Made by a program: the position numbers and the translations under genes. From Octopus sinensis (Eukaryota): 64,000 nucleotides of DNA. This document shows, piece by piece, positions 1 through 64,000 of this stretch. The notes under the pieces are model-generated. The model made no database searches, had not been told where the DNA came from, and saw only the letters and a program-made list of their open reading frames with translations. Location of the stretch: NCBI RefSeq assembly GCF_006345805.1, contig NC_043000.1:76694001-76758000 (forward strand), written 5' to 3'. Each line of letters starts with the position of its first letter. The first letter of the stretch is position 1.

Positions 1-4
1 ATAT

Positions 5-36
<32 letters not shown>

Positions 37-71
37 AGAGTTTTTTGCGTAATAAGATAAAAAACCAAGGC

Positions 72-486
72 TGTATAGATATTAGAGCATTTATAGATAG
101 AAGGTCTTACGGCTGTTTCTCGGATATTAATTAATAATATCCCTTCATCGGAGACGGTGTGAGGGGAAAGTTAAGTCTTAGTTAGTTTACATATGATACA
201 AAATAGAGAGTGAGGTGGAGGAAAGAAAATAGATGCAAGATATGTATGGGTATTGAAGTTGTAAATCCGTTTTATCGGCGTAATGGTATATTTGCAATAT
301 TACAATATCCTTTGAGTAAAATGCAAAAGTCCAATAATAAGCAATTTAAGATTTCCCTTATGATTGAGATCCAACAGATTTTTAAACTTGGTCATTCCCA
401 GTAGGAAATTTATATACAGTGTTGCAGAGTCAAATATTTGTGTTTAAAATGACCTAGAAATAGGGAGTGTATTAGTCTGGTCAAAG
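72..486 (-). mobile_element. Non-coding hammerhead-bearing repeat (PLE pseudo-LTR-like), copy 1
   Basis: About 415-bp diverged direct repeat of 4029-4444. Both copies end at agtctggtcaaag|(AT)n. Contains a hammerhead motif. Confidence 0.75.
104..155 (-). ncRNA. Type I hammerhead ribozyme motif (U4C variant)
   Basis: Minus strand: GTCT-CCGATGA-a-GGGATATT..AATATCC-ga-GAAAC-AGCC-GTA-AGAC. Stem I is GTCT/AGAC. Confidence 0.7.
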
Positions 487-502
487 ATATATATATATAT
501 AT

Positions 503-2760
503 TTCGTTTTTGGATTTGGTTTGCAAGATTCTTTATATGAGTTCGTGTGTTGAAGCATATTCTGTTGTGTCTGGGGAGAGTCATTCTCTTCTAGTGCGTT
601 ATAATTTAACACTCTCACCGGTAAAGTTTCCACTTATTTCTTATTTTTATTTTCAAAAATTTTCGTTGCGTCTTGCAACCTTTTCAATAGTCTTGACTCT
701 GTCCGTTATTTACACTGCGTTCCCTTTTGTTTGTTTGTGCGCATGTGTGTGGGTCAGTGTGTGTGTGTGTGCCTATACATGCATGCATGTAGTATGTATG
801 TGTGTGTGTGTGTTTGCATGTGTATGTATGTATATATGTGTGTGTATGCATATGTATGTATGTGTGTGCATCTGTATGTACGTATCCTGCATATCTATGT
901 GCTTGCCTGTCCGTGTTTGTGTATTTTCTATGCATGTGTGTGTGAGCATGTGTTTGTATATGTATGTACCTCTGTTTCCTTGTGTGTGCATATCTGTGTG
1001 TGTGTTATGTAACTATGTACCATGTTTGTATGTATGGATGTGCATCTTTATATGTGTGGATCCGTGTCTCCATATGTGTCTGTTCTTGTAATCTATGTAT
1101 CTATCCGTCTGTATATTGATCTGTTTATTTACATATCCAAATGCTTACATATATAAATTAAAAAATAAATAAATAAATAAAGAAAATAAAAAATAAAATA
1201 AAAAATATAATAATAATAAAAAATATAAAAAAATAAAAAATAAAATAAAATATAAAAAATAAGAAATATAAAAAATATTAAAAAAACCCAAAAAACAAAC
1301 AAAAAATAATAATGATTAAAAAAAGGGCATACACCCACACTCACACCCACATACATAACAGTCCACTAACTATTCTACTCTATCTGTGTAAACTGGGTAT
1401 TGATGTATGGTATTTATTGTGTATATTTCCTATTTAATATTGGGGAAGTTTCATTTATAATGACGTACTCCCGTATTTGTCTAAGTGTTGGGTCTTTTTG
1501 GTGCTTGGATAAGATGCGGATGTCAAGTTGACCCAAGTTACCTCCATGGTGGTCTTTGGCATGTTGGAAGAGTATGGAGGACTGTCTTCTGTCGTCATAT
1601 TGTCTTAGATGTTCATTTATCCGTTCCGCAATGCTCCTAGACGTCTCCCCTATGTACATCATGTTCATGTCCTTACAAGCACCTTCTATGCATCTTATAC
1701 TGTAAACTACATTTCGAGTTCTACAGTTAATACTAGGGCTAATTCTACATACCATGCAGTTATCATTGGTGCATATGGTATTCTTAAACGGGTATGTCCT
1801 TCATAGTTGTGATCTGACGGAGTTCCCTGGCTTTTCAACAATTTTAATGTTGAGTTTGGTCTCCTTCAGAGCTTTTCTAAATCTACGGGCTAGTTCGCCA
1901 TGTGCTGTGGCCTCTACAAACATCACTCCTTGATATTTGTCGGTTTTATACCACGTGTTCGCCTTGTTTGCTTTGTCAAAAGCTCTTTGTATTCTATTCC
2001 ATTCTTTGTTTCTATATCTAGGGCAGGTACCACTGGTAATCATTACGTATAATGTTATCTAATTTTTTTCTAGCCCCCCTGTATACACAAACCCTATCTT
2101 TCTGATCATATCCAGAGAACTGCATGTGGTGTATGAAGTTCTATATATATTTCTTCATTTCATAAGGTTCGCATAGTGGGGACACATTGTTCATTATTCT
2201 AACTAGGTTTGCTATTAGTATGTCAATTTTCATGTTGTTGACAAAGCTGAGTTCTTGTGAACAACATATTTTGAAGTTACAGGTTTCATGTAATAAGAGT
2301 GGAGGAGCTGCACTCTATTGTTCACAGTCTCTAACCAAAGTTCAGTATCAAGTACAGGGAGTCTATTGATAGGGTGCTTAGTGGCCGTAATCTATAGCTA
2401 CCTTGATACTTTGGTGAATGGAGTTAGCTATTTGCTGGATGCTCTCCATTACGTTCTTCTCAGTCTCTACATTACCGTCACTAGAGTTGGTTCTAACTAT
2501 TATGTTTATGTCATCTACATATCTACTGTAGAGTAGAAGAGTTGTGACCTGTTCTGCTAACATTTGTTTAAATTTTCTGTCCCACCATGTCATGAAGACG
2601 CCAGCCACATCTCCAGCCAAACTTATACTAATGGCTGCACCTTGAACCTGCATGTATAGTTTTTTTATATAACTTTACTATGTGGTTTTTCAAGGTGGTT
2701 TCTACGCTGGTCCCTATTGCATATGCAATCATTTCCCTCACCTGATTGTTGTTCTCAGGG
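503..2760 (-). mobile_element. 5'-truncated, decayed Penelope-like retroelement (RT C-terminal part, Cys-knuckle linker, GIY-YIG endonuclease, CA-rich 3' tail)
   Basis: ORF 2378-2653 has GAAISISLAGDVAGVFM..YSRYVDD (RT). ORF 1801-2043 has MFVEAT..KIVEKPG. ORF 1414-1755 has NVVYSIRC..YIGETSRSIAERINEH (GIY-YIG), with CTNDNCMVC upstream. Frameshifts and stops present. Confidence 0.85.
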
Positions 2761-2879
2761 TTTGTTACTGGTTGTAATACCATTAATAATACTAATAATA
2801 ATAGAAATAGTGTAGTTGTTAGCGCTAACAATAATAGTAACAACAATCATAACAATAAAAACTTCGTTTCGATCTCGGA

Positions 2880-3690
2880 GGACAACCCCAACAGAATTAA
2901 ATTTTTGTCTAGTAATTCTAAGATTAAGAATTCTATTTACCAGTGTAGAATTTCTTCCGGTACCGATGTCTTCTTCTATATAGGAGCGTCTACTTCCCAG
3001 TTATCCAAGAGAATTTCAAACCACTATTCAAGATTCAGGGATAGTAAAAAACGACATAGTACAAGGCTAAGTAAGTTTGGCGTCTTAAAGACAACAATAT
3101 AATTTTCAAGTTAGATTGGTTCATACTGTCTGTATCTTTTCCTTTTGATAAGGGCAGGAGATTTTGTAACATTTGTAACTTTGAACTCTTCCATATTCTT
3201 TTCTCTAAGGTTCCTCTAGTAAACACACTCATAGAAAAATCATACAAATGTAAACACTGGCAGAAACACACTTTCTACTCATATAAATGATAACGATAGT
3301 CACTGTGGTTTGAAAATTAGCTTTACGTCCACCCTACTTCTATAGAGAAATTCTTTCCTAAGCCTTCGAACATTCTTTCAATCAACGTACCCTTCCCTCT
3401 CCACTTGTTCCCTACCTATTATTACTTTATCCCTTCTCTTCCTACTATCAATTTTTGACGTCAATTCTTCTAACGGTTTAAAAAAAAACACTCATTATCG
3501 CTTTGTTTACCATGTAGGCAATCATCGACATTTTTGTTTGTCTTGTTGTCGAGAGAGGGTCCCTTTCTTTCCTGATGAGAAGATTGCATAATGCACCCTT
3601 TATTCCTTTGGAATGAAAACATGCTGTCTTCGAAACATGTGTCGAGAGTAAAGGAATTTTGTTAACATCTTCGTCCGACTCTTTCATTTA
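2880..3690 (+). mobile_element. 3' fragment of a second Penelope-like element (GIY-YIG remnant plus hammerhead-containing tail)
   Basis: NSIYQCRI..FYIGASTSQLSKRISNHYSRF..STRLSK, then FCNICNFELFHIL..CKHWQK. Followed by a hammerhead and ends in (TA)n. Confidence 0.8.
3561..3654 (+). ncRNA. Canonical type I hammerhead ribozyme
   Basis: CCTTTCTTTC-CTGATGA-GAAGATtGCAT..ATGCtGTCTTC-GAAAC-ATGT-GTC-GAGAGtAAAGG. All three stems pair and the cleavage triplet is GUC (after 3643). Confidence 0.85.
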
Positions 3691-3715
3691 TTCATATATA
3701 ATATATATATAATAT

Positions 3716-3782
<67 letters not shown>

Positions 3783-3785
3783 GTA

Positions 3786-3819
<34 letters not shown>

Positions 3820-3867
3820 GTATATGTATATATATATGTATTTGTATCTATATATGTATATATATAT

Positions 3868-3898
<31 letters not shown>

Positions 3899-4028
3899 AT
3901 ATATATGTATATATATATATATGTATTTGTATATATATATGTATATCTGTATATATATATATATACATAATACATATATATATATAATATATATACATAC
4001 ATATATATATACATATATATATATATAT

Positions 4029-4444
4029 TGTATAGATATTAGAGCATTTATAAATAGAAGGCCTTACAGCTGTTTCTAAGATATTAATAAATAATATCCC
4101 TTCATCGGAGACGGCGTGAGAGGAAAGTTAAGTCATAGTTTAGATTTGATATAAAATAGAGAGTGAGGTGGAAGAAAGAAAATAGATGCAAGATATGTAT
4201 GGGTATTGAAGTTGTAAATCCGTTTTATAGGCATAATGGTATATATGCAATATTCCAATATTCTTTGAGTAAAATCCAAACGTCCAACAGAGTTTAATAA
4301 ACAATTTAACATTCCTTATGATTGAGATCCATCAGATTTTTAAACCTGGTCATTCCCAGCAAGAAATTTATATACAGTGTTGCAGAGTGAAATATTTGTG
4401 TTTAAAATAACCTAGAAATAGGGAGTGTATTAGTCTGGTCAAAG
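4029..4444 (-). mobile_element. Non-coding hammerhead-bearing repeat, copy 2
   Basis: Direct repeat of 72-486, flanked by (TA)n on both sides. Confidence 0.75.
4061..4112 (-). ncRNA. Type I hammerhead motif (U4C variant)
   Basis: Minus strand: GTCT-CCGATGA-a-GGGATATT..AATATCTT-a-GAAAC-AGCT-GTA-AGGC, with palindromic loop III. Confidence 0.72.
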
Positions 4445-4447
4445 ATA

Positions 4448-4522
<75 letters not shown>

Positions 4523-4578
4523 ATATAATATATATATATACACACACATATATACATATATCTATATATCTATATCTA

Positions 4579-4702
<124 letters not shown>

Positions 4703-4771
4703 CATATATATACATATATAATACATATATATATATATGTGTATACATACACAAACACACACATCTATCTA

Positions 4772-4823
<52 letters not shown>

Positions 4824-4827
4824 CACA

Positions 4828-5020
4828 GGGAAGCTGGCAGAATAGTTAGCACGCCGGGCGAAATGCTTAGCGGTATTTTGGCTGCCGTTACGTTGTGAGT
4901 TCAAATTCCGCCGAAGTCAACTTTGCCTTTCATTCTTTCGGTGTCGATTAAATAAATACCAGTTACGTACTGGGGTCGATGTAACCGACTTAATCCCTTT
5001 GTCTGTCTTTGTTTGTCGCC
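4828..5020 (+). mobile_element. tRNA-like SINE, family A
   Basis: GCTGGCAGAATAGTTAGC (A-box-like) and GAGTTCAAATTCC (B-box-like). Related copies at 27845-28021(-), 51720-51850(-) and 61146-61360(+). Confidence 0.75.
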
Positions 5021-5074
5021 TCTATATGTATGTATGTATGCATATATGTATGTATGCATATATTTTATTCATTA

Positions 5075-5106
<32 letters not shown>

Positions 5107-5113
<7 letters not shown>

Positions 5114-6795
5114 GGGAGTATGGCTCCAAACTTACAGGGAAAAATTAGATTTAGGATTAAATCAAATTTCACAGTATAAATATATAAATATGAATTAGAG
5201 ATAAAACCACTATTAGGCAACTGAAACAGTGATAGACATAAACCAATACATAAATAACAAATAATATAAATATAATTAATATAATATATTATAAATAATA
5301 TATATATTATATATGACAGCGGTGGTGCCCCAGCATGGCCGCGGTCTTCGGGCTAAAACACTTTTAAGGATTTAAGGATATAAAATATAAAATTTATATA
5401 TATATTTTTAACCAAAAAGTATAAAAAGAATGATAAATATAATATAATAAGTAAAAACACTACGTACGTTTCATGGCTATAATTAAATTCGAATTACAAT
5501 TAAATTCAATTGAAAATTCGAATTAAAATTATAGTCAATCTTCAGGTTAATGATAATAGTTAAATAAATAAGCAAATAGAGTTAAACAATATTTTTTAAG
5601 AAATAAATAAAATAATAATTTTTCTTATAAAAAAATCCATTATCTAAATTAGAAACTTAAAACATTAGGATTATGCCATACAACCCATTTATTATGATAA
5701 ATATTTATTTTTAAGGTAAAAAAATAGCTATGTATTTATCTATGAAGATATAATATGGTTTAAAAAAAACATAATAAACTCACGAATATCTTTAACTCAG
5801 TTATAGTCCAATATTTTATTACCAAATTATTTAACTAAATAAACACTATTCATATTTTTAGATTTAAGTTCACATCTAATAATTATAAAATATTTAAAAA
5901 TAATAACTAAATTATTATTAACAAATATAGTTATTAAAATCTAAAATTTACGCTATCAATAAATATATAGACATATAATGAAAAATAAATAACTTAATTA
6001 GTCCATTATTACTTACATAAATATTAAATATTAATATAATATATTTATGAAATACATTAAAAAATTAACGGTTAAAAATTATAAATGTATTATAAATGTA
6101 TAACCTATCTTAAAAGAACCGTATAACTATTTTACGATCTATATATCTCTTTGGCTAAGTAATATCTTACAAATAACGTACAGTTATAATCTAATAATTA
6201 AATACATATCAACAACTAAATAATTATAGAATCAAATTAACAATCAGTAGTTATATAGTATACAATATAATACAATAAAACTTATTAAAATATCTTTAAA
6301 AATCTTAAATAGAAAAGGTTTACTTAGCTTTCAAATATCGTGTCATTAAATAAAATTTTAAAACGGAAAACGTCTTTTAAGCGTTTTTAAGAATACTCGT
6401 GGAATTACGTTATTAACAGAAATAGAATAAACAGATGGAAAATTATTTTAACAATGAAAACTACGAATATATTTTATCAATGGAAATTATGAATAAAATT
6501 ATTTAATGGAAAATACGGCTGTATTTTAGCTATAATAGATAAAGAGAACAAAGTCACTATTAGAGAATAAAATCACTATAAACTATAAAATTTATAATTA
6601 AAAATAACTACAATAAATTATACTCAATACTCTATAAATTAAATAATTTATATAACTACCAATTACTGTATATATATATATTATTTATTATATATTATAT
6701 TAATTATATTTATATTATTTGTTATTTATGTATTGGTTTATGTCTATCACTATTTGAGTTGCCTAATAGTGGTTTTATCTCTAATTCATGTTATA
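5107..6795. mobile_element. AT-rich hammerhead-bearing element with an inverted terminal copy
   Basis: About 5185-5310 is the reverse complement of about 6670-6795. Same family as 17604-17900 and about 19200-19260. Confidence 0.65.
5458..5548 (-). ncRNA. Type I hammerhead motif with long stem II
   Basis: Minus strand: AAC-CTGAAGA-t-TGACTATAATT..AATTATAGCCA-t-GAAAC-GTAC-GTA-GTG. Stem I is weak. Confidence 0.65.
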
Positions 6796-7749
6796 TATAT
6801 ACACACACACACATAAGTACTGTCACATACACACATACACGTACATACATCCATATATAGGTACATCTGAAAATAACGAATTACATCGCAAATGTGTACC
6901 CGTCTCTCAAATTTCCCGAGTACTATGAATATTTAGTGATACTGAACATGTTTGTTAATTTCTCATACCAACTTTTCACGAGATGACATTTGTTGAATAT
7001 AGTGTAAGGTTAATCTTACATGATCATTGTGTGATTGCCACTGTAACACGTGTAAAGATGCAAAACCAAAGCATGAACTTCCGCTAAAATACGAATTTTT
7101 TTTCCAGGCATATGTTTCGGAATGCAATAGAACTTAGGGATTCTAACTCAACGGTTATATGTCAACACAGCACGGAAATTGAATAAAAATTTAGTACTTG
7201 GAAGTATATTTATATTAAAATTTATTGAAACTGTTTATTTCGCCTTGCGCGCGCGCACACACACGCGCTCACACACACACATCTATATATATTTATATAT
7301 GAACTTGTATATATTTATATACATACACGTACACACACACCCACCCACATACACATACACGCATAGATAAACCATAGCTGTCACTCGCCACTGAGTATGA
7401 CTTGGTAGCATGTACCATACTTTCATTAATGCTTTAGATACCAATATGGTCGCGAATAGGTACCTTTGCAGTTCTTTCTTGCTCCAGCTGACATATGTTC
7501 GATATTTCAGCAGAATGTCGGAAATATGACAGCTGGTTGGAGAAATGACTGTAATGACAGTGAGATGGTACTCTGCTGAATAGGTGAAGTGAAGCCCCTA
7601 GCGCAAGGGCACAACTCACCCCACCGTCTACGAATTAAACTCATGACCTCATGATCGCAAGTCCAAAACTAACCATTAAACCATGCGACTCAACTTGGAT
7701 AGGCTCATCCCCACTCCACACACTACACACGCACTCACAGACACACACA

Positions 7750-7801
<52 letters not shown>

Positions 7802-7827
7802 TGTACATGTATGAGAGAGTTTCGTTG

Positions 7828-8240
7828 TCCTAGATCCATGATCCATAAACCCGAAAACTCTGATCGTCTGATCGTCTCTGTTTATAATTGTCGCACTAAA
7901 CTCATCTCCACCTACCTTGGCATCCTCTTCTCTTTACTGGTTGCTGCTCTCCCTTTTCACATGCACAATAACTTTATGCCTCGTCTCTATAACTTCTCTT
8001 TTTCCCCTGGATCCTCTTGCCTCATTTTAACTATGGGCATCAACCCTCTACACCGTTATCTCTCACGATGAGTGACTCCATACTATCAAACACTTCCTCG
8101 ACTTAAGTGCCCTCTTCCGTCCTAGTACTTCCACTCTCCTTTGTCTAGTTGAACTTTTGCTCACGCTTAATTGTTTCTCCTGGTGATTTACTAACAAGTG
8201 GTGTAGGGAATGAGAATAAGACCCAAAGGCCAGCTTATTT
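7828..8240 (+). pseudogene. Decayed Penelope-type reverse transcriptase fragment
   Basis: MIHKPENSDRLIVSVYNCRTKLISTYL..LTMGINPL..STSTLLCLVELLLTLNCFS resembles PLE RT motifs KIHK..RPIVS, TMDI.SLY and LVLT.N.F. Confidence 0.65.
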
Positions 8241-9133
8241 GTTGGGTGGAAGAGAGAAGCTTGTAAGCGGAGAGAAAGGCAGATGATAGTGTGTTATAGG
8301 GACAAGATGATAGAGGGTTAGGTCAGAAGAAAGGGGATGTAGTGAGTAGCTGTCCAAACGCTGGGTGTGAGCGCTTAGAAGCAGTCAACGGCACGGGTGT
8401 TTACCCCACCAAGGGGGAGAGAACTAGCGCCTAAAAAGTTGTCAACAAACATCTTCATTCACTTTTATCTCTTACTGAATTCATTATCACACAGTTGTGA
8501 CACACAGATAGCAAATGAGTATGAGACGGTTTTCGTATGGGAACTAATGAGCTTTGGCAAGTTTTCCGTTAGGAGAGATTGTTTTGGATAGTGGTCATGA
8601 GTGGGTGGAGGGTATAGGCTTATCTCGGTAGCCGCTGGTAGTGGTGGTGGTAGTAGTTGTGGTGCATGTTGGTGGCTGCTGGTATTATTTATGATAATGA
8701 TGATGATGTTTTTTAAAAGGATGGTTTACTATTTCGATCGAAAATGTAAGGTTAAATGTCTCTAGTAAGTGGTTCTTAATGTCGGTTTAATTTTGTAATA
8801 CACAGTGTTCCAGCTGTTTATAGCTGTACTTATGACTTATATCGATAATTACATGGACTTTATTAATATAAAGTGTTTCTGTCAAAGCACACTACAACCT
8901 GTTCACAGGCATGTACTTTCTCATAACTTTATTCTAACGCGAGTGCACCTGTTCTATATCAATACCCAGGTGCATTCAAACACACCTGAGGCACCCATCC
9001 CCATTTCTCCTGTTCCCCTCTCCACCGTATCGCAACAACTATCCCGTGTCTGGTCTGGCTTTTACTAGATGGAAACTGTGGAAAGACCCCGTAGAATACA
9101 TACGTACATAAATAATATAAATAACCTTTTTCC

Positions 9134-9920
<787 letters not shown>

Positions 9921-9990
9921 TATAAAAATACATCTTTGTACCTATCTGTTCATCTGTCTGCCTGCTTCTTTCTCTCTATACTTGACCTTT

Positions 9991-10074
<84 letters not shown>

Positions 10075-10256
10075 AATGTATGTATATATGTCTGTTTTGA
10101 CATTGAAAAAGATAGCTATGGTTGGTTTTTCCCTGTATTTTCAGTCGATCAATCTATTTATTGATACGATTGCACCATGAACGCACCCAAACGCAAATCC
10201 AAAACAGCTGCAAGCCTTTAATAGATAACAAATGTATATAACCCATAATTTTTGTT

Positions 10257-10321
<65 letters not shown>

Positions 10322-10322
10322 T

Positions 10323-10356
<34 letters not shown>

Positions 10357-10357
10357 G

Positions 10358-10428
<71 letters not shown>

Positions 10429-10951
10429 GGAAATTCCAACTTAGTCTGACTTTCATATTTTATCATTTGCTATTTTAAATAGCTTCTGATGGGCTCAGCA
10501 GGCTGAATCTTACGAAGTGTATTTTGATCAATTTACCATGTGGCTTAGATGTCACTCTTTGGTGAGGGTATTTAAATGATAAATCGAACCATTTCACTAT
10601 GGTTGTCATTTGTGGAATACAACTACCACTACGTAAGTGGTTGCTTAAGGCATGAAAGTACTAGTTTATTTCAATATTGTAAAAACTAAATTGAAAATTC
10701 ATTGATTGATATAATTCTTCAATAAACAATGATACAAACTCGGATATATATATATATTTTTTATTTCTTTCAGTCATTTGACTGCGAGCATGCTGGAACA
10801 GCATATTTTAGTCGAACAAATCAACCCCAGGACCTATTCTTTGTAAGCCTAGTACTTATTCTATCGGTCTCTTTTACCGAACCGTTAATATACGGGGACA
10901 TAAACACACCAGCATCGGTTGTCAAGCGATGGTGATGGGGAGGGGGGGCAA

Positions 10952-10988
<37 letters not shown>

Positions 10989-11020
10989 CACAGACACAGA
11001 TACATACATACATACATACA

Positions 11021-11052
<32 letters not shown>

Positions 11053-11157
11053 AAAAGTTTTGAATGGTACAACAATGCACTATAATACAGATAATACGCT
11101 ATATACCTGATGTAATGTAGTCATCCATAGTCTGATATGATATTTCGGAATAATATT

Positions 11158-11553
11158 ATGTCAGGTATGTTTGCCATCTCAATATGGCTAACCACTAAGG
11201 GTGGGTGTTACTATAGCTTGTAGCTCCAGGAGAACATCGTCTCCAGCTGGCTATTGACACATTTTCTGTGTCCTATCGGTATTTGCAAAGGGAGGTCATC
11301 CTTCCCTCGTCAACCTAAGTGATACGCACGTACTGCAGTTTCTAGGTATTGACCTGTCATCAGCGTACGACAATCACCGGTTTTCGATGAAAGGGGTCCC
11401 AATGCAAATACTTATATAGTTTTCCAGTAACTTTTCGTCATTGATCTCGAAAAACTGTATGCAAGCAATAATAAATCTCTGAACGAGGTATAAACAGTAA
11501 CTGCACGACAATGTGAGGTATGTTTGCCATCTCAATATGGCTAACCACTAAGG
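11158..11553 (-). mobile_element. Retrozyme-like 353-nt unit, about 1.1 monomers, with target-site duplication
   Basis: Terminal redundancy ATGT(c/g)AGGTATGTTTGCCATCTCAATATGGCTAACCACTAAGG at 11158 and 11511 (period 353). Flanked by GGAATAATATTA at 11147-11158 and 11552-11563. Confidence 0.8.
11325..11369 (-). ncRNA. Type I hammerhead ribozyme
   Basis: Minus strand: CGTACG-CTGATGA-c-AGGT-CAAT-ACCT-a-GAAAC-TGCA-GTA-CGTGCG. Confidence 0.8.
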
Positions 11554-12015
11554 AATAATATTACTTCTTCAGATATTCTGAGATGGAGTCGCTGCTATAA
11601 TCATATATATATATATACGACGGGCTTCTTTCAGTTTCCGTCTACCAAATCCACTCAAGGCTTTGGTCGGCCCGAAGCTACAGTAGAAGACATTAGCCCA
11701 AGGCGCCACGCAGTGGGACTGAACCCGGAACCATGTGGTTGGTAAGCAAGTTACTTACCACATTGCCACTCCTATTATTTGCTATTTTGATTAGCTTTCT
11801 ATGGGCTCCAGCAGGCTGAATCTTACGAAGTGTATTTTGGCCAATTACCATGTGGGTTAGATGTCACGGTTAGGTGAGGGTATTTAAAGGATAAATCAAA
11901 CCATTTCAATACACACACACACACACACACATACACACACACATGTATGTGTGTGTGTGTGTATGTAGAAAAACTATTAGTTCTAAATCTCGAGAAATAT
12001 GCAGCAACAATACTT

Positions 12016-12333
12016 TAGAATAAAGTTTATTTGCCAACGTAAAGTGACAGTCCTGATTAGTACGAATGTTACTACAATTTAGCCCCAGGAAAAAATCATC
12101 TCCTGCTGACTATCGACGCACTAACTGTGTCCTCATACTTCGAACAAAGGAGCTATTGTTCCCACTCAGCTCAAAGCGATATTGCTTTGACACTAGTTCC
12201 CTAGTCCGAAGTATAAGGACGCAGTTAGTGCGTCGATAGTCAGCTGCAGATGATGTTTTCCTGGGGCTAAATAATAGTAACATTTGTCCTAATCAGGACT
12301 GTCACTTTACGTTGGCAAATAAACTTTACTCTA
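12016..12333. repeat. Inverted repeat (about 135-bp arms) of a sequence related to the 353-nt family
   Basis: Arms are reverse-complementary. They share GTTACTA..TAGCCCCAGGA..CTCC.GCTG.CTAT.GAC.CA..CTGTGTCC with 11205-11275 and 34875-34945. Confidence 0.8.
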
Positions 12334-12808
12334 TATACATATGCATATATATATGTATGCATACATACATGCACACACTGGCGCACGCGCGCACACACAC
12401 ACATACACACACATTTTTTAATAATTAGAAAATTCTACTTTCGCCGAGGGAAAACTTTTCAATCATATGGTTTTATCTTTTTGTGGGTATAGAAAGCAGC
12501 ATCAGTTTAAAGTTTTTGGATCTCATAGACTTTCATCTAGCAAATAATACCCATCTTTTGTCTACAGAGCAATTAGCTTATAGCTATTTACAATTGTGTG
12601 CAAACTATATATAAAACTTGCACAATCGTGCACTGACTGACAATATGGTTTAGAAATTAATTCAATATATGCTACTCAGCGTTTTGGGATAAATCGACAT
12701 GTAAGATATACTTTATTTAATAAACATGCAATTTATGGTCGCTGTGAAAAGTAAAGAAAATGATGAAAGCGCACACACCACACACACACACACATATATA
12801 TTTATATG

Positions 12809-12852
<44 letters not shown>

Positions 12853-12856
12853 ATAT

Positions 12857-12888
<32 letters not shown>

Positions 12889-12889
12889 C

Positions 12890-15470
12890 ATTCCGGTTTT
12901 GGCTGATGGATGCTCGGTTCCCGCGTAGCGGGTCGTTCGAGGGCCTTTGCGCTCGCGCGCCTTGGCGCGCGCTGGGGGCTTGGTCGGCCCCATGGGCTTG
13001 CGTTGTATTGCTTGTTGTTGTGTGCGTGAGCGCGCTTCGTGTGTGTGGGCTTGCTTCGGGTGTGCGCGTGCGTATGTATACATACATACCCACCACTCGC
13101 ATGCATCCCTACCCACATACATACACGCACACCTACTCACACACACACATACACACACACACACATACCCGCACACACACACACATACATACATACACAC
13201 ACATACCTACTTCAGACATACACACACACATACACCATACACCCATACACTCACACTCACACGCATACACACACACATACACACGCACACGTACACATAC
13301 ACACACACACACCTACATACATACATTACACTTGTACACACACACACTTACATTCATACACACACACACCTACACAGCCATACCCTCACTCAGACACACA
13401 CACCTACACACACACAAACACACACAGACACACACCCATACATACATACATCTACACACACACGCCTACACAATACATACACACATACATAAACACACAC
13501 ACACACATACACACACATACGCACACACACATATACTTATACACATGCACACACAACACACACATACATACATACACCCATACACATACACACACACATA
13601 CCTGCATACTCCTATACGCACATACATACACACAGACATACACACATACACACTCACACAACATACACACACACATACTTACACACACACTCGCCTGCAC
13701 GCGCACACACATGCATGACAAACACCCATACACTCACACTCACATACGCACACACCAACATAAACACGCACACGCACACACACACCTACACTCCCACACA
13801 CATACATACGCACCTACATACACACACGCACGCATACACACGCACACACACGCATACACACATACATTACACACGTACACACACACCTACATACACATGC
13901 ATACACACACACACACAACATGCACGGACACACCCAGACATACATACATACACCTATACACACACGCCCACACACCTACATACACACACATACATACACA
14001 CACATACACGGACACACCCATACATACTTACATACATACACCTATACACACACGCCTACACACCTACATACACACACATGCATACACACACACATGTACG
14101 CACATACACACACATATACGCACATACATATATACCCACACACATGCACACACACACACATACGCATATGCATGCATGCATGCACACGCGCACACCTACA
14201 CGCATACATGCATGCATGCATACACACACACACACACGCACGTACACATACATACATACACACACACATACATACACCCATACACATACATGCATCCTAC
14301 ACACACATACATACACACTCACACATACATACACACACACACACTCACTCACACACCTGTATGTACGCGCACACACATGCACATACACACACTTCCACAC
14401 ACCCACACGTACACAAATACACACTCATACACATACACACACACACACACGGACATACATCTATGCACACACATATATACACACATACTTACATACATTC
14501 ATCGGACACACTGACACCCAGACATACACACAGACACACTCACACATCCACACACATACATACTTACACACACACTCGCAGGCGCGCGCACACACGCGCT
14601 TGCGCCGGTTCGCGCACGCATACGCGCATGCATGCACCTCGCTCTTGGACCCGACGAGACCTCCCGCTCGTTTCTGGGGCCGTCGCCTGTCGTTGGGTTC
14701 TCCCACGCCCGTCTCCGCGGGACCACTCTTCCATCTTCCCCTCAGCTGGAGTCCTTTTTCCTTATAAACCCCCCCTTTTTTTTGTTACACACACGCGCAC
14801 ACATACATACACCCACTCACACACACACATTGCTTAAATATATACATTACTCTTACACACACTTCAAATCTACTCGCCATTAATACAACCACGACACTGG
14901 ACACACACACACTACTACTCAACACACACGCTGGCACGTTACTTACGCCCCCACCCCTTCCCCTCCCTCCCTTCCTCCTTCCTTCATTTTCTTACTACTG
15001 ACCACTGTCTGCTGCCTACTACTGTTCGCCCTACCTCACACGCCTACACACAGACGCACACACTAACATATACATATATTTTTTGTTTTTTTATCTCGCC
15101 TCACACACACATACACACACGCACACGCACACACTCACACATACACACACATCTGTTGCGTTACCAACCCTGTCTCCACTCTTTTGGCTTTAAAAACCTA
15201 CTTTGCTCTTGTTATCGTAAACTTCCGCCTTTCACCATGTGTACTTCGTAAACACCAGTCGTTTTTTTTTTCTCCATCTCTTGTTGCCCACTTTGGGATC
15301 TTTCTTTCCTCTCTCTTCCTTCTTTATGTTTCCGACGAAGAGCTCCGCTCGAAACGTCATACCTTCCTGCTTCCATCTTTCCTGAGCGCCTATTAATAAT
15401 AATACTGTAATTGTTCCACGTGTTGTTGTATTTTCTGTTTTCCCGTTTGGATTACAATTATACATACATA
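12890..15470 (+). mobile_element. Probable PLE 3' region: GC-rich remnant, 1.5-kb degenerate (CA)n tract and hammerhead-like tail
   Basis: (TA)n on both sides. Cryptic CA repeat at about 13075-14580. Tail 15300-15465 is related to 56380-56562. Confidence 0.45.
15326..15362 (+). ncRNA. Minimal hammerhead-like motif
   Basis: GTTT-CCGACGA-a-GAGC-TCC-GCTC-GAAAC-GTC-ATAC. Stem III is reduced to the palindrome ACGT. Confidence 0.6.
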
Positions 15471-15538
<68 letters not shown>

Positions 15539-15698
15539 GATATATATATATATATCTATCATGCTTGAAAAAAGTATAATTTACAATTGAAATTATCTAA
15601 AAACGCTGTATATGGCACTATTTACACGCACATGCACGCACACATACACACACACACACATACACACACACACACACACACACGCGCGCACAAACACA

Positions 15699-15740
<42 letters not shown>

Positions 15741-16004
15741 GCTTGCTTGGTTGCCATCACTAGATAACAAGCAACCCGAAATTCGGAAGTCACCGTTAAG
15801 CTCTTTCTCAAAATTACTAATCATAATGTTTAATATTTTGTTTTTATATGTAACTTGACATGAAAGAAAACACTAATTTCCTTTCAAATAAGAGAGTCCC
15901 TGTTCAGTCCTACCACGTGGCACCTTGGGAATGTCTTCTACTTTAACCTCGGGCTGACCAAAGCTTTGTGAGTGGATTTGGTAGTCGGAAACTAAAAGAA
16001 ACCC

Positions 16005-16039
<35 letters not shown>

Positions 16040-16358
16040 CTACATTTGTGAGTGCCTTTGTTGTGTCTGTCCCCACGATGACTTGGCAACTGGTGTTGGT
16101 TTGGTTATGTTCCTGAAAACTAGCGGTTCGGTAAAAGGGAGCGCTAGAATAAGTACTGAGATAGATTTGTTCGTCTGAACCCTTCAAAGCAGTGCCCCAG
16201 TATGAATACAGTCCAATGACTGAAACGAGAAAAAATAAAAAATAAAAGAAGATACATATATGTATGTGTGTGTATATGTTTGTGTGTGTGTTAAATAAAA
16301 TGAGACAACAAAACCAACGCTGTGTGGAATTTTCAGGGCATTTATAAAGAGAAAATTA

Positions 16359-16406
16359 GTCTCATAGCTGTTTCTGGGATATTAGGGATATCCCGTCAAC
16401 AGAGAC
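16359..16406 (-). ncRNA. Degenerate hammerhead, same family as 104-155 and 4061-4112
   Basis: Minus strand: GTCT-CTGTTGA-c-GGGATAT..ATATCCC-a-GAAAC-AGCT-ATG-AGAC. Confidence 0.5.
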
Positions 16407-16494
16407 GATATGAGATGATTAAATAGCGGGAAATATTAGCGTTCAATATGAGGAGTTATTTTGGAAAAGGAAGCAAACAAGGAGTATATAGGGA

Positions 16495-17518
16495 AATAGA
16501 GAATGATTCTGTAAACTACGAAACAAATGGCAGTCCGAAGGAGTAAAGTCGGGAGAATAAGGTGGATGAAGAATTTTTTCCCAACCAAGATCTTCGATCT
16601 TCTGTGATGTGATCGTTGCAGTGTGGGGTCGAGCATTGTCCTGATGAAACATCACTCCTTTTCGATTCTCTAAAGCGGGTCTTTTTTTCTTCAAAGCTTG
16701 GTTCAAACGACTCTAATTGCTGACAGTAGACTTGAGCATTGATCGTTGCATTCATTAGGTGGTAACAATTCAAAGTGAATTGCTCCTTTGCAACCCCACC
16801 AGATAGAAAGAAGAACATTTTTTCCACGAAGTTCCTTTCACGGTTGTGGTTGAGCTTTTCCCTTTTACCAAGCCACTGTTTACGGGTTTAACATTTCGAT
16901 AGAAGATCTATTTTGCTTCACCAGTCACAAGTCTATTCAAAAAGGATGAAATGAGTTCGCGAGAGTGGAGAGAAGAGCAGATGTCAACTCGGGGTTTGCA
17001 GTTGCTTTCGGACAATTCATGAGGCACCCATTTTCCAATTTTAGGAACCTTTCCAAGTTGTTGAAGATGACGATGAACAGTTGTATGGTTTGAACTAAGC
17101 TTTATTGCCACTGATAATGCAGTATTTTCTTCAAGCAGTGCCTCAAGGAGCTTATCAAATTCAACTGGACGTCCTGTTTGATCTTCATCTTCAAGGCTGA
17201 AATCTCCACTTCTGAATTTTACAAACGATCTTCTGCAAGTTCTGTCATTCTTTCCCATAAACTGAGTGTATGTTTCGAGTCGCTTCGGCTGCAGAGTTTC
17301 CTTTTTTGTACTCATAAAGCATTATGTGTCTTAAATGCTCTTTGGATACTTTCATGTTAGAAAGGGTTTTAATCAAAGAAGTTTTAATTCTATTATTCTA
17401 TAAAATAATAATTAATTTAAATGTACACAAATTTTTAATTCCATTAGATATTCTAAAATACTATTAAATTTCATTTAATTTGAATAAAGGTAAAATCGGA
17501 CAGAACTTATGGGATGAC

Positions 17519-17521
<3 letters not shown>
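16495..17521 (-). mobile_element. Decayed mariner (DD34D-type) transposon, 3' end missing
   Basis: FRSGDFSLED..GRP, GKWVPHEL, LVTGE, FHQDNARPH and HPPYSPDFTPSDCHLFRSLQN motifs. One end reads TA|TCAGGTCATCCCATAAGTTCTGTCCG at about 17521. Confidence 0.92.
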
Positions 17522-17603
<82 letters not shown>

Positions 17604-17606
<3 letters not shown>

Positions 17607-17900
17607 ATAATAAATATTAGGGAATAAATCCAAATTTACAGGGAAAAATCAGATTTAGGATTGAATCCAATTTTATAGTAAAATATTATATAATATTAAT
17701 TAGAGACAAAACCACTATTTTGTAAATCAAACAAGGAAAGACATAATCAATACATAAAAAAATTTTAATATAAAGTAAATAAATATTTATTTATTTATTT
17801 ATTTATTTACTTTATATTAAAATTTTTTTATGTATTGATTAAGTCTTTCCTTGTTTGATTTACAAAATAGTGGTTTTGTCTCTAATTAATATTATATATA
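17604..17900. repeat. Fold-back element in (TA)n (arms about 17687-17785 and 17800-17900)
   Basis: Near-perfect reverse-complement arms. Homologous to 5107-5310. Confidence 0.8.
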
Positions 17901-17902
17901 TA

Positions 17903-19080
17903 CTAGCTGAAGGTGACCCGCTCTACGCGCGGGTAAGAGTGTGGGTGTTACTTTCTGTTGCTTCCTTTCAGCACGTAAAAAGCACCATCCGAACGTGGCC
18001 GATTGCAGCACCGCCTTGACTTGCTTCTGTGCTGGTGGCACGTAAAAAGCACCAACCGATCGTTGCCACTGCGAGCCCCCCTGGCACCAGTGCCGGCGGC
18101 ACGAAAAACGCACTCACTACACTCACAGTGTGGTTGGCGTTAGGAAGGTCATCCACCTGTAGAAACACTGCCAGATCAGACTGGAGCCTGGTGCAGCCTC
18201 CTGGCTTCCGAGACCCCGGTCACACTGCCCAACCCGTGCTAGCACGGAAAACGGACGTTAGACGATGATGATGATGAATCTCCGTATTTGTTTCTCTCTC
18301 CTTTCTCTCTCACTTTCCCACTCTCTTACTTTTCTTTTCTCTCTGACTCTCCCTCGCTTTCTCTTACTCTCTATCTTTATCTATCTCTCTCCCATTTATA
18401 AACAACAGAAGATGTTGAGTATGTTGAGAAATAAAATATTTAGAAAGATCAATCAGAAATATGAGGCAGTGGCAATGGAAAGGTCTGCTTCAAGGCAGAC
18501 AGCAAAACGCTAACATTCAAAAGGGACAGACGAACTTGCGAGCTGAATAAAAATAATAAAATATTGGAAACCAAAGTTTGAAGGGATAGAATCTGAGGAT
18601 AGTAAAGTCACCATGGCTGGCATTTGTTAACGACGGACAGCAACGTAGTGACAGTTTAACGGCTGGCGTAAAATTTTGAACTTGATGTAAAAGAAAATTC
18701 GTAAACACCAAGTTTTGAAGTGATTCTTTCTCACGACAGTAGACTCACCAATGCAAGCATTCAAAACTTCTTTATCATGGACGGCAACACATTGACGATT
18801 AAAAGGCTGGCGCAAATTTTTTAGCTTGATGCAACAGAGAATTCCTAAACACCCGCTCTTTGAAATTTTAATCCCCTTCCAGCCCCATTTAGACCCCTTT
18901 TCACATTTTGGTTAATATAACCCGATTTCATTCGGGTGTACTGGGGCCACATTTTATAAGATGAGGAATTTTGTCCTAGAGGTGACGCCTTTCATTTGAG
19001 GAACAAAATAGTTGTGATGCAAACTTGTCAGCACCTTTAACATAGGTGGCATATTTTCAGGTGAATCGACCGACTACGTA
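17903..19080 (-). mobile_element. Non-autonomous Helitron-like element (3' end defined, 5' end uncertain)
   Basis: Minus strand: hairpin CCCGC-gcgtaga-GCGGG, then CTAG|T at 17903. Internal direct repeat at about 18635-18710 and 18780-18853. Confidence 0.5.
17968..18277 (+). mobile_element. Retroposon 3' fragment with (GAT)n tail
   Basis: Internal GCACGTAAAAAGCAC repeats. Ends GGACGTTAGACGATGATGATGATGA. Confidence 0.55.
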
Positions 19081-19109
19081 ATGCACACATATATATATGT
19101 GTATATATA

Positions 19110-19153
<44 letters not shown>

Positions 19154-19294
19154 ACGCATTATATATACAAATGTATACAAATGAGATATATATCTGTATA
19201 AATTAAATTAGAGATAAAACCACTAATAGGCAAATCAAACAGTGAAAAACCAAAAACAAAAACATAAAAAAGAAAATATAACATAGAAAATATA

Positions 19295-20309
19295 TCTATA
19301 TATATAAAACTGTAGTTGTGTGAGTGTCTGTCCCCTTCGATTTAGATTCCTAACTACTCCCAAATTTTGCGGTGCAGTTTAACCAAATTCGGGTATGTTA
19401 TAGTCGTGATTCATATCGAGCCCGTCTGGGTATTAGCGCGCGTCTACGATGAGTGTACGATTTAAAAAATAATTTAACATCATTTTTTATTCCATTTTAA
19501 TGCATATTTTTTCGTGTGTCGATGGCGGCGGAGTTGGCGTCCACGCTCACGCCTGCACCTGTGTTGCTTCTCCCCCTTCTTCCCTCCCTCGTGAAGCTGT
19601 GGGGAAGGGAGTGTAAGGAAATCAACGTCGTAATGCGTTGTGAAGGAGACCAGCGTTCTTTTAGAACAACGACTTCATGGCTTGAAGTCGCCAAAACAGA
19701 AATCGCTAAAAAAGCTGAAACAGATCCACAAAAACGGCAAAAACCGCCACACAGGGCAGGTTTCCTGTGCAAACAATTTGCACAACCGAATGTTTTAGTT
19801 GTTGCACAAATCTTTATATATAAAAGTAAGGTTGTGTGTCTGTCTGCTACGATTTAGATTCCTAACTACTCCCACATTTTGCGGTGCAGTGTAACCAAAA
19901 CCGGGTATCTTATAGTCGTGATTCATATCGATCCCTTCTGGGTATTAGCGCGCGTCTACGATGAGTCTACGATTTAAAAAAAAATTTACCATCATTTTTT
20001 ATTCCATTTTAATGCATTTTTCGCTATTATATAAGGGAAGTAACTCTCTAAAAATGTCTACGATGAGTCAACGATTAAAAAAAAATTTCCATCATTTTTT
20101 ATTCCATTTTAATGCATTTTCGCTATTATATAAGGGAAGTAACTCTCTAAAAATGTCTACGATGAGTCAACGATTAAAAAAGAAATTACTATCATTTTTT
20201 TATTCCATCTTTAATGCATTTTTTGCTATTTTTTTTGCTATAACTCACTAAAAATGCTTATATAGTTATTTCCCTTACAAACCCGAGCAACGCCGGGCGA
20301 TACTGCTAG
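19295..20309 (+). mobile_element. Non-autonomous Helitron
   Basis: A|TC 5' end, and a 3' hairpin CCCG-agcaacgc-CGGG followed by CTAG|T. A second 5'-end copy lies at 19811, with about 100-bp tandem repeats at 19955-20230. Confidence 0.75.
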
Positions 20310-20469
20310 TAAAATATAAAATTGAAAACTTTAAATTATTTAAATTGAAAATAAAAATTATGAAATTATATTTATAATTTGTTTAAAAATATATATAACT
20401 ATGAAAAAGTATGAAAAAGTTTAATATACATAAATACAGATATATACACTTTATATATATATACATTTT

Positions 20470-20705
20470 ATATATAACATATTTATATATAATATATAGA
20501 ACACACACACACACACACACACATACATTATATATACATATTTATATATAGAACACACACACACACATACATTATATATACATATTTATATATAGAACAC
20601 ACACACACCATACATTATATATACATATTTATATAGAACACACACACACACACACATACATTATATATACATATATATATATATAGAACACACACACACA
20701 CATAT
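20470..20705. repeat. Minisatellite of compound microsatellite units
   Basis: About 5 copies of TATATAGAA(CA)nTACATTATATATACATATT. Confidence 0.8.
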
Positions 20706-21228
20706 AAATGAACGCAAGAATATTTGATTCATAATATTTGTTCTCATGCTCGTGTGTTGATTGTTGGTGACAGACATACACTTAAAAGAACGCCGCCGAA
20801 GTGATAGGAAGGTAGGAAACAGAGTCAGTGAAAAAGAAAGGAAATAGCGATAGTGACAGATACTTTAAATAACCGTAGTGGACTTCTGAAAGTTATGAAG
20901 AGGAGTAAGAGAGGGAAAGGAGGAAATAGGGTGAGGTAGGAAGATGGCCCCTAGCAACCACACCTTTTAAGATAGGGATTTCTAAGGTAGCCCACGCGCA
21001 TCGTCACCTCATTCTACATGTCCCTGTAAATTTTGGAGCGAATCGGACGGGATGTAGTGGCATTGAAAGCGAACCAAGCGGTAAAAACGCATTTCAGTTT
21101 TATATATATAATATATATATATATATTTATCAATATAGGGTGGCAAGGAAAATTTTGTAGAATTTTATTGCCACCAGCGGCCCAGCGGGAAAAAAATTAA
21201 ATAGTCATAGACCATTTTTAAGTTCAAC

Positions 21229-21448
21229 ATTAACAATTAAGGAACGGCCATAATAGGCCATTCACCCACTAGAAATAACAGCCAAAGCTTCTACCGCAAA
21301 TAAAGATCAATTCCGTAAACAGGAGAAAATTACAGGGTAAATGTTTTTTTAATTTTCTCCTGTTTACGGAATTGATCTTTATTTGCGGTAGAAGCTTTGG
21401 CTGTTATTTCTAGTGGGTGAATGGCCTATTATGGCCGTTCCTTAATTG

Positions 21449-21453
<5 letters not shown>
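21229..21453. repeat. Perfect about 100-bp-arm inverted repeat within a (TA)n-flanked insert (21130-21453)
   Basis: ATTAACAATTAAGGAACGGCC..GGAGAAAATT pairs with AATTTTCTCC..GGCCGTTCCTTAATTGTTAAT. Spacer about 20 bp. Confidence 0.9.
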
Positions 21454-21493
<40 letters not shown>

Positions 21494-22265
21494 AATTATA
21501 TGAGAGGGACATGGCTTAAATGGTTTTGATCAATCGAGGTCAATTGGAGATTAAACAATAGCAGCAGCAGCAGCAGCAGCAGAACCACCACCACCACCAC
21601 CACCACCACCACCACCACCACCATTACCAACAACACCAACAACAACATCAATAAATGAACCTTTAAATTTGAAAATGATTTATACAAGTTAGATGATGTT
21701 TATGGATCAAACTGAAACAGGAATTACAATAAAACGTACCCTTTGATTCGTAATTCATCGCCATTTTAGTTCAGCTGGTGTTGCTTAGCTTGGGTTGTAG
21801 AGCCGTGAGGTGGTATTGCTGTGTAGTTTAGCCTGTAGTTTACTACATTACACTGTAATTCAGTGACATATAACATGTTGTGGTTTGGTTTAGTGGGACA
21901 TTTTGTTAGTGAAACACGTGGTGTAGCGTGGTGTAGACGGTGTAGTGTGCTATGCTGTGATACAGACAGCAATATCCCAGCCATTATTGTAAACAATTTC
22001 GCAATTTATAAAATGATGTTCACGCTCCAGTTGCTTTGGTTGCTAAACTGTAGGTATACATTGATGGCATTCAATAAATATTCACAAGGAGACAGAAGTA
22101 AATGGAGGAAATGAAAGAGAGACGAGAGGATGCTTCGATTTTTTTCGTCTTTTTATTTATATTTATATTCGTGTTTTCATTTGCGTAGTGTGAATAAAGA
22201 AATTATACGCTTTATGTTGAATAGCACTGGACACACACATAATGTGTGCATGTGGGTGTGTGTGT

Positions 22266-22298
<33 letters not shown>

Positions 22299-22898
22299 CA
22301 TATGTATATAGGTGTTATATATATGTGTAAGAGTGTATATATGTATGCATCCATATATGTATGTATGCATGTACGCACACACGCACACGCGCACACACAC
22401 ACGCACACACACACGCGCACACACACACACACACGAACATATAGACATCAGCAAAACAGATATTTCCAACTGATATACTCGTCCAACTTACCTAAGCATA
22501 GTTTACATTCTTATCATTCTATTATTACTGTTTTGATTTATGTCTTTTTGAATATTTATGTATTTGCATTATGTTATTGGTGAAACTTTTGTGCAGAAAA
22601 TGTGACAATGTGTGTGTGTGTGTATGTGTGTTTGTGTGTGTGGGCATAGAGATAAATTCATATGCGCATATATAAATACATCTATCTATCTATCTATCTG
22701 TACACATACATGTACTTATTTACATACATAATATATATGATAAACACATACTTATACACACACACACACACACACACACCACACATATATATATTGATAA
22801 AAATGGTAAAACAGCCAAAGAAAGAAAAAGACCTCGATATTATGTAAATAGAGGAATTTATCTGTAAATGTAATATGTGACAATTATTCGGGAGCCAT

Positions 22899-22959
22899 AA
22901 TAAAACTCCGAGTTTCGGATGCCGAGGTGGAAATCCACGCCGCTATATCTTCAGTTATC
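22899..22959 (-). ncRNA. Type I hammerhead (left arm)
   Basis: Minus strand: GATAA-CTGAAGA-tatagc..gcatcc-GAAAC-TCGGA-GTT-TTATT. Confidence 0.65.
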
Positions 22960-22990
22960 AGGCCATCGGATAGCATTTTCTCGGTGGCCG

Positions 22991-23051
22991 GATAACTGAA
23001 GAGATAGCGGCGTGGATTTCCACCTCGGCATCCGAAACTCGGAGTTTTATC
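22991..23051 (+). ncRNA. Type I hammerhead (right arm)
   Basis: GATAA-CTGAAGA-GATaGC..GTGGA-tt-TCCAC..GCATCc-GAAAC-TCGGA-GTT-TTATC. Stem I is GATAA/TTATC. Confidence 0.75.
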
Positions 23052-23087
23052 ATGGTTCTCGAATAATTGTCATATATAATACACAAA

Positions 23088-23118
<31 letters not shown>

Positions 23119-23142
23119 CACACCACACACACACACACACAC

Positions 23143-23188
<46 letters not shown>

Positions 23189-23194
23189 ATGTAT

Positions 23195-24160
<966 letters not shown>

Positions 24161-24251
24161 TGAAAATATGTTGTCTATGGGCTTTATTACGCATGCTAGC
24201 CACCGGTATGAAAATTTTTCTTAGTTTTATATCCTTATTATTTCCATAGTA

Positions 24252-24360
<109 letters not shown>

Positions 24361-24770
24361 GTCTGTCTGTTTGTCTGTATGTCTGCTTAAACATCACATA
24401 GCTAATGTATGTGTCTCTGCTTCCGAAATGAAACTGAATCGCTGAATATGGTGTAGGAATTCCATTTGCTGAAGTGAAACAGCGCTGCACAAGTAGAATA
24501 AAATACAAATTTGGCGTTAGTAGCAGCTCAATAATGTAAACGTTAACAACATCACATACTGAATAAGTGTAAGTTGTTTAACGTTGTAACTGTGATGCAA
24601 CGTCTGGGAGAGATGCCTTTAAAGACGTATTGTCTTAAAATATACAGTATTCTTGAAAGTTAGTCGAAACGAAACGACATCGGAAGTGAACGAGAACGAC
24701 AGATATCGATATTTCGCAGTTTTTCTGTACATTGGTAATGCATATACACAGTGTTTGTGTGTGTGTGTGG

Positions 24771-24801
<31 letters not shown>

Positions 24802-24841
24802 TGTGTGTGTGTGTGTTTGTGTGTTTGTGTGTGTGTATATT

Positions 24842-25030
24842 TATGAGGGAATGCTGAAAAATTCCTGGTTTGGGGTAAAAGAAAACACAGGAGGATCATT
24901 CAATTATGATCTTATACAACATATTCCCCTCTCAGATTCACACATTTATTGCAGTGTTCTTTCAGTTTTTCTAAGCCCCGTAAAACAACTTGGAAGGTTA
25001 AGCCTCCAAGCAGGCCTTTCGCGATATCCA
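24842..25030. mobile_element. Mariner-like terminal remnant
   Basis: TA|TGAGGGAATGCTGAAAAATTCC resembles (C)GAGGG..TGAAAAGT mariner-type TIRs. No partner TIR was found. Confidence 0.4.
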
Positions 25031-25550
25031 TAGAGCAACTCACTTGTGTAGTTGACTTCATCAACAGGAAATATCATGTTGGGCCGCAGTTTATTTAGAT
25101 TGGTCATTCAACCCATTTCATACATTAATGGGCTTTAAGCAACAATAAAAAATATATGGCTGAATGGTAAATGTATAAGCGCTACAAGCATTGTAAGTTG
25201 TGTACATATATTACTAAAATTTGCTGTCATCTGTCACTCTTGTAGAAGAGTTTGGGCATCTACTGGCACTTAGAAATTATTTCGCTTTATCAATATCCTT
25301 TAAAGTTTAACATTGGGATATAATGGTGATTGGTATAGAATTTAGAAATATAGTAGACGCTGCAGGACTGTGAAATGACTTCTAAATGACTGAAACTTAT
25401 TTAACATAGTCTCAAATTTCAGATATACTTTGGAAGTGTTGCGCTATTTTCCAGGTAGTGGAGTATAACAATTACAACGTGATAGTCATAGCAACCATTA
25501 TAACATGCCTGCGTTGTTGGATTTACAGTGTATGCATTTTATGATGATGA

Positions 25551-25581
<31 letters not shown>

Positions 25582-25619
25582 TGTTGTAGTAGCAGCAGCA
25601 GTGATAATGATGCAGTACC

Positions 25620-26000
25620 AGGCAGTGGCACTCAGGGTTTTTGATCTGAACTAATTGAAAGTGTTATCATGTACATGTTTTGTCTTGGTATAAAAGATGG
25701 GCTACAGCAAATATTCTGCTCAATACCACAGATTGACCTTAACCTCGTGAGTATGTCCCTTAGTGGTTGACGATATGTGCCTCTCTGATCACGAGCAGAA
25801 GTAGTGGAGGAACATGATAGCCATATGTTGAGAATTCTTCGTCAGGGTTTCAATAATTGACCTCTGGAAGCATGGGTGTATCGTTCAACATCCTTAAACA
25901 AACTTTATTCAGGGACCTTTTGAGCGGGATGAGTTACTCGACCTCGAGAAAATTCTAACAGGGTTCCACCTGCAAGTCATGCGCTGTTTATCTGCAAACA
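25620..26000. repeat. Dispersed repeat shared with 62835-63020
   Basis: Shared AATAATT.ACCTCTGGAA..TTCAACATCCTTAA..TTATTCAGGGACCTTTTGAGC.GGATG.GTTACTCGACC..CCACCTGCAAG. Confidence 0.7.
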
Positions 26001-26640
26001 ACTTGCAGATGCAAGTGTTATCAATTGAAAGCGTCGCATGCTGGACTCTAGCAGGCTTAAGGGATCATCAATAGAGAATGTACGCCGTTTGGGAACCTTC
26101 CTCTCGACGGCATTATTGTGTGCTGTCTCCCGCTACTGAGTTGAGGTCCCGCTTGCTAGATCAGCTGCTTTCTAGATTTCACTTAATATTCTTCTAATCA
26201 TTACACATCGTCTCTTTAAACAAAGTCTAGTGGTTTGCCTTCTCCACTGTAATCTGGATATCACTCATAATGATATTTGCTTTACGATGAGTTAGGCCTA
26301 GCGACGACAACCATTGCCCCACACTGTGTGTAATGAATCCTCTACATCCAACTTCAATTGGATAATGCTCTGCTTTCCTGTCTGCATCTTCAAAGTCCTT
26401 GAGGAGGTGTTTTTAACTGTCGATCTTTTGAGTCCGAACGGCGTCCATGTTATCTTCATGAGGAACCATATAATATTTCTGTATCCTTTCACATTCTTAG
26501 AATCATCACTGACTATACCTTCCCTACTTTATAAATTTTGACGATTAACTTCCGATATTTACGTAACTAAATTCTACGAGAGTTTGTTGACGGCTCTAGT
26601 TTTCATCCATTTATGACTACTACTACTACTACTACTACTA

Positions 26641-26671
<31 letters not shown>

Positions 26672-26672
26672 T

Positions 26673-26717
<45 letters not shown>

Positions 26718-26769
26718 ACTACTACTACTACTACTACTACTACTATAATGCATGTTTTTTCATTTTCAG

Positions 26770-26826
26770 AGGTTGTTAAGAGCGAAGGAGCATTTTGACG
26801 ACAAAGAGCAAACGGGGGACAACAGC
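26770..26826 (+). CDS. Candidate host exon (57 nt; RLLRAKEHFDDKEQTGDNS)
   Basis: Acceptor tttttcattttcAG, donor GTGAGT, open frame, phase 0-0. No homology recognised. Confidence 0.4.
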
Positions 26827-28020
26827 GTGAGTTGATTCTAGATTTGTTTAAACCATAATTAGCCACCACTACGTTTTCTTGTAGTAACAACTGAAGAGAT
26901 AGTGCGAAGGTACATCATATCAGTAGATTATGGGTTGCAGATCATGACTTTTTATGATCGACTGTATGTGTAACAACTATATAGTGTCAAATATAAGAAT
27001 TTTATTCTGAAGTGGAGTACATGTATATCTTTAGGCTCTCAAACTACTCAGAATTGAAGAAAATTTACAGAGAAAAACCCTGTATTTAGGAAACAGTGTT
27101 GGTTAGAGTTATTTTATGACCCCTAAATGTGTTAGGACTAGCATTCGTTAAGTGTGTGAAAGTTCTGATTGTGTGTTGAGATATTAGAGGGCGTGTAGTA
27201 AATAGGTTAAAGTTGCTGATAAGACCCAGCTGAGCCTTATTCCAGAAGATCTAACCATGACTATCTCATCGTTTTACGATATACTGTGTCTAGTATAATA
27301 TAGAAATACGTTTGTAGACACAGCTTATATAAGACAAGATACAAATTATATAAGAGGGCTATAGTAGCCTTGTGTCATTATTAGAAGCAGTGTAAGAAAG
27401 TGAGTGATGGTAGTTTTGCAACCGACTGTGAGTACAAAGAAGCACAGGCCCCAAGTTGTAAAAGAAAAAAATTCATAACGCTAATCAATTCTGCTCTTCC
27501 CCTTTCCCACGATATAAATGTGACTAATTATATGTAACTATTCTTTCACTAATTAATTACGTAAATCTTCCTTATCGTTTTACGTGTTATTTTTTTTTAA
27601 CAAAGAAAGGGGACATTGGTTAATTTTGTCTTAAATACGCTATATTTGAGGAATAGTGTGATGTCACGTATGGAACACAATTAATCGTAGGTTCGCTTAA
27701 TTTTTTTACGTGGTTGATCAACCTGCTTGAATTGGGAACCACACTCTGATAACTTGAATACGAAACGAAACATTAAATATATTAGTGATAGGACGATCGC
27801 GGTTGAAACACCTCTGACTTATATAGAAACTAAATAGTTATTTCTTTATTACCCACAGTGGGCTAAACATAGAGGGAGCAACAAGGACAGACAAAGGGAT
27901 TAAGTCTATTACACTGACCCCAGTGCATAACTGAAACTTATTTAATCAACCCCGAAAGGATGAAAGGCAAAGTCGACCTCAGCGGAATTTGAACTCAGAA
28001 TGTAACAGCAGACGAAATAC

Positions 28021-28210
28021 CGTCGTTGTTAATATTTAGCTTCAATATATTAGTCCTGGATACACCACGGCTGGAATAAGAATGATAGGACGATCGCGGT
28101 TGAAGCACCTCTGACTTATATAGAAGCTAAATATTTAGCGATCGTCCATTCTTATTCCAGCTGTGGTGTATCCAGGACTAATATATACAAGCTAAATATT
28201 AACAACGACG
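28021..28210. repeat. Inverted repeat (about 60-75-bp arms)
   Basis: CGTCGTTGTTAATATTTAGCTT..TGGAATAAGAATG has its reverse complement ending at 28210. A spacer segment is duplicated at 27787-27835. Confidence 0.85.
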
Positions 28211-28981
28211 TATTAATGAGTTCAGAGTGTAAGGTTTTTTAAATAAAAAAAATGAGGGCTTATTAGCAAAGAGATGTGGTTTAATTTTCTTGGTTATATG
28301 ATACAATTAGTGAAATGAATGTAGGTGAAAGAAGTGGGTAAGCAATAGAAAAAGTAGGGTTTCAAAGAGGGGGTAAAATGTGAACAAACAAGCAATTAAT
28401 AAACAGACGTCAACGTAAACATAACACAACTAAAAATAGGGTTTAACCTCTAGCCAGGGAAAAATAAATGAAAATTTAATTACGTTATTGCCATTAAGAT
28501 GCAAGTCCCGAGAGACTACACACACACGTACATTCTCACTCAGCGGTACATACAAACAGAAGCAGCACAAATATCAGTAACATCAATGCCAACACAGGAG
28601 CACACACTAAAATTCATGTAGTATCTTGTGAATCCAAATTTAAAATTCGTCTGAACGACCACAGATCTTCTTTCAGGGTCCCGGAGAGACGCAACTCAAC
28701 AACACTCGTAGCATATGTATGGCGCCTAAAGGAAGATCATATGCCCTTTAACATTAGGTCGAAATTTCTGGAAACTTGTGGACCCTATCGCATTGGAAAA
28801 AGACTATAAATTCTGTATGGCAGAAAGATATATTATCCTCATGAACTCAAAATTGGAAAACCTAGCTATCAAGTGAAGGAAGACAACTCGCCCGGTCATA
28901 ATTTTTTAAGAGGAATATTTCTTGAATTATTACCGGCGTTCATGTGTTTAAAGAAACATTCTTTGCAGAGAACGGCTATCG

Positions 28982-29034
28982 TTTAGAAAAACTGAAGAAA
29001 TATCTAGATGTGAAACCAATGGTTATTTTCTAAA
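28982..29034 (+). ncRNA. Hammerhead in the 5' pseudo-LTR
   Basis: TTTAGAAAAa-CTGAAGA-a-ATAT-CTAG-ATGT-GAAAC-CAATG-GTT-aTTTTCTAAA, with a 9-bp stem I. Confidence 0.7.
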
Positions 29035-31382
29035 CTATTACGTTACACATACAAAAATTAACAACTGCTCAATATTTTATAGGGTATGCTCTTCTCCTGA
29101 TTTATGATACTGTAATGAAGATTCTTCGCTCCCCGGTCACAAAGTGTATGTTAACAGACTGCTACCAGGTCCGTACCTCACAACTCCACCGCTTTTACAT
29201 AATCACGAATTATTTGTAATATTCTCCGCATTAATGGATTTGCACATTGGATATTCCTTTAAAAATATTCCTACACCATTAAATGAACTATACAAAAGAA
29301 TGCTACTTCGAAAAATTATTGATATTACAAGACGCATGAGGTTGAAAGCTTTTTTCTTCGACCAAGATGCACCACACTGGGACAAAGACCACTTTAACAT
29401 CAGGCCTAGAAAATTCCCACCCAAGATTAAAGAACTCGAAACTTTCAAAGCAGACCTGCTGGGTATTATACCAAACCTTAAGTTTCGTAAGTCCTCATCC
29501 ACCTTTCGACGTTGACTTAGATCCGATATACACCTCCTTAAGAATTCAGATGGAACCCTACTATTTTCAGATAAGACAAATAATCTTTATAAGATAGATA
29601 ACGACGACCACAACAGGCTCTTAGAGAACAACATCGCACAAAAATATAGACGGGCCGCACCACATACCTATGATAACATCAATAATGAGGCAAAACGAAT
29701 AGTCACCGACCTGGACATTGCCGACAGGGTAGAAATGCTAGCTAAACATAATGCCTTTATAACTATCAAGGATCATAAACCGAAATTCGCTTCCAACCCT
29801 AAATGCCACCTGATTAACCCCGCCAAGTCCGAAATCGGACTTGTGAGTAAACACATCCTAAAAAGGGTTAATAAAGACATAAGGAAGGTATCTAATTTCT
29901 CTTTACACCACAATTGAGGTGTTACATTGGTTTGAGACCAAACGAAACACTTTTAGAGCTAAGTTCATGCAATTCGATATAGTAGACTTTTATCCATCGA
30001 TATTGAAAATGTTACTTGATAGTTAGTATATGCTAGACGAATTACCTACGTAAGTGATAGAGAAATAGATATAATTATGCACGCTAGGAAAACGCTACTA
30101 TTCAACAATGATTCAACCTGGGTCAAACGAACTTACCCTGAAGGCTCATTCTACGTCGCAATGGGGGCATACTACAGCGCTGATATTTGCGACCTTATAG
30201 GGTTTTACATTCTGGACACCCTAGGTAATAAATCCCCTCTGTCCACTTCGGCTTATATAGAGATGATGCCTTAGCCATCTCCAGAGGCGCTAACGGCCAT
30301 ACCTTAGATAGGCTTAGAAAAGACATCATACACACCCTCAACGACCTTGGCCTTAAAATCACCATAAAAACTAACCTTACCGTGGTGAACTTCTGGGATG
30401 TCACGCTTGATCTAGTTAGTGGCACCTACAGACCATACCGTAAACCGAATGATAGGCTATCGTACATTAATACAGCCTCCTGCCACCTACCCATAGTGTT
30501 CAAAAACATAATAAAAAGTATCCGTAAATAGATTTCTTCAAATAAAGTTATTTTCGATGAAAATGAGGCGCTAGCGGCCAGCGGGTTCAAAGGGAATATA
30601 GTATATATACCAGGATTGAGTAACCATAAAAGGAAATGCCACCGCAAGACCTTTGGTTAGCTCTCCCCTTCTTCCTAAACGTCCGGACGTGCGTAGGTAA
30701 GCTTTTTCTTAGGTTGGTTCATAAACATTTCACGCGATCATGCAAATATAGAAAGATCTTTAACAGATATAATTTAAGAATCTTTCAGCTGTGCACCTAA
30801 TGTTAAGAAAAAAACTACCTAGCACTCCTAAACTACGGACAGAGGTAGATTGTTCATGCAGGATTAGAAATGGATGCCCAGTGGACGGCTGATGTAACAT
30901 CGAGGTTACAGTGTAGCAGCGCAAATATCAATAACATAAATGCCAACACAGGGACACACACTAAAATTTATGTCGTATCTTGTGAATCCAAATTTAAAAT
31001 TCGTCTGAACAACCACAGATCTTCTTTCAGGTTCCCGGAGAGACGCGTCTCAACAACACTCGCAGCAAACGTATGGCGCCTAAAAGAAGACTGTGTAAAT
31101 TGTGTATGGCAGAAAGATATATTATCCTTATGATCTTACTCAGGAGGCTACCTGAACATTAGGACGGAAGCTGTGGGGAGTTGTCCACATTTTCGGAAAT
31201 TTTCTTTTAAAAATTGGAAAACCTAGCGATAGCTCGGTTTTCCAATTTCCGTCCTAATGTTCCGGTGAAAGACGTGAAAGAAGACAACTCGCCTGGCCAT
31301 AATTTTTTAAGAGGAATATTTCTTGAACTATCACCGGCGTTCTTATGTTTAAAGAAACGTTCTTTGCAGAGAACAGTTATCA

Positions 31383-31445
31383 TTTAGAAAAACTGGAGAA
31401 ATGTCTAGTTCACGCTAGATATGAAACCAATGGTTATTTTCTAAA
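31383..31445 (+). ncRNA. Hammerhead in the 3' pseudo-LTR (A6G)
   Basis: TTTAGAAAAa-CTGGAGA-a-ATGTCTAG-ttcacg-CTAGATAT-GAAAC-CAATG-GTT-aTTTTCTAAA. Confidence 0.65.
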
Positions 31446-32079
31446 CTATGACGTTAGACATACAAATACACACACACACATTTATTAATTAGGTAAGTAA
31501 CAATTTCTAAAAGAAAGCAATTATCAAAGGGTTGACCGTCTGGAAGCATTTTTATAAATTTATGTTCTAAAAAATTTCCTATGATTTCAATTTCTCAAGT
31601 TTATTGAATTTTTTAAACTCTAATTTCTCGCAAATTTAAATGTTCATTGCATTCACTGCGGAGTATTCCATTTTCATTTTCAAAAGTAAACTTTATTTAC
31701 TTTTAAGTTTTAATTCGCTACTTGGAAAACCAACCGTTTTTTTCTATTAATGTATACGTAATGTAAAAACATTATATATTATATGAAATTTTAAAAAAAT
31801 ACCCATATCATTTTTGAACGCGAGATAGCTGTAAGAAGAGCCTAAAAAGTTTGGTAATTACTATTAGAAGACGAGGAAAGAAAAAGTTACCGACAAGTAC
31901 TCGAAACTTTCACCTTACTTACACGTTTCCAAACACTGTACCACTAAGCCAATATATACACAAACAAGTTGCACGAGCGACTTCAACAGTGACATACACA
32001 CACTCACTCACCAATACACCCTCGCGCACACACATAGATACACATACACACAAATGAAAGGCAACGAATGTGTGTATGT

Positions 32080-32124
<45 letters not shown>

Positions 32125-33759
32125 TCACTGACAAAATTTCGTGCTGCATCACTTTTGGGAAGTTTTGTTAGCGAACAGGTCGTGGTTTCAGAGCGACGAA
32201 AATATTTCGACACGAATAAAATTTTAATGTTGAAGTAAATGAAACTAACGGTTTTTGTGTGTTCCTGAATGGCTTGCAAACACCTTTCACGCTGCAATTG
32301 CTTTTGTTTCAGTACACGATCTCAAATTAAGTCATTTGCTAAGCAAGTACATCTTCGTAATTTTTTAAAATTACTGTGGATAAATGCCAGTAATGATCTT
32401 CTCAGGCTGTCCGATATTTTAATTTCTAAACAGAAACAATCGGGGACAGGGAGTGGGGTTGCAAAAAATTCATAATGTCTCAAATTTTCTTTTTTATAGC
32501 ATATATAAATGGGGATGGGGGGAATATTGAAAAATATCAATACATGCGAGAGTAATAAAGAAACGAAGAGGGTTGTCTTTTGGATATGCTAGAAACAACA
32601 GCCAAATCGCTTTTCCCTCGAAAAATATTAACAATTTTAAAATATTTTTTTACCGAAAATGCTCTTGCCAAGGTTTTGAAGTGCAAAAAAAAAATTGGTC
32701 AAAATAGGTCCGGAGGGAGGGTGTGTGTGTGTGTGTGTGTGTGTAAGAAAAAGAGTTTTCAAAACTTTTTTCATACAAAGATGTCCCCACCATTAACCTC
32801 ATCATTTCGAAGAAATGGGGAAAATCCCCGAAAAAACTTTTCCCCACAAATTTATTTATAATCATAATCTTTGCCGTTTGAAAGAGATTTGTATTAATCT
32901 TCATTAAAAGATATCCATCTTCCTGAAAGTTATGAGGGAAAAAAGTCAGATAGTGTGAATTTTCCGAAACTCTTCTCTTCACCCCTTCGGAACAATTCTT
33001 TCCCATAAATCCTTATATACTCTGAAGCCACAACATCTAAGCAGTATTTGTAAAAAAATTTTTAAGATGTATGCATTTTTCTGGATGTTATGAGGCAACA
33101 AATTCGGGGGCATATACATCTGTAGTAATTTTTTTTATTATACGATTTTTTTCATTTCATGTTTATTTCATACATTGTTTGCAGTGTTCTCTCTCTCCCG
33201 CATATACTGCAAAGCTTATAGATGGGGTGCTGAACTGAAATCTCTATATTGCTTTGAGAGGAAGGTAAAACTGGACCAATTGCCTCCCCCTCTGTTGTTG
33301 GACTACAGTGATGTTTGTTTAAAAAAGAAAAATTATGACTGATAAATTAATGAAAGCAATATTTACTAAGCAAGTGAGCACAATTATACAAAGAAATAAC
33401 TTGACATAAAATATATAAATTATTAGAACTAGGAATCAAATGTGAAAATATTATCAAAAGGCTAATAGAAAACCGCCAGAAGGGCGGTCTTTCTGCTAGT
33501 TTAATATATATGCATGCATACACACACACACACACACACCACACACACACACACACATACACGTACACACACACACACATATATACATGATATATAAATA
33601 TCTATATATTTATACTTGAATATTCATCAACTGAACATTTTCAGCCTATGCTTTCTTTCTATTTACATGTATACATGTGTATATTTTTTGTTTATCTAAC
33701 CCAAACAATTATATTTGTTTAATGATATCATTGTCTTTATATACATAAATGTATATTTG

Positions 33760-33792
<33 letters not shown>

Positions 33793-33930
33793 AACAAAGA
33801 TCAAAGTGGATGACAGATTTTCGTAGATCAAGTTCCTTTATCATTGGAATACAGAATACATAAAAATTTATCGAGTTGTTAGGTTTTAAGCGCTTCAATA
33901 TTACGATTAAAAGGGAAGCAGTATTACAAA

Positions 33931-34014
33931 ACCTTACGATCGTTTCAAGTAATGCGTTTGTATTGGGCGAGTTTTCCAGCCGATACAAATTGTCGCATTT
34001 CTCCCATCAGGGGT
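33931..34014 (-). ncRNA. Hammerhead (left arm, A9G)
   Basis: Minus strand: ACCC-CTGATGG-GAG..CTT-GAAAC-GATC-GTA-AGGT. Confidence 0.6.
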
Positions 34015-34569
34015 ACAAATAAATCGATTAAAATAGTTGAAAAAATCGAGAAAGCTTAAAATATCTCCTACTTACAAAACTTGAAGTCACATCGAGTAAT
34101 CTTACATTTGTTTTTAAAATGTTGTAGTATTTTAAAAAAACTATTAACCTTCTATATGTAAGTTGTAATTTAACGATCATTGTAAATTGTAAATCAAAAA
34201 TATCATGTGAATTTTTAAACTGTTCCCACTAACATTCTGCATATATGGATTCACCTTACTTTAATTATTTACTATCTTTAATTATCAGCAACCCAACTGT
34301 CTTATATGGTTAACCAGGTTTAACCCGAAGCTTGAGTCCTCATTTTATTTTATTTTATTTTTACAAAAATTTTAAATTTCATTTTCATTCGCACAAATGT
34401 TTTACTTCACAACTTTTTCCACTTCAGAAAGTCTTTCTATATCCTTGCGAAATCTTTTAAAAACACTATAACATTTAAAAAAATATATATATCATTACTC
34501 GATATGACTTCAAGTTCTGTAAGTAGGACATATTCTAAGCTTTCTCGATTTTTCAACTATTTTAATTGT

Positions 34570-34640
34570 ACTTCTGATGAGAGAAATCCGACTGGAAAAT
34601 TCATCCAATACAAAAGCATTCCTCGAAACGATCGTAAGGT
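34570..34640 (+). ncRNA. Canonical type I hammerhead (right arm)
   Basis: ACTT-CTGATGA-GAG..CTC-GAAAC-GATC-GTA-AGGT. Confidence 0.8.
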
Positions 34641-34994
34641 TTTGTAATACTGCTTTTCTTTGGATTGTAATATTAGAGCGCTTGAAATCTAACATCTCAA
34701 TGAAATTTTTATGTATTCTGTATTCCAATGATAAAGGAACTTGACTTACAAAAATCTGTCATCCACTTATATATATATATAACAATGATAAATATCAAAG
34801 TGAGTTATATACAGTAGCGGTAACACATCGTGACGTATTTTTGCCATTTCAATATGGCTAACCTCTAAGGGTGGATGCTACTGTAGTTTTTAGCCCCAGG
34901 AGGACACACTCCTCCAGCTGGCCATAGACACACTATCTGTGTCCTGTCAGTATTTGCAAAGGGAAGTCATCCTTCCCGTCTTCAACTTATGATA

Positions 34995-35039
34995 CACACG
35001 GACTCGAGTTTCGAGGTATTGACCTCTCGTCAGCGTGTG
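34995..35039 (-). ncRNA. Canonical type I hammerhead (left arm)
   Basis: Exact reverse complement of 35355-35399. Confidence 0.9.
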
Positions 35040-35354
35040 ACAATCATAGTTGTCGCCGAGAATTAGATTTCCTTCACAAATACTTATACTTTTTCCAGCG
35101 TCCACTGTCGCTGATATTGAAAAAGTGAAATCAAACAATGATAAATATCAAAGTGAGTTATATACAGTAGCGGTAGGGGTTAGCCATATTGAAATGGCAA
35201 AAATACGTCACGATGTGTTACCGCTACTGTATATAACTCACTTTGATATTTATCATTGTTTGATTTCACTTTTTCAATATCAGCGACAGTGGACGCTGGA
35301 AAAAGTATAAGTATTTGTGAAGGAAATCTAATTCTCGGCGACAACTATGATTGT

Positions 35355-35399
35355 CACACGCTGACGAGAGGTCAATACCTCGAAACTCGAGTCCGTGTG
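35355..35399 (+). ncRNA. Canonical type I hammerhead (right arm)
   Basis: CACACG-CTGACGA-GAGGT-CAAT-ACCTC-GAAAC-TCGA-GTC-CGTGTG. Stems are perfect, the core is complete and the GUC site is after 35393. Confidence 0.92.
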
Positions 35400-35563
35400 T
35401 ATCATAAGTTGAAGACGGGAAGGATGACTTCCCTTTGCAAATACTGACAGGACACAGATAGTGTGTCTATGGCCAGCTGGAGGAGTGTGTCCTCCTGGGG
35501 CTAAAAACTACAGTAGCATCCACCCTTAGAGGTTAGCCATATTGAAATGGCAAAAATACGTCA

Positions 35564-35633
<70 letters not shown>

Positions 35634-35699
35634 ATGTTTGTGTGTGTGTATGTGTGGGTGTGTGTGTATGTATGTATGTATGTATGTATGTATGTATGC

Positions 35700-35732
<33 letters not shown>

Positions 35733-35798
35733 TGTATGTATGTATGTGTGCGTGTGTGTGTGTGTGTATGTATATTTATCTTTTCTTTTACATTTCAG

Positions 35799-35955
35799 GG
35801 TTCCGAATATCAACACATTGAAGGAATTAGTTTCTATCCTCGATACTGGACCCATGTTGATATTATTCATAGCAAATCTCATAATGTCTTTTCTAAAGGA
35901 TCTTCAACTTCGGCGAAAAGTTTCCTCAATCCGACTTTTCAGTCACAAATCAGAA
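35799..35955 (+). CDS. Candidate host exon (157 nt; GSEYQHIEGISFYPRYWTHVDIIHSKSHNVFSKGSSTSAKSFLNPTFQSQIR in phase 0)
   Basis: Strong acceptor tcttttcttttacatttcAG and donor GTAAGC. A unique island between microsatellites. Two frames are open. Confidence 0.45.
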
Positions 35956-37338
35956 GTAAGCATTTAAATCTATATATGATATATGGTACATCTATGTACA
36001 TGCGAGTGTATATATATACATACATATGTGTGTGTGTGTGTGTCTGTGTGCGTGTGTGTATGTGTGTGCGTGCGTGTATGCGTGTGTGTGTATGTGTGTG
36101 TTTATTTGTATTTGTGTACTATCTACTTTATAAATGCGAATGCATGTAATTATGCATGTGTGTTAGGCCGTGAAAGTCCGCGAGAAAAACGATTTTGATT
36201 TTCGAAATCAGCGTCTCTAAATAATAAGAAAAAATTATTCCTACGAGAAATAATTCAACTTTTAGATCGACAACTATCCTACTCTCTATCTGTCACCATC
36301 AATCTATCTCTATTATTTACCACACTCTTTATCACTCTTTCTCCGTGTATATATGTATTGTCTCTCACGCATTGCTTTCATTTTGTTGAAAACTTTAAAT
36401 GTTAGCTTCCGGGATTAATGAATTGCAAACCCGGATTCAACGTCAGAGTGTAAATTAATATATCAAATCTGAAAATGTTCATCTAGTTTAAAAATTTCGA
36501 AACCTGTGACAGCAACAGAAATAATCTCTTAATTTGTCTATCTCTTCCACTTTTCGCTTTTCTCATGGTAAAATTCACTCTCTCTATATATATTTACCCC
36601 ACTCTCACTCTCTATAAAAATATGTAGCTAACGTTGAGACAGTGTGTTTGTCAGTGTGTGTATGTATGTGTGTAAGGAATTTCATTAGGGTGACAGAGTG
36701 ATTTTCAAAAGGTATGTAAAAAATAATTTATTTTCATAGCATACCTTCCTGTTCGTAAATGTTTTTTCTTAGATACACACACTCAGACACACACACACGC
36801 ACGCACGCACGCACACACACGCACACGTACACACAAACACACACACGCACGCACACACACAGACATGGAATGGACTGGCTTGGTGCGGGGGTTAGGAATT
36901 AAAGATTTAAATTATAAAACTTTTGTTGCTGCTTAAATCACAGCAATGGAACACCGCATCATCATTCCATAAAATGAAAAAATTAAGTCAGTTTCACTAA
37001 TGTTTTTAAATTACGTTTCATTTTCTGCTTGAAAATAAGGAAAGTGGAGACTGTAATGGTGATAGTTGATTTCCTAATGGCCAAAATCGGTACTGAGTGG
37101 GGAAGAATGGTTTGAAAAAAATTCCTAAATTTAAAATAAAAAAAATTCATATAAAGCTTCTTCCCATCATTTGTAAGGGTGTGGTGAAAAAAAAAATTGA
37201 AAATCCCCGTTAAAACGGAGAAAATGCAACTTATGTAAGTGTGCTATTCCGAAAGTCTGTCAAGGTACTCCATTGTGAAAATTACTCGGTAACAATGAGA
37301 TACTCAGCTATTGTGCGCGTGTAAGTGTGTGTGTATGT

Positions 37339-37422
<84 letters not shown>

Positions 37423-37489
37423 AAAGAGAACAATATCCCATCTAAAAATATAAAGTATTTTTAAAATATCAAAAAATAGCAACTAGATT

Positions 37490-37675
37490 ATGCCTAGCAG
37501 ATTATAACTTACTCAGCTCTCACCACGACCGCAACAGGACTATGGAACCTGATGTATGCATTCCTCACTTGACCCTGGGAAGATCTTCAAACTCCTTGGC
37601 CTTGGTCACCAACTCGGCCTTCGTGTTGCATGCTGCGGGGTTGATGTCTTTCTCAGCCGCGCCCCACACTTCGTA
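37490..37675 (-). pseudogene. maT/DD37D-like transposase C-terminal remnant
   Basis: Minus strand, with frameshifts: VWGAAEKDIN..ACNTKAELVTKAK..FEDLPR..RNAYIRF. Similar to GAVEWETNKTPCNTKDQLKARI at 55360-55430. Confidence 0.55.
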
Positions 37676-39165
37676 CTCCAAGAGATTATAATCGGAACAA
37701 TTCGTTTCGCCTGGTCTTTAAGTATACTATGTTTTTTCAACACTATACATTTTAAAAGGGGATTTCCTTGGATGAAATACCGAAGATTAAAAGCGTTTAA
37801 CAACACCCATTAAGTATGTGATGTTGAAAGTGATCATTGCTTTCGCACCAATAAAGCACTTAGACTCATATGGCCGGAAAACATCATGGTTTGTTAATTT
37901 TGTAAATAAAAAATCCCCGGAAAGAAAGCCCACTGGTACAGTTTAGGGCCAGGCGCAGTTATTCCCTTTATATCGGTTCCAGCCGTGTCAGCACCAACTA
38001 CTTTCAAAATTGGAATAAGTTTTCTAGTTTGCAAATGGAGTATCCCATGTTTTCAACTAGAATTTCCTTTGATGATGGCATTGACTAAACATCTCGTGTT
38101 TGGAGTTTTAAAAGGTGCCCGGATCAAGTGTGTTTTTCAGGATCCTAGCTTTTTCGGTGAAGCAAAGCTTACAGCATTTTCTCCCGTTGAGATATATCCC
38201 CGCTTATACTAAGAGCTTCCATTTAATTATGTGTGGCATACTCTCCTTTTTTTAAACACCATGCGTAGCTGGCTAGGGACCTGATATTGTACCTTTCTGG
38301 TATCCTAAAGAGGACCTGTGGTTATACAGACGCTGTGAAACCGACATATTTCTGTGTCTGTGCTCTCGTTCTCTTGTGCTGATGGTGTTACAGCCGCTAT
38401 TGTTGTTGTTTTAGCTGCCAGTAATGCTGCCGATGTTGCTATCACTGCTGGGCCCGATGCTGGTATTGACGTTGTCGTTGCTGCTGCCGCTGGTACTGTT
38501 GCCGCCGTCGCTGCGATTGCTGCTGCTATTGCTACTCGCGCAGCCACTGCCGGGCGTATTGCTGGTACTGTTGCCGCTATATAGCTGTTGGTATTGCTGT
38601 TGTGGTTGCCTCTGCTGTTTGACACGTTGCTGGTATGACTACCACTGCCGTCACCACTGCAATTGTAGTCGTCGTTGTTGTTATTGGAGGATGTGTTGCC
38701 AACACTGCTGCTGTGGTCGCCAATGCATGTCAGGTCTCAGCCTGATACATACACCCGCTGAGTTGCATCGATCCCCACAGGAAATTCATTGTAAACTCTA
38801 CATGAACACACTGCCTCTGCTCGTGGTTTAGGAGTACTCACTAATATTCTTTTAACGCTGGGCGCAGAACTGAAAAAAAACTCTTAAGTTGTGTCTGGTA
38901 AACAAACTCCCGTATTTGTGCGACTGTGTTAAGTGTTTGTCCACTAATTTAAGGAATATCCTTCCAAAACAACTTTACGGTGGCGCTTCCTTTTGCGGGT
39001 GCGAGGGCCTGGTATATAGTAGATGCAGTCCTTAAGCTCACTTCACGCCAAAGCTGTGTTGTAAAAGGGGGCTTCTGAGGGACCATGATGCTTTCCTTCC
39101 TCCAGCTGTAAAGAGGTTATGTGTCTCCTGCCATTTGATTCTGACCGATATATATATATATATAT

Positions 39166-39197
<32 letters not shown>

Positions 39198-39539
39198 CAC
39201 ACACACACACACACGCTTCCTATTGCTTATGATGGTCCTATGGGATGACGTCAGCAGCAGGGTGAGGTGACCGGAAGTTGGGGCTGACCGGAAGGGAGCA
39301 GCCGGGACGCGCGCGCAGCGAGAGGGGATTTCGGCCTTTTCGAACGAGGGTCGTCGGCGTGTTAAGACGGGTGAACACGTTGCTAAGGTTGGGCGAAGCA
39401 GCTGCTATCTTTAGCGTTCGGGTCGGGCTGTGTCGAAGGATCCGTTACTACTGAGCGAAGAGAAGGTAGGTGCCTTTATATTCGAATCTCTAGCACACAC
39501 CACAAGCTATTTCGGCACTCCACATAAGTCGTCACCACG

Positions 39540-40040
39540 ATGTCTGCGAAAATCAGGATCGCCAGCGACATCATCAGACCCTTCAATGGTGAAGGCGATG
39601 TAGTGGCCTGGATTCGTAAAATCAGGCTGGTGGCAAGACTGCAAGGTATAAGCGATGTGGCAAGTCTTATGGCGCTGTATTTAGAAGGGAGCGCGTTAAC
39701 GCTATACCTTGAAATGGAGGATGAGGAACGCCTGATCGAGGAAAAAATAGAGCAACGATTGCGGGATGCCTACACAGAGTGTGAATACACAGCTTTTGCT
39801 AAGCTGGGTACGATTAGATGGACAGGAGGACAGGTGGACGAGTACTCGGCAGAAGTTAGAAGGTTAGCGACGCTAGCTGGGTTTACGGGAGAAGGTCCGG
39901 AGAAGGCAGCGCGACTGGCATTTGTAAATGGGTTCCCCGTCGATGTAGGGATTCACCTGCAACAATTGCCCGGGATTAAAAAGATGGCGCTGAGCGAACT
40001 TGTGACTCAAGATCGCGTGTTGACGCGACACTCTGGGCAG
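39540..40040 (+). pseudogene. Gag-like protein of the gypsy element
   Basis: PFNGEGDVVAWIRK..LYLEGSAL..FVNGFP. Fused directly to RT sequence. Confidence 0.75.
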
Positions 40041-40041
40041 A

Positions 40042-42185
40042 GTGCTACCCCCGATGACGGTGGTGCAGCCTACGAAGGGAAAAGTCAGACCGGTGCTGGA
40101 CTTCAGGGAGCTAAACCAGCATATATCGTGTCACCCGGGAGGTGAGGCGACAGACGTTTGTGGCGAGACGTTACGTGCGTGGAGACAGTCGACCGAGGCA
40201 GCGACGATTTTCGACTTGAAATCGGCATACTTGCAGCTCCATGTGAGCGACAAACTGGCGATATCAGCTGGTGCGGTACAAACGCCGGACGTACTGTTTA
40301 ACCAGGCTGGGTTTCGGGCTGAATTCCGCTCCGAAAGACGGCAAGATTAGAAAGGCCACCAGCTCCTACACTGACGACATTTTGATGGACGAAACTGTAG
40401 TGCCAGCCAACGAGGTAGTTAGACATCTGGAGAAGTTCGGACTGATTGCGAAGCCACCGGAGTCGATGGAAGGGGGAGCCGCGCTGGGGCTGAAGCTGCG
40501 AAGAGATAGATCGGGTGAATTGGTGTTCCGGAGAGGGAATGAAATGCCACAGCTGAGTTCCAGCGTCAGCAGGAGAGAGCTGTTCTCGGTATGTGGGAAG
40601 TTGGTCGGTCACTACCCGATCGCCGAATGGCTGCGCACGGCGTGCAGTTACACCAAGAGACGAGCAGAAGGGAGAGTTGGGGCGACAAGGTGGGATGATG
40701 CAGGAAATCCTAGAGAGGACGAGAACGGAAGACCCGGTCAGGGGGAACTGGTACGTGCCCAAGACGGAATGCGGGACCGTCTGGTGTGATGCTAGCAGTA
40801 TAGCGATAGGGGTTGTGTTGGTAATCGAAGGTGCTGCGGTGGAGGACGCGGCCTGGCTTCGGAAAGCAGATGACTTAAACCACATCAATGTCGCCGAATT
40901 AGACGCGGTGTTGAAAGGGGTTAACTTGGCCCTGAAATGGGGGCTGCGCACAATTGAAATTCGGACGGATTCGGCCACTGTGCTTGGCTGGGTAGGATCG
41001 GTGATCACCGGTGAAAGGAGAGTGCGGACGAAAGGTGCCGCGGAGATGTTAGTGAAGCGCCGTCTAGGAGTTCTAGGTGAATTGATCGCCGAGTTCGGAC
41101 TGAAGCTGAATGTGGTTTTCGTGCCTTCGGAGAAAAACAGGGCAGACGCACTGACCAGGGTGAAAAGAGCGTGGTTGGAAGAACCGGAGGAGGCCCCGAA
41201 AGGGATAGCTGCGGCGTGTCGGTTGGATGACTCTGAACTGAAGAGACTGCATGCTATGCATCACCTGGGTGTGGACAGGACCCTGTATCTGGCGAAGAAA
41301 ATTGATGCTGACATCACTAGGAGAAGCATCCGGAAGGTGGTCGGGAGCTGCGACAGGTGTCAGTCCATCGACCCTGCTCCGTGTGGGCATGAACAGGGAA
41401 GCCTTTCGGTGGAACAGCACTGGAAAAGGGTAGCTGTGGATGTGACACACTACCGTCAGGGAATGTACCTCTCCATGATCGACTGCGGGCCAGGCCGGCT
41501 GGCCATTTGGAGGGAGTTGAGAACGGGCATTGCTGACGAGATCGCGCAGATCCTGAACGGGATATTTTTAGAGAGAGGTCCCGTGGAAGAACTACTGATG
41601 GACAACGGGGCGGCGTTTTGTTCGGAAGCATTGAGGGTTATGCTTGATCGGTGGAAGGTGCGTCGCTTGTACAGAGCAGCGTATAGGCCAAGCGGTAACG
41701 GGATCGGGGAGAGGCACCATCGGACAGTCAAGGCCATAGCGGAAAGAGGGCACATTTCGCCGCTTGAAGCAGGTTTTTGGTACAACTTGTCTCCCCGATC
41801 CGGACAAGCTGAGGAATCTGTGCCGCAAAGAGCTGTATTTAAATATGAATGGAGGTACCCGAGCAAAGCGCCGGAGGTCCACGAGGAAGAGAAGGGACCC
41901 GTTTGCGTGAAAATAGGGGAGGAAGTCTGGGTTAATCCACCAAAGGCGCGCTGTACGTCTCAATGGAGCAGAGGAACGGTGCCGGCGGTCAATTCCAGAA
42001 ACAACATCTCTGTGGATGGAATCCCGCGACACGTCTTGGACCTTCGCAGGATCGTCGCTTCGACGGACGACGATTCTGGAGAGGGGGAGAACGAGGTGCC
42101 CAGCTTGAGAAGATCTCGACGTGCAAGGCGCCCTCCCGGTTGGATGGTGGACTACGACATAGAGCGGAGAGACTGTGATCTTTAA
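40042..42185 (+). pseudogene. Frameshifted pol (RT, RNase H, integrase)
   Basis: RT motifs VRPVLDFRELN, DLKSAYLQ, RLGFGLNSAP and YTDD. RNase H motifs WCDAS..INVAELDA..TDS..NRADALTR. Integrase motifs HHCC and VDVT..MDNG..GIGERHH. Confidence 0.92.
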
Positions 42186-42539
42186 GATCAGGGTGGCGTG
42201 TGGGATGACGTTAGCAGCTGGGTGAGCTGACCGGAAGTTGGGGCTGACCGGAAGTTGGGGCTGACCGGAAGGGGGAAGCCAGAACGTGCGCGCAGCGAGC
42301 GGGGATTTCAGCCTTTTCGAACGAGGGTCGTCGGCGTGTTAAGACGGGTGAACACGTTGCTAAGGTTGGGTGAAGCAGCTGCTATCTTTAGCGTTCGGGT
42401 CGGGCTGTGTCTAAGGATCCGTTACCACTGAAGGGTCTCCATCGGAGCGAAGAGAAGGTAGGTGCCTTTATATTCGAATCTCTAGCACACACCACAGGTC
42501 CGTCAAAGTTGATGACAGCATCAGTCTAGGACATTCTTC

Positions 42540-43740
42540 CTCCTCCGCCTTCAGCACATCGCTTCTCATGGAAGCAGACATTGCTGCCATTATATCGGTA
42601 CCTGATACAAATACCGTCTTCTTCGGTGCAAAGAAGAGTTATAGCTACCAGGTGAATGTTAAACAACACAGGGGCAAAGAAGCATCCTTGTTTTACCTCC
42701 ATTTGGACATCAAAGGGCTCTGAGGCTTCCTCCGCCAGTTGTCACTCTCACTTTCACACAGTTATGAAACTTCTGGACGATTGAGAGAAATGTTGGCGGA
42801 CAGCCAAACTTCTGAAGTAGGCGCTACAACATAGGAGGGATGACTGTATCAAACGCCTTTGTTAGACCGATGAAGGCGTAACATATATCTCTCTGATGTT
42901 AACAACACTTTTCAAGAAGACAGTCCACAAACATCATGTCAGAAGTGTTTCTTTCTGGTCGAAATCCACATTTCGACTCACCCATAACCATGTTGACAAC
43001 AAGAAGTAGAAGGCAACAAAAAGTAGAAGACAACGGAGGAGAATTCGTGAGAGGATCTTGCCCGCATCTTCCAGTAGAAAGATTACCCTGCTGTTGCTTT
43101 ACTGTGCACGGTCTCCCTTGCACTTTTAGATTGTGAGAATACTGGATATCAGGTATAGTCTTCTGCCAACAGAGAAGAAGCAAAGAGTGGAGATGGGACG
43201 TGAGGTGGAGTTCACCATACTTTAAGTGGTGGAGACTTGTCAAACTCAATCAGGATAGGAAGATCTAGAACCTTTTCAAGTGTCTTGGGTTCATGGAGTT
43301 GAAGTATCGCAGTTTTCTCTTTCAGTAAGGTGCCATTGTATGATTTCACCGGAGCAGTCACCTTTCTGTATGAACCGAAGGTCCTCTTAACCGAGTCGTA
43401 GAATTCATAGGTGTTGTTCTCGTCTGCAAAACTTTTAATTTCTAGCGTTTTTCGAAGCCACTAATTGTTTTGTGCATTCCTGATGACATGTTGTGCAGTG
43501 TCACAAACATCCTTCCGTTTTGGCGCAGGGTTGCAGTGATGGGATTTTCTAGAACAGCATCGTGCAACTTGTTCTTCTTGGAGACGAGAAGTTGTATGAC
43601 CTCGGCCAATTCATAAAACCAGTCGGTAGTGCGACGTGTAGTTGTCCCTGGGTTACCTTGGCAGTGTGTTATAGAACATTGAGGGACGAGTCCCAGAGTT
43701 TGTTCAAATGATTTAGATCCTGGAGAGTTGAAAGGCAAAA
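42540..43740 (-). mobile_element. Decayed RTE-like LINE reverse transcriptase remnant
   Basis: Minus strand: ESKCGFRPERNTSDMMF..LLEKC, FIGLTKAFDTV and VKQGCFFAPVLFNI. Confidence 0.75.
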
Positions 43741-44836
43741 TCCACACACACATAATTAGAATTTAGAACAGAAAAATACACAAATACCTCATAGCAGTTT
43801 GTATAGTAGATTTGGGTCTGAATTACCTGCTCAATGAATTAGTGTTGAAGTTGTTGAGTATTCTAGAGACACAGGTACCATTAACGTGATTCTCTGACAG
43901 AATCATCGTGATACAGTGTGTGACAGGGCTGTACCTTTCAATAAAAGTTACATTCCATCCAACGAATTTCTTCACAATTTCCTTTTACCCAATTTCATCT
44001 TAGGTCAACTTAGTTCAATAGAAAAAAGCTACTTTCCGAAGATGACGCATTGGGATGGAACCCGGGGACCTCGTAACTGTGAAGCGAACTTCTTAACTAT
44101 TCGGTAACATTGCGTCCGTATATAGTGCACTATCATTGTAGGCCATACTTGATTCTGTATCCCTCGGCTTTTATGAATATTCTCTCGTCTATACAATAAT
44201 ATTCAGCAACATATGACCGATATGTTTTATTCTATATATCATATTGTCAACCACTAATAGTACGTCATCTGCATAGTAATATTGAATAATATGAAAGATT
44301 AAATATAAATATAAATGTATTTAAGATTCTGTAGTTATTTTCTGTGAAAATGTAGTCATCTGCTTAGGGCAAGAAGAATATATAATTCAAGTACGAGTTT
44401 GTGATATTGAAAATTTGTGATAATGACGAAAGCGAAAAATGAAAATTGCAGCTGAGGAAACTGTAAAAGCAAGAATTGTAATTCTTGCCTACAAGTCATT
44501 GAATATTTCAGCGAAGCAGCAAGTATTTCTTCATTCAACCATATGTCGTCCTAATTTCCTCAGGACTTGGGAGAGAAGCAACGGAAGTCGGTTAATCTAA
44601 TTTAATAGTTAGACTTATTGAAGACTGTAGAAGTTTGTCACTGAGAGAAAGAGAATGTGTGTATGTGGGTGCGTGTTGTATGTGTGTGTGTGGTGTGTGT
44701 GCGTGTGAGTGTGCGTTTGGATGTGTAAGAAAGAAGGCGAAAGTATGTGGGTCTGTGTGCCAATGTGCGAGAGATGGAGAGAAAGCAAGGGAAAGACAGA
44801 AAGTGCGCGAAAAAAGTGTATATAAAATCTGCGCGC

Positions 44837-44909
<73 letters not shown>

Positions 44910-45462
44910 GTGCCAACTTTATTGTTACCACTTACTAGTTAAATGTCTATTTCATTCTGCCAATTTCCTCTTCTTGCCTACATTCTACTCTCTGGTGACT
45001 GATTAATAATTTTACTTCGGTTTAAATGGGTTCTCTTTACATCCTTTACTTAACAGAATACGATTAGTTTTGGTTAAATAATACTGAACAGAATTGGCAG
45101 ACTAGTGACGTGAAGATTAGATTTGTAATTAATCACCGAAAAGAGAGGTTGAATTGAATCGGTTGAGGTGGCTAAAATTTCTTGGTGACATAATAGTGAG
45201 TAGAATTGGTAGAGCAGTGGCTGGTCAGTGTAGATAAGATTAAATTTGTAATTAATCATTAACCTAAGATGATAAAGAGTGGAAGAAGCGCTATAATGTT
45301 CAAAGAAACGCCCTAATACTATTTACTTGCATGCCTTTATATACTGTGTTCAAATCCTGCGTATCGAAAATAGTGGTGCAATTAATTCTATATAGTTGAC
45401 TGAAGCTCCTTGCTTGTACATTTGTGGCTCTCAGTGTGCCTACCTTGATAACAACAGCAATG

Positions 45463-45507
<45 letters not shown>

Positions 45508-45521
45508 TAATAATAATAATG

Positions 45522-45576
<55 letters not shown>

Positions 45577-48486
45577 GTATACGCAGCAGCCACTGCAGCC
45601 ACAAAAGAAACTGGATACTCACTCAAACCCATCCAAACAGGAGTACCACCACCCAAATATGTGGATAAATAACATCCAAAACAAAATACAAAAAATGAGA
45701 AAAGATCTGTCGATTCTTAATGAAATCAGTAGACAATCAACGCTACTGAGCAACAAAAAGAACCCAAAAATACTCCGCAAATATACCATCACAGAAAAAG
45801 ATTTACCTGAGATAAAAGAAAAGCTGAAGCAAGATATCCTTGCCAAAGCACAAAGGATCCGCCGGTACGAGAAACGCCAGCGCTTCTTTGAACAAAACAA
45901 AAAGTTCAACTCCAACCTCAAAAAGTTCTACCAAGAACTTGGCAAAAATAAAATAGAAATCACTGCAGCACCAACGGCAGAAGAAGTGGAAGAATTCTGG
46001 AGAGAAATATGGTCGGCGAACGAACAACCAAAAAAAAAAAAGGAGTATTAAAACAACAAACTCAGCATCTGAGCAACTTTGGATCCCCATAACAACTGAA
46101 GAGGTCACCCAGGCACTGCAAAGACTAAGCAACTGGAAGGCACCTGGGCATGACAAGATCCCCAACTTGAAATATCTAACAGGAATGCACAAAAAGCTAG
46201 CTGAAAACTTCAACAACATACTAGCAGAGCCAGAGACAATGCCTGAATGGCTCACGAAGGGGAAAACCATCTTAATTCCCAAATCCAATGAGACAGCAAA
46301 ACCAGAAAACTACAGACCAATAACCTGTCTCCCTACAATGTACAAGGCATTTACTGCAGTGATATCGCAAAGGCTGAACAAGCACCTGGACGAAAACAAC
46401 CTGTTCCCAGAAGAGCAGAAAGGATGCCGCAAAGGCTCATATGGCTGTAAAGATCAACTAATGATTAATAAAGCCATAACTGAAGACAGCCACAGAAAGA
46501 AGAAAGGCTTCAGTATGGCCTAGATCGACTACAAAAAGGCGTTTGATAGCATCCCCCACACATGGATCCTCGAAACACTAGCCATTAACAAAGTAGCATC
46601 AACAATTATAAAATTCATAGGGCACTCTATGAATAAATGGCAAACAGTGCTACAGCTCCAAACAAAAGAGGGACACATGAAAACCAAAGCCATCCCCATT
46701 AGAAGAGGAATATTCCAGGGAGACACGCTCTCTCCACTCCTCTTCTGCTTGGCACTGTAACCTCTATCTCTTATGCTAAATAGAACTGGATGCGGATATA
46801 AATGTTACGGCAAAACGATCAGTCACCTTTTATATATGGATGATCTAAAACTATACGCTGCAAATGACAAACAGCTGGAAACACTATTAAAGACAGTTCA
46901 TGGATTTACCAAAGAAATAGATGTGAAATTTGGATTAGAAAAATGCGCCAAAGTAACCATGAAAAGAGGAAAACTAGTTAAGAGTAGCAACATCACACTA
47001 GATAAAACCAATGAAATAAAAGAATTAGACCAAAGTCAAACTTACAAATACTTAGGAATCCATGAACTAGATAAGACACAACACACACAAATGAAAGAGA
47101 AAATAAAAAAAGAATATTATAGACGAGTTAGATCAATACTAAAAACAGAGCTCAATGCTAAAAACAAGATAATAGGTATTAACACTTTAGCTGTCCCAGT
47201 TATAAGTTATAGCTTCAATATCCTTAACTGGACACTAAATGAACTGACCAAAATAGATAGAAAAACAAGAAAAATAATGACAGGATCTAGGATGCATCAC
47301 CCAAAATGTGACATAAAAGACTATATATTCAACGTATAGAAGGTGGTAGAGGCCTTATAAGCTGGAAAACTACTATAAAATAACCACCAGAGGACTGCAA
47401 AAATATCTACTTCAGAAGGAAGGAAAACTGATACAAATAGCGGCAAAACACGAGCAAAACAAAAAACTGTTCTCAGTATTTAAGGAAACTGACAAATACA
47501 AACAATAAATCATACCACCTAATAATTATGAAGAAGAAGAAGAAGAAGATGAAGAAACAACAAAAGCTATAAAACAAATGAAATCCAAACTAAAAATAGA
47601 ACAGCAACGAACCATGATAAAACGATGGCAAGAAAAGCCCCTTCATGGTAAATACTGGACTAAACTAAACGCAAAAGAAATAGACAAAGAAAAATCCCAG
47701 CAATGGTTAAGAAGCTCAGGACTCAAAGCAGAGACAGAGGGATTTTTAATTGCAGCACAAGATCAAAGCCTCCCCACCAGAAATTACCAAAAACATGTAA
47801 TGAAAAGAAATATAACAAGTAACTGCAGAATATGTGGAGATGGACAAGAAACAATAAATCATATTATCTCTGGCTGCCCAGTCCTGGCTAAGAAGGAATA
47901 TATTCACAGACATGACAGAGTTGGAACCTACATACATTGGAAGCTATGCCAACATTATGGAATAACAACAGAAAAAAGATGGTATAGGCACACACCAGAA
48001 AGGGTCACAGAAAACGAGAAAGCAACCGTACTCTGGGATATGCCGATACACACAGATAGAGAAATTAAGGCCAACAGACCAGATATAGTTGTCAGAGATC
48101 ATGAAGAAAAAAATGCTTTCTAATTGATGTATCAATACCGGCAGATGATAACGTGTTTCTAAAAGAAATGGAGAAACTCTCAAAATACAAAGACCTGGAA
48201 ATAGAGGTAACCAGAATGTGGAATCTAAAAACAGAAACAATTCCTATCATAGTAGGTGCATTAAGCATGATAAAAAAATATTCAGACAAATATATAACAA
48301 AAACATTAGGACTTACAAACACATATAACATACAGAAAATTGCACTACTAGGCACCGCACACATCCTACGCAGAACACTTTCCATACAATAACCATCAGA
48401 GAATCACAACAAATCACAGTACATACCTAAGGCACACAGTGCTGCGTACGGTAGTGAAGTGAAAGCACGCTATAAAAATAAAACTA

Positions 48487-48490
<4 letters not shown>
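45577..48490 (+). mobile_element. 5'-truncated R4/Dong-type non-LTR retrotransposon (RT, CCHC finger, restriction-like endonuclease) in (TAA)n
   Basis: NYRPITCLPT, EQKGC, DYKKAFDS, GIFQGDTLSP, HLLYMDDLKLY, CRICG..ETINHIISGC, RHD, NRPDIVV and KYKDL motifs. (TAA)n on both sides. A few stops and frameshifts. Confidence 0.92.
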
Positions 48491-48542
<52 letters not shown>

Positions 48543-48558
48543 TAATAATAATAATAAT

Positions 48559-49134
48559 AATATGTGGAGATGGACAAGAAACAATAAATCATATTATCTC
48601 TAGCTGCCCAGTCCTGGCTAAGAAGGAATATATTCACAGACATGACAGAGTTGGAACCTACATACATTGGAAGCTATGCCAACATTATGGAATAACAGCA
48701 GAAAAAAGATGGTATAGGCACACATCAGAAAAGGTCACAGAAAACGAGAAAGCAACCATACTCTGGGATATGCCGATACACACAGATAGAGAAATTAAGG
48801 CCAACAGACCAGATATAGTTGTCAGAGATCATGAAGAAAAAAATGCTTTCTAATTGATGTATCAATACCGGCAGATGACAACGTGTCTCTAAAAGAAATG
48901 GAGAAACTCTCAAAATACAAAGACCTGGAAATAGAGGTAACTAGAAAAAAACACCAGGACTTACAAACACATATAACATACAGAAAATTGCACTACTAGG
49001 CACTGCACACATCCTACGCAGAACACTTTCCATACAATAACCATCAGAGCATCACAACAAATCACAGCACATACCCAAGGCACACAGAGCTGCGCTCGGT
49101 AGTGAAGTGAAAGCACGATATAAAAATAAAACTA

Positions 49135-49138
<4 letters not shown>
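48559..49138 (+). mobile_element. Second, shorter copy of the same Dong-type LINE
   Basis: Matches 47829-48490 with an internal deletion near 48945. (TAA)n on both sides. Confidence 0.9.
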
Positions 49139-49176
<38 letters not shown>

Positions 49177-49290
49177 TGTTTAAAATTTTGGCAGAGGCCA
49201 GCAATTTTGATTAAAGTGCATTAGTCAATTACGTGAAGTTGATCTTGGTGATTTTATCTGACACACTACTAATTTTTCCTGCATTTAAAA

Positions 49291-51384
49291 CCTTTATCGG
49301 GTCGAAATGGGTCATTTTGACTCATGAAGGCACATTTTCGTTCTGATTTTTGCGCTGTTAGTTGAAATTGTCTACCCTTTCCTCTAGCTGCCTCTCTTAA
49401 TAAATTGGAAAAGTTTTTTGTGGCACTTGTTCTCCAGTGATCTACTATTTATGTATCTGTCATTTTGACTCATTTAGACTCTGAATGTTAGATTATTTTA
49501 CTTTTACTTTTTACTTTCTCAGGTTGAAAAATGACATCACAACGTGTGCTAGAATTGCTGGAAAGTGATTCAGATTTTTCTGACTTTGAGAATGAGTTCA
49601 GTGATTCTGAATCCGAAGAAGAATTGATTGAGAAAAATGACCATGACTCCAAGTCAGAACAAGAGTTATCAAGTTCTGATGAGAATAGTGAAAGCGTCCT
49701 ACGTCCTTGGAGAAGGTGTTCTGCCCTGCGTGCAAAGTCAGGAGTTGAGTTTTCGTTTCAATGTGCAACACGGAGCCCAAAACATAGGACAGGAGAACCG
49801 AGTGCGATTGGCGTTGCAATGAGTCCAAAATCTCCTTTGGAAATCTTTAACCTGTTCATACCCCCAGCTTTGATAAACGAAATTACAGATCATACAAACC
49901 AAAGAATTGAGATGGTCAAGGAACAATACAATTCCAAATACTGTGCTGGTGAAACGACTAGTTAGGAAATTTCGGCTGTTTTGGGAATTATAGTCATCTC
50001 TGGAACTGAGAAAGCTTCTCGTCACGACATTGAAAACTTTTGGAATTCTGTAGGAACTGGAATGGACTTGTGATCCGTGATGTGTTAGAGATGATTCAAA
50101 TTTCTCCTAAGTCAAATGCGTTTTGATGAGCAGCGTGCAACCGACCGTCTCGCTCCAATTCGAGACATTTTTGAAAGGGTGGTGGCAGTTTTTCGTCAGA
50201 CGTACAATCTTACAGAGCATTTGACTCTCGACGAAGCTCAAGAAGTATTTCGAGGCAGATGTGGATTTGTCCAAAACATGCTTCTAAAACCTACTAAATA
50301 TGGAATAAAGCTGCAATGCTTATCTGACGCCCAAATTAATTACATATGCAATATGGAAATGCACCCTGGAAAACAGCCTGATGGTCCATTCCAGCTTTCC
50401 AATAAACCATATGACATCAAGCTGCGCCAACGATTAATATACCATTGTGTACCATTAGCTGAAAATTTCTTGAAAAACAAAGAAACTCTCGTTGGAACGA
50501 TGAAGAAAAAACCCAGACATTCACCAGAAATGATGCCGAAGAGATATCGAGAGGTTCACAGTTCCAAGTTCGCATTCCGAAAAGATTTGATGACTGTTTT
50601 ATATGTGTCTAAGAAAAAAAAACGCAGTTATATTGCTGCCTACGATGCATTTTAGTGCAAGCATTGACAAATTAACTGGACACAAATAGATACTTTCAGT
50701 AGTGACATTCTACAATGTCACTAAAAACAGTGTGGACACTGCTGACAAAAAAATGTGCTGCTACGTCTTGCTCCAGACGCACGGACCGATGGCCGATGTC
50801 ATTGTTCTATTCCTTCCTGGACAAAGTTTGCTTGAATTCCTTTGTGATATACATTTGGAATAACGAGAAGGATAGTCTACGATCTCGAAGAAATTTTTTG
50901 AGATCATTTGGAAAAGAACTTATGAGGGAACAACTTGAAATACGTTTGCAAAGTTGAACTGGAATACAGGAGTTGCAAAAGACTATTGAAACCTGTGCTT
51001 CTAGATTGGGAATGAATATTCCACTAGTTCATGTACATCCTGATGAAGGTATCCCAAGAGATGGACGAAGAGTTCGATAATATTCTGTGCTGGAAAAGGT
51101 CACAAGACAAACACGTGTTGCTCAAAATGTGTCAAACCAATGTACAAGGAGCACCAAGGACCTCCAACCAGCAAAGATTGTGAGGAATAAAAATACTAAA
51201 GTGCATTTCAGTTCATTGTGATGAATAATTACCTTTTTTCGTTTCTGTGTTCGAAACAAACATTTTTGACAATGAAAAGAACAATGAATGTCATCTGATG
51301 CACATTAAAATTAAAAAAGGGCTACGGGTCAAAATGACCCATTTCGACCCTTAGTGTATGAAAAAGATTTCCACCCGTTAAAGG
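49291..51384 (+). mobile_element. Decayed piggyBac transposon
   Basis: Ends CCTTTA.CGGGT.GAAAT and ..AAAGG|TTAA, with subterminal inverted repeat GGGTCGAAATGGGTCATTTTGAC. Acidic N-terminus, DRLAPIR, LTLDE..FRGRC..KPTKYGIK and RRTDRWPM motifs. Confidence 0.92.
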
Positions 51385-51879
51385 TTAATAAAAGTAATAA
51401 TTATAATGTCAACGATGATGAAGATAATGAGGATTTCTTTTATTGATTACAAGGCCTCAAGACATAGTACAAGGATGAAAAATATCAAAGAAACGAGAGA
51501 CAAGAGAGAAATGACATATAATAAAGTGTTAAGATGAACAATAGCAATAAAGGCAACAAGTATATCAAGAATAAAAGTAATAATCATATTAATAATCCTC
51601 ATCATAATATAAGTACCTGTTGAAGACTGGGCTCGATGTAGTCGATTTCCCCCCGCCCGAAATTGCTGGCCTTGTGTCAAAATTAAATTTGAAATCAACA
51701 TTAATAATTCTCTTTTCTATAGGCAGAACACCTTAAATTTTGGTGGGAGGGGAATAGTCGATTACATCGACACCAGTATTTGACTCGTACTTATTTCATC
51801 GACCTTCAAAGGATGAAAGGCAAGGTCGACCACCACGGAATTTGAACATAGAATGTACAATCGGACGAAATGGACCCAA

Positions 51880-52115
51880 AGTGCGGGTAAAATGTATCCC
51901 TGTACTTATAGGTGTATTAGGAACTATCCCTAAAGATTTGAACAAATGGATAGAAGAAATAAGCATAAAACCCAGTTTAGTGCAGCTCCAGGAAACAGTG
52001 CTATTAGGAACAGCTAAGATACTTAGGAAGATACTTGGCATTTAAAGTTAGACTGGCGTTAGGCATTATTCTTTCCAGTAGTCTGGTCTGTTGTGCCTAA
52101 ACAAAATAATAATAA
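51880..52115 (+). mobile_element. Short 3' fragment of a Dong/R4-type LINE
   Basis: IPVLIGVLGTIPK..LQETVLLGTAKILRKILGI, followed by a short AAT tail. Confidence 0.7.
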
Positions 52116-52439
52116 CACCGAACCTAATGTACTGAAGTACAGGCAACAAAAAATAAAAACAACCCAATACATGTGGAGTAATACAGAAAAATTTCATGAA
52201 ATTTTTATTTTCAAAAAAGGTTTGTTTCTACTCTTATGTATATGAGCATGTATGTACAGGATATTCGGTCATAACATACATAAAAAAAAACTTTGTTGCT
52301 ACAGTCAAATCACAAGCGCGTGCGCACACACACATACACATATTAGTTACAAGTAACTAAAAGGTTTCTCATTAGTGTATTCATTGTCTGTTTTCCTGAT
52401 CTGGTCTTTTATTATAGCAATCTGTTCTATCCTTGATAG

Positions 52440-52515
52440 GTTGCAATGGGTCAGCCTATTGTGTACGGAACAGTGAGGAAGCGGTTACAGATCAGGGTTT
52501 AACCTCAGACAACAG
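52440..52515 (+). CDS. Candidate host exon (76 nt; xCNGSAYCVRNSEEAVTDQGLTSDN, phase 1 entry)
   Basis: Consensus donor CAG|GTAAGT. Acceptor ctatccttgatAG, with an alternative at 52418. The frame is open. Confidence 0.35.
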
Positions 52516-52632
52516 GTAAGTCAATTGAAACTTTATAAACTAACAATAGACGTGATCAGCATGATAATTAATGTTATATAGTCAACTGATTATTGAAATA
52601 TTAAACAAAGTAAATTTTACCATGGAAGGGAC

Positions 52633-52762
<130 letters not shown>

Positions 52763-53646
52763 AAGCAGGCATATATGTGTGTATATTTATGTATGTACAT
52801 AATATTCACACATGTACACACACGCATATACATACATATATACATACATACACACATACATACACCTGATGGTGCATTGTGTCTTTGAGTAAGAAACTTC
52901 ATATCATGTCTACTCAGTTGAAATACATACTGGTTGAGTACTCTTCCCCAGCTGTCATATCCTGGATGTTCCGATTGGCCAAGGATAAGAGGGCGTGAAG
53001 CTGTCGATATCTTTTTGTGTCTAAATAGCCACTTCACCAAATAAAATACATTTTGACAAGTTATGTGTCATGTCTTTCATGATGTATTGATTTGAATTTC
53101 ATCAAATCTAAGACAAGAGGAAGCGAGGTAAAAGAGAGCACTGAGTTCTACTCCGCTTCCTGTGGCAGCACTAGCTATCACCTGTACAAGATAGATAGAT
53201 ATTCTCTGGAACAAAGTCAAAACTATTTCCAACGACGGTGATAGATACTAAGCATTAGTTTTTAAATTCCTTCTAATAGATATGACGGAACTAATTGTGA
53301 ATATTATAATTATGAATGGAAACTTGCTAACATTCATGCTAAACAGATTTATATTTCATATGCAAAACGTATTACCTATTGAGAATTTCTCAGGTGTGAG
53401 GCAGTTGTGCAGATACTCATAAACACAGATAGGCAAATGCTTTAACTCTTTTATTGCTTTCACTTATTGGAGTGCGGCCATACTGGAGCTACTCTTCAAG
53501 ATTTTCCAACCCATTATATTGATTTCGGTACCCCATTCCAGTCTGGTATTTATCATATCGATATGATTTTCACACTCACACACACACACACACACACACG
53601 CGCGCGCGCACGCACACACACACACACACACACGCACGCACACGCC

Positions 53647-53687
<41 letters not shown>

Positions 53688-54145
53688 TCATGATTCGCCT
53701 CTAGAGAGTTTCTGCCTGCAAAGTCGCACACGTTATTGGCCAACACGAAGATTACATAGAGAAAACTTAGCGTACACTAGAATATCGTACATGAAAGCAT
53801 GTTCCTATGATGCAAAATCTTATATCATATAGTCTGTACCCATGATTAATAGTTAACGAACCGTGAAACGTATTAGGACAATTTCTTTTAGTCCGAAGAG
53901 AATAACAAAATGCATTCTTAAACAAAATGTATCTTTTTCGAAGAAACAGAATATTAGTAGCAAATTACGATGAAAATAAAGCAAGGCAAAGCAACACAAA
54001 ACAATAAGTGGAACAAGTAAACAAGAACGGTGCGAAAGGTAAATGAAAAAAGTACAAGTTAATTGTTTGGATTAAGTCTTCAGACAAATAACGGAGAGTA
54101 GAAGTATACGTGTACTTGCTAGAGACGATATGAACACACACACAT

Positions 54146-54215
<70 letters not shown>

Positions 54216-54249
54216 GCATGCATATGTATATATACATATACATATAAAG

Positions 54250-54696
54250 TAATAAACTGGGGGAAAGAAATCCTTCAAAGGGGTGTGTTAAACATTCATT
54301 TCACTGGTAAATCGGTTGGATGTACATATTGGTATAATTCAATTATAAAGAAAAATTAAATATAGAGATATACTATTGACAATCCAATAATATATTTATA
54401 TTGCAATATTACATTAATTACTATGAATATAATATAACATAATATTATATAACATAAATACTTATAAAAACCATAAATTGCTTCGACATATATATTTTTT
54501 CTGATATACATAATCAGAGATCCATTATATATAAAGTCACTTCAGGGTCACAATTTGTTGGCCTTTTATAGTTTTTATAATTATTTATGTTATATATTAT
54601 TATGTTATGTTATATTATAATCATAGTAATTAATGTAATATTGTAATATAAATAAATTATTGGACTGTTAATTGTATATTTCTATATTCAAGTTAT

Positions 54697-54705
<9 letters not shown>
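54250..54705. repeat. AT-rich fold-back element in (TA)n with a degenerate minus-strand hammerhead (54469-54549)
   Basis: Arms about 54344-54476 and 54565-54705. Minus strand: ACC-CTGAAGT-GAC..GTC-GAAGC-AATT. Confidence 0.65.
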
Positions 54706-54751
<46 letters not shown>

Positions 54752-54764
54752 ATTATATATATAT

Positions 54765-54795
<31 letters not shown>

Positions 54796-54802
54796 GTATG
54801 TA

Positions 54803-55656
54803 TAGGGTGCGATTGGTAAGTTGTCGCTATTTTAGATTTTTTATTTCACGCATACACATTGTTTTTGATTTTGTTGACTACACAGTATAGTAGGGGCAGT
54901 TGGGCACCTTCTGTGAGAAAAATAGCATCATGACGCAATTCACTCTGCCAGAAATTTGGAAACGACATGCTGTAGTGCTTGGCATTTGAGCCGGAAGCTC
55001 CATTACGAACATTGCAAAGTGTTTGGGTGTCAATCTGAGAACAGTGTAATCCGAGGACATGTACCAAGAGTGATAAAAATCAAACATCCAGTCAACATCG
55101 CGGTATTTGAAGTGATCATTAGTGATGGCGACGTTATGCCTCCATTTACCTTCCCACACGGCCTCAAACTCAACACGGAGGCCTACATCAAGTGTCTTGA
55201 GGAGGTAGTGCTGCCCTGAGTCAAGATGGTGGATGCTGGACCTATGTCTGGCAACAGGACTCTACACCATGACACATGGCTGTCAGACTATTTCTGCGAC
55301 AACATCACTCCTGACATGTGGTCACCTAACTCCCCAGATTGCAACCCCCTTGAATATGTCGGGCGCCGTTGAGTGGGAAACCAACAAAACTCCTTGTAAC
55401 ACCAAAGATCAACTGAAGGCAAGGATTATGGCAGCATTCACCAACTTAAACAGAGACCATCCAGAAGAGTTGCAGCAGATACTGAAGTCGTCTGAAAGCT
55501 GTGGTTGAAGCCATTGGCGATTTGATTTAATAAATTTTCTCTTTAGTATTTCAAGATATTTTTCTGTAATTTTGTTAAATATGTCTGTTAAAATGAGACG
55601 TCAGTGTTATTTTCATTTCTGCGTAATTTAGGCGATAGTTTATTCACCACACCCTG
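54803..55656 (+). mobile_element. Internally deleted Tc1/mariner-superfamily element, maT/DD37D-like
   Basis: TA|(T/C)AGGGTG..CACCCTG|TA ends. Motifs KHPVNIAVF..SDGDVMPPF, WQQDS and WSPNSPDCNPL. Confidence 0.8.
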
Positions 55657-55774
<118 letters not shown>

Positions 55775-55863
55775 TGTGTGTGTGTGTGTGTGTGGTGTGT
55801 GTGTGTGTATCTATCTATATATATATATGCATGTATGTATATATATATATATATATATACACA

Positions 55864-55921
55864 AATCAAAAATAAGCAACAAGAATGGATCCGGATCCAT
55901 TCTTGTTGCTTATTTTTGATT
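55864..55921. repeat. Perfect 58-bp spacerless palindrome
   Basis: AATCAAAAATAAGCAACAAGAATGGATCC|GGATCCATTCTTGTTGCTTATTTTTGATT. The arm matches the start of the 9385 insert. Confidence 0.9.
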
Positions 55922-56034
55922 ATAATCACCCCGCATAATTTTATGGGTAATACCATAAAAAATTCTGGTGCATCTAAATAAGTACCATATTCATTTGAAT
56001 CTAAATTGTTTGCTGAACTTATAATCCCATACAT

Positions 56035-56065
<31 letters not shown>

Positions 56066-56215
56066 TATATATATATTATATATATATATATATATACATA
56101 CATACATATGCATACATACATACATATGCATACATACATACATACATACATACATACAACATACATACATACATACATACACACATACATACACACATAC
56201 ATACACACACACACA

Positions 56216-56252
<37 letters not shown>

Positions 56253-56425
56253 CCCCTCCCACGCACTTTTAGCTGGTCCCTCAACCCTATTATCTCCCCT
56301 TATTTCGCTCTCGCGTCTCATGTTTGATCTTTGACCTCTGGCCGAAATCAGATCGCCATGTTGATTCGTTAGCTACTGCACGCATTTTTTCTCTCCTTCT
56401 TTCTGTGTTTTTCTCTCTCTGTGTA

Positions 56426-56463
56426 TCTTTCTGTTGAAGAGCGTAGGCTCGAAACGTTAAAGA
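56426..56463 (+). ncRNA. Minimal hammerhead-like motif in a (TA)n-flanked insert (56249-56562)
   Basis: TCTTT-CTGTTGA-a-GAGC-GTAG-GCTC-GAAAC-GTT-AAAGA. Palindrome AACGTT; A6 is mutated. Confidence 0.6.
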
Positions 56464-56560
56464 CTTGTTTTATTTATATTTCCTGAGCGCCATACTAATA
56501 CAATTGTTCGTTTGTTTTCCACCTGCCTTCGTCTTTTGTTTATTTTCATAAAGCTTCCCG

Positions 56561-56602
<42 letters not shown>

Positions 56603-56889
56603 TAGTTCGGGAATTTGCTTAGTGGATGCACTAAGGTTCAAAACGCTTTACAAACAAGGTTACAAACAATGTCTTGATTTTTTTTCCTGTTATTTATTTT
56701 TGTATTTTGTTCTTTGTGAGGAAACCTAACTTCCAGCTACTTTTTACAGATCTCTTTTTATTCACTGTTTTCTAAACCTGATAAAAGTAAGTTTGATTTT
56801 GCACCGAACAAAAATTCTAGGGGGTACGCTTGCACTCCCTGCATCTCCTGTACATGTACATACATACATGCATATATACATACACACAC

Positions 56890-56975
<86 letters not shown>

Positions 56976-56998
56976 TTATCTATCTATCTATACACACA

Positions 56999-57034
<36 letters not shown>

Positions 57035-57684
57035 ACACATACACACACACACACAGCAAAATGCATTCTTAAACAAAATACGTCTTTTTCGATGAAATGA
57101 AATATTAGTAAATATTACGATGAAAATAAGACAGGTTAAAACAAATGTACATATAGCTTAAAGAGAAATTGTAGTATATTAATATAAATTTCAACCATCT
57201 CCCAACAATCTCCACCTTCCGAAAAACTTCGCAATATAAGCATATAGCCAGTACATTATGTAACGCAAAATCTTTATTAGCGCAGCTCAGTATGACCACG
57301 CATTTAAAATATATTAATTTCATAGATAAAATATATTACACACAGAACGACACTGATATTCCATCTTAACTGCAAAAGCATAAAATATGGTATTATAACG
57401 CGGAATCCCCCTTGTAATTTAAAATGTTCGGCTAGTAATTGTGTACATGATGTAAATAAATATTTTTCCCAATAGACGATACGTATATCATATATATATA
57501 TCAAAATACCCTAAACAAAAAGAACGTTAAGTGAGCTCCAGTTGCACAAAAATGCCGCAGTTTCCAGAGCTAGCATAACTAGAAGAAACCGTTCTTGTAA
57601 GAATACGCATACGCAAGCCTTTTATCCTTCCACAGCCCTAATACTTGTCTTCTCAATAGTACGTGTTTTTCCTAAACATATCTC

Positions 57685-58040
57685 TCTATATAAAGCTGAA
57701 GTTGTCTGTGTATGGCAGGTTTGGTAGCCTTCAACTAACACTATCTACTCCAAGACCCTGCGGCGCAAGTTGACCAAAATTGAAAGTATGATAGAAGAAG
57801 GCTTGCTCTTCCTTCCGTAGAAGAAAAAGTTCAAATCGGACCATGTTAACACCAAAAATTATTTACATCAAAAAGGTGCTTTTTTTTCTATGAAAATCCC
57901 TATTTTTTACGATGTTTTTGACTGCTGTGTCGCCATTTTTCGGTGTATTTCAACTACATAATGCAAAACTTTTACTTTTCAAAAATTCCAATTCTAAAGG
58001 GTCGAAACAGACCCGAGCAACGCTGGGCGATACTGCCATT
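57685..58040 (+). mobile_element. Non-autonomous Helitron related to 19295-20309
   Basis: 5' end TCTATATAAAGCTGAAGTTGT and 3' end ACCCGAGCAACGCTGGGCGATACTGC. The CTAG is degraded. Confidence 0.6.
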
Positions 58041-59378
58041 TTTATATAAAGCTAACGTCCCTCTTGTAGATGACAGTGAAATAAAATGCTTTATAAGGCT
58101 CACTGTAAATCCTTTGACAAATATTTCTCCCAACAATCAGAATAAGTCTCTAGTAATTTATTATTTAAATGTATCTGGAATTTAAAGGACAGTAATCTAT
58201 AAGATACATTGGTGAACACGCAGTCCCTATATGAAATCATCCGGGTGGTGCGTTATATATCTCAGGAGGAGGATGACATTGTATTGTAAAGATTTACAGC
58301 TTTGAACAAAAGATCTGAATTTTTGAATACTTGCAGAGGCGGCTATCGCTTATTTATTGAGGAATTTCTAACTACAAACAACCTAACAAATTTCTTCTAT
58401 ATTGGATTTGCCGTGTCCTGAAATATAGTCCAAAAATTCGAAAACACATATGTTCATCAACATTAAGATTGCATATGCACTGGTAGCTTTCCGTCGTCAC
58501 ATGTTTTCTTTGTTTTGTACATGGCAATGAAGACTTGAACATATCACACATGTACATAGCTCATGATAATGAATAGATGTTAACATGATCTATTTTCATC
58601 GTTCTTTTCGGTAACCAATCAAATCACGATGTATTGTCAACCGTTAACGTCTCGACGTGTCTTCGAATATTTTTGCTTACGTATTTTCATGCTAGTACGT
58701 TTCTTCAATCACTTGAAGATGAACAAATTACCACCGCCATCATCATTACCTCCTTCCACCAGCATCACTACTACCACCATTACCTTCACAACCATCATCA
58801 CCATCTCTTAACAACCTAACTGCAGAACCTCTATGTGGTCGCTCGGTCTGTTAGAAAGAGCCGCCAAGTGCCCACCGTTTACAACAATAAAGGACTTTTA
58901 TGGCACATTCATAGACAAAACACAGATGTCACAGCTGTAATGGTTTTTATCATAGGTCTGTTCATTCAGGCTTGACCTGGGGCTAAACAATAAAAGCAAT
59001 AACACGTGACCGCTCAATCTGCTAGAGATAGTAGCTCAATCTCCTTTAAATCACATACCTGTGTATTGAAAAGAGGAGATCGGATAAGGTAGTTATGTAT
59101 ATGCAGTTGATAGGATTATCATGGTTCGAACGCCATTGATCTTAGTTCACTCTGTGAACATCACCACCGCTAGCACCACCACTACCAACAACAATACTGC
59201 TGCTACCACAGTTTCTCACAATTTAGTCGAGGATGCAGCTGTGCTGTTGAGGCTATGCTGATGTGCTGTTGTTGATGTGGTTGTTTTAATGCCTTCATAG
59301 TATGGTAATAGTTCTGTTGCTGCGATCAAGGTGTATGTTGCAGTGAGTAGCAGTTGTAGAGGTGATACTCTGTGTGTA

Positions 59379-59432
<54 letters not shown>

Positions 59433-59829
59433 AAGGTGTGTGTGTGTGTGTGTGTGTGCGCGTGCTTGTGTGTAATGCTGATGTAGTTGTAATATTAATG
59501 ATTGCAATAGAATTATTGTAGTCACGCTTATATGCTTATATTGTAATCGTGAAAGTTGTGTTAGCGGTGTAGTTGCGTTGTCATGTTTATGTTGTGGTAG
59601 TGCTAATGGTGTTGCTGTGATAGTTGTATTAGTGGTTGTAATAGTGATATAATCATATTTATGTTGTAGTGGTGGTATTTATTAGTGTTTGTGGGATGTC
59701 GTTGTAGCAATTGCGATGAAAACTTGTTCATTTTATTGTCTTTCTTGTCTTTGCTGTTGTTGTTTGCCTTGTCTATAATATTACTGTCATTAATATAATT
59801 ATTAATTTGTTGCCATTGCTATCATTGGA

Positions 59830-60075
59830 GAGACACGTGGCTTAATGATTACAGTGTTGGACTCACGATCGTTAGATTGTAGTTTTGATTCCTGGACCGG
59901 GCGACACGTTGTGTTCTGGAGCAAAACATTTCATTTCACATTGCTCTAGCCCACTTAGCTGGAAAAAATGAGTAATCCTGTAACGGACTGGCATCCCGCC
60001 CAGGTGAGGAATATATGGACCACGGAAACCGGGAAATCATCCTTATGAGTCTATATAACTCAGAGAGGATCTTTA
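59830..60075 (+). mobile_element. tRNA-like SINE remnant
   Basis: GTGGCTTAATGATTACAGTG..GTTTTGATTCC A/B-box-like head. Confidence 0.5.
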
Positions 60076-60077
60076 TC

Positions 60078-60162
<85 letters not shown>

Positions 60163-60163
<1 letters not shown>

Positions 60164-61040
60164 TATGTTTGACTTTTGCTTTATATTTGTACAAGTTGGC
60201 TCCAAGTCTCACCCAGAGACCTCAAGAGACAACAGATTGGAAGTTCACGTTGTTGTTATGCCTAGTGTGCCATATATTTGGGTTTTTTTTGGTGTTGTAC
60301 TAGTGAATGTCTAATAAATAAATAAAAAAAAATTGTTTGTTTTAAACCTTGAGATTACATAGAAAGTATTTTGCGTAGGATATGAGCAGTTCCAATGAGC
60401 ACTATCTTTTGAATTTCTGCCATTTTGGGGTTTCCTGGTATCTGAGTTAGGTAGCAATCAGCCCCTTTCGCTATCATTCCCAGGGCACCTATGACAACAG
60501 GTATTGTTTTAGTCTTCAGGTTCCACATTTTGCTGATTTCTATTTCAAGATCTTTATATTTGCTCAGTTTTTGGTAGGTCTTAAGAGATACGTTTATATC
60601 GATTGGGACTGTCATATCAATGAGGAGGCATGTTCTTTGTCTGAAGTCTTTCAATATGATGTCTGGCCTATTTGCATCTATCTTTCTGTCAGTTTGAATG
60701 GTGAAGTTCCAGAGGAGTGAGATGTGGTCATTTTCAAGCACTGGAGGTGGTTTGTGTTCCCCCCAGTTCTTTTCATGGGGCAAATCCAGGTTTTTGCAAA
60801 TTACCCAGTGAATATATTGTGCAGCTCTATCATGCCTGCTGAGATACTCTGTAGGCGCTAGAAGACTGCACTTGGAGACAACATGATCAATGGTTTCATT
60901 TTGTTGTTGAAATACACGACATGTTGGGCTACTGCCGTTCTTTAATATGTTGGCCTGGTAGTTTCTTGTTGGTAGGCATAGATCTTGAGCTGCTATGATA
61001 AACCCCTCTGTTTCAGATTTTAAGCCAGAGGCCATTAGCC
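60163..61040 (-). mobile_element. 5'-truncated Dong/R4-type LINE (second subfamily) in (TTA)n
   Basis: SGLKSETEGFIIAAQD, ETIDHVVSKC, RHD, NRPDII..LIDM and KYKDL motifs. (TTA)n on both sides. Confidence 0.9.
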
Positions 61041-61099
<59 letters not shown>

Positions 61100-61145
61100 T
61101 ATATTTTGTTGCTGTTGTTGTTGTTGTTGTAGTAGTAGTAGTTAA

Positions 61146-61360
61146 GGCGGTGGGCTGGCAGAATCGTCAGCACGCCGGAAAAAATGCTTTACGACATTTC
61201 GTCCGTCTTTACGTTCTTATTTTAAATTTCACCGAAGTCGACTTTGCCTTTCATCCTTACGGAGTCGATAAAATAAGTACAAGTTGAGCACTGGGATCGA
61301 TGCAATCAACTTACTTCTTCCCCACAAATTGCTGGCCTTGTGCCATTTGTTTGAAATTAT
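61146..61360 (+). mobile_element. SINE, family A
   Basis: Homologous to 4828-5020. Confidence 0.7.
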
Positions 61361-62513
61361 TATTATCATTGTTGTTGTTATTGTTTAACTTAGCTTTCAT
61401 TGAAATGTTGTTCATATCGCTGTTCTTGTTACTGTTGCTTGCCTTGAAACTGCTATCGATAATATTGTTGCCCTTGATATTGTCTTTGTTGTTTATACTG
61501 AGATTAGTATCATTGATATGGTTGTTGCTGATGGTAATGTACATTTGCTTTATTATTGAAATTTTATTATTGCAGTTGTTGTTTCAATTTGCTGGTCTTA
61601 TTATTAATAATATTCTTATTGTCGTTGCTTTTTTTCTTGATGTTGTTCATTGTTGTTGTTATTTTTGTTTCTGTTGTTGCTATAGTTCCTGTGCCTCTTG
61701 TTGCTTTTAATGTTGTTTCTGTGCCTTTTTGTTGTTATTACTGCTGCCTTTTATTACTGGCGTGATTGTTACTATTTTTCATGTTTCTGATGTTATTGTA
61801 GCTCCTGATATTTCTCTCTTTCTTTCACTTTTCTCGAAATTTCCCCACCTTCACCCAAATATTCTTGTTATTGTTTTTGCCAATTTTCTTTTTAAGTTTG
61901 TTCCACATCACTTGTGGACATCGACTCCAACTCGAGAGTATTTTCTTTCAGGTTGTGCGAAATGATATTGCATGTGCCAACTCTGAAACAGTGCATAGTT
62001 CTGAGTCCCGCATATGTTCCCAAACATACATCATGTGAGCATACATCATGTGGACATATGTCATGTGGGCTTGATTACTAAGATTGAAGGTCCCCATGGG
62101 ATTATAGAAAAAACGCAGTAACAGGTCGATCTGTTCGACGAAAACAGTGGCCTTCGAATTTTAGCTGTCTTTGCTTGATTGGCTGACGAGCGGTAAAGAT
62201 CCATAGAGTGACTTGTTTGATATATGGTCGGCATAGTTACTACTGTTAGTTGTCATTGTTGTTCTTGCAGTTTTTGTCGTTATTATTGCTACTGTTGCCG
62301 TTGTTATTCTCATTATTGTTATTGTTTTTGGTGATTCTGTTTGAAGTCTTTTGTCATTGTTGTAATATTTCGGAATTGTATTTGCCTGGCAAGTGACTTG
62401 TTCTGAGACCGAGTGCCAGAACGGAAGCAATTACACCGTGGAAAAACCATTCTAGCCACTGAGGAAGACACACACATCCGCACGCACACACGCACACGCA
62501 TACGCACACACGC

Positions 62514-62559
<46 letters not shown>

Positions 62560-63129
62560 CCTGCAACATTCACTTTCATTTATTTCTTGAGATGGCAAAA
62601 TTTTCGTGACATCGCTACGAAACGGTCACTACAAGACTACTCCAATAATAGTGGAAACTGTGTGTATTAGTGACAAGATCGCAGTAGTTTAACATCTCAT
62701 GAAATATTAAAGTATATTTAAATCTTTTGTACATATTTGAATGGCTTTTGATATTGCTTTTTTATATGTTATATAATATGGTGTTGTAGCTGTTCTACTT
62801 GCTAGTTGTGTTGTTACTTTAAATGTTTCCTTATTGCCCAACTTTTATGTGCTGAGAGGGATTCTTTGGTGTTTGAATAATTCACCTCTGGAAACAATGG
62901 ATGTTTTTTCAACATCCTTAATCAACCCTTATTCAGGGACCTTTTGAGCAGGATGGGTTACTCGACCAGAAAACGGGTTACCCGACTGGGTCCCACCTGC
63001 AAGGTCATGTGCTGTTTATCTTGAAATGAGATCACCATGTCGCGTACATATGGTTGTGATGTATGTGCCTAGTGTACTCTTATCAGACGGGTAGTCATGA
63101 TGGGTATACTGGGCTTCGTATATTTTACA

Positions 63130-63555
63130 TATTTTACATATTTCAGTAATTGACCAGTTAACTATATTGAAACTGTAAGTCATGACTGGTATGGCTAAAG
63201 CATTGATCGCTTCAATCCTGTTTCTCGCATTCAGCTCTGTCTTGAGTATTGCTCTTACTCTGCGATAACATTCTCTCCTGGTCCTTTCCTTCATCACTGA
63301 ATGCCTTATTCCGCCCCCTTCAATTACCCCTAGGTACTTGTAGCTCTCCGCTGGGTCTAATTCTTTTATGACATTCTGCTGGTCAAGGTTAACGTTAGAT
63401 GTTTCCGTCATTTTTTCTTTGATAAAAGTAGCTTTTGCACATTTATCGGGGCCAAATTGCATTCTGATGTCATCACTGAATTGTTTAACAATCGCTATTA
63501 TGTCTTTGAGTTGTTGGTCATTTTTTGCAAAGAGCTTTAAGTCATCCATGTACAT
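63130..63555 (-). pseudogene. Dong/R4-type RT fragment
   Basis: YMDDLKLFAKND..FGPDKCAK..YKYLGV..ILKTELNARN..AIPVMTYSF. Confidence 0.85.
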
Positions 63556-63593
63556 AGATGTAAACTTATGCATACATAGGTACACGCACATAA

Positions 63594-63642
<49 letters not shown>

Positions 63643-63938
63643 TGTATGTAATATTGCAAATGTGTGTGTATGTAATAAGGTCAAAATATCCCTTCATCGA
63701 AGTAAAATTAGTGATCCGATAAGAAACATTAAAATATTAAAATAATCAAGTGAAAAGGCATCTAGCCACAGATCAGATACTTTGTCATATGATTTGTATG
63801 TAAAACATGTTATACACGCGCCCGCGCGAACACACACACAGCTCAAACGTGCACTTTTACTGTTTTCGTGTCTATGTGCGTGTTTCTTTCTTTCTATATG
63901 GTCGCTTTTTTATCTGTCTGTCTATATATCTATCTATG

Positions 63939-64000
<62 letters not shown>

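What the first reader, a model, noticed from the sequence alone, without database searches (positions are those of the whole stretch)
11147..11563. Independent, diverged copy of the 353-nt unit with the same period, a 12-bp TSD and a covarying ribozyme
Seen: redundancy at 11158 and 11511 (period 353), flanked by GGAATAATATTA direct repeats. Compared with the 35-kb copy, the ribozyme keeps its pairing despite changes: stem I CGTACG/CGTGCG versus CACACG/CGTGTG, loop III TGCA versus TCGA (both palindromic), site GTA versus GTC. Inference: insertion by target-primed reverse transcription, with selection on unit length and RNA structure. All three copies overshoot the monomer by about 40 nt, which hints at a fixed RT run-on length.
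Basis: partly seen in the sequence, partly recalled or inferred. Interest (0 to 1): 0.8.

Follow-up and report, generated by a model that had tools for sequence, protein, structure and literature searches.

The report
Hammerhead retrozyme targeted by Tx1 LINE
This is a decaying copy of an abundant 353-base mobile repeat that carries a predicted self-cutting RNA and was likely spread by Penelope-type enzymes; elsewhere in the genome a second jumping gene sits almost only at one spot just ahead of that RNA motif.

Summary
In detail: a 353-bp period, a true 12-bp target-site duplication (14 of 14 paralogs of the flank carry the 12-mer once) and a type I hammerhead on the minus strand. It is one copy of a high-copy animal non-LTR retrozyme family. 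Its insertions have Penelope-like (PLE) anatomy: two fixed 3' ends about 46 nt apart, variable 5' truncation, 9-15-bp TSDs, and inverted pairs that nearly always join one end of each type (26/27, 14/14). Covariation is real between subfamilies, including the catalytic pair C3-G8/U3-A8, but inserted copies decay neutrally and GTA is a private mutation. The fixed 40-nt run-on is refuted (0 of 97 arms at 385-402 nt). The autonomous PLE was not found, and expression and cleavage are untested. Following the family revealed two Tx1-like LINE subfamilies inserted at one site 55 nt upstream of the cleavage site (28 of 30 and 9 of 9 3' ends, 11-bp TSDs, several host subfamilies); the 11-kb copy is an empty target. 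I found no paper on this target in three searches; this scan has noted Tx1 elements in hammerhead-bearing Penelope ends in two other genomes.

The parts
11147..11158 (+). Left copy of the 12-bp target-site duplication
   Evidence: 14 of 14 flank paralogs hold the 12-mer once, ending in C; both window copies end in A; joint 11146>11552 in 4 of 4 runs
11552..11563 (+). Right copy of the TSD; its first two bases also match the element (microhomology at the 5' junction)
11159..11551 (-). Retrozyme insertion, subfamily A: one 353-bp unit plus 40 bp; fixed 3' end E1 at 11159, truncated 5' end at 11551
   Evidence: differs from the column majority of 24 sisters at 14 of 353 positions
11318..11378 (-). 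Type I hammerhead: distal helix I, helix I (6 bp), CUGAUGA 11363-11357, helix II, GAAA 11342-11339, 2-bp helix III with palindromic loop UGCA, N17 at 11331
11375..11388 (-). Empty target site of the Tx1-like LINE (ATC then GAAAACCGGTG, the 11 bp duplicated at occupied sites)
11463..11511 (-). Segment that forms the 41-53-nt 'tail' (second 3' end, E2) in other copies; not used as a tail in this copy
11058..11603 (.). Host repeat (about 190-215 bp when uninterrupted; ends approximate) split by the insertion
   Evidence: (1255 candidates)
34781..35567 (.). Subfamily B locus: head-to-head inverted pair in (TA)n; left arm ends at the tail end E2, right arm at E1
12067..12133 (-). Old fragment of the same family (77% over 69 bp)

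Best explanation
The 11-kb element is a 393-bp insertion of a non-coding 353-bp hammerhead repeat (an animal non-LTR retrozyme), flanked by a 12-bp target duplication and likely copied into the genome by the reverse transcriptase-endonuclease of a Penelope-like element. Inferred steps: a multimeric or circular RNA of the minus strand is bound by the PLE protein; the endonuclease nicks AT-rich DNA on both strands about 9-15 bp apart; reverse transcription starts inside the RNA at E1 (172 nt 3' of the ribozyme cleavage site) or E2 (about 46 nt further), reads through the uncut or re-ligated ribozyme and stops at a variable point. One primed strand gives a simple insertion like this one; two primed strands, one at E1 and one at E2, give the inverted pairs. 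The ribozyme is selected in the source lineages (probably to cut and circularise the RNA as a dimer through the palindromic loop III), while inserted copies decay. Shown separately: two Tx1-like LINE subfamilies have inserted repeatedly at one site just upstream of the hammerhead, with an 11-bp duplication that leaves the downstream ribozyme whole.
For: Outer 3' ends: A 47 E1, 40 E2, 9 other of 96; B 29, 21, 2 of 52; tail 41-53 nt. Inverted pairs E1/E2 26 of 27 (P 2e-7) and 14 of 14 (P 4e-5). 5' ends spread over the unit; 1 of 97 and 2 of 56 near the cleavage site, while 28 and 39 arms read through it. TSDs 9-15 bp. Tandem arrays of 5-6 units. These match the PLE features described in PMC8557442 (passages) and the two internal RT start sites that define the tail in PMC11167929 (parts 1-2 of 4). 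Covariation: 91% of cells paired, 10 of 22 pairs with both-side changes, C3-G8/U3-A8 paired in 30 of 30, slid controls 24-50%. A private G is shared by both redundant ends of the 11-kb copy. GIY-YIG PLE families are abundant here. LINE.
Against: No autonomous PLE sharing sequence with the unit was found: 50 loci of two GIY-YIG families showed no pLTR match or hammerhead beyond nested retrozyme copies. No RNA evidence was obtained. Rfam has no hit. Subfamily A has a C-A mismatch at the base of helix II (15 of 30 rows unpaired at that position), so its ribozyme may be weak. Within A the core mutates about as fast as the rest (3.2% versus 4.1%). The 30 aligned rows were hand-picked and fall into about seven related subfamilies, so the shuffle control overstates significance. 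Only 16 of 36 clean insertions show a TSD.
Confidence: 0.8

Rival explanations
1. The unit is simply the solo terminal repeat (pLTR) left by 5'-truncated copies of an autonomous PLE, not a self-standing retrozyme lineage.
For: All end features are PLE-like; hammerheads sit in pLTRs (PMC4209133 part 1 of 4); a preprint argues retrozymes derive from pLTRs.
Against: Arms longer than one unit run into the next unit, not into an ORF; among outward flanks of 97 insertions the only shared non-family extension at a 5' end was the Tx1-like LINE, the other shared flanks being unrelated repeats or an internal family gap.
Confidence: 0.1
2. The Tx1-like LINE (or another LINE) is the autonomous partner that mobilises the retrozyme.
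For: Intimate association: 28 of 30 and 9 of 9 LINE 3' ends lie at the retrozyme site; PMC7229834 (Discussion) lists LINEs as candidates.
Against: The LINE's own insertions have one target and an 11-bp TSD, whereas retrozymes go into AT-rich or (TA)n DNA with two 3' ends and inversions; the two share no 3' sequence.
Confidence: 0.04
3. LINE-containing loci are copies of a few composite retrozyme+LINE units spread by the PLE machinery rather than independent targeted insertions.
For: All 17 resolved hosts extend into a second unit versus 8 of 17 unoccupied A arms passing the site; L166 shows 967 nt of LINE carried inside a PLE-type inverted insertion; host labels cluster slightly on the LINE tree (9 changes versus 11.5 shuffled, 0 of 200).
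Against: LINE tree is star-like, copies about 97% identical across hosts that match the A reference at only 74-95%; each TSD carries its own host's sequence on both sides; 19 of 21 copies keep the LINE 5' end although PLE-made A arms are mostly under 353 nt (85 of 97); tandem LINEs re-use the duplicated site.
Confidence: 0.12
4. RT runs on for a fixed 40 nt beyond one unit.
For: Three window arms of 394-395 nt; 5 of 56 B 5' ends at phase 36-46 (P 0.03, uncorrected).
Against: 0 of 97 A arms and 3 of 56 B arms at 385-402 nt; overshoots of arms longer than a unit range 14-191 (A) and 4-349 (B). The B excess sits at a TA dinucleotide next to (TA)n targets and can be microhomology.
Confidence: 0.04

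Closest known systems
Animal non-LTR retrozymes (Cervera and de la Pena 2020, PMC7229834; Li, Clavereau and Pollet 2026, bioRxiv 10.64898/2026.07.22.740005)
   Same: Non-coding unit of about 350 bp, canonical type I hammerhead with weak helix III and palindromic loop, monomers to short tandem arrays, TSD longer than 4 bp.
   Different: Here the integration anatomy is tabulated and is PLE-type (two fixed 3' ends, inversions); in the parts I read those papers infer the PLE link from shared ribozymes, co-occurrence and pLTR phylogeny. Circular RNA and self-cleavage are untested here.
Penelope-like elements and their non-autonomous derivatives (PMC8557442, PMC11167929, PMC4209133)
   Same: Partial tandems, inverted 5'-truncated partner, tail on one end, internal RT starts, AT-rich or (TA)n targets, hammerhead; U3-A8 core variant already reported in Schistosoma PLEs.
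   Different: No ORF; tail 41-53 nt rather than 30-40; parent PLE not identified; near-strict E1/E2 pairing in inverted insertions is quantified here.
Target-specific Tx1-clade LINEs (Tx1L in Tx1D, Keno, Kibi/Koshi, Tx1-Mar; PMC4494074)
   Same: APE + RT + zf-RVT ORF2, one target site and orientation in a multicopy sequence, tandem re-insertion, constant TSD.
   Different: Target is a hammerhead retrozyme, 55 nt upstream of the cleavage site; listed targets are DNA and LTR transposons, snRNA, 5S, microsatellites and unspecified 'satellites' (figure not seen).

Membership tests
Animal non-LTR retrozyme | Type I hammerhead in each unit | tested here: met
   not detected by Rfam
Animal non-LTR retrozyme | Short non-coding unit in monomers to tandem arrays | tested here: met
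   no ORF of 120 aa or more over 11147-11563; arrays of 5-6 units
Animal non-LTR retrozyme | TSD longer than 4 bp | tested here: met
   9-15 bp at 16 of 36 clean insertions; 12 bp here
Animal non-LTR retrozyme | Expressed as linear and circular monomer RNA | not tested
   no confirmed host RNA run with a large share was listed; the one read-laying run went to the empty-site test
Animal non-LTR retrozyme | Self-cleavage in vitro | not testable with these tools
   covariation only
Autonomous Penelope-like element | ORF with RT and GIY-YIG endonuclease | tested here: not met
   units run into units; so not an autonomous PLE
PLE-mobilised non-autonomous element | Fixed 3' end plus optional tail, 5' truncation, inverted partner | tested here: met
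PLE-mobilised non-autonomous element | Sequence shared with the pLTR of an autonomous PLE in the genome | tested here: inconclusive
   none in 50 loci of two families; other PLE families not examined
Tx1 clade (the LINE in the target site) | ORF2 with APE endonuclease, RT and C-terminal zinc domain | tested here: met
   PF03372, PF00078, PF13966 in L104 frames, the last two below curated cut-offs; no unbroken ORF2 in 20 loci, longest frame 752 aa
Tx1 clade (the LINE in the target site) | RT closer to Tx1 than to L1 | tested here: met
   229 bits to Xenopus TX1 149-kDa protein versus 163 to human L1 ORF2p; score comparison only, no reference tree built
Tx1 clade (the LINE in the target site) | Target specificity (over 20% of flanks in one sequence type, criterion of PMC4494074) | tested here: met
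   25 of 30 directly in the retrozyme, 3 tandem at the duplicated site, 2 elsewhere; sister subfamily 7 + 2 of 9

The most novel reading that the evidence does not exclude
A three-tier parasite chain: a PLE mobilises the retrozyme, and Tx1 LINEs target the retrozyme just upstream of its hammerhead in order to use it, being transcribed from the host repeat and having their RNA 3' end cut by the host ribozyme 55 nt past the LINE, which leaves a target-matching primer-binding tail in place of poly(A). With the scan's notes from other genomes, hammerhead-bearing PLE ends would be a recurrent, undescribed Tx1 target class across animal phyla.
Probability: 0.3. Interest if true: 0.78.

Novelty: new variant of a known kind. 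Interest (0 to 1): 0.52.

Why it matters
The 11-kb copy alone is an ordinary, decaying member of a known class. The family matters in two ways. First, which enzyme spreads animal retrozymes is an open question argued so far from co-occurrence and phylogeny; the two fixed 3' ends and the near-strict E1/E2 pairing give direct anatomical evidence for PLE priming, predict exact RT start sites, and suggest that one protein dimer primes both target strands at two different RNA sites. Second, a Tx1-like LINE that lands at one base of a ribozyme-bearing repeat adds a target type to site-specific retrotransposons, a group of interest as programmable insertion tools, and raises the testable idea that it borrows the host's ribozyme for RNA processing.

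Tried and rejected
Rfam scans of the window and the element: no hammerhead hit. The repeat finder and TRF were swamped by microsatellites. Fixed overshoot: rejected. 5' ends at the ribozyme cleavage site, as a cut linear monomer would give: not enriched. One-way fold-back from the tail end as the source of inversions: rejected because either arm can be the longer; arms of one locus are barely more alike than arms of different loci (96.4 versus 95.4% in A, 99.1 versus 98.6% in B). Search for the autonomous PLE: a recalled Pfam accession was not in the library; two GIY-YIG protein searches gave 20 and 30 loci without a matching pLTR or hammerhead; all-versus-all flanks gave no shared ORF. Empty site in other runs: the joint is present in 4 of 4 runs, but the flank is itself a repeat, so it need not be the orthologous site. 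TSDs in subfamily B cannot be read in (TA)n (21 of 37 versus a null of 55%). Earlier-finding look-ups by sequence and by place returned nothing. Rows dropped: hits under 24 nt, TA-repeat hits to the end of reference B, clusters within 60 nt of a locus edge; five LINE rows too short or deleted for the tree; the unit-length script stopped after six hosts. Supplements of the papers were not opened; the target list in Fig. 3 of PMC4494074 could not be seen and may bear on novelty.

Full report
1. Observation. The unique insert is 11159-11551. The ribozyme lies on the minus strand and is a canonical animal type I hammerhead: 6-bp helix I extended by a distal helix, CUGAUGA, 4-5-bp helix II, GAAA, 2-bp helix III with a palindromic loop. 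Rfam misses it. The 12-mer is a real TSD: the flank is another repeat (1255 candidates) and 14 of 14 fetched paralogs carry the 12-mer once, ending in C, while both window copies end in A. Contigs of 4 of 4 public runs from three coded organisms also join 11146 to 11552, though these may be paralogs.

2. The family. G000 is a 2.7-Gb, microsatellite-rich animal genome (cephalopod-like by my recall; no call tested that). The element gave 4061 candidates; exact motifs near the fixed end gave 748 hits, the listed ones subfamily B, the 35-kb type, and 545 hits for subfamily A, the 11-kb type. I took the first listed loci in genome order, without regard to length: 60 stretches for A and 32 for B (12, 20), giving 61 and 36 insertions after edge filtering. 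In ribozyme sense, outer 3' ends fall in two classes: E1 (47 in A, 29 in B) and E2, a tail 41-53 nt further (40, 21), with 9 and 2 others. 5' ends are spread: arms 24-807 nt in A and 24-1813 in B. Head-to-head pairs join one E1 and one E2 arm in 26 of 27 and 14 of 14 assignable cases (P 2e-7, 4e-5 under independent choice). TSDs of 9-15 bp occur at 16 of 36 A insertions with clean flanks versus 3 of 408 mismatched pairs. B goes mostly into (TA)n. In A, but not B, the two arms of a pair stop at similar template positions (median gap 23 versus 57.5 nt, P 0.00025; B P 0.6).

3. The 40-nt overshoot. Not a rule: 0 of 97 A arms and 3 of 56 B arms are 385-402 nt. The window's three similar lengths have two causes: 5' truncation near phase 40 (11-kb copy, right 35-kb arm) and a 3' tail (left 35-kb arm). 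B shows a weak excess of 5' ends at phase 36-46 (5 of 56, uncorrected P 0.03), at a TA next to TA targets. The fixed length that does exist is the tail.

4. Covariation. In 30 hand-picked rows from about seven subfamilies, 91% of cells pair, 10 of 22 pairs change on both sides, and slid controls pair 24-50%. The tertiary catalytic pair is C3-G8 in 21, U3-A8 in 8, U-G in 1. Loop III is UGCA, UCGA, CCGG, CGCG or UA in the main subfamilies, all palindromes, as expected for a dimeric hammerhead (PMC4209133, part 1 of 4 read, which also reports U3-A8 in Schistosoma PLEs). The rows are related, so this is a handful of independent events. Within A, core positions differ from the column majority at 3.2% versus 4.1% elsewhere, and GTA is in 0 of 24 sisters: copies decay after insertion. 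A has a C-A mismatch at the base of helix II.

5. Mechanism. The anatomy is that of PLEs: partial tandems, an inverted truncated partner and a tail on one end (PMC8557442, passages). PMC11167929 (parts 1-2 of 4) shows a PLE protein cutting and extending both strands of AT-rich DNA and starting at two internal RNA sites whose spacing is the tail, on unprocessed RNA. Here 28 A and 39 B arms read through the cleavage site and only 1 of 97 and 2 of 56 stop near it, so the template was uncut multimer or circle (inferred). Both redundant ends of the 11-kb copy share a private base, which fits a circle read past its start or a homogeneous array. PMC7229834 (passages and Discussion) proposes PLEs as the likely partner, and the 2026 preprint (parts 1-3 of 5) supports it by co-occurrence and pLTR phylogeny. 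The partner itself was not found in 50 loci of two GIY-YIG families.

6. A LINE that targets the family. Three A insertions ended at phase 225-230 in one foreign sequence. A 29-mer of that sequence, holding only 3 bases that also fit the target, has 38 exact hits; of 30 fetched, two being discovery loci, 25 run directly into the retrozyme at the same base, 3 into a copy of the target 11-mer followed by another LINE, and 2 elsewhere. Of 21 long loci, 19 keep the LINE 5' end, typically about 5.3 kb upstream, and show an 11-bp duplication (7-11 of 11 matching; 11-14 bp given a shared ATC) whose sequence follows the host subfamily. A sister LINE about 82% identical gives 9 of 9 at the same site, 7 direct and 2 tandem, the 2 tandem ones already seen. 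ORF2 has APE, RT and zf-RVT domains and scores 229 bits to Xenopus Tx1 versus 163 to human L1. The tree of 23 copies is star-like and hosts are not monophyletic, with slight clustering, which favours independent insertions. Occupancy in the length-unselected samples is 3 of 26 A sites and 0 of 60 B sites, whose sequence differs there; B's youth could equally explain this. The LINE is co-oriented with the ribozyme, shows no poly(A) at these junctions, and ends 55 nt upstream of the cleavage site. Unexplained: all 17 resolved hosts reach into a second unit, versus 8 of 17 unoccupied A arms (the Fisher values there used a hand tally of 10 versus 9). The 11-kb copy has the intact empty site at 11375-11388.

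7. What is known. Retrozymes, PLE tails and Tx1 target specificity for other transposons are all in print (PMC4494074, passages and one section; PMC4640811 and PMC8869645, passages). Searches for Tx1 with retrozyme/hammerhead, with satellite, and with Penelope and for octopus or cephalopod ribozymes showed no report of this family or target in the listings; subscription papers and Repbase are not covered. After I had recorded the LINE, the scan's index returned two unchecked AI notes of Tx1 elements at hammerhead-bearing Penelope ends in other genomes.

8. Verdict. Observation confirmed; interpretation partly supported. The copy is a new member of a known class (confidence 0.9 that it is a non-LTR retrozyme, 0.8 that a PLE mobilised it). 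The family-level anatomy and the Tx1 target (about 0.85 that targeting is real) make it a new variant of known kinds. Interest 0.52.

Noticed in passing
L104 (G000:C2:75365500-75373500), L191-L210, L256-L264: Two Tx1-like LINE subfamilies inserted at one site of the retrozyme with 11-bp TSDs, often full length and in tandem.
   Followed up: yes
L166 (G000:C2:159163361-159166389): 967 nt of the LINE 3' end carried inside a PLE-type inverted E1/E2 insertion, so the PLE machinery can likely copy the chimera.
   Followed up: partly
L166-L168, L172, L182, L187-L189: Retrozyme subfamilies with a U3-A8 hammerhead core and different palindromic loops III (UA, CGCG, UGCA).
   Followed up: partly
L064-L120 inverted pairs: In subfamily A the two inverted arms tend to stop at similar template positions; one junction overlaps by 8 nt at a palindrome; not seen in B.
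   Followed up: partly
window 11058-11158 and 11564-11603; L212-L225: The host is a short abundant repeat that itself occurs as head-to-head inverted pairs, possibly another PLE-mobilised element; no hammerhead found in it.
   Followed up: partly
window 1414-1800 (-): GIY-YIG end of an abundant PLE family (8597 candidates) with a long low-complexity 3' region and no hammerhead detected nearby.
   Followed up: partly
L125:500-1030, L129:1-870, L136:1470-2200: PLE-like RT and GIY-YIG fragments (Neptune-like by recalled motifs) ending in (TA)n beside subfamily B copies; the L129 family has 15993 candidates and shares the target preference but no sequence with the retrozyme.
   Followed up: partly
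window 29108-29917 (+): Broken ORF fragments resembling a PLE RT N-terminus by recalled motifs; no Pfam hit.
   Followed up: no
window 39528-42185 (+): GC-rich LTR-retrotransposon-like gag/pol fragments with RNase H and integrase domains.
   Followed up: no
window 45506-48853 (+), 60355-61098 (-), 63016-63693 (-): Broken non-LTR retrotransposon ORF2 fragments; RVT_1 hit at 46761-47339.
   Followed up: no
window 49528-50655 (+) and 16516-17321 (-): DNA-transposon fragments: DDE_Tnp_1_7 hit at 50095-50655; mariner-like piece by recall, no Pfam hit.
   Followed up: no
window 11604-11775: A very high-copy short repeat next to TA runs, depth about a hundredfold above the retrozyme, seen beside many fetched loci.
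   Followed up: no
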